Below are positions 1-64,000 of a stretch of 64,000 nt of DNA, piece after piece. A model generated the notes under the pieces. That model was not told the DNA's origin and ran no database searches. It saw only the letters and a program-made list of their open reading frames with translations. Position numbers and translations under genes: made by a program. Source of the stretch: Microcoleus sp. (GTDB lineage Bacteria > Cyanobacteriota > Cyanobacteriia > Cyanobacteriales > Microcoleaceae); contig JAYFMW010000028.1 in NCBI GenBank assembly GCA_042408215.1, positions 320,001-384,000 on the forward strand. The letters run 5' to 3'. Numbering within the stretch: position 1 is the first letter of the stretch; each line of letters begins with the position of its first letter.

Positions 1-771
1 ACAATTCTGGCAGCGATGTTGATGTCAGCACTTGTACCAGTCTATACTTTCTTTATACTGAGAATCAAACTAGATGCCTACAATGCAGCGGCGATCGCAG
101 CCACCTACGGTTCCATCAGTGCGGTAACATTTATAACCGCAACTGCCTTGCTCAAACAACTGGGAATCGACTTTGACGGCTACATGGTAGCAGCCCTAGC
201 ATTAATGGAATCCCCAGCAATTATAGTCGGTCTAATTCTTGTCAGTGTATTCGGTGGCGGGGAAGAAGGAAAACGCGATATAGTTTGGTCAGAAGTGCTG
301 CAAGAATCATTCCTAAACAGTTCAGTATTTCTGCTGATTGGCAGCCTAATTATGGGCATACTAACAGGAGAACACGGTTGGGAAGTGCTAAGCCCTTTTA
401 CTCAAGATTTGTTTTACGGCGTTCTGACTTTTTTCTTGTTGGATATGGGACTGGTAGCAGCCAGCAGAATTAAAGATTTGCAAGAAGCTGGAGTTTTTCT
501 GATCGGTTTTGCAATCCTAATTCCCATAGTTAACGCAGGGGTTGGTTTGCTAATAGCGAAACTAATCGGAATGCCACAGGGAGATTCTCTGTTGTTTTGC
601 GTATTGTGCGCGAGTGCTTCTTACATAGCAGTGCCCGCAGCCATGCGCCTAACTGTTCCCGAAGCTAACCCAAGTCTTTACATTTCAACGGCCTTAGCAG
701 TGACGTTTCCGTTTAACATCATTGTAGGCATTCCCATGTATCTATACGCAATCAATATATTTTGGAGGTGA
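1..771 (+). CDS. sbtA: Sodium-dependent bicarbonate transport family permease (SbtA-like, DUF897), 5'-truncated by window edge
   Basis: Multi-TM protein with AATYGSISAVTF, MESPAI, SASYIAVPAA and TFPFNI motifs; frame open to position 1; followed by a P-II-like gene. Confidence 0.85.
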   Translation, partial: TILAAMLMSALVPVYTFFILRIKLDAYNAAAIAATYGSISAVTFITATALLKQLGIDFDGYMVAALALMESPAIIVGLILVSVFGGGEEGKRDIVWSEVLQESFLNSSVFLLIGSLIMGILTGEHGWEVLSPFTQDLFYGVLTFFLLDMGLVAASRIKDLQEAGVFLIGFAILIPIVNAGVGLLIAKLIGMPQGDSLLFCVLCASASYIAVPAAMRLTVPEANPSLYISTALAVTFPFNIIVGIPMYLYAINIFWR

Positions 772-772
772 G

Positions 773-1084
773 ATGATGGATTCAGTCAAAAGGATAGAAA
801 TCATAGCCCACTCCGTGGAGCTAGGCAAGATTTTAGATGGTTTAGACAAAGCTGGCGTACCCAATTATTCGGTGATTCATGATGTCGCTGGAAAGAGTAC
901 CAGGGATCACGTTTCCCGCGATTCATCTATGACGACGCTGGATAACATTTATGTGATTGCTTTTTGTGCTCCCGATCAAGTATCAGCAGTTGCAGAAAAG
1001 ATTAGACCAGTTCTCAATAAGTTTGGTGGGTCGTGTTTTATTTCAGATGCGGTGGAATTGCTAATTACTAGGTGTGTTGGGTAG
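773..1084 (+). CDS. sbtB: P-II family regulator (SbtB-like)
   Basis: 103 aa, KRIEII...NYSVIHDVAGK...GGSCFISDA, directly downstream of sbtA. Confidence 0.8.
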   Translation: MMDSVKRIEIIAHSVELGKILDGLDKAGVPNYSVIHDVAGKSTRDHVSRDSSMTTLDNIYVIAFCAPDQVSAVAEKIRPVLNKFGGSCFISDAVELLITRCVG

Positions 1085-1240
1085 TCATTAGTCATTAGTC
1101 ATTAGTCATTAGTCATTAGTCATTAGTCATTGGTTATTGGTTATTGGTTATTGGTTATTGGTTATTGGTCATTAGTCATTAGTCATTAGTCATTAGTCAT
1201 TAGTCATTGGTTATGGGTTATGGGTTATTGGTTGTTGGTA
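1082..1240. repeat. Heptamer tandem repeat array (GTCATTA/GTTATTG), STRR type
   Basis: About 20 tandem 7-mers visible. Confidence 0.95.
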
Positions 1241-1285
1241 GTAAACAAGAAAGATTAATAAATGACTTTGAAGTTGAAACCGATC

Positions 1286-1636
1286 AATTCCCAATTCCCA
1301 ATTCCCAATTACGAATTACGAATTACGAATTACCAATTACGAATTCCCAATGACCAATTACGAATTACGAATTCCCAATGACCAATGACCAATTACGAAT
1401 TCCCAATGACCAATGACCAATGACGAATTACCAATGACGAATTACCAATTCCCAATCACCAATTCCCAATGACCAATTCCCAATGACCAATTCCCAATGA
1501 CCAATTCCCAATGACCAATTCCCAATGACCAATTCCCAATTCCCAATTCCCAATTCCCAATTACGAATTCCCAATTACGAATTCCCAATTCCCAATTACG
1601 AATTCCCAATTCCCAATTCCCAATTCCCAATTCCCA
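1286..1636. repeat. Heptamer tandem repeat array (CCAATTC/CCAATGA/CGAATTA), STRR type
   Basis: About 50 tandem 7-mer variants. Confidence 0.95.
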
Positions 1637-1768
1637 GTACCAGGTAAAATTTCAGAATTCTTAAGATATAAAAAAGATTAAGTTGCACCAATGGGTTGCC
1701 GTGCTACATTCTAACGCACAAGTTGCGATAGCGCGATCGAGATAGCGATATTTTCAAGAGGAGTTTAA

Positions 1769-2803
<1,035 letters not shown>

Positions 2804-2978
2804 TTTTTTGTGGGGTGGGCATTTGGGGCGGGCTAGGAATGCCCACCCCACAAGCAGATTTCTATGATTTTGTGGAACTGGCATCTTGCCCGTTTCTGAG
2901 AATGCTATAGCAACCTTCTCAGTAATTAGAACGTTTTTAATTGCTGAAACCATTGATTTTATTTCATCTTCCTTCTTT

Positions 2979-3137
2979 CCCAATTCCCCCCAATTCCCAA
3001 TTCCCAATTCCCAATTCCCAATTCCCAATTCCCAATTCCCAATTCCCAATTCCCAATTCCCAATTCCCAATTCCCAATTCCCAATTCCCAATTCCCAATT
3101 CCCAATTCCCAATTCCCAATTCCCAATTCCCAATTCC
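2979..3137. repeat. STRR array (CCAATTC)n
   Basis: About 21 near-perfect tandem copies. Confidence 0.97.
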
Positions 3138-3146
3138 TTCTTTCAT

Positions 3147-3512
3147 ATGTCTGAATTACCACCTCTCAATCACGAAACTATTTGGGCTATCCTCAACGAA
3201 GAAATCGACGATGCCGCTGTCAATCGGTTAGTTTGGCAATATTTGGGCTACCGTTGCGATGCAGAGACTGGGCTGTGGAACAGTGCAAATGTTGCCCAGG
3301 AGTGGTGCAAAGACTATCCTGAACCGCCGGATTTCATTGATTCTCGGCCCGCAACGGTGAAATTGACTCGATCGATCATTCCAGAAAACAAGCAGTTGCT
3401 GAAGGAAAAATTGGGCTTTAAAGGCTATAAAATTGGGGAATTCGGGCCAAGACAGACTCGCAGGGCGACGATGGCTAATTGGTTAATGGGTTTTCTGGAA
3501 GTTGAAAGCTAG
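3147..3512 (+). CDS. DUF1823 family protein
   Basis: ATG at 3147 after the repeat; [32 protein letters not shown] resemble the conserved cyanobacterial family. Confidence 0.8.
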
Positions 3513-3554
3513 AATCTGAAATCTCAAATTGACTGAGATCCGGCTGTTGTTTGA

Positions 3555-3809
3555 ACTGGCGGCGGTTCGCAAAAAACCAAAGCCACGGTTCAAATTGATC
3601 TGGGGTTAATTGGTACGGCTTCAGGAGAAATTCTTGCCACCGCCAAAGCAGTAGGAGAAGCAGATCAAAGCGATTCTAACATCTCGATTAGGGGAATCAG
3701 TGGCAATTGGGGCCGCAACAATGAGGATACACTTTTGAGCGCGGCAGTTGACAAAGCAGTCGGTCAAATGGTAACAAAACTTGCTGAAGTTGCGAAGAAA
3801 TTGCCTTAA
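3555..3809 (+). pseudogene. C-terminal fragment of a CsgG/HfaB-like protein
   Basis: Startless frame GGGSQKTKATVQIDLGLIGTASGEILATAKAVGEA...LLSAAVDKAVGQMV ending TAA 3809; in-frame stop at 3552. Confidence 0.55.
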
Positions 3810-3820
3810 TGTTATCGGTT

Positions 3821-4012
3821 TGGCGGGGGCGGGTTGATGTAGATTTTTGGTGGGAATTAAATATTACGGGTGAAACCCGCCCCTACAAAATCTGGTTTTT
3901 TTCCTCACAAACACGCTAGAAATCTCACTCTACATTGGTCGCGCTCTTGTAGGGGCGGGTTTTACAAACAATCATTGCTGAAAACCAATAATATAGTAAA
4001 CCCGCCGCCACC
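3821..4012. repeat. REP-like GGGGCGGGTT...AAACCCGCCC doublets
   Basis: Two inverted-repeat pairs; same motif at 29338-29398 and 43080-43250. Confidence 0.7.
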
Positions 4013-4041
4013 CAACTGGATTATATGTGACCAATTACCAA

Positions 4042-6351
4042 TTAATTAGCATTTGGATTGGAGTCATAATCAACGCATTTTCCCTGTTGATTAGGGTTTG
4101 GGGCTGGGTTATAGACTACCTGATCGACAGCATCTTTTTCTTGAATCCATCCGATTTCCCCCGGTTGCAGCTTGGCGATTTCTACTGCAACTGTTGGCTT
4201 AACTGCGGGGGAAGGTGAGGGAGTGGTAACAGCGGGAGAGCGATCGGTTTCTGGTTTTGCAACTACTGAAAAATCTTTATTTTGCTGAGACTTGGGAGAA
4301 GTCGATCGCGCTTTTTCAGGAATCGAACAAACTTTCAATTCCAACCAGTTACCTTGAGGTGTCAACTGTTTGTTTGTTACCTGCAAAACGCTGCCGGCAA
4401 TCACTGTTCCTTTCACTGTCAACTGACCGATTTCGCCGTGCAAATCCAAGCGAGCGCCTGCTTTTTCTAATTCCCCGATCGCAGAACTTTTAATTTCTAC
4501 AAACGAGCCTTTTTCTAAAGATTGAACAGGCTCAGGTAAAGTTTCATCCGTTGTCGGCGGGCTGCTTTCAGCATGGATTTTACCGTAACCGAAAATCGAC
4601 TCACCGGCAGCATCGATCGCTCGACCTACCGGAGGGATGAAAAAATAAGCAAATACTCCCCCCAAACCTAATAAAAATACAATTTTTAGCAACAGCGCCA
4701 AGGGACTTTTGCTTGGGTCTGCTAGCTCTATAAACAGCGTTCTGAGTAGAGAATTAGTATCGCCCAGACCTGTGCGATCGGTCAAATCGGTTGGCAGATC
4801 CTCGCTGTCAGCAATTGGTTCGATCGGCAAATCTAAAGGTGCGACGGACAATTCTGTGAAAGTATTGCCTTCCTCTCTCAAATGTGCCTGACAGTGAATT
4901 AAAGCCACGGTTACATTGTCGTGACCATTTTTAGTATTAGCAAGATCGATCAAGCGATCGCGCGCTGCGGCAACATCAATGGTACCGTCAAGAATGGGCA
5001 AAATCTCCGTTTCCCAGCATTCCTCAACCCGGTCTTTATCGCTCAAACCGTCGGAACACAACAGCAAAACGCAGTCTTCATCCACTGCAAAACGCTGCAC
5101 AGTTGGGTGCAGAGTGTTTGAAGAAGTAATCCCCAAAGCTTGAATCAGAGCACCCGCAGCCACCTGTTCCAAAGCGTCTCGGTAGAGTGCGTAGCCCAAA
5201 CGCACCTCGCGACAAGCCACATCGTCATCAAGAGTCACTTGATAGCAGCCGGTGCGGGTAATCCAATAAGCCCGACTGTCTCCGACGTGGGCAACATAGA
5301 GTTCATGGAGGTGGGCTAAAGCCATCACCAGGGTAGTTCCCATCCGCTGGCGGCCTTGGCGGTGCTCGCTATCGTTACGACTAGAGATGGCGTCGTTAGC
5401 AGCACAAGCCGATCGTTCCAGCTTGGAAATCAGGCTCAGCGGATCGTCAATATCCTTGTGCAGCACCACTTGCTGCAACTTGTCCAGGAGCACAGAAATC
5501 GCTAATTCCGAAGCGACTTCGCCGCCGTCTTGTCCGCCGATACCGTCACAGACGATCGCGCAAGCGTCCGCTCCCGGATAGCCGGCGAACACTGTGCCAC
5601 TGGGTGGGTAACAAGCATCTTCGTTGTGGGCGCGCGATCGACCTACATCAGTGCCCGTGGCAATCTCCACGGTGCGATCGTACCATAGGCCGCACTTTGC
5701 CAGAGCTTGATCCAACTGGCCCATCAGTTGTTCGCCGTTGCGGATCTGACCGGCCACCATTTGCAGGCACAGTTGTCTCAAAAAATTGGCGATCGCCGGG
5801 TGAGCTTCGGGCACCCACTGCTGCCACAACTTGCCCAACATCGACAAATTAGGTGGTTTGCGATCGGGCTGCAACTCCAGAAACCGCACCACAGGCCCTT
5901 CCACCCGCAGCAATTCGGGAGTCAGTAGAGTCGAAGCCACGCCCTGAGTAATAAAGGGCTGCCACAACTGAGCAATTTGCCACAGCCAATTAAGCTGGCG
6001 CATCGCCGAGGATCCTTTCCACGAGTCCGCCAATTCCGGCATCAACGATTCGCTAACCTTGAAAATTGGCCCGTTTTCCAGTAGCCAGATATCCCCCGAA
6101 AGCTTGCTCGCCTTGGACGATACCAGCCCGTATACTTGGGGTACGTGCAATTGATAGGCAAACAGTCTCAGATAAGGAGTTAAAAAGTTCGGAATCTCTT
6201 CGGGCAGTTCCGGCAACTGTTCGGGTTGATTATCGACTAGAAGCCGATCGCGCTTAAGCAAGTAGCGACCGGCGATCAGATCGCCCGGTTTACAGGCTTT
6301 TATCCCTTCACCTAAAGCCCATAAGTAATGTTTTGGCACAGAGTTTTGCAT
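4042..6351 (-). CDS. PP2C-family Ser/Thr phosphatase with N-terminal extension and C-terminal TM segment
   Basis: TDVGRSRAHNED, VCDGIGG, MGTT, HVGDSRAY, CSDGL, GHDNVT motifs. Confidence 0.92.
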   Translation of the reverse strand: MQNSVPKHYLWALGEGIKACKPGDLIAGRYLLKRDRLLVDNQPEQLPELPEEIPNFLTPYLRLFAYQLHVPQVYGLVSSKASKLSGDIWLLENGPIFKVSESLMPELADSWKGSSAMRQLNWLWQIAQLWQPFITQGVASTLLTPELLRVEGPVVRFLELQPDRKPPNLSMLGKLWQQWVPEAHPAIANFLRQLCLQMVAGQIRNGEQLMGQLDQALAKCGLWYDRTVEIATGTDVGRSRAHNEDACYPPSGTVFAGYPGADACAIVCDGIGGQDGGEVASELAISVLLDKLQQVVLHKDIDDPLSLISKLERSACAANDAISSRNDSEHRQGRQRMGTTLVMALAHLHELYVAHVGDSRAYWITRTGCYQVTLDDDVACREVRLGYALYRDALEQVAAGALIQALGITSSNTLHPTVQRFAVDEDCVLLLCSDGLSDKDRVEECWETEILPILDGTIDVAAARDRLIDLANTKNGHDNVTVALIHCQAHLREEGNTFTELSVAPLDLPIEPIADSEDLPTDLTDRTGLGDTNSLLRTLFIELADPSKSPLALLLKIVFLLGLGGVFAYFFIPPVGRAIDAAGESIFGYGKIHAESSPPTTDETLPEPVQSLEKGSFVEIKSSAIGELEKAGARLDLHGEIGQLTVKGTVIAGSVLQVTNKQLTPQGNWLELKVCSIPEKARSTSPKSQQNKDFSVVAKPETDRSPAVTTPSPSPAVKPTVAVEIAKLQPGEIGWIQEKDAVDQVVYNPAPNPNQQGKCVDYDSNPNAN

Positions 6352-6614
6352 AAGGGTTCCTAGACGCTTTTGGGCCCAGTGCCGATCTGAACTATTTTAG
6401 TTAGACAGGCGGGAATCCCCAGCCCATAATCTTTGATTTGGGGTGGGATGAGAGCCGCGCGAGGTGACGAGGGATCCTCACCGCGATGTTGGGCATAGCC
6501 AACCAGCATTCTTTGGATGGCGACGAGACGAGCACTCATTGTAATAATTCTGGTAAAATACTCATATATTGGATCGCAGAATAACAATCTAGGTCTAGAT
6601 AAAACAGCTTTTAT

Positions 6615-6922
6615 GTGACAAGTGGGGCGGGACCTGTTCCTCACTATAAAACGCCGTAGAGGGAAACGATGGGAGTACCTTGAAGGAAGATCTTGATATC
6701 CACAGGCGGGACTCAGATGCCTACAACATACCGCTTGCGGTTGGTGTAGGAGCGTCACCGCTTGAACCTCGACGGAATGTCTTGTACTGACAAGCGCTAT
6801 TTTACCACGCCAAAACACTGTGTTCACATGATTCGGCACGATCGGTAAATCAAGGCTGGATTTATCCTGCAACTACCTGTCATCCCTGGACTCAATTCGA
6901 GGGGGTTTTCAGGCTATTCTTG
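6615..6922 (-). mobile_element. Non-autonomous ORF-less IS200/IS605-like mini-element
   Basis: Minus strand: left-end-like CAAGAATAGCCTGAAAACCCCC...GGGATGA, TGGTAAAAT extended -10, non-coding body, terminus TGTCAC. Confidence 0.55.
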
Positions 6923-6930
6923 ATAATTTA

Positions 6931-7096
6931 TACCAGTTTTTTATGAGGCCCCGTAGAATCTGATCCCCCCTAACCCCCCTTAATAAGGGGGGAACAAGAT
7001 TCTGCTCTTTCGTCACCCCCTACTCACACCCTACTCCCTTATTAAGGGGGATGCGAGGGGGATCGAGATATATGCAACGACCCATTAAATTGGTAT
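6931..7096 (+). mobile_element. 166-bp IS630-type MITE (TACCA...TGGTAT, TA flanks)
   Basis: Near-identical inverted copy at 43371-43536; related copy at 21439-21596; ends resemble the IS630 end at 60223. Confidence 0.85.
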
Positions 7097-7210
7097 TACT
7101 GGTTAATAATGCCAATTTACGAAGAAATCGCAGCGGTCAAGCGGTTGAAGATTTGAGACTCCTGCTCATGGTACGATGGAGGTGCGTAGAAATCACCAGA
7201 GTCGGCTGGT

Positions 7211-7520
7211 TTGACACTCCTCGACCTTAAGGCACGAGGATTCTTAAGACATTTCAGTCTTAATATCCCTATTTCTAGGGTTCCTTTCGCTGACCACGTT
7301 TGCACAAAAATGTGTGTAGTCAGATCTCCTCAAAAGTGTTTTGGGCGTATACTTTCCCCCAGTCCAGGGGTAGGTTTTTAAATCTTGTCTGATGCCCTTA
7401 CTATACCACACAGGGGTGGGTGCGTGGATATGTCTACCCAACTCCATGCGGATTTCTGACGGAGCAGGAGTCGTAGAAAAAGCCATCCTATAAGGACGGG
7501 GTTTTCAACCCAATTTTCTG
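7211..7520 (-). mobile_element. Non-autonomous ORF-less IS200/IS605 mini-element
   Basis: Right end AAGAATCCTCGTGCCTTAAGGTCGAGGAGTGTCAA differs by one base from the tnpB element end at about 55613-55647; left-end hairpin CCCCGTCCTTATAGGATGG resembles 54280-54300. Confidence 0.85.
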
Positions 7521-7623
7521 ATAAATTCCCCCTGTTGTCGATCGGGCGCTCCGTGCATCGTGCCTGAGTTTCGCAAGTCAAGTTTAAGATCACCCGCCTC
7601 TGCAAGCAGTTGAGTTCCTAGCC

Positions 7624-7959
7624 ATGCCCCTCAAGGATTCCAGCGCCTTTCCCGAAAATTTTCCAGACCCGAAACTTCCTGCCGCCATTGAGGTAGACGA
7701 AATGCTGACCAGGATTAAGCATTCTCACGGTCATTACTACAAAGTGATGAATCTTGAGGTTTGGGCGCTTGTGGAAACGCTCGATCAGCTATTTCCGGGC
7801 GCTTGGGGTCGCTTCATGGCTAACCGCCAGCTTGCGGTGAAACAGTTTTTGCAGCGCAAGGGCGATCTCAAAGGTTCAGTTGAAGCTGAGGATGTGGAGG
7901 AGAAGGAAGAAGCAAGAAGCAAGAAGCAAGAAGCAAGAAGCAAGAAGCAAGAAGAATAA
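7624..7959 (+). CDS. Hypothetical protein; C-terminus runs into an AAGCAAG heptamer repeat
   Basis: 111-aa ORF with plausible composition (WALVETLDQLFPGAWGRFMANRQ). Confidence 0.65.
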   Translation: MPLKDSSAFPENFPDPKLPAAIEVDEMLTRIKHSHGHYYKVMNLEVWALVETLDQLFPGAWGRFMANRQLAVKQFLQRKGDLKGSVEAEDVEEKEEARSKKQEARSKKQEE

Positions 7960-7996
7960 AAGCAGATTTGGCCCAATTCTCCCCATTTCCCCCTCT

Positions 7997-8442
7997 TGTT
8001 TGTATCGAAGTCTAGATCCCTCTCGCATCCCCCTTCCCAAGGGGAGTAGGGGGTGACGAAACAGAATACTCTTGTCCCCCCTCGTTGGTATCGAAGTCTA
8101 GAGCCCCCTCCCATCCCCTTGAATCAGGGGAGTAGGGGTTGACGAAACAGAATACTCTTGTCCTCTCGTTGGTATCGAAGTCTAGATCCCCCTCCCATCC
8201 CCCTGATAGTCGGGGAGTAGGGGTTGACGAAACAGAATACTCTTGTCCCCCCTCGTTGGTATCGAAGTCTAGATCCCCCTCCCATCCCCCTGAATCAGGG
8301 GAGTAGGGGTTGACGAAACAGAATACTCTTGTCCCACCCCCTACTCCCCTTCTTAAGGGGGAGTAGGGGGCAAGAATGCGGGGGGATCGAAACTCGGCTA
8401 CAAGCGAGATATACAGAGGGCTTTAGTCTTAAGTTGGCACCA
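7997..8442. repeat. Four tandem ~86-bp units of a C/G-run palindromic repeat, ending in MITE terminus CTTAAGTTGGCACCA
   Basis: GTATCGAAGTCTAGA recurs near 8002, 8088, 8172, 8259. Confidence 0.9.
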
Positions 8443-8480
8443 ATACCCCTCTCCTACTCTGCCGATCGCCCGATCGCAGC

Positions 8481-8825
8481 TTACAGATGAATTTTCGCAT
8501 CAACTTGAGGCAATCCCATGCTGTAATTGACAGCGCGGCTATTGAGGTTGTAGCTGATTTGGCCTTTCTGTAAGAACGATCGCACCAAATGCTCCAATTC
8601 CGAACCAATGCGGCGGAGGTTGTACTCAGTCAAGTCTTCGCCCTCGTAGGAATCTACAAGTTCATCGAATTTGGCATAAACCTGTTTGACTGACTCGTCA
8701 TTCCAGTTGAGTTCGTTATCTGGGTCAATGTCCAGTGTCAAAAGATCGTTGCTGGGTACGAGTTCGTTGTGTTCGAGGATGGCGGTATATATGCGAATAT
8801 GGCGGGTTGTGGACTTGAGCTGCAT
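8481..8825 (-). CDS. ndhM: NAD(P)H-quinone oxidoreductase subunit M
   Basis: LKSTTRHIRIY, LDIDPDNE, LTEYNLRRIGSELEH, NYSMGLP; start taken at ATG 8825. Confidence 0.95.
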   Translation of the reverse strand: MQLKSTTRHIRIYTAILEHNELVPSNDLLTLDIDPDNELNWNDESVKQVYAKFDELVDSYEGEDLTEYNLRRIGSELEHLVRSFLQKGQISYNLNSRAVNYSMGLPQVDAKIHL

Positions 8826-8902
8826 AAGTTCTCGATCTGTAAAGATTTTTTTGCTGAACTTATTGTAGTTGCTTCCAGAGGCGCGGGGAGAACGGGCGAT
8901 CG

Positions 8903-9424
8903 TCAATTTCTCGGAATCCCGAAATATTTTAGTTGTTCGGCCGTCCAATTTTTGTAATATTCAGTTTTCAGTAAAGAATCGGAAGCTGGCTTCAGCGTAG
9001 AATTTACTTGAACAGTGAAACCCGGATAGGGCATCCTCCTAGTATGAAGCCCGTCAATATTAAAATCTTCATCGGGATGAACGTGAAAAGCCAGCAAACC
9101 CAGCTCTGAAATATTATTATTGAGTTTTTCTATTAATGCTTGAGTTTGCGGTGCACTAATTGCTGTTTTTTCAGGATTAATGACTAACATTATTTCCAAA
9201 TCGGAATTGTAAAATTCATAAATCGATTGCATTATGGCAGAATTGCGATCGAACTCAGTCAGCGCTGAAAACCGCTCGATTTTGAATAAAATTTGATTTG
9301 CCAACCGTGCCTTTTTAGCGAAGGGACAAACTGGTAAATCGCTGAAATTTGGATGCGGTAACTCGACAAACTCCGTCATCCATCTGAGGGTAGACTCTAT
9401 AATTTCCGTGTTAGATTCATTCAT
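8903..9424 (-). CDS. DUF1415-like hypothetical protein
   Basis: LPVCPFAKKAR and FHVHPD...RRMPYP motifs. Confidence 0.6.
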   Translation of the reverse strand: MNESNTEIIESTLRWMTEFVELPHPNFSDLPVCPFAKKARLANQILFKIERFSALTEFDRNSAIMQSIYEFYNSDLEIMLVINPEKTAISAPQTQALIEKLNNNISELGLLAFHVHPDEDFNIDGLHTRRMPYPGFTVQVNSTLKPASDSLLKTEYYKNWTAEQLKYFGIPRN

Positions 9425-9493
9425 CAAAAATCTATGTATTTGACATTTCACACTAATCATAATCTATTTCTAGGGCGATGCACATCTCACCAT

Positions 9494-10185
9494 TGGTGTC
9501 AACTTAAGACTGAAATCCACGATGAATGTCGCTTGTCGTCGAGTCTCGATCCCCCTAAATCCCCCTTAAGAAGGGGAGTAGGGGTTGACTTTGAGAATGC
9601 TCTTGTCCCCCCCTTCTTAAGGGGGGCTAGGGGGGATCTCCGGGTTTAAAAACACACCCTATTCCTTCCATTTCTAAGGGAATTTGAATTCTCTTGTCCC
9701 ACCCCCTACTCCCCTTGTGTTTTGGGGGGCTAGGGGTGATCTCCGGGTTTAAAAACACACCCTATTCCTTCCATTGCTAAGGGAATTTGAATTCTCTTGT
9801 CCCACCCCCTACTCCCCTTGTGTTTTGGGGGGCTAGGGGGGATCTCCGGGTTTAAAAACACACCCCATTCCTTCCATTGCTAAGGGAATTTGAATTCTCT
9901 TGTCCCACCCCCTACTCCCCTTGTGTTTTGGGGGGTTAGGGGGGATCTCCGGGTCAAGAAAACACGCCCTATTCCTTCCATTGCTAAGGGAATTTGAATT
10001 CTCTTGTCCCACCCCCTACTCCCCTTGTGTTTTGGGGGGCTAGGGGGGATCTCCGGGTTTAAAAACACACCCCATTCCTTCCATTGCTACGGGAATTTGA
10101 ATTCTCTTGTCCCCCCCTTGTTAAGGGGGGCTAGGGGCGGATCTCCGGGTTTAAAAGCACACCCTAGTCCTTCCATTGCTAAGGA
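9494..10185. repeat. MITE terminus (TGGTGTCAACTTAAG) followed by five tandem ~103-bp units
   Basis: GATCTCC recurs at 9635, 9738, 9841, 9944, 10048, 10140. Confidence 0.9.
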
Positions 10186-10211
10186 CTAAAGTCCTGACTA
10201 CAAACATTAAT

Positions 10212-12215
10212 TCATTCGTGAATTGTGCCGTCTGGCATAATTGCACCTGCGAGTTTTGCCTTGTCCAGATTTGCCACCCCACTTAGGTTTGCTCCCTTTA
10301 AGTTGGCTTTTTCTAGGTTTGTACCATTCAAATCTGCACCGCGCAAATCGGCCGAGATAAGTGTTGCCCCATTCAAATTTGCGGACACTAAACTTGAGCC
10401 GCAGAGATTAACCTCAGTCAAGTTTGCCCTACTCAAATCTACTGAGTCAAGCGCTACTCCCACCAGATTTACGCCAGTCAGATTAGCATCGCTAAAGTTG
10501 GCACGGCCTAATTTTGTATCTTTCAAATTAGCGTGGCTCAGGTCTGCCGCAACTAGGTTAGCGTACTCTAAATTTGCCTGTTTCAGGTTTGCTCCACTCA
10601 AGTTTGCCACAGCTAGTTTTGCAGATCGAAGGTTTGCTTTGCTCAAGTTAGCTTCACTTAGGTTTGCTGTAGTTAGGTCAGCACCATTCAGATTTGCTTC
10701 ACTCAAATTTGCTGCACTCAGATTCGCCTGAAGCAGTTTTGCGGCCGCCAAATTTGCTTTGGTTAAGTTTGCACCGCTCAAGTTAGCTTCACTCAGGTTG
10801 AAAGAACTCAAGTCAACACCAGCTAGGTTTACGTTGGGAAGTGAAGCATCAGAAACGATTAAGTAAGCACCTGCTTTAACAGGGTCAAATCCTCTGGGGA
10901 AGATAGTCTGTGCGTTGCACAGCGCTTGTTCAAGTTTTGCTCCCTCAAGGTTTGCCCCTTCAAGGTTTGCCTCGAATAGGTTAGTATTACTTAGGTTTGC
11001 ATTACTCAAATCAGCCTTATAATTGTGATTGCCTCAAATTCAACCCAGTTAAGTTTGCATTACTGAGGTTTGCACTGTGATTGTCCCCTGAGACAAATTA
11101 ACAGCTCTGCTGAGATTTAGTCCACTTAAATTAGCTTCACTTAGGTTTGCATACACATAGATTTACTTCACTTAAATTTGCATTGAGAATTGTGCTTTTC
11201 TAAGTTTGATGATTCTAGATTGGCTTTGTGAAGGCTTGCATGAGATAAATTTGCCTCAGTCAGGTTAGCGCCCAGATAAGTTTGCTTCAGAGAGTTCTGC
11301 ACCGCTGAGATTAGCGTTACTCAGGTTGACACGAACCAGGGATTTTCCGCTCAGATTTACTCCTGCTAAATTAACTCCAGTAAAATCTCGTTCTCCCTCA
11401 TCATACCGTTGCAAAAATTCCTCAGCACTAATAGCTGGTTCCAGATTTTCTAGTCCAGAATCATCTATTTTTGCCTCTTCCTGAGATTGCACAGTATCCG
11501 CATTCACAGGAGTAGCAGCCGGCTGTTCTACCGCTTTGCTAGATACCGCCTCTTCCCGCAATAACCGATCCACCCGATCGCTAAAAAGCCTCAAAACCTC
11601 AGCATCATCAACCTTCCCACCAGCATTCGCGCCCTGAGTAACCGCATTCTCAACATAATACTTATCCACAAAACTTTGCAACCCAGCATTATATCCCTGT
11701 CCCACCGCCTGAAACCTCCATTCCCCATTCTTTATGTACAAACGTCCAAACTCTAAAGCCGTTTCTTCGGAAAATATCTGATTCAAATTGTACCGAACCA
11801 GTTCGCTTTCCGTCTCTGAATTGTAAAGCCGGATAAACGCATTTGTAACTTGACTAAAACTTTGATTCTTTTGCTGTACCTCGTGCAAAGTAACAACAAA
11901 CACAATTTCCTGAATCGCCGAATTGATTTTACTCAAATCCACATAAACCGTCTCATCATCTCCCTCTATTTGTCCATTCCTGCTGTCTCCTGAATGCCGC
12001 ACCGCACCGTCTGGCGATGTCAAGTTGTTGTAAAATACAAAATACTTTTCATCGGGAATGCGACCGTCCGCCGCTAACATAAAAACAGATGCGTCAATGT
12101 CGCAGTTTTGTGCTGTCTGGCTGACTTGCCAACCTAGGGCGATCGCCAATTTATTGAAATTAGGAACTTCCTGAGAAAGATTAAATCTCTCACCCTTAGT
12201 TAATTCGATGCTCAT
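10212..12215 (-). pseudogene. TerD-domain / pentapeptide-repeat fusion broken by several frameshifts at about 11010-11270 (fragments 11265-12215 and 10212-11009)
   Basis: TerD motifs (DIDASVFML, GDDETV, GEWRFQAVGQG) then A(D/N)LxxA repeats that continue across shifting frames. Confidence 0.75.
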
Positions 12216-12249
12216 ATGCGATAATTTCCTTACCTCAGAAATAGACTTG

Positions 12250-12311
12250 TAGGGTGCGTCAGACGAAGTTTTAGAGAGATTCTCGATGATTTTGGTTCTG
12301 ACGCACCTTAC
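12250..12311. repeat. GTAG-type REP doublet (GTAGGGTGCGTCAGA...TCTGACGCACCTTAC)
   Basis: Inverted repeat; related to REPs at 32506, 45561, 61529. Confidence 0.75.
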
Positions 12312-12358
12312 GAATAATGCCGATCGCGTAAGTCGTAATAATATTAATTATCTCATCT

Positions 12359-13144
12359 ATGTTAACCCGATCGCAAATTGGATTTTATCTCGAAGACATC
12401 GAAACCCGAATTGGTAGAACCGTCAATTTAACTCTTACCGGACTCATTCTCCTATCTTCCGCCAGCTTCATCGCCGAAACTTACCCACTTGCGGAACCTG
12501 TGAGAATTAATTTGCAAACTCTCGATACCGTCCTTTTAATCGTTTTTGCCGTTGAGTATTTATTGCGGCTGTGGTGTGCCGAAAATAAAGTTAAATTTGT
12601 TTTTAGTTTTTTTTCTATTATTGACTTGGTTGCAATATTACCATTTTTTCTGGGATTTGTCAATGTCAGTTTTATTCGCATTTTTCGCTGGTTTAGAATT
12701 CTCAGACTCATCCGCTTTCTGGAATTGAAAATTTCTATTTTCCGCATCAGCACCGAAGATGGCGTGATTTTTTCTCGGATATTGTTTACCTTATTGGCAA
12801 TAATTTTTGTTTATTCTGGTCTGATTTATCAAGTCGAACATCCGGCAAATCCTGAAGGTTTTGGCACTTTTTTGGATGCCGTTTATTTCTCCGTTGTCAC
12901 TATGACTACGGTGGGATTTGGCGATGTTATTCCGATTTCGGAAGCGGGCCGCTTTTTGACTATTTTGATGATTTTGACCGGAATTGCCCTGATTCCTTGG
13001 CAGTTGGGGGATTTAATTAAGCAATTAGTTAAAACTGCAAATCAGGTAGAAACTGTTTGTACAGGTTGCGGTTGGTCTGTACATGATACTAATGCTAGAT
13101 TTTGTAAAATGTGCGGCACTCACTTAGATAATGGTAAGGGGTAA
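12359..13144 (+). CDS. Voltage-gated-type potassium channel / ion transporter
   Basis: S4-like [14 protein letters not shown], selectivity filter TTVGFGD, C-terminal CxxC...CxxC. Confidence 0.92.
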
Positions 13145-13272
13145 TTGGGAATTGGGAATTGGGCATTGGGCCTTGGGAATTGGGCCTTGGGAATTGGGCA
13201 TTGGGCATTGGTAGTTACTCACAAATAACAAATAACAAATAACAAATAACAAATAACAAATAACAAATAACA
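13143..13272. repeat. STRR arrays (ATTGGGA/ATTGGGC then CAAATAA)
   Basis: Tandem 7-mers. Confidence 0.9.
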
Positions 13273-13276
13273 ACTG

Positions 13277-13379
13277 ATATCACTTCCGATAGCATCGGAA
13301 TTATTCATTTCTCTGATCTCCCTCTGCGTTCTCTGTGGCCTCTGTGGTTAAATCATTCCGATGCAACCGGAAACGATAT
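13277..13379. mobile_element. ~100-bp MITE (ATATCA..TCCG...CGGA..GATAT termini)
   Basis: Related copies at 43917-44016, 60389-60511, 41758-41839. Confidence 0.75.
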
Positions 13380-13386
13380 GACTTCT

Positions 13387-14733
13387 TTAAGCTAAAGGCA
13401 ACAAAATTTCAAACTCGGTATTCTGGCCTGGTTGCGATCGCACATTCAGTTTGCCGCCGTGCTTTTCTATGACGATTTGATTGCAGATAGCCAGCCCCAT
13501 ACCCGTCCCTTTACCTGCTGGTTTAGTGGTAAAAAAGGTATCAAATATCCGCTCCTGAATTTCTGGGGAAATGCCGGGCCCGTTATCGGCAATGCAAATT
13601 GCTGCCCAATTGCGTTCCTCGGCTTGTAGCACTTTAGTGGTAATTTCTATTTTGGGCTGCCAAGAAGGCGGGCACAGCGTCTCTATTTCTCGATCGGCTG
13701 CGTACTCTGTCAGGGAGTCTAGAGCATTGACTAACAAATTCAAAAACACCTGACTCAACTGACCAGAGTAGCAGCTAACTAGAGGCAGTTCGCCGTAATT
13801 TTTTACCAATTCTATGCCGTCTTTGAAGCGATTTTTCAGAATTAACAGCGTACTGTTAACGCATTCGTGAATGTCTTTCTTCACTGGCTTAGTCTCGTCC
13901 ATGTGAGAAAAATTGAGCAGCCCGTTAGCAATTTTTAGCAATTGCTCTCCTCCAAACCTCATCCCTTCTAAAGTTGCCAGCAACTCTTCTTTTAACAAGT
14001 CAAATTCAATCTCTTCTTTTATGTGAGTAATTCGGGGAGACTGTTCGGGCAATTCTTCTTCGTAAGCGGACATTAGCTCGAGCAAATTGTCAAAATAGGA
14101 CAGCATAAAATTTAAATTTCCCCAGATATAGTTAAGGGGATTTCTAATTTCGTGAGCTACCTCTGCGACAATCCTACCCAAACTAGCCATTTTTTCTGTT
14201 TGGATGAGTTGTGATTTGGTTTCCTTTTGGAGCAACTTATTTGTTATTTGGTGAATTCTGGACTGAGCGACCATTAATAGGTGTACATCTAGCAGCCTGT
14301 AAGTCCGATCTTCTGTTTGCACTACTATGGGCTCGTAAACTAATTCTGCTGACCTGTCAAGCGATTCCTGGGCAGCTTCTACGATTAATTTACTACTTTG
14401 CAGCAGCAGTATATCTTTCTTTGAAAACTGATATAACACCTCTATTGGTCGTTTAAAAAACATTTCTAACCCGTAGCGGCAGTTGACTTTTTCAAAAAAT
14501 AGCCGTCGGGAAATTATGCCGACAAACTTGCCCTGACGAGTCAAAATGACGCCGGGAAGCATGGGGTTTTTTTCAAAAGTCAGGGCCACTTCTTTTGCCT
14601 GTTGAGTTAATTCTATTGGGCAGTTGTAAAGTGGCAGGTCTTGGAGAGTTGATTTTAAGGAGAGGTTCCAAGTACAAGTCTCTGGCATATGCAACACTGA
14701 TAAATCCAAGCTAGAATCACGCAAATTAAACAT
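13387..14733 (-). CDS. Sensor histidine kinase with N-terminal CBS-like domain
   Basis: H-box AHEIRNP, N-box NLLVNALD, G-boxes DNGPGI/GTGMGL. Confidence 0.92.
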   Translation of the reverse strand: MFNLRDSSLDLSVLHMPETCTWNLSLKSTLQDLPLYNCPIELTQQAKEVALTFEKNPMLPGVILTRQGKFVGIISRRLFFEKVNCRYGLEMFFKRPIEVLYQFSKKDILLLQSSKLIVEAAQESLDRSAELVYEPIVVQTEDRTYRLLDVHLLMVAQSRIHQITNKLLQKETKSQLIQTEKMASLGRIVAEVAHEIRNPLNYIWGNLNFMLSYFDNLLELMSAYEEELPEQSPRITHIKEEIEFDLLKEELLATLEGMRFGGEQLLKIANGLLNFSHMDETKPVKKDIHECVNSTLLILKNRFKDGIELVKNYGELPLVSCYSGQLSQVFLNLLVNALDSLTEYAADREIETLCPPSWQPKIEITTKVLQAEERNWAAICIADNGPGISPEIQERIFDTFFTTKPAGKGTGMGLAICNQIVIEKHGGKLNVRSQPGQNTEFEILLPLA

Positions 14734-15376
14734 AGATGGAACCTCTATTAAATGTTGTTTGATCGCTCAAAAAAATGCGAGTTATTTGTGATTTGCTATT
14801 TGCTATTTGTGATTTGTGATTTGTGATTTGTTGGTTGTTATTGCCAATAACTAATAACCAATAACCATTACCCATTACCCGTTACCCATTACCCATTACC
14901 CACTACCCACTATTAAATAGTGTAGACTTCCTCAAGGTGAATCTGTCTGTTAAGCAAGTTACAATAGCGCCAGAACCGAAAACCCGATCGCCCTGGTTAT
15001 TGTACGATCAAAATTTTTGTTTCTAAATCAATGTTAATTGATAAGACCTATTGTGCAAGTTAAAGATGTTTCTCATCTACTTTTTAACATAAAATACCCT
15101 GCGATCGCCTATTTTCCTGAAATCATCAAAATTTATCAACTATCTATTGTGATCTGGTATACCATTTGTGCGGTACTGGCAAGGAATCGCATAGCACATC
15201 GCAGGCTTTAAGTCAATCGATTTGAGATTTGAGATTGAAGAAAAGTCTTGCTATAGCAACCTGATTGGTAATGAGGAAGTTTTCAATTGCTGAAATCATT
15301 GATTTTATAGCGTTTCCACATCGACTTCTTCCTTCTTCCTTCTTCCTTCTTCCTTCTTCCTTCAACATCTGCTATA

Positions 15377-15940
15377 TTAATCAACCTCCGGCCAGAGGCG
15401 TTCTAATTGATACCGCCAAGCTGCAAGAGTCTGTTCGCGAGACTCTCGCCCAAGTTCCATTTCGCCCATCAATCCCTCTGCGTAAAAACGGTCTAAAGTC
15501 TGAAGGGTAGTTTCCACGGACTGTCCCTGCATCTTGGCCGCTTTGATGATTTGACGGATACGGGTTTCGATCAAGTCGCCGAAAAAGTCGGACAAACCTC
15601 GCTGCTGTAAAGCCAGCAGTCTGGCGACGGCGGCCGCAAAATCTGCGGTGGCGGTGGTGGCAAAATTATGTTGAAATACACCCCACAAGAGGTTTTGATG
15701 TATGGCGTAGCGAGTTTCCAGGGTGGTGTCAAAGTTAGCTTCTAGCAGTTGGTCTAAAAATGGTTGAGCTTCTAGGACATCGGCGATGGGTAGCAAAATT
15801 CGCAGCCAACTGCTGTCTTCTGAAAGGAGGACTAACAGCCGAAATTTGGGGGTTTCTACTTCCCAAGAAGTTGATGTCGGTGTCTCAACACTTTCGCCAA
15901 ATAAGTCTTTGAGTGTATTGGTAATTTCTTCTGGATTCAT
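15377..15940 (-). CDS. Conserved hypothetical protein (YbjN/CesT-like fold likely)
   Basis: WLRILLPI, LLEANFD...RYA, LDRFYAEGLMG. Confidence 0.7.
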   Translation of the reverse strand: MNPEEITNTLKDLFGESVETPTSTSWEVETPKFRLLVLLSEDSSWLRILLPIADVLEAQPFLDQLLEANFDTTLETRYAIHQNLLWGVFQHNFATTATADFAAAVARLLALQQRGLSDFFGDLIETRIRQIIKAAKMQGQSVETTLQTLDRFYAEGLMGEMELGRESREQTLAAWRYQLERLWPEVD

Positions 15941-16133
15941 GGTAATTGGTAATTGGTAATTGGGAATTGGGAATTGGGAATTGGGAATTGGGAATTGGGA
16001 ATTGGGAATTGGGAATTGGGAATTGGGAATTGGGAATTGGGAATTGGGAATTGGGAATTGGGAATTGGGAATTGGTGAATTGGTAATTGGTAATTGCTAA
16101 TTGGTAATTGGTAATTGCTAATTGCTAATTGCT
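15941..16133. repeat. STRR array (AATTGGG/AATTGGT/AATTGCT)
   Basis: About 27 tandem 7-mers. Confidence 0.95.
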
Positions 16134-16161
16134 AAACAGACGATGAGTGATGCACAGCAAC

Positions 16162-17730
16162 TTATGGTAGCCAGCGGGGGTGATAGCCTGCAAAGGGTAG
16201 TTCTTCTGGCTGCACTTTTGGTTGAGAACCGTCTGCGGGTATTTCTACTAAGGGTAGCAGCCAAAGGCGACTGCTGGCGATCGACTGTCCGCTGTCATTG
16301 CGGGGAGTGGCTGCTGTTGAGGGTTTGGCTGATGTGACTGATTGGTCGAAAATTAATGCCAGTCCGTCGGGAGATAAACTGATTTGGGTATCTAATTGGT
16401 TGGGCAAAATCAGCAGCGGTTTGATGGTTCCTACTAAACGAGTGCCATCTTTTTTGAGGTCGATGGTGGCGATAAAAGGCTGTTCTTTGTAGCTTTCTGT
16501 TTTGAGGCGTTCGGCTAACAAGCAGTAGAGACGCTGGAATTGGTTGTCTTTGTTTTTGCGGGGGTCGAAATAGACGGCGATAATGCTGCCGGGAATTCGC
16601 AATATTTCTTGTTCTACGCCTTGGTTATCTAAGATGAAAAGCGATCGGGTAAAGTCGCCGTTATATTTAACATAAGCTGCGACGGAGTTGTCGCGGGCCA
16701 TGCCTAATACTTGTTCGTATTTTGGCAATAATTCTACGGGATCTGCTTCCGGTTGTAGGGGGACGATCGCTAATCCTTGTTTTTGAGATATTACCATCGA
16801 TTTGCTGTCGGGCCGAATCATAAAATCCCCGCCTTGTTGATTTTCCAATCGTCGGGGGGGTATTTTTTCTTCAATAATCCAAGGACTGAAATCTCCGGGA
16901 TTGCGACGGTTGACGCGCATAATAACTATGGTTTTGCCATCGGCTGAGAGGTCAAATTTGAGGTTTTGATAATCTTTGGAGTCTAATAGTTTGTCGATTC
17001 TACCTGCTGGCTGCGGCGGCTGGGATTCTGTTCCGGGAGATTGGGGATTGATGCCGGTGGTGACTGTGAATAGTTCTTGGGTTAGGGTGCCGCCTGCTTG
17101 GGCTTGCGATCGATCTGTTGCTGAGAATAAGAGGCGATCGCTATTAGGATAGGGTTTAAAATCGGTAACGACTAAATCTTTGGGAGTTAGCGGTATTGGT
17201 TTCGAGTCGCTGCTTGAGAGATTAACTAACATTAATCTGCTTTCTGTTTCGCCTGTGACGCCGATATAAGCAAAAGCGCGATCGCGACTGCGAAATGAAC
17301 CGCTAAACGGTTGAATTAGGGTTCCTTTATTTTGGTTGTTTTCTCCGAAATACTTGTCGGTTGCTCCTGCGAGTTTTAAGGTGTAGGTAACGCCGTAGGG
17401 TGCTGGGTTGTTGAGTGTGTAAGCCATGCGCCTTCCAGCCCAACTAAATTTGCCGGGGAGAGCAGGTTCTATTTTTAAGTTTTCCTCGACGCTGGAGTGA
17501 TTCATCGGGCGAAAGAAGGTGAGGATAAAGCCGGTATCTTCCGCGCCGATTTGTTTATTTTGCCAGGTAAATTCTCGCACTCGCGGTGCTGTGCGATCGC
17601 CCGACAGCAGCAACAGTCCGATTAATACGCCCAGCACTAGCATCAGGATTATTGCCATGCGGTCGATCGGCTGTTTGAATTGCCCTACAGTCAAGGATGA
17701 AAGATTAATTTTTTGCTTAAAAATACTCAC
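16162..17730 (-). CDS. Membrane-anchored Ig-like / beta-propeller-like protein
   Basis: N-terminal TM, FSWAGRRMAYT Ig-like motif, SPDG motifs; same strand as the permease pair upstream. Confidence 0.75.
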   Translation of the reverse strand: MSIFKQKINLSSLTVGQFKQPIDRMAIILMLVLGVLIGLLLLSGDRTAPRVREFTWQNKQIGAEDTGFILTFFRPMNHSSVEENLKIEPALPGKFSWAGRRMAYTLNNPAPYGVTYTLKLAGATDKYFGENNQNKGTLIQPFSGSFRSRDRAFAYIGVTGETESRLMLVNLSSSDSKPIPLTPKDLVVTDFKPYPNSDRLLFSATDRSQAQAGGTLTQELFTVTTGINPQSPGTESQPPQPAGRIDKLLDSKDYQNLKFDLSADGKTIVIMRVNRRNPGDFSPWIIEEKIPPRRLENQQGGDFMIRPDSKSMVISQKQGLAIVPLQPEADPVELLPKYEQVLGMARDNSVAAYVKYNGDFTRSLFILDNQGVEQEILRIPGSIIAVYFDPRKNKDNQFQRLYCLLAERLKTESYKEQPFIATIDLKKDGTRLVGTIKPLLILPNQLDTQISLSPDGLALIFDQSVTSAKPSTAATPRNDSGQSIASSRLWLLPLVEIPADGSQPKVQPEELPFAGYHPRWLP

Positions 17731-17804
17731 AAATCTGTCTCTCCTCTTCCTGAACAGAATTTATTCCAAACTTGAAAAATTATGAACTCTCTCCTGTTTG
17801 TTGA

Positions 17805-19175
17805 CTAAAAGAGTTTACCAGGTTCCCAATCGATTGGTAACAGGCGATCGATCGGTAGAGTATGACCAAAATGAAATCTACAAAAAAGTAGAATTCCTAG
17901 CACTCCTAAAAACAATGCTGTCAACTTAATATCCTGCCAAAAACAGAATAGGCCTTCTTTCCAAAGACCGTAGCTAATTACTAAATAAGTAGGAATGTCG
18001 CCGACAGCTACAGCAAGCACAGCACCTAAATTACCCATGAAATGATATCCGATCGGTATGCCAATACTGATACTCAAGAAAGTCACAAAATTGCCCATAG
18101 CTCCGTACTGAGATTTGCCGATGGCTAACAGACAAGAACTCATCAGATTGTGGAGGGTAGTGTGCCAAATTCCTAAAGCCAAAATTGGCAGCATCCAAGA
18201 TGCGGCCGCATACTCTTTTCTGTACAGTGTTAAAATTAGCTGATCTCCAAAACTCACAAAAATTGCTAAACCTATTGCTAAGGGGATCAGAATTAGCTTG
18301 CGGTTTTTGATAATCTTGGCGCGCAATTCCTCGCGCGGCAAGTCGGCTAGCATGGAAATAGAGGGAAAAATCACCCTGCCACCAAGGGCGATGATGACTT
18401 GGCGCGGCATATCGCCGAGGGTGAAAGCGATGCCATAAATGCCCAACATTGTCAAAGAAAATATTTTTCCTAGCACTAGCCGATCGGCTTGAGAACACAG
18501 AAAAAATAAAAGTGTAGACAAAAATATCCATTTCCCATAAGAAAATATTTCTTTAACTGCTTCTCGATCCCAAGCAAAGCGGTTTGATTTGCCGGGAATC
18601 AAAAAATGGCTCCAGACTAACTCCATTAAAGCTCCCGTAAAGCCCCCTGCAACGATCGCCAAGATGCTGGGATTCAAGCAAGCCCAGACAATCATCACTG
18701 TAGTAGAAATTATCTGTAGGCCAAACTCAAAAATTACTACTTGCTTGACTGCCATTTTGCGGTTGAGGCTGAATCTGGCAGTGGAATTCAACCCTCCTAT
18801 CAGGGTGTTTATACCTATCGCGGGAATCAACCACAGGAGACGGGGTTCTTTATAGAAAGTAGCAACAGGCCAGGTGATTAACATTAAACACAACCAAATA
18901 AACAAGCTGCGAATAACTTGCATTGTCCAAGCGGTGTTGATAAATTCTGGTTCTTCTCCACGCTTGTTCTGAATGATACTTGGCCCCAAACCTATATCTG
19001 AAAATAGGTGGACACCTGTGATGAAAACATAGGCGAGACCCATAAGGCCAAATAGTTCTGGCAAAAGCAGGCGTGTCAGAATTAGGTTACTGCCAAATCG
19101 GATAATTTGACTGCCGCCGTAGCTGGCTATCGTCCAGGCTGCACCTTTGATAGCTAGTTTTTTTTCGGATGACAT
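17805..19175 (-). CDS. Oligosaccharide flippase (Wzx/PST family)
   Basis: LTRLLLPELFGL, FSDIGLGPSIIQ, QADRLVLGK; many TM helices. Confidence 0.9.
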   Translation of the reverse strand: MSSEKKLAIKGAAWTIASYGGSQIIRFGSNLILTRLLLPELFGLMGLAYVFITGVHLFSDIGLGPSIIQNKRGEEPEFINTAWTMQVIRSLFIWLCLMLITWPVATFYKEPRLLWLIPAIGINTLIGGLNSTARFSLNRKMAVKQVVIFEFGLQIISTTVMIVWACLNPSILAIVAGGFTGALMELVWSHFLIPGKSNRFAWDREAVKEIFSYGKWIFLSTLLFFLCSQADRLVLGKIFSLTMLGIYGIAFTLGDMPRQVIIALGGRVIFPSISMLADLPREELRAKIIKNRKLILIPLAIGLAIFVSFGDQLILTLYRKEYAAASWMLPILALGIWHTTLHNLMSSCLLAIGKSQYGAMGNFVTFLSISIGIPIGYHFMGNLGAVLAVAVGDIPTYLVISYGLWKEGLFCFWQDIKLTALFLGVLGILLFCRFHFGHTLPIDRLLPIDWEPGKLF

Positions 19176-19278
19176 AAACTCAGGACTTCTTTTATAATTA
19201 CGAGTCTAGTGGGTGGATCTGCTATTGGCAACTGCTACAGAATTCTACTGCCAATGTTTTAGCTGACTGTACCCGATA

Positions 19279-20067
19279 TCAATAATCATAAGGGTTTTTG
19301 GGTTCAGGAATTGGTTTGAGGGAAGAAGCCTGAATTGTCAATTTTCGCTTTCCTTGCAGTTCTGCTGCGATCGCCTCTCCTTCTATTTCTAACCAACTGT
19401 CGGGGGGAAAGGCGGCGCGGGTTTGATTGGGCGGCAGTTTAACTGGCAACCCTACTGGATAAGCGTCCGCAGCACAGCAGGTAATGATAAAACGCCCGAT
19501 CCACAGATATTGTTCTGCTACCTTCGGCGGGTGAATTACAAATCCTTGAACCTTGACTTTTTGACCTTTATATGTATCTGGTTCTGGATTGAAATTTAAC
19601 AGGCGCACCCACTCGACGAGCGATCGATTTTCGGGTTTGGTTGTATTGCGAAATTCTTGGGGTTGCAGTCTGGTGATTGGCAGGGATTCGGTAAGGCCTC
19701 GTTCCAATGCTGTCTGGCTGGTAAATGTACGCGGTGTTGTGGCTAAACCGATTAATGCGACGCTCAACATTAAGGTACTGCCGAAACTGGGGGGAAATAA
19801 AGTAATGTGTTCAACTGCTGCTATTCTGGGAGAGTTGATTGTCGGCGTCCGGGATTTCTTGTTGGCGCGATCGAGCTTTATGAGTTCCCAAGTTTTCAAG
19901 CCGCCAATAATTATTAAGCCGATTCCACCCGCTACAGTCAAGCCAAAGTAATTGGGGTGAATCAGAATGTTTAATTGGCCGGTGATCCAATATTTGAGGA
20001 GCAATATTCCCCAGGCTAAGATAGCTAGGGAGTCCAGCCAAGGGCCGAATTTTTTAAGAGTCACCAT
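19279..20067 (-). CDS. TIGR03943 family putative permease subunit
   Basis: LIHPNY, RFIITCCAADA motif. Confidence 0.9.
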   Translation of the reverse strand: MVTLKKFGPWLDSLAILAWGILLLKYWITGQLNILIHPNYFGLTVAGGIGLIIIGGLKTWELIKLDRANKKSRTPTINSPRIAAVEHITLFPPSFGSTLMLSVALIGLATTPRTFTSQTALERGLTESLPITRLQPQEFRNTTKPENRSLVEWVRLLNFNPEPDTYKGQKVKVQGFVIHPPKVAEQYLWIGRFIITCCAADAYPVGLPVKLPPNQTRAAFPPDSWLEIEGEAIAAELQGKRKLTIQASSLKPIPEPKNPYDY

Positions 20068-20187
20068 GTTAGATTTTAGATTTTAGATTTTAGATTTTAG
20101 ATTGAGGAATTGAAGATTGAATGATTTAGGAGAAATTTAGTAATTGGGAATTGGGAATTGGGAATTGGGAATTTATTGGCCAATCTC

Positions 20188-21267
20188 CTAACCTAGATAT
20201 AAGTTGACGGCGAGAGTCATTAAAAAGGTTAACTGAGCAGCCAGTACCATTAAGTAAATTACTGCTCGCCCCCGAAAAATTGATAGCATTAAACCGATGC
20301 CTTTGAGGTCAATCATCGGGCCGAAAACGAGAAATGCTAACAGCGAACCGCTGGTAAATGTGGCAGCAAAAGATAGGGCAAAAAAGGCATCTACCGTAGA
20401 ACAAATCGACACGACTGTGGCTAATAACAGCATGGCGAGAATGGAAGAAACGGGGCCTTGACCGAGGTTGAGAATTAGTTCGCGGGGGACGCCAACTTGA
20501 ATGATGGCGGCGATCGCACTACCAATGACTAACACACCTCCCAATTCCCGCAACTCCTGTACCATACTATCTAAAAGCAGGCGCAGACGCTCTTTAGAAA
20601 CGCGGTGGAACATGGAGGAAGGTTTCGAGGTTTTTTCGGTTTTGCCTGTTTGTAAGGGCTTCCAGTCGTCTTGTAGCAAAGATTCGATCGGCATCGGGCC
20701 CCCCGGCATACCGAGCATAAATGTCCCCGACTGCAACAGCGACGGAGTTTGAGCTTTTAGTAGCTCTGTTTCGGAGAATTCTGGTTTTGGTAGGGGAATG
20801 GCGCGGGCTACAGAAGGTTGTAGCAGAGGTCGCAAGTCTTTCTGGGCGCTGAATACCCAGCCGATGATTGTGGCTGTGACTAGGGAAAATACCACCCGTA
20901 AAACTACGATTTCTGGCTGATCCCGAAATGCAGTCCAAGTCGCCCAAATCACGATCGGATTGATTGTCGGGGCCGCGAGTAAAAAGCCGATCGCCACCGG
21001 TGCGGGTACTCCCTGCATCAGCAACCTGCGGGCCACCGGCACGTTACCGCACTCGCACACGGGAAACAAAAACCCTACCAAACTGCCGGCTAAAGCCCCC
21101 AGCAGTGGGTTTCGGGGGATGCGGGCTATGAGTTTGCGCTCATCTACAAACCCCAGCAGCAAGCCGGAAAATAAAACTCCCAGCAGCAGAAAAGGTATTG
21201 CTTCTACTAACAAGCTGAGAAACAGGGTGAAAGCATTATTTAACTGATTTGTCAGGGCGGGTTGCAT
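20188..21267 (-). CDS. Permease (DUF318/ArsP-like family)
   Basis: EAIPFLLLG, PVCECGNVP, SICSTVD, GPMIDLK. Confidence 0.9.
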   Translation of the reverse strand: MQPALTNQLNNAFTLFLSLLVEAIPFLLLGVLFSGLLLGFVDERKLIARIPRNPLLGALAGSLVGFLFPVCECGNVPVARRLLMQGVPAPVAIGFLLAAPTINPIVIWATWTAFRDQPEIVVLRVVFSLVTATIIGWVFSAQKDLRPLLQPSVARAIPLPKPEFSETELLKAQTPSLLQSGTFMLGMPGGPMPIESLLQDDWKPLQTGKTEKTSKPSSMFHRVSKERLRLLLDSMVQELRELGGVLVIGSAIAAIIQVGVPRELILNLGQGPVSSILAMLLLATVVSICSTVDAFFALSFAATFTSGSLLAFLVFGPMIDLKGIGLMLSIFRGRAVIYLMVLAAQLTFLMTLAVNLYLG

Positions 21268-21438
21268 CCATCACCTACTCATAAATTGCTGTGCTATCTT
21301 GGGCAGACCCCCTGTCAATCATAGCTCATGACAGCGCTAAGTTAAGATTAAGTTAAAAATCCGTCGCTGTTTTTTTCGAGATTGAATTAAGGAATTGTGT
21401 AAACAATACCGGAGCAATACTAATTGCAATTAGTGTTA

Positions 21439-21596
21439 TACCAATTTAATAGGTCGTTGCACATATCCCGATCCCCCTCGCATCCCCCTTAAAAAGGGAG
21501 TAGGGTGTGAGTAGGGGTTGACTTTGAATTCTTGCTCCCCCTTTTTAAGGGGGCTGGGGGGATCGGATTCTATGCAGCCTCATAAAAAATTGGTAT
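21439..21596 (-). mobile_element. IS630-type MITE, diverged relative of 6931-7096
   Basis: TACCAATTTAAT...AAAAATTGGTAT termini with same C/G-run core. Confidence 0.8.
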
Positions 21597-21781
21597 TAAC
21601 AATAGGTTAACACTTTAAATTCAGGTTAACTCGCAGCTAAATTCTGGAACTAATCGTTAATACCCCAAAAGTCAAGATACAATAAAGTCAGGCCTAATTG
21701 CCGGGGCGCGTCTATCTTGCTTATACTCTATATTGCTTATACTCTGATAAATATAACCTCAAGCTTGGTGCTGATGAATTT

Positions 21782-23221
21782 ATGTTGAATACGTCCTGCA
21801 TAGAAAAACAAGTCCCGCTCATGTACGAGGCTTCTATACCAGAGTTCCGTTTGGACTCAACTCTCCAAGAATTGTCGCTTTACGATTTTCACGTAGAAGC
21901 TACAGATTTGGGAAGCAAAATTGCTCAGATGTTGGAAGCTAATCCCTTGCTCCCTGGTGTGATTTTGACTCTGGAGGGTCAATTTTTCGGCATGATTTCC
22001 CGGCGGAGATTTTTAGAATTTATCAGTCGTCCCTTTGGACGAGAATTATTTTTAAAGCGACCTGTGAGGGCTTTGTACCGGTTTGCCGAAACAGCAACTT
22101 TAATTTTTTCCAGCAATACTTTAATAGTGGATGCAGCCAAAAACTCGCTGCTGCGATCGAAAGAAATGCTTTACGAGCCGATTGTAGTTCTAGTATCGCC
22201 TCAAACTTATCGTTTGCTGGACGTGCACGAACTCCTGGTAGCCCAATCCAATATTCACGAACTAGCGACAAAATTACTCCGCCAACAAACTCAATCCCAA
22301 CTCATTCAAACTGAAAAACTAGCCAGTTTAGGGCAAATGGTCGCGGGTGTAGCCCACGAAATCAGAAATCCCGTCACCTGCATCAGCGGAAATATCGGCT
22401 TTTTGTCTAACTACTCCAAAGACATCATGGATTTGTTGTCGGCTTACGAAAAAATTGTCGGTGACAACGCACAAATTGACGAACTCAAAGAACAGATAGA
22501 ATTTGATTTTTTGCAGGAAGATTGGGCGGAAATCCTGAAAAGTATGAAAGTTTCAGCAGAGAGGCTGACCGATCTCGTTACTAGCCTCCACACCTTCTCT
22601 CACATGGACGAAACCCACCTGAAAGCAGCTAACGTTCACGAATGTATTGACAGCACGCTGCTAATTATGAAAAACCGTCTCAAGTACGGGATTCAAGTAG
22701 TTAAAAACTATGGGGATTTGCCTTTGGTCAAGTGTTACTCTGGTCAGTTGAGCCAGGTATTTATGAATATCGTCAGCAATGCGATCGACGCTTTGGAAGA
22801 GGTCAAAGGAAAAACAGGTTTTGTGCCTGCGATTACTATTGAGACTGAGGTAATAGATGTGGCTGACGGAGATTGCGTGAGTTCAGAATTGATGCAAAAT
22901 TATGTGAGGGGCGATCGGGAAAATTCAAAACAGCTATCTTTAGTCAGTCAAAACGGCGAACTCAGCCCAGAAATAGCGGAAAAAAGTCAAAATCATGGTT
23001 GGATAGCGATTAGAATTGCAGATAACGGGCCCGGTATTCCGCCAGAAGTTCAGCGGCGAATTTTCGATACATTTTTTACCACGAAACCAGCGGGAAAAGG
23101 TACGGGCTTGGGATTGGCAATTACTCACCAAATTGTTACGGAAAAGCACAAAGGCAAGTTGAATTTGCATTCTACGCCCGGTACTGGTACGGAGTTTGAG
23201 ATTTTGTTGCCGTTGATTTGA
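21782..23221 (+). CDS. Sensor histidine kinase with N-terminal CBS-like domain (paralogue of 13387-14733)
   Basis: AHEIRNP, SNAIDA, DNGPGI, GTGLGL; start uncertain (21698/21782/21821). Confidence 0.92.
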   Translation: MLNTSCIEKQVPLMYEASIPEFRLDSTLQELSLYDFHVEATDLGSKIAQMLEANPLLPGVILTLEGQFFGMISRRRFLEFISRPFGRELFLKRPVRALYRFAETATLIFSSNTLIVDAAKNSLLRSKEMLYEPIVVLVSPQTYRLLDVHELLVAQSNIHELATKLLRQQTQSQLIQTEKLASLGQMVAGVAHEIRNPVTCISGNIGFLSNYSKDIMDLLSAYEKIVGDNAQIDELKEQIEFDFLQEDWAEILKSMKVSAERLTDLVTSLHTFSHMDETHLKAANVHECIDSTLLIMKNRLKYGIQVVKNYGDLPLVKCYSGQLSQVFMNIVSNAIDALEEVKGKTGFVPAITIETEVIDVADGDCVSSELMQNYVRGDRENSKQLSLVSQNGELSPEIAEKSQNHGWIAIRIADNGPGIPPEVQRRIFDTFFTTKPAGKGTGLGLAITHQIVTEKHKGKLNLHSTPGTGTEFEILLPLI

Positions 23222-23298
23222 ATGCAGTTCGGCAACGTATTATGTAAGGGATGTAAGGGATATTAATATCGTTTACAGTTGTTTCGGAATTGTATTGT

Positions 23299-23690
23299 TT
23301 GACACTCTCAGGTCTAAAGACACGCTCGATTCTGCTGACAGAGTAAAACTCTCGCTACGGCCGTCAAACGCCGTCTACTTAGTCACCAATCGTCAAGCGA
23401 TAGTTACTAGCTACTTTTGTCTCCAATGCTTTCAGAATCCATCACTAAGCCAAGACACGGTACGCTCAACATCCAGCCATCCCACCGCTCTTTTTGTGTT
23501 ACCTCTCACTCTTGTGTACTAAGTTGCTGGGATTTCTCCGATACTAGGATGTTTCAACACGTAGATGTTTTTGTTCTTACTCACAACTGAATTATAGCAC
23601 ATTTTCAATACCACGGCGGTTAAAACCGCACGAGTCGCTTCCCTCTCAGGTCTTTAGACTCGCTCGTTTCCCGCATCCCGTATTATTTTT
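23299..23690 (-). mobile_element. Non-autonomous ORF-less IS200/IS605 mini-element
   Basis: Same subterminal hairpin (CTCTCAGGTCT..AGAC.CGCTCG) near both ends, right terminus GAGTGTCAA, TGCTATAAT extended -10 at 23591-23601. Confidence 0.75.
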
Positions 23691-23720
23691 ATGAAGTTCT
23701 GTTATGGAGTAAGATTAAAT

Positions 23721-23803
23721 GAACCGCGAAGACGCTCATAGCGCGAAGGAAGAACTGCATCTTCTTCTCGATCTTCCTTCGCGTCATGAGCGCCTTCGCG
23801 GTT
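23721..23803. repeat. Long inverted repeat after dnaN (REP-like, possible terminator)
   Basis: AACCGCGAAG.CGCTCAT...ATGAGCG.CTTCGCGGTT. Confidence 0.65.
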
Positions 23804-23832
23804 TAATCATTCCGATGCAACCGGATTTGAGA

Positions 23833-24984
23833 TCACGCTCTTAGCTGTACTGGCATTACCAAGAAAGTAGCATTGACTCCGCCCAAAGGTTGGAAAATTA
23901 CGGGGGCCAAAGCACCATTTAATTGCAGTTGAATTTCTGGGGATTGAGCCGTTTTTAAGATATCAATCAGATATTTCACGTTGAAGGCAATATCTATACT
24001 TTCTCCCGAAATTTGTGCCGGTAGTGACTCTTTACCACTGCCGACATCTTGAGCATCTACAGACAAAGTGATTTCCTGATTCACGGCATTGATGCTGCAT
24101 TTGAGAATATTATTTTTTTGGTCTGCAAAAACAGCTATTCTTTCTACTGCTGATAAGAACGATCGCCGATCCATTGTAATTTGCCTCTCAAAGGAAGGCG
24201 GAATTAACTGCCGATATGCTGGATATTGCCCTTCCAAGGTGCGGGTTGTCAGTCGCTGGTCGGCCCATTCAAACACAACTTGACCCTGCTCAAAATGCAG
24301 GGTAACAGGTTCAGTCCACTGCCGCATGACTAACATTCTTTCTACTTCCCGCAAGGCTTTGGCTGGGACTGTCACTTCAAATTCTTGTTCTGTTTCTTCT
24401 CCTTCGGCTTTTTCATTGGCTGTTTGAACTACTGCTAATCTGTGGCCGTCTGTGGCTGCAAATTCTAGACAGTCTTTTAGTACCTTTAAATGCACGCCTG
24501 CAAGTACCTGTTTTGCTTCGTCGGGGCTAGTAGCAAATAAAGTTCCTTTGAGCCCTTCTATTAAGGCTTCTGGGGGCAAATTGAGGATTGTTCCTCCTTC
24601 TATTGCGGGTAATTCTGGGAACTCTTCTGAACTCATGCCTCTAACTTGGTAGCTACCAGAACTGCAAGTGAGATATGCTATATACGCCGTGCCATCGTCT
24701 CCCGCTTCGTCTTCTAAAGTAATCTCTCCATCTGGGAGTCGGGAAACAATATCGTTGAGCAATTTAGCGGGTATGGTAAAACTGCCACCTCCCGTCACTT
24801 CTGCTGCAAAGCTGGTACGAATGCCCAAACTTAGATCGAAAGCTGTCAAGTTAACCCGCTGATTTTCCTCATCCGCTACTAAGAGAACGTTGGCTAGTAT
24901 GGGATGTGTCGGGCGTGAGGGAACGGCCCGACTTACCAACGAGAGGTTGGCGTTGAGGTCACTTTGGGTGCAAACCAATTTCAT
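23833..24984 (-). CDS. dnaN: DNA polymerase III beta clamp
   Basis: PTHPILANVLL, ATDGHRLA, YPAYRQLIP, LVMPVQLR; downstream of dnaA. Confidence 0.97.
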   Translation of the reverse strand: MKLVCTQSDLNANLSLVSRAVPSRPTHPILANVLLVADEENQRVNLTAFDLSLGIRTSFAAEVTGGGSFTIPAKLLNDIVSRLPDGEITLEDEAGDDGTAYIAYLTCSSGSYQVRGMSSEEFPELPAIEGGTILNLPPEALIEGLKGTLFATSPDEAKQVLAGVHLKVLKDCLEFAATDGHRLAVVQTANEKAEGEETEQEFEVTVPAKALREVERMLVMRQWTEPVTLHFEQGQVVFEWADQRLTTRTLEGQYPAYRQLIPPSFERQITMDRRSFLSAVERIAVFADQKNNILKCSINAVNQEITLSVDAQDVGSGKESLPAQISGESIDIAFNVKYLIDILKTAQSPEIQLQLNGALAPVIFQPLGGVNATFLVMPVQLRA

Positions 24985-25149
24985 GAGAGGAAGGTGAATT
25001 AACCGGATTTGAGATAGAAACAAATCCTATCACAGAAAGTCGGTGGGGAATCCCCAGGATTTTTAGCTTCGGGCTGGGGGTTGCTTTTCTGGAGGTGCGC
25101 GGTGGAAGATGCTTTTACTTTTTTGAGCTAATTTTCTGGGCGATCGCAC

Positions 25150-25340
25150 TGTACAAACTGTGGAAAATAAATTCAAATGCTGATCGGGTATAGTTTTTGT
25201 GGATTTATGCCTGTGGAAAACTTGTGAAAAAGTTGGCTGAGTCGATCGCCCAACTCTCGATCGTCAAAAACTTTTTGCAGCGAGAGATTAATGTTTTCCA
25301 CAAAATCAGGGTCATTTGTCCACAGGTTTTTCCACAGGTA
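25150..25340. promoter_or_regulatory. Putative oriC: cluster of DnaA boxes between dnaA and dnaN
   Basis: TGTGGAAAA 25159 and 25212, TGTGGATTT 25198, TTTTCCACA 25294 and 25328, TTGTCCACA 25316 (cyanobacterial box TTTTCCACA). Confidence 0.85.
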
Positions 25341-25347
25341 AGCTTAC

Positions 25348-25608
25348 GGGAATGGGGAATGGGGAATGGGGAATTGGCCAAACAGGGAATGGGGAATTGG
25401 GCATTGGTAGCAAATAACTACTGACTACTGACTACTGACTACTGACTAATGACTACTGACTAATGACTACTGACTACTGACTACTGACTAATGACTACTG
25501 ACTACTGACTAATGACTACTGACTAATGACTACTGACTAATGACTACTGACTAATGACTACTGACTAATGACTACTGACTAATGACTAATGACTACTGAC
25601 TAATGACT
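25348..25608. repeat. STRR arrays (GGAATGG then TGACTAC/TGACTAA)
   Basis: Tandem 7-mers between oriC boxes and the dnaA stop. Confidence 0.95.
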
Positions 25609-25613
25609 TCAAA

Positions 25614-26987
25614 TCAACTTTTGCGGCCGATCGCATTAATGCGATCGCTCAATTGACGGAGAGTTTGGGACAAATTCGGGTCAGTGTTCCGCAACTGAGC
25701 AATTTTGTCGCAACTGTAAAGCACAGTTGTGTGGTCTTTTCCGCCGAAAATTTCGCCAACTTTCGGTAAACTCAAAGCAGTGTGCTGCCGGATTAAATAC
25801 ATCCCGATTTGACGGGCAAAGCTAATTTCTCGCTTGCGGCAATTGCCTTTCAAATCTTCAACAGAAACGTCGAAAGCTTCTGCCACTACTGCGATTACGG
25901 CGTCGGGAGTCGCTTTTACAGTTTCAGTTTGTGGGTTCAACACTGGGGAGATATTTTCCACTGTCATCGGCAAACCTGTAATTGAAAGATAGGCTACCGC
26001 CCGAATCAAAGCTCCTTCTAATTCTCGAACATTGGAAGTGTAGCTAGAAGCAATATATTCAATGACATCTCGCGGCAACCGCATATTTTCATATTCGGCT
26101 TTTTTCTGCAAAATTGCCATTCTGGTTTCCAAGTCTGGTAACTGAATGTCGGCAATTAATCCCATCGAAAATCGCGAACACAAACGCTGTTGTAGGCGGG
26201 GGATTTGTTGCGGGGGGCGATCGGAAGCTAAAACTACTTGTTTTCCGGCTTCGTGCAAAGTATTAAAAGTGTGAAAGAATTCTTCTTGAGTGTATTCTTT
26301 GCCTTCAATAAATTGAATATCATCTACTAATAAAACATCCGCTGCTCGATAATGATCGCGGAAAGTTTGCATACTATCTTTACGAATGGCGGCAATCAAA
26401 TCGTTGGTAAATTTCTCAGTAGAAACGTAAAATATTTTGGCTGTGGGGTCAATTTCTAAGCGGTAATGACCGATCGCCTGCATGAGATGAGTTTTGCCCA
26501 AACCGACGTCGCCGCACAAAAATAGGGGATTGAATTCTCGGCCCGGAGACTCGGCTACTGCGAGGGAAGCTGCGTGAGCCATGCGGTTGTTGGAACCGAC
26601 TACAAAACGGGAAAATAGGTATTTGGGGTTGAGATTGGCTGGTTTGGGGGGATGCAGCGAGTGGCTTTCTGGGACATCGGGGGCGATCGGAGATGGCCAA
26701 ATCAGTCCTTGCTCGCCGTTACCGTCGGTTTCAGTCCCCCCAGCAATTGTCAAGTAAATTTCTACCTGATAGCCGAGAATGTCGTACACTGCATCGGCAA
26801 TGATTTTGACATAATATTTCTGCAACCAATTGCGAGCAAAGGGGTTGGGGGTGCTGACGATCAAACAGTTATTTTCCAGTTGTTCGGCTCTGGCTGTTTT
26901 GATCCAAGTCTCAAAACTAGGTCTGCTCAGTTGTACCTGGAGACGTTCAAGTATCTGATTCCACAGACTTTCGAGGGGAATTTCCAC
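25614..26987 (-). CDS. dnaA: Chromosomal replication initiator DnaA
   Basis: [41 protein letters not shown] start. Confidence 0.98.
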
Positions 26988-27051
26988 GCTCTACCTCTGC
27001 CGATCGGCATTCAAACAGATTCAATTTGTATTCTCGAAAACTTAGTTTAAT

Positions 27052-27175
27052 CTCACATCTTGCACCATTTTCAGCAACAGGCTGTCCGGCCTGTTCCACA
27101 AAGAGTGGATTTCTTGTGGAACAGGCCGGACAGCCTGTTCATAAAAGGCTAATTGAGAATGGTGCAAGATCTCAG
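27052..27175. mobile_element. MITE with ATCTTGCACCA...TGGTGCAAGAT termini enclosing a perfect hairpin, in the dnaA upstream region
   Basis: Same termini at 29307-29441; internal ~26-bp arm palindrome. Confidence 0.75.
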
Positions 27176-27391
27176 TTTAATCGAAGTGGCGATTTTGAAG
27201 GTCGATCGATCGATCGATCAATATTTTTTGCGGGCTGGTGAGCAAATAGAGGAAGGTGAATGCTAAAGTTTAAGGGAGTCTGCCGATCGCCCTAAAATTC
27301 TGTAAAATTCTGTGGGCCGCAAGTGGCTCACAGGATACGGGAATCAGCTCGCAAATATTTTGATTTGGCAAAAAAGCCTAAAAACCTCGTG

Positions 27392-28633
27392 ATGAAGAGT
27401 TCTACTGGCAAATTTTGGAAGCAACCGGCAATTTACATATTGCTGCTGGTGACGGGAGCTGGGGCCGCAATGTTGGGCGATCGTCTGACAGCTTCCCAAT
27501 TACCTGCAAATTCTGGCGCTCCGGGACAAAAAACATTGCAGCCGCAATTGCAATTGCCGATTAATACTAAGCCTCAAGCTAGCAAAGTCTTGCCGCCGAA
27601 TTCTGTTTCGGGGAATCCAGCTAATGTCAATTTTATTGTGGCCGCGGTGCAAAAAGTTGGCCCGACAGTGGTTCGGATCGATGCTACCCGCAAGGTGAAA
27701 CCGGGAAATAAAGGGCTGTCGCCGGAAGATTTTTTGGGCTTAGATCCGAATTCAGGCGGCCGGGGTGGGGTGGAACGGGGTACTGGTTCGGGTTTTGTCA
27801 TCGGTGCTGACGGCGTGATTCTCACTAATGCTCACGTTGTAGAGGGGGCTGATACAGTAAATGTAACTCTCAGGGACGGTCGCAGTTTTCAGGGGCGGGT
27901 GTTGGGAGCAGATCAGGTGACGGATGTGGCGGTGGTGAAGATTGAGGCGAATGATGTCCCTGTGGTGACGATCGGCAATTCCGATCGGCTGCTGTCTGGG
28001 GAATGGGCGATCGCGATCGGCAATCCTTTGGGTTTGGACAATTCGGTGACAGCAGGGATAATTAGCGCTACGGGGCGATCGAGTTCTGATGTAGGCGTGC
28101 CCGACAAGCGGATCGGTTTTATTCAAACAGACGCTGCGATTAATCCGGGGAATTCCGGTGGCCCGTTACTGAATGCTTCGGGCGAAGTTATTGGCATGAA
28201 TACGGCGATTATTCAAGGTGCTCAAGGATTGGGCTTTGCAATTCCAATTAAGGCGGCTCAACAAGTTGCGAAGGAACTAATTTCGACGGGCAAAGTCGAA
28301 CACGCTTATTTGGGCATTGAAATGGCGACGCTAACTCCTGATGTTAAACAGCAAATTAACAGCAACAATAACAGCAACATTCGAGTGACAGTCGATCGAG
28401 GAGTTGCTATTATTAATGTTGTTCCGGCTTCTCCCGCTGCGGCATCTGGTTTGCGGTCTGGGGATGTGATTCAAAAGATCAACAATCAGCCGATTATTCA
28501 GTCGGAAGCTGTTCAGGAATTCGTGCAGAATGCTAGGGTTGGCGGACTTTTGCAAATGGAGATTAATCGCAATGGGCAAATACTCAATTTGAGTGTGAAA
28601 CCGGGGAATATGCCAGTCCAAAAACTTCGATAA
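27392..28633 (+). CDS. HhoA/HhoB/HtrA family serine protease with PDZ domain
   Basis: [28 protein letters not shown]. Confidence 0.95.
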
Positions 28634-28750
28634 TCATTAGTCAGTAGTCAGTAGTCATTAGTCAGTAGTCAGGAGTCATTAGTCATTAGTCAGTAGTCAT
28701 TAGTAATTAGTCAGAATTACGAATTACGAATTACCAATTACCAATTACGA
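28634..28750. repeat. STRR arrays (TCATTAG/TCAGTAG, GAATTAC)
   Basis: Tandem 7-mers. Confidence 0.9.
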
Positions 28751-29284
28751 ATGCCAGAAATATTGCAAATTTCACAATTAGGAAATCCCGTATTGCGCCG
28801 CCGATCGCAATTTGTGGAGAATATTAAGGACGATCGCCTTCAGCAGTTGATAGACAACTTAATATTTACAGTACAACAGGCCAACGGGGTGGGGATTGCC
28901 GCCCCTCAAGTCGCTAGGGGCGATCGGCTGTTCATCATCGCATCCCGTCCCAATCTGCGATATCCCCAAGCACCCAAGATGGAACCCACAGCGATGATCA
29001 ACCCCCGAATTATAGCTAGCTCAACAGAGACAGTCAAAGACTGGGAAGGCTGTTTGAGCATTCCGGGGATACGGGGGTTAGTGCCGAGAAGTCGATCGAT
29101 CGAGATAGAATACACCAGTAGAGACGGCCAACTCCACCAACAAGAATTAACAGATTTTGTGGCTCGGATTTTTCAACACGAACAGGACCATTTAGACGGA
29201 ATCGTGTTTTTAGACAGAGTGGAAAGCACCCAAGAACTGATGACTGAGGATGAGTATCAGCAGCAAGTTGTCAACTTACTATAA
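28751..29284 (+). CDS. def: Peptide deformylase
   Basis: GVGIAAPQV, EGCLSIP, QHEQDHLDG. Confidence 0.97.
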   Translation: MPEILQISQLGNPVLRRRSQFVENIKDDRLQQLIDNLIFTVQQANGVGIAAPQVARGDRLFIIASRPNLRYPQAPKMEPTAMINPRIIASSTETVKDWEGCLSIPGIRGLVPRSRSIEIEYTSRDGQLHQQELTDFVARIFQHEQDHLDGIVFLDRVESTQELMTEDEYQQQVVNLL

Positions 29285-29306
29285 AACTTGATATAATTGG
29301 TAGTAA

Positions 29307-29441
29307 CTGAGATCTTGCACCCGCAAATCAAAAGCTTGTAGGGGCGGGTTCACCAAAAGTTTTCTCATGGTGCAGACAGGTTAAATAAACCCGCCCGCAC
29401 CCACAAAAAAGCCCCTGATTGATATTGGTGCAAGATGTCAG
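29307..29441. mobile_element. MITE (CTGAGATCTTGCAC...GTGCAAGATGTCAG) carrying a GTAGGGGCGGG REP doublet
   Basis: Terminal inverted repeats shared with 27052-27175. Confidence 0.75.
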
Positions 29442-29476
29442 TAGTAACCGCAGTGATATTGTGAATAGGAGGGCAA

Positions 29477-30046
29477 ATGTCGATCAACTTGGAAAAAGGC
29501 GGGAGAATCAATCTCTCTAAAGAAGCACCGGGGCTAAAAAGTGCTGGGATAGGTTTGGGATGGGATACCAATGCTACAGATACCGGCGCAGCGTTTGACT
29601 TAGATGCTTCCGTGTTTATGTTAGGTGCAAATGCGAAAATTCCCAGCGAAAAATACTTTGTTTTTTACAACAACAAAGAGTCGCCAGACACTTCTGTAAT
29701 CCATCTGGGAGATAGCAGAACGGGAGAAGGTTTTGGCGATGATGAAACAGTGACCGTTGATTTAACTAAAGTCGATCCGGCGGTGCAAGAAATTGTGTTT
29801 GTGGTAACAATCCACGAAGCTGAATCGAGGAGGCAAAACTTCGGTCAAGTGCGGAATGCTTTTATCAGGATTTATGATACTACGACTAACATAGAAGTCA
29901 CTAAGTACGATTTGGACGAGGATTTTTCGAGGGAGACTGCGGTGGAATTTGGCCGACTCTACAAGAAAGACGGCGAGTGGAGGTTCCAAGCCGTCGGACA
30001 AGGCTACAATTCAGGCTTACAAAGCTTTGTAGAGAAGTATTCCTGA
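29477..30046 (+). CDS. terD: TerD family protein
   Basis: GLGWD, FDLDAS, GDSRTGEGFGDDE, GEWRFQAVGQG. Confidence 0.92.
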   Translation: MSINLEKGGRINLSKEAPGLKSAGIGLGWDTNATDTGAAFDLDASVFMLGANAKIPSEKYFVFYNNKESPDTSVIHLGDSRTGEGFGDDETVTVDLTKVDPAVQEIVFVVTIHEAESRRQNFGQVRNAFIRIYDTTTNIEVTKYDLDEDFSRETAVEFGRLYKKDGEWRFQAVGQGYNSGLQSFVEKYS

Positions 30047-30250
30047 TCGAATGGCGATCGAATCCAGCTAAATAAGTCAAGGGAAAATTCGGAAAAATCA
30101 TGAATATTCCCTTGATTTTAAAGGCTACTAATGAGAGGATAAACCTGATGGGCATTCAATTAAGCGTTGTGACCCCCAGATTATGTAAAAAACCCGGTTT
30201 ATTGGGTCGGAGTGCATAAGTCCTGTCCTACTAATCAGAGGATAAACCTA

Positions 30251-31789
30251 ATGGGAATTCAATTAAGTAAGGGCGAAAGATTTAATCTTTTTCAAGAAGA
30301 CGCTAATTTACAAAAGGTGTCATTCGCCCTGGGCTGGCAAATGAATCAAACCACAGAAAGCTATGATATAGATGCTTCTATATTCATGTTGGGTGCAGAT
30401 GGAAAAATTCCCGACGAAAGATACTTGGTATTTTACAATAATCTGCGCTCTCTCGATGACTCTCTACACCATTTAGGAAATCGCAAAACTGGGAAAAACC
30501 AAGGAGACAACGAGACGATTGATGTAGAATTGAATAAAATAAGTCCAGCTATCCAGGAAATTATTTTTGTCGTCACCATTCACGAAGCACAAGCAAAAAA
30601 TCAAAGTTTTAGCCAAATCCAGAATGCTTTTATTAGACTTTATAACTCAGAAACCGACACTGAACTTGCTTCCTACAATCTCAAAGAGAATTTTTCACAA
30701 GAGACAGCAGTCGAGTTTGGAAGGTTATATAAAAAAGACGGAAAGTGGAGGTTTCAGGCTGTAGGACAAGGATACAACGCCGGCTTGCAAAGTTTTGTAG
30801 ACAAATATTATGTCGAAAATAAACAGGAAAATCAGCAAGCAGAAACTAACTTAAAAATATCAGATTTTGAAATCCCAGAATTAGCAATAACTGAATTAGC
30901 AGCTACTCAATTCAAAATTCCCGAAGTAGTAATTCCTGCCTTAAAAATCCCAGAATTAGCAATAACTGAATTAGCAACTCCCAAAGTTAGTAACAAAAGT
31001 CAGAAAGCTATAGCTTTCGAGAAACAACTGGAAGAAAAAGCGCCGCACATTTTCAATCTCGTTAAGAAAGCCGATATCTCCCTCCAGAAAGCAAATCTCA
31101 CAAATCATGATGCTAAGGTAGCGCTGTGCTTGGATATTTCTGTATCTATGTCTTCGCTGTACAGTGCGGGAAAAATTCAGCGTTTGGCTGAGAAAATTTT
31201 GGCTTTGGGATGTCGGTTTGATGACAACGCAGCGATGGATATATTTTTGTTTGGTATCAACTCTTACAATGCGGGCGAAATGACGATCGACAATTTCCCA
31301 AACTTCATCCATCATATACTGAAGCGATACCCTTTAGAAGGAGGTACTTATTATGGTAGAGTGATGCAGGAGATTAGAAAATTCTATTTTCCCGACTCTC
31401 GCGATGGTAGTCGCTACGCACCTATTAGCGCCGATAAACCTGTCTATGTGATGTTTGTCACTGATGGAGCCACTGCGGATGAGTCGGGAACCAAACAACA
31501 GTTAAAATGGTCGTCCTACGAGCCGATATTTTGGCAGTTTATGGCGATCGGCAAATCGCAAAAAGATGTCAAAAATAAGGGCGTTGGCGGCTGGTTTTCT
31601 AGGGCTACAGCGAGCGATTTTAGCTTTTTGGAGCAACTTGATGAAATGGGCGATCGCCACCTCGACAACGCCGATTTCTTTAGTTTAGAAGACCCGGAAA
31701 GTATTGCAGATGAGGAATTATACGATTTGTTGACAGCAGAATATCCCAATTGGGTGAAATCGGCACGACTCAAAAATATCTTACCCTAG
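30251..31789 (+). CDS. TerD-vWA fusion protein (TerF-like)
   Basis: TerD N-terminus; MIDAS-like DISVSMS, GGTYY, FVTDG, PIFWQF, DNADFF. Confidence 0.88.
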   Translation: MGIQLSKGERFNLFQEDANLQKVSFALGWQMNQTTESYDIDASIFMLGADGKIPDERYLVFYNNLRSLDDSLHHLGNRKTGKNQGDNETIDVELNKISPAIQEIIFVVTIHEAQAKNQSFSQIQNAFIRLYNSETDTELASYNLKENFSQETAVEFGRLYKKDGKWRFQAVGQGYNAGLQSFVDKYYVENKQENQQAETNLKISDFEIPELAITELAATQFKIPEVVIPALKIPELAITELATPKVSNKSQKAIAFEKQLEEKAPHIFNLVKKADISLQKANLTNHDAKVALCLDISVSMSSLYSAGKIQRLAEKILALGCRFDDNAAMDIFLFGINSYNAGEMTIDNFPNFIHHILKRYPLEGGTYYGRVMQEIRKFYFPDSRDGSRYAPISADKPVYVMFVTDGATADESGTKQQLKWSSYEPIFWQFMAIGKSQKDVKNKGVGGWFSRATASDFSFLEQLDEMGDRHLDNADFFSLEDPESIADEELYDLLTAEYPNWVKSARLKNILP

Positions 31790-31875
31790 AGACAGCCTGG
31801 GCAACGGCTAATCAAATCTTGATCTTGGCAGATCTTGAAACTTGCACTCCGTACACTTGACAAAATCACAAAACT

Positions 31876-32475
31876 ATGGCTATCAACTTGACCAAAGGAC
31901 AATCAATCGTTCTCAGCAAAAGCGAATACGACTTATCCAGACTAACAATGGCTTTGGGATGGGATGTGTCGAAAGCTAAAACAGGTATTTTCGGCAGCAG
32001 CAGCGGTGCAAACTTTGACTTGGATGCTTACGCTCTTTTATTGGGGGAAAATGGCAAATTAAAGAACTACAAAGACGATGTAATCTATTACGCTCATTTG
32101 GAATCAAAGGATAAAACAGTTGTGCACTCAGGCGACAATCTCACCGGGGCTGGAGAGGGCGACGACGAACAGATATTTGTGAAATTGAGTGCTTTGCCAG
32201 AACAGTATCACAAAATAGTTTTGGGCGTGAATATTTACGATGCCAAAAGTAGAAAACAGCATTTTGGCATGGTAAATAATGCTTTTGTGAGGGCTGTAGA
32301 TGCGACTGGGAAAGAAATCGCTCGCTATCGCTTGTCAAATGACCCTTCTTATGAAGGAAAATTAAATATGTTAATGGGAGAAGTTTATCGAGAAGGCGGC
32401 GAGTGGAAGTTTAAGGCGTTGGGAAATCCTTTCGCTGAGGATATGAACGGTGTTGTCGGTTCATTTATGCGGTGA
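31876..32475 (+). CDS. TerD/TerZ family protein
   Basis: ALGWD, FDLDA, HSGDNLTGAGEGDDEQI. Confidence 0.9.
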   Translation: MAINLTKGQSIVLSKSEYDLSRLTMALGWDVSKAKTGIFGSSSGANFDLDAYALLLGENGKLKNYKDDVIYYAHLESKDKTVVHSGDNLTGAGEGDDEQIFVKLSALPEQYHKIVLGVNIYDAKSRKQHFGMVNNAFVRAVDATGKEIARYRLSNDPSYEGKLNMLMGEVYREGGEWKFKALGNPFAEDMNGVVGSFMR

Positions 32476-32505
32476 GATCAAATCCGTTAAATTCAGGGTT
32501 GTAGA

Positions 32506-32709
32506 TACCGTATGGTGCGTCGCTATCAACCATCTACAAATCAACTCAAAAATCTCGCAGCGACACACCATACTACCGTAGGGTGCGTCGCTATCAACCA
32601 TCTACAAATCAACTCAAAAATCTCGCAGCGACACACCATACTACCGTAGGGTGCGTCGCTATCAACCATCTACAAATCAACTCAAAAATCTCGCAGCGAC
32701 ACACCATAC
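32506..32709. repeat. Three tandem 68-bp REP doublet units between convergent genes
   Basis: TACCGTA.GGTGCGTCGC units start at 32506, 32574, 32642. Confidence 0.92.
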
Positions 32710-32720
32710 AAGGGGCGGGT

Positions 32721-34274
32721 TTAATCTTTAACAGGCCGCATTGTCGGGAACATCACCGCATCGCGGATGCTTTGAGTATTAGTCAAAAGCATCACCAATC
32801 TATCGACACCGATTCCCATACCGGCACAATTAGGCATTCCTAAAGATAAGGCTTGAATAAAGTCTTCATCCATTGGATGCGCTTCGTCATCCCCTGCATC
32901 TTTCTGTGCTAATTGTTCCTCAAACCGCTTTCTTTGCTCCTTCGGATCGTTCAATTCCGAGAAGCCGTTCGAGTATTCCATCCCGTTGATAAATAACTCG
33001 AAACGCTCGACAAATCCCGGTTTGCTGCGGTGTCCTTTGGCGAGGGGACTGACTTCTACGGGAAAGTCAATGATGAAAGTTGGCTGAATTAGTTTGGGGA
33101 CTACTAATTTGTCAAAGACAGCGTACAGCACGTAGCCTAAACTCTGTTGTTCTAATTTAGAAAGGTGCAGTTCTAGTTTAGTTGCAGAGGCGATCGCACT
33201 TTCGAGATCCAAGCTATCAAAATCCAACCCAAACTCGTCTCTGACAGCTTCCACCATAGTTTTCACTTCCCAGTGTGTGCCGCTAAAACTGGGATATTTT
33301 TCGCTGTAGTCGAACTTGCGTTCTAAACTAATCATCTGTCCCTGATTTTCAATTTCTTTGACATCCCCAAGTACAGCCTGAGCAGCGCTACACATGACAT
33401 CTTCTACAACTGCTAAAATGTCGAAGTAATCTGCGTAAGATTGGTAAACTTCCAAAGAGGTAAACTCAGGATTGTGGGTACTATCAATCCCCTCATTTCT
33501 AAAGGCTTTTCCGAGTTCAAATACTCGCTCAAAACCGCCACAAATTGCTCTTTTCAAGAACAGTTCGGGAGCTACTCGCAAAAACAAATCCACATCCAAA
33601 GCATTGTGGTGAGTGATGAATGGCTTAGCAGCAGCACCACCGTAAATAGCTTGCAGTGTCGGCGTTTCTATTTCATGAAAATCGGATTTCCAGAGATAGG
33701 AACGGATGCTTTTGACGATGCGACTGCGGAGCATAAAACGGTTGAAAGCGTCTTGGTTGCTCGCTAAATCCATTTCGCGGTGGCGGCGGCAAACTTCGGG
33801 GTCGTTAATTCCGTAATAAGCATCGGGAAATTGAATAGTAGCTTTTGATAAAAGCGTGAATTCCCGCACTAAAATCGAGAGTTCTCCTCTGGGAGTGCGA
33901 CAGCCGATGCCTTGGACGCCGACAAAATCGCCGATATCGAGCAAATTTTTAATTTGCTTGAAGCTCAAACCGATTTCGCCGGTGACTACTTTTTTCTCAA
34001 TTTTGAGTTGGATTTTGTCTGTGGCGTCTTTTAAGTCGATGAAGCAAATGCTGCCGCTGTCTCGCTTGGAGGTGATGCGGCCGCCTACTCGGAGGGATAT
34101 TTCCTCGGGGTCACTTTCTCCGTTTTGGAGTTCTTTTTCTGGCTGACTAAATAATTCGCGAACTTGTTGAGCTGTGTGCGATCGCGCGTAAGATTGACTG
34201 GGATATGGTTCTATGCCTTGCGATCGCAGTTCGTCTACTTTTTGACTGCGGACTTCGGCTTCACTGAGAGTCAT
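32721..34274 (-). CDS. lysS: Lysine--tRNA ligase (class II)
   Basis: OB-fold N-terminus, YGGAAAKPF, FRNEGIDSTHNPEFT, ERFELF, GIGVDRL. Confidence 0.93.
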   Translation of the reverse strand: MTLSEAEVRSQKVDELRSQGIEPYPSQSYARSHTAQQVRELFSQPEKELQNGESDPEEISLRVGGRITSKRDSGSICFIDLKDATDKIQLKIEKKVVTGEIGLSFKQIKNLLDIGDFVGVQGIGCRTPRGELSILVREFTLLSKATIQFPDAYYGINDPEVCRRHREMDLASNQDAFNRFMLRSRIVKSIRSYLWKSDFHEIETPTLQAIYGGAAAKPFITHHNALDVDLFLRVAPELFLKRAICGGFERVFELGKAFRNEGIDSTHNPEFTSLEVYQSYADYFDILAVVEDVMCSAAQAVLGDVKEIENQGQMISLERKFDYSEKYPSFSGTHWEVKTMVEAVRDEFGLDFDSLDLESAIASATKLELHLSKLEQQSLGYVLYAVFDKLVVPKLIQPTFIIDFPVEVSPLAKGHRSKPGFVERFELFINGMEYSNGFSELNDPKEQRKRFEEQLAQKDAGDDEAHPMDEDFIQALSLGMPNCAGMGIGVDRLVMLLTNTQSIRDAVMFPTMRPVKD

Positions 34275-34730
34275 TCGTTATTGCCTGACTAAAATTGCAA
34301 ATATAGCAGAAGGAAGAAGAAAGTTCGGCAACGGATTTTGTAACGGATGTAACGGATGTAACGGATGTCGGAATCAGGAAGAAACACAACGCAATCATAG
34401 CAATAGTTTCAGCGATTTTTACGACCAACAGTCAACACTCAACAGCGGTGCCGGGCCCTTCGACTCCGCTCAGGAATGGTTCGACTACGCACGCGCCTAC
34501 CGCCACGTAGTCGAAGGGTCGAAGGGTCAACACTCAACAGCACAAAGCCGCCCAAATATTAAAAAATTAAGTTGTATATCGATCGCAAGTGGTGAGATGA
34601 TCTGTAGTGCAGCCTCACGGCAGTTCTATAGAATCTGAACAGTAGAGACGATCGTCGATCGAACTCGACTCATCTCACCTCTGCCAGAATCGACCACACA
34701 CACTCACTCTTAGATATAAAAACCATAATT

Positions 34731-36746
34731 ATGGCTGTTGCAACCCAATCACTCGAAGAACTCTGCATCAACTCTATCCGCTTTCTCGCCATCGATGCGG
34801 TAGAAAAAGCAAAATCAGGACACCCAGGACTGCCGATGGGCGCTGCCCCTATGGCCTTCGTGCTGTGGGATCGGTTTATGCGGTTCAACCCCAAAAACCC
34901 CAAGTGGTTCAATCGCGATCGCTTCGTCCTCTCCGCCGGCCACGGCTGTATGCTACAGTACGCCCTCATGTACTTGACCGGCTACGATAGCGTCACCCTC
35001 GACGACATCAAGCAATTTCGCCAGTGGGACTCCAAAACCCCCGGACACCCCGAAAACTTCGTCACAGAAGGCGTAGAAGTTACCACAGGCCCCCTGGGAC
35101 AAGGAATTGCTAACGGCGTCGGTTTGGCAATGGCAGAAGCTCACCTCGCCGCTAAATTTAACAAGCCCGGTAACACCATTGTTGACCACTACACCTATGT
35201 AATTATGGGTGATGGTTGCCACATGGAAGGCGTTTCTGGCGAAGCTTGTTCCTTGGCTGGACACCTGGGACTCGGCAAATTAATTGCTCTCTATGATGAC
35301 AACCACATCTCGATTGAAGGCGACACTAACTTAGCCTTTACTGAAGATGTCGGCAAGCGTTTTGAAGCCTACAACTGGCACGTCATTACTGTAGACAATG
35401 ACGCTCTAGACCAAGATACTAGCTTGGCCGCAGTTCACAAAGCTATCGAAGAAGCCAAGAAAGTCACGGACAAACCGTCCATGATTAAAGTCCGCACAAT
35501 TATTGGTTTTGGTTCTCCCAACAAGCGCAATAGTTACAGCGCTCACGGTGCTGCTTTGGGTGCCGCTGAAGTGCAAGCAACTCGCGATTTCTTGAAGTGG
35601 GAATATGAGCCCTTTGTGATTCCTGATAATGCTTTGGATCACTTCCGCCAAGCAGTCGATCGCGGTGCTCAATCGGAGCAAGAATGGCAGACAGCTTTTG
35701 ATGCTTATAAAGCAGCATATCCCGCCGAAGCCGCAGAATATGAGCGCACTGTTGCTGGCCAACTTCCCGAAGGTTGGGACAAAGTTTTGCCTACCTACAG
35801 CCCAGAAGATAAGGCAGATTCGAGTCGGAATCATTCTGGAAAATGTTTGAATGCTTTGGCTGCTGTGTTACCTGAATTGATCGGCGGTTCCGCTGATTTG
35901 GCTTCTTCTAACATGACTTTGCTCAAGGGTGAAAAAGACTTCCAAAAAGGTCAATACGAAGGGCGTAACCTGCGGTTTGGTGTGCGGGAACATGGCATGG
36001 GTGCGATCGCCAACGGGATGTTACTCCACGGCGGTTTGATTCCTTACTGCGCTACTTTCTTGGTATTTGCTGACTATATGCGGGGCGCAATTCGCCTGTC
36101 TGCACTCTCGGAAGCTGGAGTTATTTATGTAATGACTCACGACTCCGTAGCCTTGGGCGAAGATGGCCCCACTCACCAACCCGTAGAAACGATCGCCTCT
36201 CTGCGCGCAATTCCCGATTTGTTGGTAATGCGCCCTGCGGATGGTAACGAAACATCCGGCGCTTACAAAGTGGCCATTGAAAAGCGGAAAGTCCCAACTT
36301 TAATGGCTCTGTCTCGTCAAAACTTGCCTAACTTGGCCGGAAGTTCGATCGAAGGAACAGCCAAAGGCGCTTACATTTTGTCTGACGACGGTGGCACTCC
36401 CGACATCATTTTAATCGGCACCGGTGGCGAAACTTACCTTTGCGTTGATGCGGCTGAAAAATTGCGCGCCGCCGGCAATAAAGTGCGGGTAGTTTCGATG
36501 CCTTGCTGGGAATTGTTTGATGCACAAGATGCAGCTTACCGTGAATCTGTACTGCCAAAAGCTGTTACTAAACGGTTGGCAGTTGAAGCGGCTTCTAGCT
36601 TCGGCTGGGGACGTTATTTGGGTTCTGAAGGTGATAGCATCAGTATCGACAGATTCGGCGTTTCTGCACCGGGCCCCGTTGCTTTAGAAAAGTTTGGCTA
36701 CACCGTTGAGAATGTGGTAGCTAAGGCTCAGGCGCTGTTAGGTTAA
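34731..36746 (+). CDS. tkt: Transketolase
   Basis: [39 protein letters not shown]. Confidence 0.98.
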
Positions 36747-36767
36747 TAGCCATAGCATAATTGAGTT

Positions 36768-36798
36768 TGGGGCGGGCTTCTGGCTCGCCCCTTTTTTT
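36768..36798 (+). terminator. Rho-independent terminator after tkt
   Basis: GGGGCGGGC-loop-GCTCGCCCC followed by a T-run. Confidence 0.85.
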
Positions 36799-36885
36799 AT
36801 GGCTAAATCTTATTTGATATCTAATCCGGTGGCATCGGAATTAATACTACCCACAGTTAGGACACTTTTCGGGTGCCCTTCTTCG

Positions 36886-37104
36886 TGTCAACTTAAGCCT
36901 GAAACCCTTGGTATCTCTCGTTCATAGCCAAGTCTAGATCCCCCTAAATCCCCCTTAAGAAGGGGGACTTAAAGAGGCTTCCTGTCCCCCCCTTCTTAAG
37001 GGAGTAGGGTGTGAGTAGGGGTTGAGTAGGGGGCAAGAATGCGGGGGGATCTGGCCTTAATAGTCAAACAGCCGTCTGTGACAGGGTTTGACGTTAAGTT
37101 GACA
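36886..37104. mobile_element. MITE with TGTCAACTTAA...TTAAGTTGACA termini and C/G-run core
   Basis: 11-bp terminal inverted repeat; same terminus at 9497 and 8428. Confidence 0.8.
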
Positions 37105-37291
37105 TTAATGGACACTGCCGTTTCCCTACAATTAATCGGGGTAGGGAAACGGCACTGCCGTGTCCGACTCATGATTATTTTGGGGTAGTCCAAGGGCACG
37201 GTGCGGTGTCCTCCTTAAAAATTTTAGATAACTTATAAGTTATGGTGTCATATCTAGTTTGATTCTTTTAACTATCTGTAAATCGCACCTT

Positions 37292-39616
37292 ATGCTCTGG
37301 ATTTTTTTAAATAACCTATTATTTACCGCGAACTATATTCCTCACGGCCACTGTTACCTTTGGCAGCGAGAATTAGTCTGGCTCCACGTAGCCTCAGACT
37401 CCCTGATAGCCCTCGCCTATTACTCAATACCTCTATCGCTGCTTTATGTTGTCTTTCAACGAAAAGACTTGCCCTTTCGCAACATTTTTTGGCTGTTCGG
37501 AGCCTTCATTCTCTCCTGCGGCACTACTCATGTGATGGAAGTTTGGACGCTTTGGCATCCTGTTTATTGGCTTTCTGGCAGCTTAAAACTTATTACCGCT
37601 TTAATTTCTGCTTACACCGCTTTCGCATTAATTCCTTTAATTCCTCAAGCATTAGCTCTCCCCAGTCCCACTCAATTAGAGATGATTAATCAAAGACTGC
37701 AAAAAGAAATCAGCGAACGCCAAAAAAATGCGACAACTTTGTTAGAATTGACGCAACTGCAAAATGCGATTATTAACAGTACCAACTACACAATTATTTC
37801 CGTCGATACCGATGGTACAATTAAAACATTTAATCTGGCAGCCCAGCAACTTTTAGGCTATTATGCAGAGGAAGTTGTGGGTAAATTAACACCAGCAATA
37901 GTTCATGATCCTCTGGAGTTGGAGCAGAGAGCTGAAGTTCTTTCTCAAGAATTGGGAGTGAAAATAGAGCCTGGATTTGAGGTTTTTGTTGCCTGGGCGC
38001 GCCGGGGAATAGCTGATGAGAATGAATGGACTTATATTCGCAAAGACGGTTCGCGTTTCCCGGTGCTGGTATCGGTGACGGCCTTATATGACAGCGAGGG
38101 AAATATTAACGGTTTTGTGGGTATTGGTCAGGATATTAGCGGACGCAAACAAGCTGAAAAAGAGCTGCGCGAACTCAATATTGCTATGCAAAATGCGGTG
38201 GAAGGTATTGCGCGGCTAGATAGTTCAGGACGCTACGTGAATGTTAACCGAGCTTACGCTAATAAATTTGGTTACAAACCAGAAGAAATGATTGGCATGG
38301 AATGGCCGATCACTGTACATCCTGACGATGTTGAGATGTTGATATTAGCTGTTCAGGAAATGCTAACTTCGGGGAAAGTAGAAGTTGAAGCTAGAGGTTT
38401 GAGGAAAGATGGCTTGTTTTTTTACAACAAAATCACAATGGTAAAAGCTTGCGACGAACAAGGTATCTGTAACGGACACCACTGTTTTATGAAAGATATC
38501 ACCGATCGCAAACTCACGGAAAGAGCTTTGGAGGAAAGTGAATCTAAGTACAGACAAATAGTTGAATTAGCAGAAGAAGGTATTTGGCTAATTGACAGCA
38601 AGGCTCGCACGACTTACGTCAACCAAGCAATGGCGCGAATGCTCGGCTATTCTGAATTAGAAATGTTCGGGAGAGCGCTTTTTGATTTCATGGATGAAGA
38701 GGGAAAACAGTCAGCCAACGATCGGAGCGATCGGCGCAAGCAAGGAATGGCTGAAAGACACGAGTTGAGACTAAAAAGTAAGGATGGTAAAGATGTTTGG
38801 ACTTATATGTCTACCAGTCCAGTCCTGGATAAAAAAGGTAATCTGCTGTCCAGTTGTGCCTTGGTTTACAATATTACAGACCGCAAAGAAATAGAGCGGC
38901 AAATGCTGCAACTTACAGAAGATTTGAAGCGTTCTAACGAGGAATTAGAACAATTTGCTTATGTGGCTTCCCACGATTTACAAGAACCCCTCAGAGCTGT
39001 TACCAGTTACACTCAATTGTTAGCCCAGCGCTATCAAGGCAATTTGGATGCTAAAGCAGATAAATATATTAATTATATTGTTGATGGCGCTTCCAGAATG
39101 CAACAATTAATTAACGATTTGTTAGCTTATTCGCGATTGGGAACGAGGGCTCAGGAATTTGAGGCTGCGGATTGCAACGCTGCTGTGCAGCAAAGTTTGT
39201 CCAATTTGCAAATTGCGATCGCCGAAAAGAAAGCTATCATCACTTACGAATCCCTACCAACCGTGATGGCAGATGAATTTCAACTTGTACAATTATTCCA
39301 AAACTTGATTGGCAATGCCATCAAATTCTGCCAAGATGTCCCCAGAATTCAGATTGCTGCTATCATGCAAGATCGTGAATGGCTGTTCAGTGTCCGCGAT
39401 CGTGGCATTGGCATCGATCCTGAGTATGCCGATCGCATTTTTCTGATTTTTGGGCGCCTGCACTCCCGTCGCGAATATTCCGGCACTGGCATAGGTTTGG
39501 CAATATGCCAGCGCATTGTGGAACGCCACGGCGGACGGATCTGGGTTGAGTCTCAGTCGGGAGAAGGAGCGACTTTTTACTTTACTATTCCTATAATTAG
39601 AATCTCAGCGATCTAG
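37292..39616 (+). CDS. Multi-PAS sensor histidine kinase with ETR1-type ethylene-binding N-terminal domain
   Basis: SDSLIALAYYSIP...FILSCGTTH; three PAS-like domains; Cph1-type H-box ASHDLQEPLR. Confidence 0.9.
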   Translation: MLWIFLNNLLFTANYIPHGHCYLWQRELVWLHVASDSLIALAYYSIPLSLLYVVFQRKDLPFRNIFWLFGAFILSCGTTHVMEVWTLWHPVYWLSGSLKLITALISAYTAFALIPLIPQALALPSPTQLEMINQRLQKEISERQKNATTLLELTQLQNAIINSTNYTIISVDTDGTIKTFNLAAQQLLGYYAEEVVGKLTPAIVHDPLELEQRAEVLSQELGVKIEPGFEVFVAWARRGIADENEWTYIRKDGSRFPVLVSVTALYDSEGNINGFVGIGQDISGRKQAEKELRELNIAMQNAVEGIARLDSSGRYVNVNRAYANKFGYKPEEMIGMEWPITVHPDDVEMLILAVQEMLTSGKVEVEARGLRKDGLFFYNKITMVKACDEQGICNGHHCFMKDITDRKLTERALEESESKYRQIVELAEEGIWLIDSKARTTYVNQAMARMLGYSELEMFGRALFDFMDEEGKQSANDRSDRRKQGMAERHELRLKSKDGKDVWTYMSTSPVLDKKGNLLSSCALVYNITDRKEIERQMLQLTEDLKRSNEELEQFAYVASHDLQEPLRAVTSYTQLLAQRYQGNLDAKADKYINYIVDGASRMQQLINDLLAYSRLGTRAQEFEAADCNAAVQQSLSNLQIAIAEKKAIITYESLPTVMADEFQLVQLFQNLIGNAIKFCQDVPRIQIAAIMQDREWLFSVRDRGIGIDPEYADRIFLIFGRLHSRREYSGTGIGLAICQRIVERHGGRIWVESQSGEGATFYFTIPIIRISAI

Positions 39617-39658
39617 CTGCAAATTTTTCTATATAATAATCAAAAGGATGTGGCGGTT

Positions 39659-40105
39659 ATGAAAAATACAAACACAGTTAAGCCCATAGAAATTCTGTTG
39701 ATCGAGGATTCTCCCAGCGACGCTGACTTGGCAAGAGAGGCTCTCAGTCAGGGTACAATTTTAAATAACTTACATTTCGTGGAGGATGGAGTCGAAGCAA
39801 TCAAGTTTTTACGCAAACAAGAACCCTATGTCAGTGTACCCCGTCCCAACTTAATTTTACTTGACCTGCATTTGCCAAAAAAAAGTGGTATAGAAGTGTT
39901 AGCAGAAATTAAGACTGACCCAAATTTAAAACTAATTCCCGTAGTAATTCTCAGCACTTCAGCAGCCCCAGAGGATATTCTCAAGTCCTACTCGCTGCAC
40001 GCCAATTGTTATATTACAAAACCAGTAGATTTCTTACAATTTACTAAGGTAGTTAGGTTAATTGAGGAGTTCTGGCTAGCAGTAGTCAAACTTCCGGTCA
40101 TTTAA
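39659..40105 (+). CDS. Single-domain response regulator (Rcp1-like)
   Basis: LLIEDSPSD, LLDLHLPK, ANCYITKP, FW near C-terminus. Confidence 0.92.
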   Translation: MKNTNTVKPIEILLIEDSPSDADLAREALSQGTILNNLHFVEDGVEAIKFLRKQEPYVSVPRPNLILLDLHLPKKSGIEVLAEIKTDPNLKLIPVVILSTSAAPEDILKSYSLHANCYITKPVDFLQFTKVVRLIEEFWLAVVKLPVI

Positions 40106-40233
40106 TTTATAGAAGAGTTTGGGTGGTGGTGATACTTGCCAAACTATAATTTTCAAGTTAAAAAGGAAAGGGAAAGCAAAAGAGTTTAATATATTTGCAG
40201 AGTGCAAATCAGAGGATAAAGAACGTCAAAGCT

Positions 40234-41736
40234 ATGTGGATTAAGATTCTGTTGGTAGAAGACAATCCGGCTGATGCTGATTTGCTGGCAGAGCTGCTCG
40301 AAGTATCTGTGGGCGTAGAATGGGAACTGGTGTCTGTTGAGTTCCTGCACGAAGCGATCGCACATCTGAGCAAACAGCCCTTTGATGTAGTTTTGCTTGA
40401 CCTTTCTTTACCGGATAGCCGTGGTTTGGAAACGCTAACTCGCCTCCGAGAAGTGGCCCCGGATACAGCAATGGTGGTAATGACCGGCTTGAATGACGAG
40501 GCGATCGGACTGAAGTCAGTTCGCTTGGGAGCTCAAGACTATATTGTCAAAGGTCAAATTACCACCCAATTATTAGTGCGGACAATCCGTTACGCGATCG
40601 AACGTTCTCAAACTTTTCAAATGCTCAGGGAAAGCGAGCGGCGTTTTCGGGCGATTTTTGACTCCTCGTTTCAGCTCACAAAGCTGCTGACTCCCGCAGG
40701 AATTGTGCTGGAAGTTAATGAGACAGCTCTTGAGTTTGCAGGAATGCGATCGGGAAATATTATCGGCCTCCCGATTTGGGAACTTCCGATTTGGAAACAG
40801 TCACCAAATGCTAAACAACAATTAAAAGAAGCGATCGCCAAAGCTGCTATGGGCGAGTTTTTTCGCAGCGAAATAGACTTGTCAGGAAAAGGCGACCAAG
40901 TTATGACAGTTGATTTCTCGCTCAAGCCGGTCAAAAATGAGACAGGACAAGTTTTGCTGCTGATTGCTGAAGCACGGGATATTAGCGATCGCAAGCGAGC
41001 CGAAGCCGAAATTATCAAAGCACTCGCACGAGAAAAAGAACTTTCCGAACTCCGAGCCAAATTTGTCACAATGGTTTCCCACGAATTTCGCACCCCGCTG
41101 ACAACTATCCAATTTTCCGCTGGATTGCTGCAAGATTACAGCTCTCATTGGTCGAGCGACAAAACAAACACTCATTTTGTGCGGATTCAACTAGCAATTA
41201 AACGCATGACAGAGTTATTAGAGGATATCCTAGTAATTGGCAAAATCGAAGCAAATACACTACAGTTTCAACCAGTTTCTTTAAACCTCGAAAAATTCTG
41301 CCGTCAACTCCTAGAAGAACAGCAACTCAATGACAGCAACCAACACCCGATCGCCTTGATTGTGTCAGGCGACAACACCGACGCTCAAATGGATGAAAAA
41401 CTCCTGCGGCAAATATTGGGAAACTTACTCTCAAATGCCCTCAAGTATTCTCCGGTCGGAACTTCAGTTGATTTCCACCTAAAAAATCAAAATGGAGAGG
41501 TTATTTTTCAAATTAAAGACCGAGGAATCGGGATTCCCCAAGCCGACAAAGAGCGGATATTGGAGACATTTTACCGCGCTACAAATGTCGGCAATATTTC
41601 AGGAACAGGTCTCGGTTTAGCAATTGTAAAAAGGGCTGTGGAACTTCACGGAGGCACCCTCGCCATCAACAGTCAAGAAGGGATAGGTACAACTTTCACC
41701 ATTACCTTGCCTTTGATTTATCATCCCGACCCATAA
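40234..41736 (+). CDS. Hybrid receiver-PAS-histidine kinase
   Basis: N-terminal receiver (LLDLSLPD), SHEFRTPL, NALKYS, GTGLGL. Confidence 0.92.
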   Translation: MWIKILLVEDNPADADLLAELLEVSVGVEWELVSVEFLHEAIAHLSKQPFDVVLLDLSLPDSRGLETLTRLREVAPDTAMVVMTGLNDEAIGLKSVRLGAQDYIVKGQITTQLLVRTIRYAIERSQTFQMLRESERRFRAIFDSSFQLTKLLTPAGIVLEVNETALEFAGMRSGNIIGLPIWELPIWKQSPNAKQQLKEAIAKAAMGEFFRSEIDLSGKGDQVMTVDFSLKPVKNETGQVLLLIAEARDISDRKRAEAEIIKALAREKELSELRAKFVTMVSHEFRTPLTTIQFSAGLLQDYSSHWSSDKTNTHFVRIQLAIKRMTELLEDILVIGKIEANTLQFQPVSLNLEKFCRQLLEEQQLNDSNQHPIALIVSGDNTDAQMDEKLLRQILGNLLSNALKYSPVGTSVDFHLKNQNGEVIFQIKDRGIGIPQADKERILETFYRATNVGNISGTGLGLAIVKRAVELHGGTLAINSQEGIGTTFTITLPLIYHPDP

Positions 41737-41942
41737 AACCTGAACGATAAATGATTAATATCAAGTCCGGTTAATTGCCGATCGATCCTGTATGGGCCCC
41801 CGGAAAAAAGTATTATAACTCTTCAACCGAACATGATATAACCTCTGCGATTTACCGAATAATTAATAGCAATCAAAGGAGATTTTTCGGCTGGATGAGT
41901 TTCCCAAAAAACTACTAACTCAAAAACCAAGGAGAGACAATC

Positions 41943-43031
41943 ATGGCAAAAATTTTAGTAATTGAAGACGAAGCATCGATTAGAGAAAACATTTTAGAGT
42001 TGCTAGAAGCCGAGAATTTTGAAGCCCTGGGAGCTGCTAACGGTAAAGTCGGCATCAAAATGGCGATCGAACAAATTCCAGATTTAATTCTCTGCGACAT
42101 GATGATGCCAGAAATTGACGGTCAGGGTGTCCTCAAAGCTTTGCGAGCCGAACCTGTAACTGCAACAATTCCGTTTATTTTCCTCACAGCCAAAGCCGAA
42201 AAAACCGACATTCGCCTCGGTATGGAACAAGGAGCAGACGATTACATTACCAAACCTTGTACGCCCCAAGAACTCCTCAAAGCAATTGCTATTCGACTAG
42301 AAAAACACCAAGCAATTAGCAGACAATCTCAAAAAACACTAGACGAATTGCGCTCCAATATTAGTATGTCACTTCCCCACGAATTGCGGACTCCATTGAA
42401 TGCAATTCTCGGTTTTTCCGAGCTAATATTATCAGAATACCGTCTCTTAGAGGAATCAGAAATCTTAGAAATGATCGGTCACATCCAAGTTTCAGGTCAT
42501 CGTTTATATAGGCTGATTCAGAATTTTTTACTCTATGCCGATCTGCAAATAGCAGCAACCAATCCAGAACTGATCGAGGAGATGCGAAACAGCGAATTTA
42601 GCTGCGTCAAATCTTTGCTATCTGAAAAAGCCAGACAGCAAGCAAAGCAGGCTAATAGAACAGAAGATTTAACATTAAACTTGCAAGATTCATCAGTAGC
42701 AATTGATGCTATGAGACTCACAAAAATTCTTGAAGAACTGCTCGACAATGCCTTCAAGTTTTCATCAGAAGGAACGCCCATTTCTGTGAGCACTTTGGTT
42801 GAAGATAGGACTTTTATTCTGTCTGTAAAAGACCAAGGGCGCGGCATGACTGCCGATCAAATAGCACAACTGGAAGCTTATATGCAGTTCGATCGCAAAC
42901 ACTACCAACAAGCAGGTTTGGGATTAGGGCTAGCAATAGTTCAACGCCTTGCAGAATTGCACGGAGGAGAATTAAAGATCGAAAGTTCGCCCCAAAAAGA
43001 AACAATAGTATCCGTTTTTCTACCAGTCTAA
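41943..43031 (+). CDS. Hybrid response regulator / histidine kinase
   Basis: Receiver (LCDMMMP, DDYITKP), PHELRTPL, NAFKFS, GLGLGL. Confidence 0.92.
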   Translation: MAKILVIEDEASIRENILELLEAENFEALGAANGKVGIKMAIEQIPDLILCDMMMPEIDGQGVLKALRAEPVTATIPFIFLTAKAEKTDIRLGMEQGADDYITKPCTPQELLKAIAIRLEKHQAISRQSQKTLDELRSNISMSLPHELRTPLNAILGFSELILSEYRLLEESEILEMIGHIQVSGHRLYRLIQNFLLYADLQIAATNPELIEEMRNSEFSCVKSLLSEKARQQAKQANRTEDLTLNLQDSSVAIDAMRLTKILEELLDNAFKFSSEGTPISVSTLVEDRTFILSVKDQGRGMTADQIAQLEAYMQFDRKHYQQAGLGLGLAIVQRLAELHGGELKIESSPQKETIVSVFLPV

Positions 43032-43279
43032 GTATAATCTTTCATGGAATTCATAATTATATAATTTGCTTGCCCCCTAGGGGCGGGTTTTCAAACTTTC
43101 CCATCAGATTCAGAACCCCATAAATCCCCCTTAACAAGGGAGTAGGGTGTGAGTAGGGGTTGACTTTGATGCTCATTCTCCCCCCTTCGGAAGGGGGGCG
43201 AGGAGGGGGATATCCGGGGTTTAAAAACAGGCCTCCGGGGCGGGTTTTACCAACTATCTATGTCTCAAACTAACGATAG

Positions 43280-43536
<257 letters not shown>

Positions 43537-43916
43537 TAACACGGCGATTCGAGCCGATGCAATGGGTATTGGCTTTGCGATTCCGATCGATAAAGCTAAA
43601 GCTATTTACGCACAGTTAGCCAAGGGAGAACAAGTTAGTCACCCGTTTTTAGGGATTCAAATGATTGATTTGACTCCTGAAATTGCTAGAGAGAATAACG
43701 CCGATCCAAATGCTCCTTTGATGGTACCGGAAGTTAAGGGGGTTTTAGTGATGCGAGTTGTGCCAAATACGCCTGCTGAGCAAGCGGGGATTCGCAAGGG
43801 AGATGCGATCGTTCAAATTGACGGCGAGGCTATCACCGCATCCGAAAAGTTGCAAAATCTGGTGGAAAATAGCCAAATCGGTCAAAGTTTGAAACTGAAA
43901 TTGTGGCGGGGTTTTC

Positions 43917-44016
43917 ATATTGTTTACGGTTGCATCGGAATGATTTAACCGCAGAGACCACAGAGGACACAGAGGAAGAGAGAGATGAATAATTCCGATA
44001 CCAACGGATTTGATAT
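43917..44016. mobile_element. ~100-bp MITE, inverted relative of 13277-13379
   Basis: Shared CGGTTGCATCGGAATGATTTAACC..AGAG core. Confidence 0.8.
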
Positions 44017-44327
44017 CAGAGGAAAGATGTTGCTGTTCAAACGGCTCAATTGAGGGATTTTTAGAGGTGAAGGGGAAGGGGGTATTTTTCCCAGTCTAGG
44101 AGTGAAGAGTAGATTTTGAGGCCGCTAGGGGCAATCCAGAAGTGGTTGCCCCATTTGTGCCTTCTTTGGATTTGGGGCAGTGGTGTTTTTTGACCCGTTG
44201 CAGGTAGATGTGGTTGGCGGGGCGATCGGGGCGATCGAATTTGGTGCGATCGATGTCGAGGAGTTGGATGGTTTGGTGGAATCTTTGGGGCAGTGGTAAG
44301 ATGGAAAAATGAATTCAAGGTTGTTTT

Positions 44328-44759
44328 ATGTCAAATCCTGACTTGGATAAACTGTGGCAGTTATCCCGTGATGAGAAGTTTCAAATGAAAGTTGTCATGA
44401 CCTATGATGAGATAGCTGGCTTATGCGAGGAGCTTGGATACAGGGACAAGTTGCGTTTGGCGCAAATGCTGATACAGCTAGCCAGAAAAGAAGAGGAAAC
44501 TCAAAACCCTCAACGCCGAATTGAAGAGAACCGGAAAGACTTATCGAAACCTCAAAATAGCTCGGAAGTAGTTCAATATGTTTTTGAAAGGCTCATAAAG
44601 TTAAAGCCAGCCAAAATAAGCTCACTTCAGAATTCAATCGGCGCCATGTTTCAATTTCAAGGCGGAATTTCTGAGTCTGAACAAGAAAGAATAATATCTG
44701 AACTTCAAAAGTTAAAATACATACAAATTGATGCCAACAATCGAGTCACATATTTATAG
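44328..44759 (+). CDS. Hypothetical protein (start may be 44398)
   Basis: AT-rich ORF; C-terminus looks like a small winged-helix-type domain. Confidence 0.65.
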   Translation: MSNPDLDKLWQLSRDEKFQMKVVMTYDEIAGLCEELGYRDKLRLAQMLIQLARKEEETQNPQRRIEENRKDLSKPQNSSEVVQYVFERLIKLKPAKISSLQNSIGAMFQFQGGISESEQERIISELQKLKYIQIDANNRVTYL

Positions 44760-44949
44760 TTTAAACCGCAAATATGAGGAAAAATAAACTCATGGTCGCC
44801 ACAAGGTTCACAGAATAAAGACTCAAAATTCCCGTTTTCTATCCCGCTTACACTGATGCCAAAGGCCTCCATGTAGGATTTTTTTTAACTCTCCAGAAAT
44901 CCTGCATCACTCGATGCTATGTTTGTCACTCCCCAGCTTTTGCATTGCC

Positions 44950-45312
44950 CTAATCTTCAAGTTCTAAATATCGAGCCAAAATCTGTTGAATTTCTTGGAG
45001 TTGGTGCAACTCTAATTGCCCAAGACAGCGCACGAGTCTGCGTTTATCAAACGTCATCGGATCGACGCACACGATAAAACTCTCGGTACTCAGACCATTG
45101 AGAGTCGAAGGAATTACTGGCAAAACAATGGGCCGTAAATGCTCGTTTGGAACCGCAGAAGTGATGGGCAGAACTGTGACTTTACTGCGTTGATTAAAAG
45201 CAGTTCCTGAAATAATTACCGCTGGTCGAGTCTTGCGGATTTCTGTACCGACTGAGGGATCGAAATTCACGAGCCAGATGCTTCCCAGTCGGTAATCGCT
45301 GCTTGCTGCCAT
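44950..45312 (-). CDS. mazF: PemK/MazF family toxin
   Basis: IWLVNFDPSVGTEIRKTRPAVIIS, VLPITS. Confidence 0.9.
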   Translation of the reverse strand: MAASSDYRLGSIWLVNFDPSVGTEIRKTRPAVIISGTAFNQRSKVTVLPITSAVPNEHLRPIVLPVIPSTLNGLSTESFIVCVDPMTFDKRRLVRCLGQLELHQLQEIQQILARYLELED

Positions 45313-45497
45313 GCTTCATCCTCATCGGTTAATTGATCGCTCAGTTCATCCAGCAATAAACAAGCTTCCACCATTGCCTGCTGTTCTTGTTGTTTGCGCC
45401 ACGCTTGCAATAAAACCTCAACTAGGCGACTGCGATTTTGTACACGCTGGTCAATGTAACGCACTAACTCATCTGGCAAAGAGATAGATACTTTCAT
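45267..45497 (-). CDS. Ribbon-helix-helix antitoxin
   Basis: MKVSISLPDELVRYID...NRSRLVE; acidic tail; overlaps toxin start. Confidence 0.85.
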   Translation of the reverse strand: MKVSISLPDELVRYIDQRVQNRSRLVEVLLQAWRKQQEQQAMVEACLLLDELSDQLTDEDEAWQQAAITDWEASGS

Positions 45498-45632
45498 AGA
45501 CAGTATTTATGCTACTTTTAATACTACCAATGGTAGCACATCGATCGCGCAGATAGCAAGTAGGGTGCGTCGCCATCTATAATCTGCAAGTTATGTTCAA
45601 AATCTCGCAGCGACGCACCCTACGGATTAACA

Positions 45633-46832
45633 CTACACAAAATTAGCCGGATCTTGATCCCGCCGATGCTTCAACAGAATCGGAGCACCTTGGCTCACGC
45701 CCACCAACGCCGCCGTTTCCTCCAAAGCTTCCCTCAGCCGCTTCGCCGCGTAAATCGACATATCACGGGGCACATTCACCCGATCGCGCAAATACCGCAA
45801 AGCCCCATCAGAACCAACCGGCGGCGTACAAACTTCACCAGTCATCATCAAAGTTAAAGCACAACGCAAAGCCTCATCGAATAAATTGTCATCAGCAGGA
45901 TTGACTCGAATGATGTTGCGGTGATGCTTGATAACGCGATGGAGTGCTTCAGCGCGCGAGGTTTCCGGTTCTGGATACATAACATCCGGGAGTCCAGCCC
46001 AAGGCCCGTTGTCCACGCGAGCTTTATTGAGTAACATCTGCGGTTCGCCGTTTTCAAAACAGCCGCCCATTTGAGGCGGCAAATCATGTACATGAGTATG
46101 AAAATCGCTTTGAGTACCGCGATAGGTAGGGCGGCTTTCCATCCCCGCAAACCAGTCAGCAAAGCGCGGGTTTTCTGCCCGCATGGAGTAGCCTTTGTAG
46201 TAGTAAAGACTGGCATTCATCCGTTCGACATAGGGCGTAAAGATGACATCCGCAGTGCCAAATTCATCGAGGAAATAAGGGCCGGGGGTGCTAGCCAGGG
46301 CTGCTTCAACTTGGGCGACGACGCTGATAAATTGGTTGCGGTTGTGTTGTTCTACTTTGGCTGAACTGGCGGGGTAGCACAGCCAGGTGCACCAGGCTCT
46401 AAATAGCAGTCGCTCTAGCCGCCGCAGGGGAAGCACTGCGGGGTGTTCCATCCCCAAACTCAAGGGGCCAAAGACTCGTTCTAGGGCGATTAAGATGTCG
46501 TCGCTTTCGGTGATGATGTGGCCGTCTAGTTCGATCGCCGGTAGCATTCCCGATGGCACTTTGCGCTTGTACCAGCTTTCTTTTTCCCCATAGCAGAACA
46601 TGGTCACTTTGTCAATGCGGTAGGGGATTTGTTTTTCTTCCAACCACAGCCAGATTTTTTGACAGTAGGGACACCAGGCGTGGTTGTCGCGGTATAGGGT
46701 GACTCGCACATCGGATTCGGTTTTACCGAAGAGGCGCAACCGGGATTGGGCGTTGGTTGGCCCGTTTGTGCGATCGATTTGAAAGTCTGTGAGGGCTTCT
46801 AATTCTGTCCAGCTTAGGGGGGTTGCGATCAT
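45633..46832 (-). CDS. Glutathione S-transferase family protein
   Basis: [31 protein letters not shown]. Confidence 0.92.
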
Positions 46833-46897
46833 GGGATTTTAGATTTTAGATTTTAGATTTTAGAATTGAAGAAAGCGACTTCTTAGTAGCATAGGAG

Positions 46898-47215
46898 GCG
46901 CGATTTAATCTTAACTTAGCCAAACATATACAAACATAATAGTATAATGCTCCGGTCGCTAAATCTCGATCGCTGGTATGCTTCTACTCAGTTATGTTCT
47001 AACTGTGGTGACAAGCAACCGATGTCGTTGAGCGCAAGGATTTACGATTGCTCTGCTTGTGGACTTTTAGTTGACAGGGACTTCCAGGCCTCTATTAATT
47101 TGGAAAAATATGCTCGGATGGCTAAACCGAGTCTGGACACAGAGGGTTAATTGCGCCGTCGCTACCTGATGAAGTGTCAACTAATATCCGGGTTTGTCCG
47201 GGTTTTAGATAGCAG
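46898..47215 (+). mobile_element. Internally deleted tnpB element (IS607-like ends); only zinc-ribbon tail and right end remain
   Basis: DRWYASTQLCSNCG...YDCSACG..DRDFQASINL; short direct repeats CAAACATA at left, CGGGTTT repeats at right. Confidence 0.7.
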
Positions 47216-47376
47216 TTACGCACTGTAGACGATCTTGCAAAGCTTTGAGATTCTTCGCAACACTTGCGAAGGACCAAATTAGCTCCAAATCCGTAATTCC
47301 TGTGGTAATAAGATAGTTTGCTTTCGGTTAAAAAAGGCTTTGAGGACGGTCGTCCTCACTGCAAACTTAACTATAA

Positions 47377-48258
47377 TTAAGGTGACATTTGGGGAGGGGG
47401 CGGGGTGTCTTGAATTTTAGCGAGTGCTGCTTTCATTTCAGGAGTGGCTAGCAACTTTTGGGTATCTGCGATTAAACGATCGCCCCAGAGGTTTTCTTTG
47501 AGATAATCTACCGTAGCATAGCGTTTGTCGAGTTTCAGAGCTGCTTCTCCCATCGCTAAGCCTTTTGCTTTGTCGCCTTTGGTATAGAATGCTACTGCTA
47601 TAGCTAGCATTGATTCCGCTGCTTTGTTGTCGATCGCGATCGCCTGTTCCCAGCGTTTGATGGCACTATCGACATCTCCCATTTCGTATTTGACTAATCC
47701 GATATTGTTGATAGCGGGCCAGAGATTTTTTTCTAAAGCAAAGGCTTTTTCATATTGGGCGATCGCCTGATCGAACCGTTTGAGCTTGTAAAAAGCATTG
47801 CCTAAATCAAATAATGCACCGGGAGTATTTGGTTTTAACTTCAACCCTGCTTGTAAGTATTCAACTGCTTGTTCATACTTGGCTTGCCGAAAATGAGCTT
47901 CTCCCAAGACAAATTTAATTGCAGGATTTTCCGGCGACAGAGATTGAGCTTGCTGCAAAGCGTCAATGCCTTTTTGAAACTGCTCGACTTGAAGGTACAA
48001 GCTGCCTAACAAAGTCCAAGTTTGAGCATTCGTGGGGGCTAATTGTGTGGCGAGTTCGGCTCTGGGTACCGCCAGTTGGTACTGCTGGAGTCTGGCTAGC
48101 TGGACGGCTTCTTCTGCAAGGCTCAAGGCTGTTTGTTCGAGTTGGGCAGAGTCGATTTGCAGGGTGTAAGGCAGGAGTGCCTGTGCGACAACAGGCTTGG
48201 GCATTGTCCACAAACCGAGTGCGAGTAGCAGAGATAGTAGAGGAAGACGATTAGGCAC
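47377..48258 (-). CDS. Tetratricopeptide repeat protein with signal peptide
   Basis: Serial TPR helices (LGSLYL, LGEAHF, LGNAFY, IGLVKY). Confidence 0.9.
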   Translation of the reverse strand: MPNRLPLLSLLLALGLWTMPKPVVAQALLPYTLQIDSAQLEQTALSLAEEAVQLARLQQYQLAVPRAELATQLAPTNAQTWTLLGSLYLQVEQFQKGIDALQQAQSLSPENPAIKFVLGEAHFRQAKYEQAVEYLQAGLKLKPNTPGALFDLGNAFYKLKRFDQAIAQYEKAFALEKNLWPAINNIGLVKYEMGDVDSAIKRWEQAIAIDNKAAESMLAIAVAFYTKGDKAKGLAMGEAALKLDKRYATVDYLKENLWGDRLIADTQKLLATPEMKAALAKIQDTPPPPQMSP

Positions 48259-48313
48259 GCGATCAGCCCCAGCAAAAAATATAAAGGTTTCTCTATCGCC
48301 TATAATAACCCAT

Positions 48314-48617
48314 AATTGGGGAATTGGTAATAGGTAATTGGCAATTGGTAATTGGTCATTGGTAATAGGTCATTGGTAATTGGTCATTGGTAATAGTTTT
48401 GAATTTTAAGATGGCCGCGTTCGAGTTCGCAACCCTTCGCGATTTTGCCTAGGAAACTCTTTAACTTACAGCCTAAGTCAGAACTCTGAATTCTGAATTC
48501 AGAACTCTGAATTCAGCAATAGCAATTCTGAAATAACAAATAACAAATAACCCACAAACAATCCCCTATTCCCTATTCCCTATTCCCTATTCCCTATTCC
48601 CTATTCCCTATTCCTAT
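48314..48617. repeat. Mixed STRR arrays (AATTGGT, TCTGAAT, AAATAAC, TTCCCTA)
   Basis: Tandem 7-mers. Confidence 0.85.
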
Positions 48618-51600
48618 CTCAAAGTATGTTGAATTCGATCTAATAATTGGGCTGCTGACAGGGAAGAAGGCAAAAATTTTGCCGCTACTTCTTGCAGCAT
48701 AAAGTCGATCGCTTCTGATTCTAAAGTTGCAATGCACCGATAATCTAAAACTAAAATAGGCGGTTTTTCGGTCATTTGTCGCAGATTCGATAGTGCTGGC
48801 AACATCGCGGATGATTCTGAGGGCACATCTCGCAAGCAAAGCAGGACTAGGTCAACGCTTTGATATTGCAAATGCTGCAAAACTTCTGTCCAACAGCGAG
48901 CGTTCGCTCCTCGAAATCCTGCGGTTTGGATGTACTGCCTCAAAGCTTGAAAGTTGGGATATGCAAACTCTGAATTGGGAATGGGAAACTCGATATTTGT
49001 CGATCGACCATCGGCATTTTCTACTTCTGCTGTCTCCCCATTCCCCCCAAGATTTCGTTGCAAGTCGGGTAAAGTCGCAATGTCGGCAAATAAAATGCTG
49101 GGCTTCCAACTCATGCCAGCAGCTACTTGAATAACTTGCCACAAAGCAGATGCTACCAGAGGAGTGCGATCGGTGTCGGTACTGTCGCTGTCGGTGGCCA
49201 AACACGGAAATACTGACAGTCTTTTGACTTGATTTGCCAGTTGGGTAGTTGTGGGGTCTAAAGTTACTAAAGGGAGAGAACCCAAACTCGAAGACTGACT
49301 TAACTGTTCGATAAAAGCTGAGGGGTTTTGCAGTTGATTTGTGCCGTCCAAGACGATCGCCGAAGGCCGCCAAATTCGGGCGAGGAGTTCTGCTTGGCCG
49401 ATGTCATCTGCTTCTAAAATCCGGCAGTAAGTAGGGTTGAGCAATAAAGACGAACCTTGAGAGGCACTGTTCTGCGGGCTGAGCCACAAAATAGTCAAAG
49501 AACTCTTAGTTTTGTCTGATTTGGCATCGGGGTGACAAATCAAGTCGCCCAGCAGCCACCGCAAAGCGGGTTCTTCGATCGGCAAGCTCAAAAAGCCTTC
49601 GGCTCGGTTGACAGCAGCTCGTTCTTTTTCGCCTCTGGTGGCTGTGACGATCGCCGGTATCGATCGAGTATCTGGATCGCTCTTGAGCAGCGTCAGCACG
49701 TCCCAGCCTGACAGCAGCGGCAGCAGTGGGTTGAGGAAGATCGCTTCGGGACTGAAGCGGCGGGCTTTTTCGAGTGCTTCGGTGCCGGAACGGGCGACGA
49801 TGACTTGGTAGCCCAAACCTGTGAGTGCGTTGCTTAAATCTTCGATATATTTGGGAACTGCTTCGACGATTAATACTAAACGGGAGCGAGAATTGGCGAT
49901 CGGGTACTGATATTTGGGTTTTAATAATTCTGGCTCTAGGGCTGTATATTCTGCGGCATCTTCCCTGCTGTTTCCCGGAGGATTCGGCGGCAGGAGCAAG
50001 GTAAATTGAGAACCTTGACATTCTGAGGAAATAAAGGAAACATCTCCGCCGTGAAGCCTCGCTAATCGTTGGGTGAGTACCAATCCCAGTCCCGTTCCTT
50101 GAAAGCGGCGAGTCAGGGGGCTTTCTAGCTGTTGGAATTTTTGAAAGATTAGGTGTTGTTTGTCTGCGGGGATGCCGATGCCTGTGTCCCAAACTGTGAA
50201 TGCGATCCAGCCTTCCCACATATTGACTTTCAAGCCGATTTTGCCGCCGGCTTCGGTGAATTTGAGGGCGTTGGAGAGGAGGTTGACAAGCATTTGCCGC
50301 AGCCGTAGTTCGTCGGCAATTAAGTAGCTTAGTCCCGGTTCTATTTCCAGGGTAAATTCGATTTTGTCTGGGGATTCTGGGGGAGAAGTTGCGGGTTTTT
50401 GCGACTGGTTCGGTGCTTTTTCTTCTGGCTGCTGGAGTTGCTTGGCTTGTTCAAAGGCTTTGTTGCAGGCGCTGGTAATTTCGACTGGTTCGGGAATCAG
50501 TTCTAGCTGCCCGGTTTCCATTCTGGTCAAGTCTAAAATATCGTTAACTATTGTCATCAAGTGCCGCCCGCTTTGATGGATTAGTTTGGCGTAGCGAGTT
50601 TGGCGATCGTTTAGTTCTCCGATCAATTTGTCTTTGAGAAGGCTGGACAAACCTAGGATGGCTGTGAGCGGGGTTTTGAGTTCGTGGCTGATACAGGATA
50701 AAAATTCGTCTTTCAGTCGGTTGAGATGGATTAAATCTGTATTTTTAGCTGCTAGTTCTTTGGCGACTAAATGTTCTTCGGTGACATCTTGTCCCATTAC
50801 TAAAATTAGGTTGTCTGAGAGTGGCTGTTTGATAAATTGCCAGATTCGTTCTTGACCTTTTTGTACGGGGCATTCGCAAATGTATGTGTCTGGTTTGCCT
50901 GCGATCGGACACCAAGCTGGAGTGGTTAAGGTTGAGGGAGAGGCGGCGGCGTAGAGGGGTAGGGGGCAACTGGTGGCAGTGGTAGCATCGCGAGTAGCAT
51001 CGCGATCGGGTGCTTTGGCTGCTCCTACTAGACTCCGGCGCTCTTGGGTGAGGGCTTTGGTGTTGACGCTGTTGTATTCGGTTTTTACTGGGCTGGGTTG
51101 ACTGGGCGAGGGTGTGCCGAGATTTGCTGCTGGTTCGGGGACTGGTTCTGGGCCTGCTCCCAGTAAAATCCGCCACGCTGCGTTTTGGCTGACTATTTGC
51201 CCGGTGGGGGTTTGCAATCTCAGGGGTAGGGGCAGTTTTTCGAGGAGTTGGACGAGGGAGTTGAGGTGTTCGGAGGGTTTCAATCCTGCTTCTAGAAAGC
51301 GCACTTGAGCTTCTAGGGCGGTTTCGATGGCTGCCTGTATCGGCTTTGATTCGATGTCTCTGACTGCTGTTGGTGGAGCTGTGAGGCTGTAGTCTGTTGC
51401 TCTTTCGCGGACGATCGAGCTGATGTTAACTGCTGCGAATTTCAGCAGGCTCAGGCTGTCTAGTAATCCCAAAAATTGGCCGTCGGAATTTGTCAGGGCT
51501 AGAGGGCCTTCTATGCTTCCCGCCGGGCCAAGGCTGGTACTGTCGGGCAAAAGTATTTTATTTTTTTGGGGGTTTGCGGTTTTTGTGTTAATTTCCCCGG

Positions 51601-51898
51601 TTTGTAGGTACTGCCAGAATTCGCTCACGCTCTGATCTGCTGATACGGATCTCAGGGGAGCGAGTGTGGGGGGGGTGATTTCTGATAGCGGTTGCTCCCA
51701 GTCCCTGGAGCGATCGGCTAGTGGCATCAGACTGCGGAGGTAGACTAATCCCAGGGGCTGTAGTTGTTCGTTGACTACTGCGACGCGATCGCAGTTGCAG
51801 GATCTGAAAATTGACCGCAGCGCTGCTAGCTTCGCTGTGTGAGGCACGAGCGGCACTGGTTCCAGAAAATTTTTGAGACTAGGGCTGGTGAGTGGCAT
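48614..51898 (-). CDS. Hybrid histidine kinase with CBS-like N-terminus and atypical receiver domains, divergent from kaiA
   Basis: SHELKTPL, NALKFT, DTGIGI, GTGLGL; first receiver reads IFLNP at the phospho-Asp position; start uncertain (up to 51955). Confidence 0.88.
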   Translation of the reverse strand: MPLTSPSLKNFLEPVPLVPHTAKLAALRSIFRSCNCDRVAVVNEQLQPLGLVYLRSLMPLADRSRDWEQPLSEITPPTLAPLRSVSADQSVSEFWQYLQTGEINTKTANPQKNKILLPDSTSLGPAGSIEGPLALTNSDGQFLGLLDSLSLLKFAAVNISSIVRERATDYSLTAPPTAVRDIESKPIQAAIETALEAQVRFLEAGLKPSEHLNSLVQLLEKLPLPLRLQTPTGQIVSQNAAWRILLGAGPEPVPEPAANLGTPSPSQPSPVKTEYNSVNTKALTQERRSLVGAAKAPDRDATRDATTATSCPLPLYAAASPSTLTTPAWCPIAGKPDTYICECPVQKGQERIWQFIKQPLSDNLILVMGQDVTEEHLVAKELAAKNTDLIHLNRLKDEFLSCISHELKTPLTAILGLSSLLKDKLIGELNDRQTRYAKLIHQSGRHLMTIVNDILDLTRMETGQLELIPEPVEITSACNKAFEQAKQLQQPEEKAPNQSQKPATSPPESPDKIEFTLEIEPGLSYLIADELRLRQMLVNLLSNALKFTEAGGKIGLKVNMWEGWIAFTVWDTGIGIPADKQHLIFQKFQQLESPLTRRFQGTGLGLVLTQRLARLHGGDVSFISSECQGSQFTLLLPPNPPGNSREDAAEYTALEPELLKPKYQYPIANSRSRLVLIVEAVPKYIEDLSNALTGLGYQVIVARSGTEALEKARRFSPEAIFLNPLLPLLSGWDVLTLLKSDPDTRSIPAIVTATRGEKERAAVNRAEGFLSLPIEEPALRWLLGDLICHPDAKSDKTKSSLTILWLSPQNSASQGSSLLLNPTYCRILEADDIGQAELLARIWRPSAIVLDGTNQLQNPSAFIEQLSQSSSLGSLPLVTLDPTTTQLANQVKRLSVFPCLATDSDSTDTDRTPLVASALWQVIQVAAGMSWKPSILFADIATLPDLQRNLGGNGETAEVENADGRSTNIEFPIPNSEFAYPNFQALRQYIQTAGFRGANARCWTEVLQHLQYQSVDLVLLCLRDVPSESSAMLPALSNLRQMTEKPPILVLDYRCIATLESEAIDFMLQEVAAKFLPSSLSAAQLLDRIQHTLR

Positions 51899-52319
51899 AA
51901 CAAACCTGAGAGTCTGCTCAGGAGAGCAGTAGTATTTTATCAAAGAGATTATCAAAGAGATTTGAGACCCAATGTAGCTTGCCGATTTTTTGTATCTAAT
52001 TGTTTTATATCAGTCCGCCCCAGGGGCTTTTTGCTGCACCGAAGTCGGCGAGTCCGATGCCTACCTATGATTTGAGGCGACTAGCAATGATTTTAAGGCT
52101 TAAGCTTAATTGCAGAAATCAGGCTCGCGCGGCTTGACGCAGGAACACAGCAGTACAGTTTCATGATCCCTCTGCGATCGGGTGAGCACTGATTTTGTCG
52201 TTAAGATTGGTTACAATAAATGTTTAGATGATTGTTAAAATGTTAAGTAGTTTGTAAAGGAGATATCAACTCTGAGCCATCCAGCACTTTCGGACAACTT
52301 CGGTGTTTCACCTACAGCT

Positions 52320-53255
52320 TTGCTTCCCCAACTGTCTGTATGTATTTTTGTCACGTCTGAGGAACTCGCAGGCTCTGCGATCGAGCAGTTGAGTGGCGAT
52401 CGCTATGTTTTGACGCAGATTAAGTCGGCGATCGAGTTGTTTGGATTCCTGAAGCACAATTATCACCTCGATTGTTTGGTTTTGGAAGTCGATGGGGATT
52501 TGCGCTCGCTGACTGGTAAGCTAAAGGATCGATCGATCTTTTTGCCGGCTGTGATTTTTTCACCGCAGCCCGGAGAGGATGCCAGACAAGAAGAGTCACC
52601 TTCAGATCGCTTGGAAGCCGGAGCAAGTGCGCCGCAGAACAGTCAACAGCAAAGTTGCTCTTTTGTTTACCACGCTGCGGAGGTGCATTTGCCAATTGCT
52701 CGATCGAGAGAAATTGGCGCAGGTATCGATCGGGCGATCGCCCAATTTCTGAAACTTTCGACTCCGGTTCCTTTAAACGATCAGTCTGCAACTGCTGGTG
52801 CGACGGCTCAATTGACAGCTCAAAGTTTGCTCCAGCGACAGCAGCGCCGGCTTGCTGAAAAATTACGGGAGCGATTAGGATACTTAGGCGTGTATTATAA
52901 GAGAAATTCCCAGAATTTCTTGCGGAATCTGTCTCAGGCAGAAAAACAGAAGTTCTTAGAGCAATTAAAGTTAAGTTATCGCCTGATAGTTTTGAATTAT
53001 TTTTCTCAAGACGCAGCGGTAAATAATCAAATAGATGAATTTGTCAATTTTGCTTTTTTTGCTGACGTTCCGGTGACTCAAATTGTGGAAATTCATATGG
53101 AATTGATGGACGACTTTGCCAAACAGCTAAAATTAGAAGGGCGCAGCGAAGAAATATTGCTGGATTACCGCTTGACTCTGATTGATGCGATCGCTCATCT
53201 GTGCGAGATGTATCGTCGCTCAATCCCGAAAGAGGCATCTGAAGGTAGAAGGTAG
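52320..53255 (+). CDS. kaiA: Circadian clock protein KaiA
   Basis: ERLGYLGVYYKRN, LEGRSEEILLDYRLTLID, HLCEMYRRSIP; TTG start. Confidence 0.97.
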   Translation: MLPQLSVCIFVTSEELAGSAIEQLSGDRYVLTQIKSAIELFGFLKHNYHLDCLVLEVDGDLRSLTGKLKDRSIFLPAVIFSPQPGEDARQEESPSDRLEAGASAPQNSQQQSCSFVYHAAEVHLPIARSREIGAGIDRAIAQFLKLSTPVPLNDQSATAGATAQLTAQSLLQRQQRRLAEKLRERLGYLGVYYKRNSQNFLRNLSQAEKQKFLEQLKLSYRLIVLNYFSQDAAVNNQIDEFVNFAFFADVPVTQIVEIHMELMDDFAKQLKLEGRSEEILLDYRLTLIDAIAHLCEMYRRSIPKEASEGRR

Positions 53256-53408
53256 AAGGTATTCGCTGCTAATTTAACAAAGAATCAGGGAGAAGGGAGA
53301 AGGTAGAAGATAGAAAATATTATAAAATAAGAAAGAACAGCAGATTTGAGACAAATAACAACTACAACTAACATCTAACAACGAACACTGAAAGTTGAGA
53401 AAAAATTC

Positions 53409-53723
53409 ATGACTCCTTTGAAGAAAACCTACGTTCTCAAGCTTTATGTTGCGGGCAATACTCCCAACTCAGTGCGAGCTTTGAAAACCCTTAAGGACAT
53501 CCTCGAACAAGAATTTCAAGGAGTCTACGCACTGAAAGTGATAGATGTTCTCAAAAATCCTCAGCTAGCAGAAGAAGACAAAATTTTGGCAACCCCGACG
53601 CTGGCGAAAATCCTGCCGCCACCGGTGCGAAAAATTATTGGCGATTTGTCCGATCGGGAAAAAGTTCTGATCGGATTAGATTTGCTCTACGAAGAACTTC
53701 GCGAAGAAGACATGAACTCATAA
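53409..53723 (+). CDS. kaiB: Circadian clock protein KaiB
   Basis: [30 protein letters not shown]. Confidence 0.98.
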
Positions 53724-54244
53724 GAAGCTCCTGATACGTTGGGAAACTCAGTCACGAAGAGTGCTGAGAGTAAAAAATTGCCTAGGGACTTGAGTCGCCT
53801 AACTCTTTCAAAGGGAGATCGTTTGTTGTACAATAATTGTAGATCAGTTTTTATTAGCCTTAGATGCAGACCAGATCTGTCAAATGCAAGCTTCAAGTCC
53901 CTAAAGAGTTGCGTCAAGATATTGACATTACCCTTGAGCGGTTTGCTGACGCTTGCAATCAGATTCTTGACGTTGCAAAAGAGGCTAAACAATGGAACAG
54001 GACCAAGTTGCATCACCGGCAAAGGGAAGAGTTATCGCAACGGGAAGAAGTTCAAGTGTGGGCACTGCGGATTTGAACATGATGCTGATGTAAATGCGGC
54101 TAAAAATATAGCTGCTTTGGGGTTGTCCGTAAGCCAGCCCGAAAGTCCGGGGATGACGTGCCAACTACAAGGTCAATTGGCTTGGTTCGGTGGTACGTTC
54201 GATCGGGGCTGAAGCTCAGTCACAAAGGGTGCTGAGTTGCTTAC
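53722..54244 (+). mobile_element. tnpB: IS200/IS605 element with internally deleted tnpB
   Basis: Hairpin CTCAGTCAC-n5-GTGCTGAG near both ends; TnpB N-terminus (MQTRSVKCKL) joined out of frame to zinc ribbon/RuvC-III (FKCGHCG..DADVNAAKNI). Confidence 0.85.
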
Positions 54245-55647
54245 CAAAAAAAATGGGCGGAGCGAAGCGCAGGGCTAAAGCCCCGTCCTTTTAGGACGGC
54301 TTTAATTTCAACCATAAAGCGTAAAGAATTGTGAAATAAGCATATTTTATGGGTGTAGTGATTTGTCAATGTGATACCATAATTGCATGATAGTAATAGA
54401 GTTCAAGTTGAAAGGCAAAACACAGCAATACCGGGTCATCGACGAAATGATCCGCACATCGCAATTTGTCCGAAATAAAACTCTTAAATACTGGATCGAC
54501 AATCAAGGAGTTAAACTATCCCACCTCTACAAACAATGCGCCATTATGGCAAAAGAGTTTGAATGGGCAGGCAAACTTAACTCGATGGCACGTCAAGCCT
54601 CGGCTGAACGTGCCATTTTTGCTATCCAACGTTTTTTCGCTAATTGTAAAGCTAAAAAACCCGAAAAAAAAGGCTACCCAGTATTCAAAAAACACACTCG
54701 TTCCGTAGAATACAAGACATCAGGATGGGCGCTTTATGCCGCTCAAAGATGCCTCACCTTTAAGGACGGTTTGGCTGCTGGGACGTTTAAATTAATTGGT
54801 AGTCGGGATTGGCATTTCTATGCGCCCGATGAGATTAAACGAGTTAGGGTTGTACGGCGTGCCGACGGCTATTTCGCTCAGTTTTGCATCAATGGGTCGC
54901 GGAGGGAGGGATCTATTCCAACTGGTAAAGCTATTGGAATAGATGTCGGATTAAACCATTTTTATACCGACAGCGATGGTAGCACAGTTCCCAACCCTCG
55001 ACATCTTCGCAAAAGCGAAAAAGCGTTGAAGAGGTTGCAGAAACGAGTTTCTCGAAAGAAGAAAGGTTCTAGCAATCGTAAAAAAGCGATTAACAAGTTG
55101 GGAAGGAAACACTTGAGGGTCAGCAGGCAGCCCATTCGAATACGCGAGCGGGTAAACTCCAAGACTTCGCCATAAAGACGGCGTTGTGCGCGGTAAAATC
55201 TAGCGATTTTGTAGCCTAGGTCGAGCTTCAGGTGAAGAATATGGTTAAGAACCACAAGCTTGCCAAATCAATTAGTGACGCAGCTTGGAATCAGTTTGCT
55301 GTCGGGCTGCAATACTTTGGGAAAGTGTACAGGAAAACAGTAATCGCTGTTGCTCCTCAGTACACTTCTCAAGATTGCTCAGTCTGTGGCAATACTGTTA
55401 AAAAATCGCTGTCAATTAGAACTCATGCTTGCGGCAGCGGTGCGGTATTAGATCGAGATCTTAACGCCGCGATCAACATTTTGGCTAAGGGATTGAAAGC
55501 CCGTGCAGGAATCACTTTAAATACGGTGGGGCACACCGAAATTAACGCTTGGGGACAGACCGATCTCTACTCGTTGGTGGCAGCATCAACCAGCAAATCG
55601 ACTGATTGAACCAAGAATCCTCGTGCCTTCAGGTCGAGGAGTGTCAA
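54245..55647 (+). mobile_element. tnpB: IS200/IS605 (IS1341-like) element with frameshifted tnpB pseudogene (54387-55609)
   Basis: GIDVGL RuvC-I, zinc ribbon, DRDLNAAINI; small insertion near 55130 and TAG near 55216; left-end hairpin near 54280, right end ...GAGTGTCAA. Confidence 0.92.
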
Positions 55648-55734
55648 AATATAATAAGGTGACAGTCATTAGTCAGCAGTTATCTGAAGGCAGTAATCAA
55701 CGATCGGCGGTTAATGACGGACAAATAAAGAATA

Positions 55735-57324
55735 ATGACAACGATAAAAATCGACATGAATGAAATTAGTCAAACGGTGCAACCAGAAGGAATGGTAAGG
55801 GCCGGAGTTCAAAAAATTCGCACCATGATAGAGGGCTTTGACGACATCAGTCATGGCGGGATGCCGATCGGCAGAACTACCTTAGTCAGCGGCACGTCGG
55901 GAACGGGAAAAACCTTATTTGCCGTACAATTCCTCTACAACGGAATCACCCATTTTGACGAAGCTGGAGTCTTCGTAACTTTTGAAGAATCTCCAACAGA
56001 TATTATTAAAAATGCTTGTAGTTTCGGCTGGGATTTAACCAAGTTAATTGATGAAGGTAAGCTGTTTATTTTAGACGCTTCCCCCGATCCTGAAGGTCAG
56101 GATATCGTGGGAAATTTTGATTTATCAGCCCTGATCGAACGAATTCAATACGCAATTCGCAAGTACAAAGCAAAGCGGGTTTCTATAGATTCGGTGACAG
56201 CAGTATTTCAGCAGTACGACGCTGCATCGGTGGTGCGACGAGAGATTTTTCGTTTAGTTGCTCGCCTCAAACAAGTAGGGGCAACTACAGTCATGACTAC
56301 CGAACGGGTGGAAGAATACGGCCCGGTGGCCCGGTTTGGAGTGGAGGAGTTTGTGTCGGACAACGTGGTGATTGTTCGCAACGTTTTGGAAGGAGAACGC
56401 CGCCGCCGGACTCTGGAAATTTTGAAGTTGCGAGGTACAACTCACATGAAAGGTGAGTATCCTTTTACCATTACTAATGACGGGATTAATATTTTTCCCT
56501 TGGGGGCGATGCGATTGACTCAAAGATCTTCTAATGTTCGGGTTTCTTCCGGGGACAAAACTCTCGACGAAATGTGCGGCGGCGGTTTCTTTAAGGACTC
56601 GATTATTTTGGCTACGGGTGCGACGGGAACTGGCAAAACGCTGTTGGTAAGCAAGTTTTTGGAGAATGCTTGCATGAATGGCGATCGGGCCATGCTGTTT
56701 GCTTATGAAGAGTCGCGGGCGCAGTTGTTCCGCAATGCTTATTCTTGGGGCATTGATTTTGAGGAAATGGAACATAAAGGTCTGTTAAAAATTCTTTGTA
56801 ATTACCCGGAATCTGCTGGTTTGGAAGACCATTTGCAAAATATTAAATCAGAAATTGCTGATTTTAAACCGTCTCGAATTGCGATCGATTCCCTGTCAGC
56901 TTTAGAACGGGGAGTTAGCAATAATTCATTCCGGCAATTTGTGATCGGGGTGACTGCTTTCGCCAAGCAGGAGGAAATTACAGGCTTTTTCACGAATACA
57001 AGCGATCAGTTTATGGGTTCTAATTCGATTACGGATTCCCATATTTCTACGATTACTGACACGATCATCATGCTTCAGTATGTGGAAATTCGAGGGGAAA
57101 TGTCGCGGGCAATTAATGTGTTTAAGATGCGCGGTTCCTGGCACGACAAGGGAATTCGGGAATACACTATTACTGATAAGGGGCCGGTAATTCGGGATTC
57201 TTTCCGCAGTTACGAACGGATTATCAGTGGTTGTCCGACTCGAATTACAATTAATGAGAAGAGTGAATTATCGCGGATTCTTAAGGGTGTGCAAGGTCAA
57301 GACAATGACGATGACGATATTTAA
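55735..57324 (+). CDS. kaiC: Circadian clock protein KaiC
   Basis: Two RecA-like domains (GTSGTGKT, GATGTGKT), DSHISTITD phosphosites. Confidence 0.98.
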   Translation: MTTIKIDMNEISQTVQPEGMVRAGVQKIRTMIEGFDDISHGGMPIGRTTLVSGTSGTGKTLFAVQFLYNGITHFDEAGVFVTFEESPTDIIKNACSFGWDLTKLIDEGKLFILDASPDPEGQDIVGNFDLSALIERIQYAIRKYKAKRVSIDSVTAVFQQYDAASVVRREIFRLVARLKQVGATTVMTTERVEEYGPVARFGVEEFVSDNVVIVRNVLEGERRRRTLEILKLRGTTHMKGEYPFTITNDGINIFPLGAMRLTQRSSNVRVSSGDKTLDEMCGGGFFKDSIILATGATGTGKTLLVSKFLENACMNGDRAMLFAYEESRAQLFRNAYSWGIDFEEMEHKGLLKILCNYPESAGLEDHLQNIKSEIADFKPSRIAIDSLSALERGVSNNSFRQFVIGVTAFAKQEEITGFFTNTSDQFMGSNSITDSHISTITDTIIMLQYVEIRGEMSRAINVFKMRGSWHDKGIREYTITDKGPVIRDSFRSYERIISGCPTRITINEKSELSRILKGVQGQDNDDDDI

Positions 57325-57483
57325 TAGACATCTCCAACAAATAATCTCAAGCTTTTTCTAGACTCGGGGGTGAAGTATTTGGCCGACAATGTATGTTTCT
57401 TTCTGCTTGTTTTATGTCCAAATGCTTCACCCCCCCCAGCAGAGGCGCTCCGGGCGGGAGCTTGGATTTTTCCCAGATGTCTA
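57325..57483. mobile_element. MITE with TAGACATCT...AGATGTCTA termini
   Basis: 9-bp terminal inverted repeat, internal GGGGTGAAG...CTTCACCCC palindrome. Confidence 0.7.
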
Positions 57484-57496
57484 AGAACAGAATACC

Positions 57497-57531
57497 AGAG
57501 CCCCGCAGCACTTTAAGTGCTGCGGGGCTCT
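57497..57531. terminator. Strong hairpin downstream of kaiC
   Basis: AGAGCCCCGCAGCACTT-T-AAGTGCTGCGGGGCTCT; no clear T-tail. Confidence 0.55.
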
Positions 57532-57687
57532 AGGGGATCAGACAGGGCGATCGGATTTTACGTTTAATTAGAGCGACCTACTTAATTAAGGGAAAAACGG
57601 GAGAAAAGAAGCGCTAACAGCACCTTGCTGTTACGCTTTCATAACTTAAACCCAGTCCTAGACTGAATTTACGATGATCTTTCTCAA

Positions 57688-57707
57688 CGAGCACGGAGGG
57701 GATTGAA
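57688..57707 (-). other. att site: displaced 3' end of tRNA-Arg(CCG)
   Basis: Minus strand TTCAATCCCCTCCGTGCTCG matches tRNA end TTCAAATCCCTCCGTGTTCA. Confidence 0.85.
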
Positions 57708-57863
57708 TTAGCGCTTAGTTCTCAATCGACGATTTTACGTCGTTATAGCCATTTTTTGTACCCACTCTGAAAGTCCTGTTTTGGATTTGAGCGAATACCG
57801 AGCGATTTGCTGTACGCTGTCTACAGCAAGCAAACTCGCCATTCTTATACTAGGGAGCGAAAG

Positions 57864-59297
57864 ATGAGCGAAAAATCTGAGCCAGTCACAGCAAGCGCCA
57901 CCGCTGACTACCTTGTTGGCTATGAGCGGATTTTGGACTACTTTAAACAAGCGCAAAAAGAATGCCCCAAAGGGGTAGGCCTAAAAAGAGACAGGAAAGC
58001 TAGCGGTGGTTACATAACCCTGCAATTCAAGTTAGGTAACAAGCGGGTCAACAAAACTTGTGGGTGCTACCTGACGATGCAAGGTATCACTGATGCTCTG
58101 AGGAAAGCTCATCTAGTTGCTAGTGCTTTACAATCCTTCTCTAGCGAGAGTCGATTTTTAGTCTGGTATGATGATGTTATTTTGAACAAAAATGTTATCA
58201 AAAATGATTTGATGACGTTTGGCGAGGCCATAGCAAAAGTAGAGAAAGAATACTGGGATGGGCGCACTAAACGCCGTCAGCAACGTGACAGGAGTAATGC
58301 TAGTCATCAAAACTCCTGGGGATGTGTTTACGGACAGTATTTTAAACTGTTGCCCGGTGAGGCTATTGTAAATTCGGTAGATATTCTGTCTATCATTCAC
58401 ACTAAAAAGCAAGGGACTAAATGCTTCAAGAACTGCTTGTGTGCAATGAAAAAACTAGCTGAGACTATTGGCGATACTGAGTTGTTGTGCAGGCTGAAAG
58501 AAATTGACGGTACGCAAACAGAATTCCGAGAAGACCTTCAAACTTTATCAGTCGATGACTTTTTGAAGCTTCGCAATCAGGTTCTCAGTGTTTCGGATGA
58601 CAAGCGATATCATTTGGAATCGCGCAAACGGTGGCTGTGGGTATTTTCAATGCAGATGGTGTATGGCTTTCGGGTTCACGAAGTTTTTGCTATTCAGAAC
58701 ATTGACCAACCTTTTAAGACAAAGGATGGTGTTGTTATTCCGGCACTGATTGAGCCAAACAATATAAGAATGATTGCCGTAGTCGGTGATAAGACACTAT
58801 TAGACACGACGACCAAAACTGGCTACCGACTGTGTGTACCAATGCTTCCCCCTACTCACACTGACTTGATAGAGTGTCTAGAAATTAAGGCGGGTAAATT
58901 GCCTGATATTGGAACACTATCAAGGAACCCGAAAACAATTGCTGGACTATATAGTGACCGTGCATCAAATATCTTAAGAAGATGGAACAAAGGTTTTACT
59001 CAATCTCATGCGTTACGTCACCTAGCTAATCTCAACGGTCAAATGGCGGGAATATCTCAGGAAATGAGAGCTAAAAGTTTGGGACATTCACCACAGATAA
59101 ATGAAACTGTTTACAAGCGTCGCGCTAGTACGAAAACAACGATTGATTTATTAACTCAGTCCACAACCGAAGCTATTCCTTTAGGTAGTGCAATTCTGGT
59201 GCTTAAACAGTTAGGTAGTGACGTGAAAAATATCAATTTGCTGGCCGCTATTTACGGCATTACGCCCGATGAAGTGATGGAGTTACTCACTGAATAA
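57864..59297 (+). CDS. Tyrosine recombinase / integrase
   Basis: Catalytic set YGFRVHE (R), TKTGYR (K), HALRH, LGH, VY; adjacent to tRNA. Confidence 0.88.
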   Translation: MSEKSEPVTASATADYLVGYERILDYFKQAQKECPKGVGLKRDRKASGGYITLQFKLGNKRVNKTCGCYLTMQGITDALRKAHLVASALQSFSSESRFLVWYDDVILNKNVIKNDLMTFGEAIAKVEKEYWDGRTKRRQQRDRSNASHQNSWGCVYGQYFKLLPGEAIVNSVDILSIIHTKKQGTKCFKNCLCAMKKLAETIGDTELLCRLKEIDGTQTEFREDLQTLSVDDFLKLRNQVLSVSDDKRYHLESRKRWLWVFSMQMVYGFRVHEVFAIQNIDQPFKTKDGVVIPALIEPNNIRMIAVVGDKTLLDTTTKTGYRLCVPMLPPTHTDLIECLEIKAGKLPDIGTLSRNPKTIAGLYSDRASNILRRWNKGFTQSHALRHLANLNGQMAGISQEMRAKSLGHSPQINETVYKRRASTKTTIDLLTQSTTEAIPLGSAILVLKQLGSDVKNINLLAAIYGITPDEVMELLTE

Positions 59298-59319
59298 TTA
59301 GACACAAAACTTTACAGTC

Positions 59320-59560
59320 CCCCTATTGACCAATTGCACGCCCGTAACGGCGACTTGGGGTTAGATGTGCAGATGTTGCAATCGGAGTTGGAGGCGGTCA
59401 AGAGCGATCGCCCTGAAGTTCAAGAATCCGTCCCGCAGATTTTCCTGAACCAGGCGGCCTACTCAACCAGTTGAGGACGCGGCGCAAAAAATCCAGGGCG
59501 GACTTGGCTGATATGGAAGTGGTTTTGGAAATACTCGGAACCGACGGGAGCGAAATTTGA
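59320..59560 (+). pseudogene. Frameshifted remnant of a small mobile-element protein
   Basis: Fragment LLNQLRTRRKKSRADLADMEVVLEILG without an intact start. Confidence 0.4.
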
Positions 59561-59626
59561 GCGGAAAATAAGAATATCGGTCATATAGTTAACCTGAAAC
59601 TCTTACACCATAAAAGCAATACAAAA

Positions 59627-59699
59627 TGAACACGGAGGGATTTGAACCCCCGACCCTCAGGACCGGAACCTGATGCTCTATCCACTGAGCTACGTGCCC
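59627..59699 (-). tRNA. trnR: tRNA-Arg (anticodon CCG)
   Basis: Cloverleaf GGGCACG TA GCTC AGTGGATA GAGC A TCAGG TTCCGGT CCTGA GGGTC GGGGG TTCAAAT CCCTC CGTGTTC A. Confidence 0.96.
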
Positions 59700-59711
59700 T
59701 CAACTTTTATG

Positions 59712-59720
59712 AGTATAGCA
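59712..59720 (-). promoter_or_regulatory. Extended -10 promoter of tRNA-Arg
   Basis: TGCTATACT about 12 nt upstream of the tRNA. Confidence 0.6.
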
Positions 59721-60064
59721 CGTCTTGCTGAAAATAGCTAGGACGATCGCAAATTCGATCGCCAGCCTCTGAACCCTTTGACTAATGGGGGCTCTACTCG
59801 CCCTTGGCCGATCGGTATTAGGTGTTTATGGACAGCAGACACGGCAAATTACACTTAAATTGTCAAAATCCTACAGAGATTTTCGATCAAATAATCAGCT
59901 GCAACATCGCCAATACTAGATTTATATTCGATCGGGCTTGAGTATGTACCGCTAATAGGGCTAAAGCAATTCGACTTGAGCTATGCGGCTGGCTTCGGGG
60001 TCCTATTTTCCTTCTTCTCGGCTGAAGAGTCTGCTAGACTAACTTAATAAAACCCTTAAACCTC

Positions 60065-60223
60065 ATGGTAGTTCAAGTTTTGGAAAAGCCGCCGCTGGGA
60101 GTTGTCCTGATAGTTCCCTTTGTCCTGCAAATTGTCGGCGCTGTGGGATTAGTCGGATATCTTTCTTTTAGGAACGGACAAAAAGCCGTCAATAACCTTG
60201 GGAGTCAGTTGATGAGCGAGGTT
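60065..60223 (+). pseudogene. N-terminal stub of a Cache-type membrane sensor, cut by IS630
   Basis: VLIVPFVLQIVGAVGLVGYLSFRNGQKAVNNL ends abruptly at TATACCA. Confidence 0.75.
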
Positions 60224-60812
60224 ATACCAATGCTCCAAAGTTATGCAACAGTAGCCAGGGCCGATCAAATATAATCCCATGCGGTTATAGATGCTATTGT
60301 TTCCATTGAAAATTATTCAATAAAAGTGCGAAGTTTTGCTTAAAGAGCATCTAAATTATCATGAATTCCGCAACTCAATTCTTGTTTTATATCAAATCCT
60401 ATCTTCATCGGAATAGTAAATTCGAGTTAACTGTTAACTGTCAACAGTTAACTGTTAACTGTTAACTGTCAACCGTCAACAATCACCTGACGGTGCAACC
60501 GGAATTGATATTATATAGTGCCACACTCTCTCAATCGGATTCAATTCCGGGCTGTATGGTGGTTGACAAATTAGTAAAACATCCAGCAGGTATTTTTCAG
60601 CTACTACTATGATGAAACCTACCACGATCCAATTGAACAACATTTAGATGTTCTGGATATTCAGATGCTAATTTTTTTCAGAATATTTGAAAACATAGAC
60701 CATCTAGATGTGAGAAATATAGCCAAAAACTTTCTCCTGTTTGTGGGGAAACTGCTCCAGATAAATAGTAAGCTTTAAAAATCCATTGAACTTTACCTAT
60801 TGGTTAGACTCC
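60223..60812 (-). mobile_element. Degenerate IS630-family transposase 3' half with nested MITE (60389-60511)
   Basis: Minus strand: GAVSPQTGESF, VVQLDRGRFH, PPYSPELNPIERVWHY, ASITAWDYI with stops; terminus TTGGTATA. Confidence 0.85.
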
Positions 60813-60814
60813 AA

Positions 60815-61519
60815 AACCAATTTATCAGTGTTGTCACCCAAGTTGAAGCCGCCCTAGCTAGCACTCCTGGGCCTTATTTCCTCGCTGAATTTGGCACTGC
60901 GGATGTGATCTTTACGCCCTACGTCGAACGGATGAATGCCAGTCTTTACTATTACAAAGGCTACTCGATGCGGGCAGAAAACCCGCGCTTTGCAGACTGG
61001 TTTGCGGGGATGGAAAGCCGCCCTACCTATCGCGGTACTCAAAGCGATTTTCATACTCATGTCCACGATTTACCGCCTCAAATGGGGGGCTGTTTTGAAA
61101 ACGGCGAACCGCAGATGTTACTCAATAAAGCTCGCGTGGATAATGGGCCTTGGGCTGGACTCCCGGATGTTATGTACCCAGAACCGGAAACCTCGCGCGC
61201 TGAAGCACTCCACCGCGTTATTAAGCATCATCGCAACATTATTAAAGTCAATCCTGCGGATGACAACTTATTTGATGAGGCTTTGCGTTGTGCTTTAACT
61301 TTGATGATGACTGATGAAGTTTGTACGCCTCCGGTTGGTTCTGATGGGGCTTTGCGGTATTTGCGCGATCGGGTGAATGTGCCCCGTGATATGTCGATTT
61401 ACGCGGCCAAGCGATTGAGGGAAGCGTTGGAGGAAACGGCGGCTTTGGTGGGTGATGGCCAAGGTGCTCCGATTCTGCTGAAGCATCGGCGAGATCAAGA
61501 TCCGGCTAATTTTGTGTAG
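60815..61519 (+). pseudogene. 5'-truncated second copy of the GST gene (45633-46832)
   Basis: Protein nearly identical from NQFISVV to DPANFV*; N-terminal CPYC domain absent. Confidence 0.9.
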
Positions 61520-61811
61520 TGTTAATCCGTAGGGTGCGTCGCTGCGAGATATTGGATATAATTTGCAGATTGACGGGTGGCGACGCACCCTAATTGCTAA
61601 TTGTGTGTAGTGTTAATCCGTAGGGTGCGTCGCTGCGAGATTTTGGATATAACTTGCAGATTATAGATGGCGACGCACCCTAATTGCTAATTTTGTGTAG
61701 TGTTAATCCGTAGGGTGCGTCGCTGCGAGATTTTGGATATAACTTGCAGATTATAGATGGCGACGCACCCCTAATTGCTAATTTTGTGTAGCGTTAATCC
61801 GTAGGGTGCGT
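61505..61811. repeat. Three and a third tandem ~91-bp units (GST end + REP doublet)
   Basis: GCTAATT.TGTGTAG recurs at 61505, 61596, 61686, 61777; single copy at 45561-45648. Confidence 0.92.
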
Positions 61812-64000
61812 AGTGACGGTATAGCGATCGCTTATTCCTTGGAGTGTGATATTTTCTTGTATAGCATCATGAGGAATCAAGACATATTGCCAAGATTTAC
61901 CACCACGATCGAGCATATAGTCTGAAGCATTTTGACACCATTGAACTGCGACATCTTTCTTAGCAAGCACTTGAGGATCGCTTATTTCATTTTTAGCTTT
62001 AGGTTCAAGCATATAGATAAAGTCTTCTGTTTCAGCAACAAAATCTGGTTGATATTCTAGATAATTACCGTGCCATTTGTAATAAAGCTGAAATTGTCCT
62101 TTTGCGGGTTTAAACCATTTGATTGCATCCCGTTCTAAAATCAGTGCTAGTATTCTTTCTGCTTCCGATTGAAATTTCTGTTCTCGATAGAGGCATTTGG
62201 AGAAACCTGTAAACAGATATTTGGACATATTGCTTTTGTCTCGTGGCGAAGATTGATAATCAAGGCAATTTTTAGCACTTGTAGTGTAGGCGCTATCTTT
62301 TAGGGCTGTAAAACCTTTACTGATTATAACTTCATAACCTGTTGTTTCTTCCCAGAAATTTGGCTGCATTTCGCTATGGACAAAATTGGCAATTTTCCTT
62401 TGGTAAAAGCGTAAAACTTTGTGTGTATTTTCTTCGGATAAGTAGGTCATAAAATGACTGATAACTTGATCCGCAAGGTCATAGAGTAAATCAGCGTGTT
62501 CGTCATAGGAAATATCATCGAAGTTGACTAAATTTTTGACAATATAGTTTTCTAGCCGTGATTCTTCAAAGTTTTCTTTGTTAATTCCCATATATTCAAC
62601 TTTATTCGTTGTTAGCGATTGAATATGTAATTCTTCTTGGGAGGGAACGGGATAGTTTAAGCCTGTGACATCTAGGGCAAAAGACCTGAAACCCGATCGC
62701 ACTTCCCCTTTAGGAATAACAAGAATTTTAGGAATATTGATGGTTTGCTGGATAACTAAATTCGTTGTTTTCGCAACGATAGCTTCAATATCTGGAGGTG
62801 CTATTATACCTTCAAGTTCCATTTGTGCGGGTTGATATTTTCTAGCTACGGCTTCGCGCACCCTTCCCTGAACTTTTGGGGATGCAAGATGGGCGGTGGT
62901 TGGGACTTCTTCGGGGCGGCTTTCAAGCTTTAGGATTTCTTGGTATGTAAGCTGTGCAATCTTTTGTTCTATAGGTGATTGAAATAGGGATTGTTGAATA
63001 TTTTGGGGTTCGGTTGCAGGTAAATTATCAGGTAAATTAATGGGTGGTTCGGTGTGAAGTCCTAGATTTTGGGCTAGTTGCGATCGCGAAATTACTGTTT
63101 GTGTCTTTTGCTGTAAGTCTTCATCTGTGAGGATAATTTGTTTCAGGCGGATTTGGGATTCTGGGCGCTTTGCTTCATCGACAATTTCTTGGAACTTGTC
63201 ATGGGCGACGATATTTAGGCGATCGACAATTTCTACACCTGTACGCATTCCATAGGGCAAACGCAAGCCCCGTCCAATAGATTGCTCGATCAGGATTTTA
63301 GAATTTGCGGCTCTCAGAGGGACAATTGTATAGAGGTTGGTGACATCCCAACCTTCTTTGAGCATATTTACATGGATAACTATTTCAGTAGGTTCATCGG
63401 TATGTTCTACTTTCAGCAATCGCTCTACCATTTCATCTTCTTGAGCGCCCGTTTTACTAGAATCAACTTGAATAACTTTATGTTTATAATTTCCTTCGGA
63501 AAATTCATCGGATTGAATGAGTTCCATGAGTTTTGAGGCGTGTTTAGTGTCACGGGCAATCACTAACACAAAGGGTTTAACAATTTGTTTTCCAGTTTGA
63601 ATAGCATAGGTTTCTAATTCAGCTTTAATATTTTCATGGAGATAGATGCCGTCTTCTAGTTTAAGACGCTCGATCGCCTCTGGTGACATTGACGCTGGGT
63701 TAAAGTCTTTGCGGGTAACGACTGCTGGATCTTTCACAAATCCATCGGTTATGGCACGTCCGAGGGGATAGTCATAGATGACATTTTTGAAAGCTACTGA
63801 ACCTTTATTGGTTTCGACAAAGGGTGTGGCGGTAAGTTCTAGCCCCATTAATGGTTTTAATTCATTAATAGCGCGAACTCCTGCTGATGCGCGATATCGG
63901 TGCGATTCATCCATGAGAATTACGAGGTCTTTTAATTGAGACAAGTAATCAAAATAGCTTTCGCCAATATATTCGGATAGTCGTTTAATTTTAGGGCTTT
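61794..64000 (-). CDS. Type III restriction enzyme Res-like subunit (SF2 helicase + PD-(D/E)xK nuclease), 5'-truncated by window edge
   Basis: DESHRY, LELTATP, MLKEGWDV, EQSIGRGLR, YQPDFVAE...LEPK. Confidence 0.88.
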   Translation of the reverse strand, partial: SPKIKRLSEYIGESYFDYLSQLKDLVILMDESHRYRASAGVRAINELKPLMGLELTATPFVETNKGSVAFKNVIYDYPLGRAITDGFVKDPAVVTRKDFNPASMSPEAIERLKLEDGIYLHENIKAELETYAIQTGKQIVKPFVLVIARDTKHASKLMELIQSDEFSEGNYKHKVIQVDSSKTGAQEDEMVERLLKVEHTDEPTEIVIHVNMLKEGWDVTNLYTIVPLRAANSKILIEQSIGRGLRLPYGMRTGVEIVDRLNIVAHDKFQEIVDEAKRPESQIRLKQIILTDEDLQQKTQTVISRSQLAQNLGLHTEPPINLPDNLPATEPQNIQQSLFQSPIEQKIAQLTYQEILKLESRPEEVPTTAHLASPKVQGRVREAVARKYQPAQMELEGIIAPPDIEAIVAKTTNLVIQQTINIPKILVIPKGEVRSGFRSFALDVTGLNYPVPSQEELHIQSLTTNKVEYMGINKENFEESRLENYIVKNLVNFDDISYDEHADLLYDLADQVISHFMTYLSEENTHKVLRFYQRKIANFVHSEMQPNFWEETTGYEVIISKGFTALKDSAYTTSAKNCLDYQSSPRDKSNMSKYLFTGFSKCLYREQKFQSEAERILALILERDAIKWFKPAKGQFQLYYKWHGNYLEYQPDFVAETEDFIYMLEPKAKNEISDPQVLAKKDVAVQWCQNASDYMLDRGGKSWQYVLIPHDAIQENITLQGISDRYTVTTHPTD

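Follow-up and report, generated by a model that had tools for sequence, protein, structure and literature searches.

A protein-less IS200/IS605-type element with a predicted TnpB guide-RNA gene in a Microcoleus chromosome

The locus and the limits of cassette B

The window (the whole 64,000-nucleotide stretch of Microcoleus sp. DNA that was analysed) is a piece of cyanobacterial chromosome, with KaiC encoded at 55750-56400 as identified by Pfam. Cassette B is located between a PP2C phosphatase gene on the minus strand (6351-4045) and a small gene at 7624-7956, for which a Pfam search returned no family. It is a 310-base element occupying positions 7211-7520 on the minus strand, exactly as delimited in a preliminary description made from the DNA letters. 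Reading along the minus strand, TTTAT is followed from 7520 by CAGAAAATTGGG, and the element then runs up to GGAGTGTCAA, ending at 7211 (Table 1). Subterminal hairpins are found at both ends, the right one at 7239-7219, and there are no terminal inverted repeats. A blastx comparison with all genome ORFs of at least 60 aa detected no TnpB remnant inside the element, its own copies being the only matches. That is, cassette B is a protein-less IS200/IS605-type element, a PATE-type derivative. The preliminary description had seen an ORF-less IS605-type cassette with a guide-RNA module at its right end, a left end placed after TTTAT and an interior devoid of tnpB coding remnants, and it was right on all of these points.

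Table 1. Features of cassette B and its surroundings, and the RNA-library contigs that bridge its right end (window coordinates)
Feature	Position	Strand	Remark
TTTAT target / transposon-adjacent motif	7521..7525	-	directly 5' of the left end
Left end with subterminal hairpin CCGTCCTTATAGGATGG (7499-7483), then CTTTTTC	7480..7520	-	
Subfamily-1-specific leader	7411..7479	-	element positions 50-115 matched by subfamily-1 copies only
Extended -10 box TGG TATAGT, predicted promoter	7400..7408	-	no -35 match
Predicted omega-RNA scaffold, ~183 nt	7211..7393	-	start near 7393 predicted from the -10 box
Right end: AAGAATCC, hairpin CCTCGTGCCTTAAGGTCGAGG, then AGTGTCAA	7211..7245	-	
Predicted guide ACCAGCCGACTCTGGTGATT	7191..7210	-	flanking DNA, outside the element
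Junction-bridging RNA-library contig X1	7096..7262		
Junction-bridging RNA-library contig X2	7096..7259		
Junction-bridging RNA-library contig X3	7067..7272		
Junction-bridging RNA-library contig X7	7161..7407		
Junction-bridging RNA-library contig X9	7021..7264		
Junction-bridging RNA-library contig X12	7056..7259		

The right end, from AAGAATCC to GGAGTGTCAA, is equal at 34 of 35 bases to positions 55613-55647 of a tnpB element in the same window, the sole difference being an A versus a C in the hairpin loop, and a 29-nt pattern made from it matched twice in the window and never in 100 shuffles. The left-end hairpin likewise has a similar counterpart there (CCGTCCTTTTAGGACGG at 54283-54299). 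Both likenesses had been pointed out beforehand and were confirmed. The tnpB at 54389-55609 with which the cassette had then been compared was rejected as a partner, however, as it is broken, belongs to another family and has only the last 35 nt in common with cassette B. Its open frame consists of the last 129 codons only, and the element it is part of, in the region 53860-55647, lies between kaiC and a kaiB-like reading frame, the one frame tried of the latter giving no Pfam match; the segment at 53860-54215 is a deletion derivative of another tnpB, made up of a short N-terminus and a C-terminus.

The hairpin CCTCGTGCCTTAAGGTCGAGG at the right end of cassette B is of the type found in a TnpB family of ~400 residues, the remaining full or near-full copies of its own subfamily carrying CCTCGGGCCTGTATGCCGAGG in its place. 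Judging by the sequences, this mismatch looks like a mosaic, or like an exchange of end sequences between families. The left end is common to more than 60 other places in the genome at 80-98% identity, and its hairpin, taken together with the CTTTTTC that follows, looks like an intrinsic terminator in sequence.

An 80-codon ORF (7486-7244) would make cassette B the carrier of a small protein gene as cargo. The frame is open in the window and in the copy on contig C8, but this amounts to two of the five full copies, as it is shifted in the C5 and C6 copies and broken in the C17 copy; it is also absent from subfamilies 2 and 3, which are without the subfamily-1 leader, and its translation matched no family in a Pfam search. 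We therefore regard a cargo gene as extremely improbable. With Rfam 15, only tRNA was found in the whole window at gathering scores, and the region 6700-7700 gave no match at E <= 1. A further repeat lies on the PP2C side of the cassette, namely a 168-base element (6928-7095) of an abundant family of the CCCCTTAATAAGGGG type, for which a single 25-base bin can have up to ~480 blastn matches in the genome. Contigs from two public sequencing runs join 6927 directly to 7096, indicating that this repeat is absent in another strain.

Genomic copies and the insertion site

The 315-base query, TTTAT included, gave 166 blastn matches in the window's own 7.36-Mb genome (hereafter G000). Five of these are full-length copies of what we call subfamily 1, at 93.7-100% identity (on contigs C28, C8, C17, C5 and C6), and two are 5'-truncated copies of the same subfamily, starting at element position 85 (C11) and 99 (C6). 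Subfamily 2 has four copies at 73-87% identity (C14, C30 and two on C20), and subfamily 3 has two at 70-71%. The subfamilies are mutually 70-80% alike, and all have in common ~185 bases running from CATCAGACAAGATTTAAAAACC to TGTCAA. Well over a hundred short matches concern the left or the right end alone, these ends being common to many TnpB families of G000.

To survey the insertion site, the 115-base flank following the right end was searched in 41 genomes of the genus, 25 of which matched. The site is occupied in G000 and empty in G005 and G008, in which the flank is 100% identical; cassette B is likewise missing from its place in 22 further species, at 72-79% flank identity. The empty site of G005 and G008 reads GGGGGAATTTATATTTATTTAT/ACCAGCC, and the occupied one TTTAT/element/ACCAGCC. 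That is, comparison of occupied and empty sites places the insertion on the 3' side of a short fixed target that was not duplicated. Among 55 left-end copies in G000 the target logo is TTTAT, with counts from position -5 to -1 of T 34, T 51, T 37, A 50 and T 43. As the site is empty in two close relatives, the insertion of cassette B is recent, and the dispersed mobile family proposed in the preliminary description is thereby borne out, movement included. Compared with the occupied site, the two empty sites (L083 and L084) carry ATTTATTTAT, 10 extra bases of (A)TTTAT repeat, upstream of the insertion point (7521-7535), a length difference that is probably due to slippage of the TTTAT repeat.

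The conserved body: homology, structure and promoter-like box

A covariance model, R1, was made using only the 13 ORF-less copies and then searched against the genome; its E-values are rough because calibration was shortened, which leaves the bit scores unaffected. R1 matches cassette B over 7397-7211 with 223.6 bits, and 15 ORF-less places in G000 at 112-228 bits. It also matches the 3' ends of two intact tnpB ORFs of the 459-residue type on other contigs, at C6:578647-578834 (105.8 bits) and C5:673881-674068 (82.1 bits), both matches covering model positions 1-188, whereas all other matches, including the right ends of the ~400-residue TnpB family, score 39.7 bits or less. In all 15 ORF-less copies and both tnpB elements the match ends exactly at TGTCAA. 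The C6 tnpB gene spans 478 codons from stop to stop; counted from a TTG start, it encodes 459 residues and occupies C6:578717-580093. Over 63 bases, its right end and the cassette are 92% identical, and its 3' coding end has in common with the cassette body a hairpin with a GGACT loop followed by GAAA, the stem itself being replaced (CGCGG/CCGCG versus CCCC/GGGG), as well as the blocks GCAAACGTGGT.AG..GGGAAC and the run AATAGGGATATTAAGACCGAAATGTCTTAAGAATCC. Three subfamily-2 copies even retain the context of the tnpB stop codon, GGGAACTAAGCG. Since R1 matches the tnpB 3' ends of this lineage over its full length and those of other families at no more than 39.7 bits, sequence homology identifies the interior of cassette B as the omega-RNA scaffold of the 459-residue TnpB lineage. 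The distinct RNA body that the preliminary description had suspected is thus homologous, in sequence and in structure, to the 3' end of that tnpB.

The RNA predicted for the window copy, guide included (7393-7191), folds at -59.6 kcal/mol compared to a shuffle mean of -46.0 (z = -3.34), none of 200 shuffles being as low. The structure was then assessed in an alignment (A3) of 45 model matches from 46 sources out of 111 loci, leaving aside L001-L030 and L047, which duplicate G000 places. Paired cells amount to 93.4% over the 45 sequences, against 39.7-44.3% when the partners are slid by 1-3 columns, and 21 of the 38 pairs have changed on both sides; the covariation score reaches 0.226, compared with 0.041-0.071 after sliding. 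None of 500 shuffles reached the observed pairing or covariation, a control that overstates the support because most of the sequences are close kin. As seen in this alignment, which was fitted to the model and thereby favours the structure, the secondary structure has been kept through compensatory changes, so that the covariation across copies proposed earlier as a check was indeed found. The changes affect interior helices 4, 5, 6 and 7 (4/5, 4/7, 2/3 and 3/7 pairs, respectively) and helix 8, the right-end hairpin, in which six of the eight modelled pairs have changed on both sides and which is also a DNA signal for TnpA. An additional hairpin outside the model goes from CCCUA..UAGGG through CCUGA..UCAGG to CCC.CG..CG.GGG between subfamilies.

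Upstream of the body, the box TGTGGTATAGT (7410-7400, minus strand) lies ~190 nt from the right end. The pattern TGnTAnnnT stands at a fixed distance upstream of the conserved body in 32 of 44 rows, the rows being supplied by the window copy, by 14 further copies in G000 and by 29 of 30 loci in related genomes (L047, a duplicate of a G000 copy, was left out, as were L066 and two tnpB elements, which offered no anchor). Rows that miss the pattern mostly differ from it by one base (TAGTAGAAT, GGGTAGAAT, TGGGAGAAT), the stretch separating box and body is variable, and both 5'-truncated copies have lost the box. Lacking a -35 match, it was missed by a consensus sigma-70 scan; what speaks for a promoter is the extended -10 form together with its conservation, and on these grounds the box is likely to be the element's own promoter. 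The preliminary description had seen this box as aimed at the right end, which agrees with its conservation as a promoter-like box. In subfamily 2, ~45 bases of leader after the left end can be aligned with the 5' leader of the tnpB element, which fits, at the sequence level, an origin by internal deletion of the ORF. A blastn search of G000 with the subfamily-1 leader (7411-7479) gave no match outside the family, and its origin was not found.

These observations bear on the alternative that cassette B is a passive relic, spread only through ends recognised by TnpA, in which case scaffold and box would be leftovers of the deletion and the RNA would have no role. The youth of the G000 copies, at 93.7-100% identity, is in keeping with such a relic. 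Yet subfamilies that are only 70-80% alike have kept the helices, with both sides changed in more than half of the pairs, and the -10 box has stayed at one place in most rows; moreover, to judge from work on IS608, TnpA is not known to need the interior helices, helices 4 and 5 included. All in all we consider a passive relic unlikely.

Part of the stretch is present in 20 public sequencing runs, eight of which were examined, all as assembled contigs. Contigs from six RNA libraries belonging to six studies bridge the junction between the right end and its flank with 0-1 other letters (Table 1). RNA libraries can hold DNA, and run X16, whose kind is not stated and which is probably DNA, contains the same piece (7071-7259) with a break at 7401 like that of RNA run X9. 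The contig ends near 7394-7407 coincide with the point at which the subfamilies diverge and are therefore uninformative on the start of a transcript.

Guides, partners in trans and a fixed relative before the PP2C gene

The guide following TGTCAA is ACCAGCCGACTCTGGTGATT (7210-7191), as correctly predicted in the preliminary description. Its first 16 nt have a single exact match in the genome, namely the element's own flank; there are no sites with one mismatch and two with two mismatches, neither of them behind ..TAT. For the guides of the 14 ORF-less copies (first 16 nt) the own flank is again the sole exact match, except for one more in the case of C11, and the genome search found no site with fewer than two mismatches behind ..TAT. 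The 13 other ORF-less copies yielded two hits with two mismatches behind ..TAT, which is chance level. Apart from repeats, no second target with up to one mismatch was found in the genome, and none behind the TAM. Guides that match their own flank only would fit a role in homing in trans, not one in regulation in trans.

The use of a nuclease-dead TnpB envisaged in the preliminary description thus found no second TAM-flanked target with up to one mismatch, repeats aside. In such a scheme, similar to that of TldR, the guide RNA would program a nuclease-dead TnpB relative at a host promoter. A guide-RNA gene with its own promoter and without a neighbouring nuclease gene would suit it, as would the 102 TnpB-like ORFs of at least 330 aa in the genome. 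Against it, the cassette B guide has no second site at 0-1 mismatches and none behind ..TAT at up to two, the other ORF-less copies behave likewise save for the two chance-level hits, no TnpB-like gene was found within 3 kb of cassette B, and the insertion is missing from the closest relatives. The two features looked for as marks of a TldR-type system, a TnpB-like ORF within 3 kb and a second target, were thus both absent, and we hold this reading to be very improbable. The TldR guide RNAs described in the available part of Wiegand et al. (PMC10705468) resemble that of cassette B in being omega-type guides that serve something other than a neighbouring transposon gene; cassette B differs from them in having no adjacent tldR, in being mobile and recently inserted, and in carrying a guide without a second target.

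The 459-residue TnpB encoded on C6 contains the Pfam domains HTH_OrfB_IS605, OrfB_IS605 and Cas12f1-like_TNB, and matches an ISDra2-like solved chain at E = 7e-31 and ISDra2 TnpB itself at 7e-29. Its DLG, EDLN and HAD motifs, which we take to hold the catalytic residues, align at the expected columns. Nineteen Y1_Tnp matches above the Pfam cut-off are present in G000. Proximity to cassette-type ends did not reveal a cognate tnpA: among 14 tnpA genes only one has such a left end nearby, and this gene lies outside the element. At C6:578430-580224 (L077), an intact element encoding the 459-residue TnpB is directly followed by a 5'-truncated subfamily-1 cassette (positions 99-315), and the guide of this tnpB element is therefore internal cassette sequence; its 16-mer recurs exactly in two other cassettes, behind ACATAT, which is a misfit to the TTTAT logo.

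We favour, as moderately probable, the reading of cassette B as a protein-less IS200/IS605 mini-transposon, inserted after TTTAT, that makes from its own promoter an omega RNA of the 459-residue TnpB, used in trans to re-cut the site that the element has vacated. Transcription would begin at the extended -10 box, near 7393, and continue past the right end into the flanking DNA, so that the RNA would consist of scaffold and guide. As the ORF is gone, this RNA could not be cut from a tnpB mRNA and would need a start of its own; the left-end hairpin with its T-run may stop incoming transcription and so shield the element, and an internal promoter may have been kept because that hairpin would stop transcription from outside. 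The RNA would be loaded in trans onto TnpB from the two full elements. A Y1 TnpA made elsewhere would excise the cassette as single-stranded DNA, TnpB with the cassette RNA would cut the rejoined TTTAT/ACCAGCC site, and recombination with a sister copy would restore the cassette.

This homing scheme is that of Meers et al. (preprint PMC10055086), who report, in the part of the preprint available, that PATEs often encode omega RNAs used in trans. Like cassette B, the PATE-like elements of Geobacillus stearothermophilus described there have no protein gene, have ends in common with tnpB elements and carry at the right end an omega RNA for a TnpB acting in trans, mobilisation by TnpA in trans being predicted in our case. 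Compared with what that portion of the preprint says of the Geobacillus elements, cassette B differs in its cyanobacterial host, in the 459-residue TnpB lineage of its scaffold, in being known here from sequence alone, and in the conserved extended -10 box directly before the scaffold. According to Nety et al. (PMC10278001, available in part), the RNA of TnpB elements is produced from the tnpB mRNA. As in the ISDra2-type tnpB-only elements treated in that part of the paper, the scaffold of cassette B stops at the right end, the flank provides the guide and the TAM is the insertion target; its homology to a tnpB 3' end recalls their overlapping omega RNA, and it is unlike them in that the ORF is gone.

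Elements of this kind have thus been described already, and cassette B is a well-documented example. It is a clean natural case of a TnpB guide RNA parting from its nuclease gene, in which the ORF has been deleted while the ends, the scaffold and the start signal appear to have been kept under selection across a cyanobacterial genus. As such it supports a modular, trans-acting view of these transposons and leaves the picture of how such systems work unchanged. The locus further provides a compact scaffold and a TTTAT TAM for pairing with the 459-residue TnpB.

A search at E <= 1e-80 detected members of the 459-residue clade (paralogues down to ~45% identity) in 25 of 41 genus genomes, among them G000. 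R1 matches occur in all 36 genus genomes searched and in seven of 24 genomes from other families of the order, and at the best R1 locus, looked at in 30 genomes, the RNA never has a tnpB of the clade beside it. In 15 of the 36 genus genomes with R1 matches, the search at E <= 1e-80 detected no member of the clade, and seven of these 15 have strong RNA matches (E < 1e-25; G008, G015, G020, G024, G026, G027 and G028, with G008 and G020 being only 83-84% complete). This could suggest, from the distribution of sequences, that some cassettes may be without a TnpB partner, and it counts in favour of the passive relic considered above. In G020, several contigs carry at least eight near-identical R1 matches of 125-127 bases at 79-83 bits, suggestive of a shortened form of this scaffold that has multiplied greatly in a genome (84% complete) in which the 459-residue clade was not found.

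In each of the 22 distant species without cassette B at its site there is a sister element ~226 bases further on, in the orientation of cassette B, with a degenerate left end, a TGGTAGACT or TGGTAAACT box and a scaffold scoring 93-135 bits with R1. Its right end lies 86 bases before the PP2C start codon, and the eight copies that were aligned have one guide in common. This guide was not found in the window's genome with up to four mismatches, and the loci compared in G005 and G008 gave no sister-element match. Seven of the 22 copies (L086-L107) are split by a further insertion, which again speaks for a passive relic. In the 14 species with an unbroken copy, to which the conservation count was restricted (eight species with split or partial copies being left out), the scaffold and the leader that follows are 92-99% conserved per 30-base bin, and the intergenic DNA before the element is 78-97% conserved. 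In at least four of the 22 species no cognate TnpB was found. It is a tentative and rather doubtful possibility that guide-RNA genes outnumber and outlive their nuclease, and that the sister before the PP2C gene has been adopted by the host as a fixed guide RNA or as promoter and leader for PP2C. We nevertheless see in this element the most intriguing by-product of the analysis, and the sole part of it able to lead to something new.

The sister element also bears on a different reading of cassette B, as a mobile promoter whose chief effect is outward transcription into neighbouring genes, in the window toward the PP2C gene. The minus strand has no terminator-like site from the right end of cassette B to 6700, and the fixed sister stands in the same orientation at a short distance before the PP2C start codon in the 22 relatives. 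Cassette B itself, however, lies 860 nt from the PP2C gene with other repeats in between, and the selection on scaffold helices would be left unexplained by a promoter role, so that we judge a mobile promoter to be quite unlikely. What bears on it in the window is a relic of the sister at 6926-6776 on the minus strand, 92% identical to a subfamily-3 copy (of the C17:133534 type), in which the left end, a TAAAAT box extended by TG and 17 bases from the start of the scaffold are all that remains; that is, the left end and the promoter have survived there despite the deletion of the scaffold.

What the first reader, a model, noticed from the sequence alone, without database searches (positions are those of the whole stretch)
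59627..59699. Integration appears to have given tRNA-Arg(CCG) the alanine identity elements G3.U70 and A73
Seen: the tRNA gene ends CGTGTTC-A, pairing with GGGCACG to give G3.U70 (plus G2.U71) and discriminator A73; the displaced end at 57688 reads CGTGCTC-G (G3-C70, G73); the shared core CCCTCCGTG lies just upstream of both differences. Known: G3.U70 is the major AlaRS determinant, A73 contributes, and AlaRS does not read the anticodon. Inference: the element-supplied 3' end could cause partial Ala insertion at CGG codons or weaken the tRNA, and excision would reverse it: a mobile-element switch on tRNA identity. Caveat: G2.U71 may block AlaRS.
Basis: partly seen in the sequence, partly recalled or inferred. 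Interest (0 to 1): 0.72.

Follow-up and report, generated by a model that had tools for sequence, protein, structure and literature searches.

The report
Rare alanine-type wobble in arginine tRNA
The only tRNA that reads CGG in this cyanobacterium carries a real, rare one-letter change that creates the alanine recognition mark, but it looks like a recent, mildly harmful point mutation at an ordinary mobile-element site rather than an identity switch brought by the element.

Summary
The bases are as described. tRNA-Arg(CCG) at 59627-59699 (-) has G2.U71, G3.U70 and A73; a displaced 3' fragment at 57688-57707 has C70 and G73; a XisA/XisC-like integrase gene lies between. The interpretation mostly fails. 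A73 is native: 74 of 76 genus tRNAs have it, including element-free ones, as do the displaced ends of the 10 closest elements. G73 is most likely drift in the dead copy (A seen in all 4 laid runs, in one only as the minor form). G2.U71 is also native. Only U70 is new (1 of 76); G3.U70 occurred in none of 118 other class genomes, 39 GTDB hits or 37 metagenome hits. U70 is not an error: a related strain in an independent run has it, paired with A3, which suggests compensation. Related elements restore C70, so U70 is best read as a point mutation in the element-derived tail. Arg determinants (A20, C35, G36) are intact; Ala-type G2-C71 and G4-C69 are missing; the two T-loop crossover copies differ at 2 of 7 bases, so excision is probably poor. 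Low-level Ala mischarging is untested and not excluded.

The parts
59627..59699 (-). tRNA-Arg(CCG), single copy; CCA not encoded; restored (attL) side of the element
   Evidence: ARAGORN; 1 CCG gene among 50 calls; cloverleaf is the minimum-energy fold, -26.3 kcal/mol
59630..59630 (-). U70, the only derived base; pairs with G3 (59697) as G3.U70
   Evidence: 1 of 76 genus tRNAs; also present in run X1, where 59697 reads A3
59627..59627 (-). A73 discriminator, native to the genus
   Evidence: 74 of 76 genus tRNAs; present in element-free loci
59629..59629 (-). U71 of the native G2.U71 pair
   Evidence: 76 of 76 genus tRNAs; 110 of 118 other class genomes
59681..59681 (-). A20, main ArgRS determinant (followed by U20a); anticodon CCG at 59664-59666
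   Evidence: read from the sequence; role from PMC9976931 passages
59640..59646 (-). T loop TTCAAAT, probable 7-bp crossover region on the tRNA side
   Evidence: displaced fragments beside family integrases begin at TTCAA whichever tRNA is targeted; crossover position inferred
57688..57707 (-). Displaced tRNA 3' fragment (attR): T loop changed to TTCAATC, C70, G73
   Evidence: 57688 reads A73 in X3, X9, X12 and in the minor form of X1; 57701-57702 match the tRNA in X3 and X9
57864..59297 (+). 477-aa XisA/XisC-like tyrosine recombinase, frame intact (an upstream TTG at 57807 gives 496 aa)
   Evidence: ESM Atlas score 0.99 to XisAC / phage-integrase clusters; invariant R270, H382-x-x-R385, H408, Y417 in 22 aligned homologues; 41 of 78 other genus genomes hold a homologue. 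No Pfam, NCBIfam, PHROG or PDB sequence hit
57708..57863 (.). Right element arm and integrase leader; mosaic, closest to elements that target tRNA-Ser(TGA)
   Evidence: 92-94% to Ser-site arms against 81-84% to Arg(CCG)-site arms
59298..59626 (.). Left element arm behind the tRNA
   Evidence: about 80% to the arm of the 9.2-kb element of G031; similar arms follow four other tRNAs of this genome
55735..57324 (+). kaiC, the host gene on the far side; lies 130-280 bp from the tRNA in element-free relatives
   Evidence: Pfam KaiC, E 4e-125

Best explanation
An ordinary T-loop-targeting tyrosine-integrase element, now shrunk to its integrase gene (1.9 kb), sits at the 3' end of the single tRNA-Arg(CCG) gene. 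Shown: the genus tRNA is G2.U71 / G3-C70 / A73, and related elements restore exactly that end. Inferred: after integration one C-to-U change at position 70 arose in the restored tail of this species' lineage, while the displaced copy drifted on its own (A73 to G, two T-loop changes). The tRNA should still be charged mainly by ArgRS, since A20, C35, G36 and A73 are intact. The tandem G.U top of the stem is about 2.5 kcal/mol weaker and offers AlaRS its main mark in a poor context (U71 instead of C71, C4-G69 instead of G4-C69). The allele is therefore probably slightly harmful, through weaker folding or processing or trace Ala mischarging, and is being repaired by G3-to-A in at least one related strain. 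It is the short-lived wobble intermediate between the two stable states of this tRNA family, G3-C70 and A3-U70, not a switch.
For: A73 in 74 of 76 and U70 in 1 of 76 genus tRNAs. Nearest relative by kaiC (G008, 98%) is C70/A73 with the same kind of left arm. 10 of 10 closest elements (integrase 90-92%) have C70/A73 displaced ends; in the 3 fetched with both ends on one locus the ends agree at 61-73. The 3:70 pair is Watson-Crick everywhere else: class sample 105 G3-C70, 13 A3-U70, 0 G3.U70 of 118; GTDB scan for G3.U70 found 0, the same scan with A or G at 3 found 39, all A3-U70; metagenome scan 30 G3-C70, 7 A3-U70, 0 G3.U70 of 37. Run X1 has the same element (1 difference over 57611-58764) and U70, with A3. 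Fold energies -26.3 against -28.8. CGG is 18% of Arg codons and stands at conserved Arg columns; none of the 28 CGG columns checked held Ala in a relative.
Against: The order of events is not observed; U70 could have arrived with the element. The A3 strain is one contig in one run. A3-U70 regains only about 0.5 kcal/mol over G3.U70 in the fold model (the compared gene also differs at 57 and 73), and another wobble, U4.G69, of similar cost is tolerated in 2 of 76 genus and 4 of 118 class genomes. So G3.U70 looks specifically avoided, which hints that AlaRS does see it. Contigs of X3 and X12 with G3 break exactly at position 70, suggesting the allele persists in several populations (their base there is not shown).
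Confidence: 0.7

Rival explanations
1. Hybrid by transfer: the element excised from a host with an A3-U70 tRNA, carried U70 in its attP and integrated into a G3-C70 gene, creating G3.U70 in one step.
For: Position 70 lies 3' of the T-loop crossover, so the element supplies it. The displaced end has C70. A3-U70 is a common natural state (39 GTDB hits) and exists with A73 in run X1. Integration that alters a tRNA is on record (tRNA-Cys, 10.64898/2025.12.09.693284; tRNA-Leu, PMC4908127). The element is a mosaic.
Against: 38 of 39 GTDB A3-U70 tRNAs have G73, not A73. None of the other 75 genus tRNAs has A3 or U70. X1's main form shares the same displaced end (G73, changed T loop), so it is the same insertion event, not a donor. 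No U70-A73 end in metagenome or viral scans.
Confidence: 0.14
2. Whatever its origin, the allele mistranslates: AlaRS charges a measurable share (about 1% or more) of this tRNA and Ala enters at CGG codons, which is why the state is purged or compensated.
For: G3.U70 with G1-C72 and A73 is present; G3.U70 transplants confer Ala charging in other tRNAs (PMC9976931 passages); a spontaneous C70U in yeast tRNA-Pro gave about 6% Ala (PMC5389508 abstract). The genome has one full-length AlaRS whose alignment shows the Asn and Asp motifs that read G3.U70 (motif assignment recalled). G3.U70 is absent from all comparison sets while U4.G69 is tolerated.
Against: Bacterial Ala identity also lists G2-C71, G4-C69 and G20; the first two hold in all 5 tRNA-Ala genes of this genome and neither holds here. 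In the archaeal complex the C71 amino group contacts the Asn359 backbone (PMC11392972 passage), and U71 lacks that group (inference). ArgRS keeps its full set and competes. No Ala in relatives at CGG columns (a weak test for a recent allele).
Confidence: 0.2
3. A reversible switch: excision and re-integration toggle the tRNA between an Ala-tinged and a pure Arg form.
For: The integrase frame and catalytic residues are intact. Excision would put C70 back. Some tyrosine recombinases tolerate overlap mismatches (IntDOT; PMC2817482 passages).
Against: The T-loop copies differ at 2 of 7 bases, and most tyrosine recombinases need identity there. No other same-strand ORF of 60 aa or more and no replication gene in the 1.9 kb, so excision would be one-way loss. 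No skip joint across the element in the 4 runs laid (contigs drop rare forms). 10 of 10 related elements change nothing at 70 or 73.
Confidence: 0.03
4. U70 is a sequencing or assembly error.
For: It is a singleton among genomes. No raw reads of the source strain were available.
Against: Run X1, a different haplotype with 12 differences upstream, has the same base at 59630.
Confidence: 0.03

Closest known systems
Tyrosine-integrase islands in tRNA genes, T-loop/junction class (Islander, PMC4383910, passages read)
   Same: Full tRNA on one side, 3' fragment in the same orientation on the other, integrase between; the element restores the gene; homology starts at the T loop.
   Different: Only 1.9 kb (below Islander's 2-kb filter), no cargo, displaced copy decayed; the restored tail carries one unpaired change.
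37-kb Anabaena variabilis element in tRNA-Cys (10.64898/2025.12.09.693284, part 1 of 2 of the text read)
   Same: Cyanobacterial tyrosine-recombinase element in a single-copy tRNA; the integrated form differs in sequence from the native tRNA.
   Different: There the four changes are compensatory, the crossover is proposed in the anticodon loop and excision was measured. Here one uncompensated change touches another synthetase's identity pair, and excision is untested and probably hindered.
ICEApl1 altering tRNA-Leu(TAA) (PMC4908127, passages)
   Same: Imperfect att repeats make an altered tRNA.
   Different: There the element carries another species' tRNA end; here relatives of the element carry the host-type end.
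G3.U70 mistranslating tRNA variants, e.g. yeast tRNA-Pro C70U (PMC5389508, abstract only)
   Same: The same single change, C70U, creates the AlaRS mark in a non-Ala tRNA.
   Different: Laboratory-selected, multi-copy eukaryotic gene. Here a natural, single-copy bacterial tRNA with G2.U71 and C4-G69 around the pair; charging untested.
XisA/XisC excisases (Pfam 38 XisAC_N PF27551, XisAC_2nd PF27132)
   Same: Nearest Atlas clusters (0.98-0.99); similar length; tyrosine-recombinase motifs.
   Different: Targets tRNA T loops, not nif or hup genes; no direct HMM hit in the Pfam copy at hand.

Membership tests
tRNA-targeting tyrosine-integrase element | Full tRNA plus same-orientation 3' fragment flanking the element | tested here: met
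tRNA-targeting tyrosine-integrase element | Tyrosine recombinase gene inside | tested here: met
   Atlas 0.99, invariant R / H-x-x-R / H / Y, homologues beside tRNA fragments. HMM libraries gave no hit; the structure model was too poor to use (pLDDT 48.7)
tRNA-targeting tyrosine-integrase element | Empty site in relatives | tested here: met
   10 genus genomes with kaiC within about 280 bp of the tRNA; none is of the same species
tRNA-targeting tyrosine-integrase element | Matching crossover regions, able to excise | tested here: not met
   T loops differ at 2 of 7 bases here, against intact in 8 of the 10 closest elements; crossover position inferred, excision not assayed
Bacterial tRNA-Ala identity set | G3.U70 | tested here: met
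Bacterial tRNA-Ala identity set | A73 | tested here: met
   native to the genus and also an Arg determinant
Bacterial tRNA-Ala identity set | G2-C71 | tested here: not met
   G2.U71 here; G2-C71 in all 5 tRNA-Ala genes of the genome; listed in PMC9976931 Table 1
Bacterial tRNA-Ala identity set | G4-C69 and G20 | tested here: not met
   C4-G69 and A20 here; the genome's own tRNA-Ala genes have G4-C69 but not G20
Bacterial tRNA-Ala identity set | Charged by AlaRS | not testable with these tools
   needs an aminoacylation assay or proteomics
Bacterial tRNA-Arg identity set | A20, C35, U/G36, A/G73 | tested here: met
   A20 at 59681, CCG at 59664-59666, A73; set from PMC9976931

The most novel reading that the evidence does not exclude
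A natural bacterial population carries, in its only CGG-reading tRNA, a G3.U70 allele that travels with a mobile element's tail and causes measurable Arg-to-Ala mistranslation at CGG codons (18% of Arg codons, many at conserved KaiC arginines). Selection is caught repairing it to A3-U70, so the element would act as a carrier of tRNA acceptor-stem alleles between strains and AlaRS avoidance would explain why this wobble is never fixed.
Probability: 0.15. Interest if true: 0.7.

Novelty: new variant of a known kind. Interest (0 to 1): 0.3.

Why it matters
The switch idea falls, but a clean natural test case remains. The 3:70 pair of cyanobacterial tRNA-Arg(CCG) moves between G-C and A-U, and the G.U step between them was found nowhere else in the sets searched. 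Here it is present in a single-copy gene, with an A3-compensated sister strain. Three transcripts (G3-C70, G3.U70, A3-U70) would show directly whether G2.U71 shields a non-Ala tRNA from bacterial AlaRS, and whether alanine-identity avoidance rather than stem stability purges this wobble. It is also a caution: a displaced tRNA fragment is not a faithful record of the pre-integration gene.

Tried and rejected
Integrase family by HMM: Pfam, NCBIfam, PHROGs and PDB sequences gave nothing significant; the AlphaFold model had mean pLDDT 48.7, so no fold search was run. Scans for other U70-A73 ends: metagenomes 0, viral contigs 0, GTDB G3.U70 0; these tools may leave out records near the window's genome, and the patterns are fixed-length (the class pattern matched 119 of 261 genomes). 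No integrase hit within 2.6-3 kb of the 76 metagenome and GTDB tRNAs says little, because the gene normally lies 8-9 kb away. The idea that G73 is this lineage's native base was tested by kaiC similarity and rejected: the two G73 genomes are among the most distant (86%, 85%), the nearest (98%, 93%) have A73; a relic of the older cyanobacterial G73 is not fully excluded. Flank 57590-57687 has no match in the other 78 genus genomes, so no same-species empty site was available. Codon test showed no Ala at CGG columns but cannot detect a recent allele. Promoter scan: 2 hits against 4.0 expected, uninformative. Earlier scan notes held nothing on this locus or allele.

Full report
Observation. ARAGORN finds one tRNA in the window, tRNA-Arg(CCG) at 59627-59699 on the minus strand. 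Its acceptor stem reads G1-C72, G2.U71, G3.U70, C4-G69, A5-U68, C6-G67, G7-C66, with A73 and no encoded CCA; the cloverleaf is the minimum-energy fold. A 3' fragment lies 1939 bp away at 57688-57707 with C70 and G73. It is the only CCG tRNA among 50 ARAGORN calls in the genome, and the 3' motif occurs only twice. The neighbours are kaiA, kaiB and kaiC (kaiC by Pfam; kaiA and kaiB recognised from their sequence), so the host is a cyanobacterium; Microcoleus-like is my guess, no call names it.

The element. Between the two copies is one long ORF, 57864-59297. Pfam, NCBIfam, PHROGs and PDB sequences give no significant hit and the structure model was unusable. The ESM Atlas places it at 0.98-0.99 among XisA/XisC-like and phage-integrase clusters, and R270, H382-x-x-R385, H408 and Y417 are invariant in 22 aligned homologues (reading these as the tyrosine-recombinase catalytic set is recalled knowledge). 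Homologues occur in 41 of 78 other genus genomes. Upstream of nearly all of the 29 fetched homologues lies a tRNA 3' fragment that begins at the T loop, for several different tRNAs. So this is a T-loop-class tRNA-integrating element of the kind catalogued by Islander (PMC4383910, passages), and everything 3' of the T loop in the restored gene is element-derived (crossover position inferred). Related elements at the same site span about 8.5-9.2 kb; this one is 1.9 kb and a mosaic.

A73 is native. A pattern search matched 76 of 79 genus genomes: 74 have A73, 2 have G73, all 76 have G2.U71, and only this genome has U70. Ten genomes have kaiC within about 280 bp of the tRNA, leaving no room for an integrase: 8 have A73 and 2 have G73. 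Those two rank 72nd and 74th of 75 relatives by kaiC similarity (86%, 85%), while the nearest (98% and 93%) have C70/A73. The displaced ends of the 10 closest elements (integrase 90-92% identical) all end C70/A73, as do their hosts' tRNAs. In 4 of 19 listed runs laid on 57300-60000 (four studies, all contigs), position 57688 reads as A73 in X3, X9, X12 and the minor form of X1; the main form of X1 has G as here. G73 is thus most simply drift in the unused copy, like the two T-loop changes at 57701-57702, which X3 and X9 lack.

U70 is real and rare. X1's contig over 59461-60000 has 12 other letters, all listed; none is at 59630 or 59627, and one is at 59697, which makes A3. So an independent strain with the same element (1 difference over 57611-58764) has U70, closed as A3-U70. 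X3, X9 and X12 have G3. Contigs of X3 and X12 end exactly at 59631, a branch at position 70, which suggests two alleles; their bases and that of X9 are not shown (314 rows were cut). Elsewhere the pair is always Watson-Crick: 105 G3-C70 and 13 A3-U70 among 118 other class genomes matched (119 of 261 matched the fixed-length pattern, counted by eye); 0 G3.U70 in GTDB, where the control pattern found 39, all A3-U70; 30 G3-C70 and 7 A3-U70 among 37 metagenome hits. These scans may leave out records close to this genome.

How it most likely works. Shown: the host-type and element-type tails are both C70/A73 in relatives. Inferred: one C-to-U change arose in the restored tail of this lineage. The fold model puts the stem 2.5 kcal/mol above the C70 form (-26.3 against -28.8). 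A second change at exactly the partner base in X1 is 1 of about 219 possible single substitutions in the gene, which points to compensation (rough reasoning, one contig). The Arg determinants A20, C35, G36 and A/G73 (PMC9976931, passages) are all present, and the genome has one ArgRS and one AlaRS. Of the bacterial Ala set (A73, G2-C71, G3.U70, G4-C69, G20) only A73 and G3.U70 hold, whereas all 5 tRNA-Ala genes here have G2-C71 and G4-C69. In the archaeal AlaRS complex the C71 amino group contacts the protein (PMC11392972, passages); U71 lacks it. I found no measurement of bacterial AlaRS on G2.U71 with G3.U70 in the listings or the passages. CGG makes up 18% of Arg codons in 1923 long ORFs and stands at conserved Arg columns, with no Ala in relatives at any of 28 columns checked. 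Strong mischarging would therefore be costly; the tRNA is expected to work mainly as an Arg tRNA.

Against my reading. A3-U70 recovers only about 0.5 kcal/mol in the model, and the U4.G69 wobble, of similar cost, is tolerated in 2 of 76 genus and 4 of 118 class genomes. That G3.U70 in particular is never fixed fits avoidance of AlaRS. The same C70U change gave about 6% Ala in yeast tRNA-Pro (PMC5389508, abstract). I put measurable mistranslation at about 0.2. I also cannot exclude that U70 came in with the element (about 0.14): integration that alters a tRNA is on record for tRNA-Cys of Anabaena (10.64898/2025.12.09.693284, part 1 of 2 read) and tRNA-Leu of Actinobacillus (PMC4908127, passages). 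But 38 of 39 A3-U70 genomes have G73, and X1's main form shares this genome's displaced end, so it is the same insertion and not a donor.

The switch. Excision would need recombination between T loops that differ at 2 of 7 bases (intact in 8 of the 10 closest elements). Most tyrosine recombinases need identity there, with exceptions such as IntDOT (PMC2817482, passages). The element has no replication gene, and no contig in the four runs skips it (contigs drop rare forms). A reversible switch is unlikely (about 0.03).

Novelty. The element is a new member of a known kind. The allele is a rare natural variant; I saw no report of a natural bacterial tRNA-Arg with G3.U70 in the listings (titles and abstract starts only; subscription papers are not in the library, and no supplements were read). 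Verdict: observation largely right, A73 and the switch not supported, U70 real and worth a simple charging assay. Interest 0.3.

Noticed in passing
run X1, window position 59697: A related strain with the same element has A3 opposite U70, a probable compensatory change; none of the 76 genus tRNAs has A3.
   Followed up: partly
tRNA-Arg(CCG) across the class: A73 occurs only in this genus (3 of 3 others sampled) while the other 115 matched genomes have G73, so A73 is a genus-level derived state; 8 genomes have G2-C71 with A3-U70.
   Followed up: partly
window 57699-58000: The element's right arm and integrase start are 89-95% like elements at tRNA-Ser(TGA), while the rest of the integrase is closest to Arg(CCG)-site elements: a recombinant element. 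Runs X3 and X9 carry a different arm at the same site.
   Followed up: partly
G000:C7:305683-305782; C4:1-136, C10:147519-147659, C27:8107-8323, C29:6585-6749: An orphan right arm with a tRNA-Leu(TAA) fragment and no integrase hit, and left-arm copies behind tRNA-Leu(TAA), Arg(TCT), Ser(CGA) and Gly(TCC): remnants of the same element family at other tRNAs.
   Followed up: partly
G000:C6:1061538-1061625 (-): The only tRNA called with anticodon CCT is 88 nt with a long variable arm, more like a Leu or Ser tRNA body than a usual tRNA-Arg.
   Followed up: no
window 53740-55609: kaiB and kaiC are separated by broken IS200/IS605-type transposase pieces (Pfam OrfB_IS605 on 54387-55172).
   Followed up: no
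window 61487-61811 and 60426-60481: A 90-91 nt tandem repeat (3-4 copies) behind the GST-like gene, and a 14-nt palindromic tandem repeat.
   Followed up: no
integrase family, 41 of 78 other genus genomes: A widespread XisA-like integrase family with no hit in the Pfam, NCBIfam or PHROG copies at hand, whose members target the T loops of at least six different tRNAs.
   Followed up: partly
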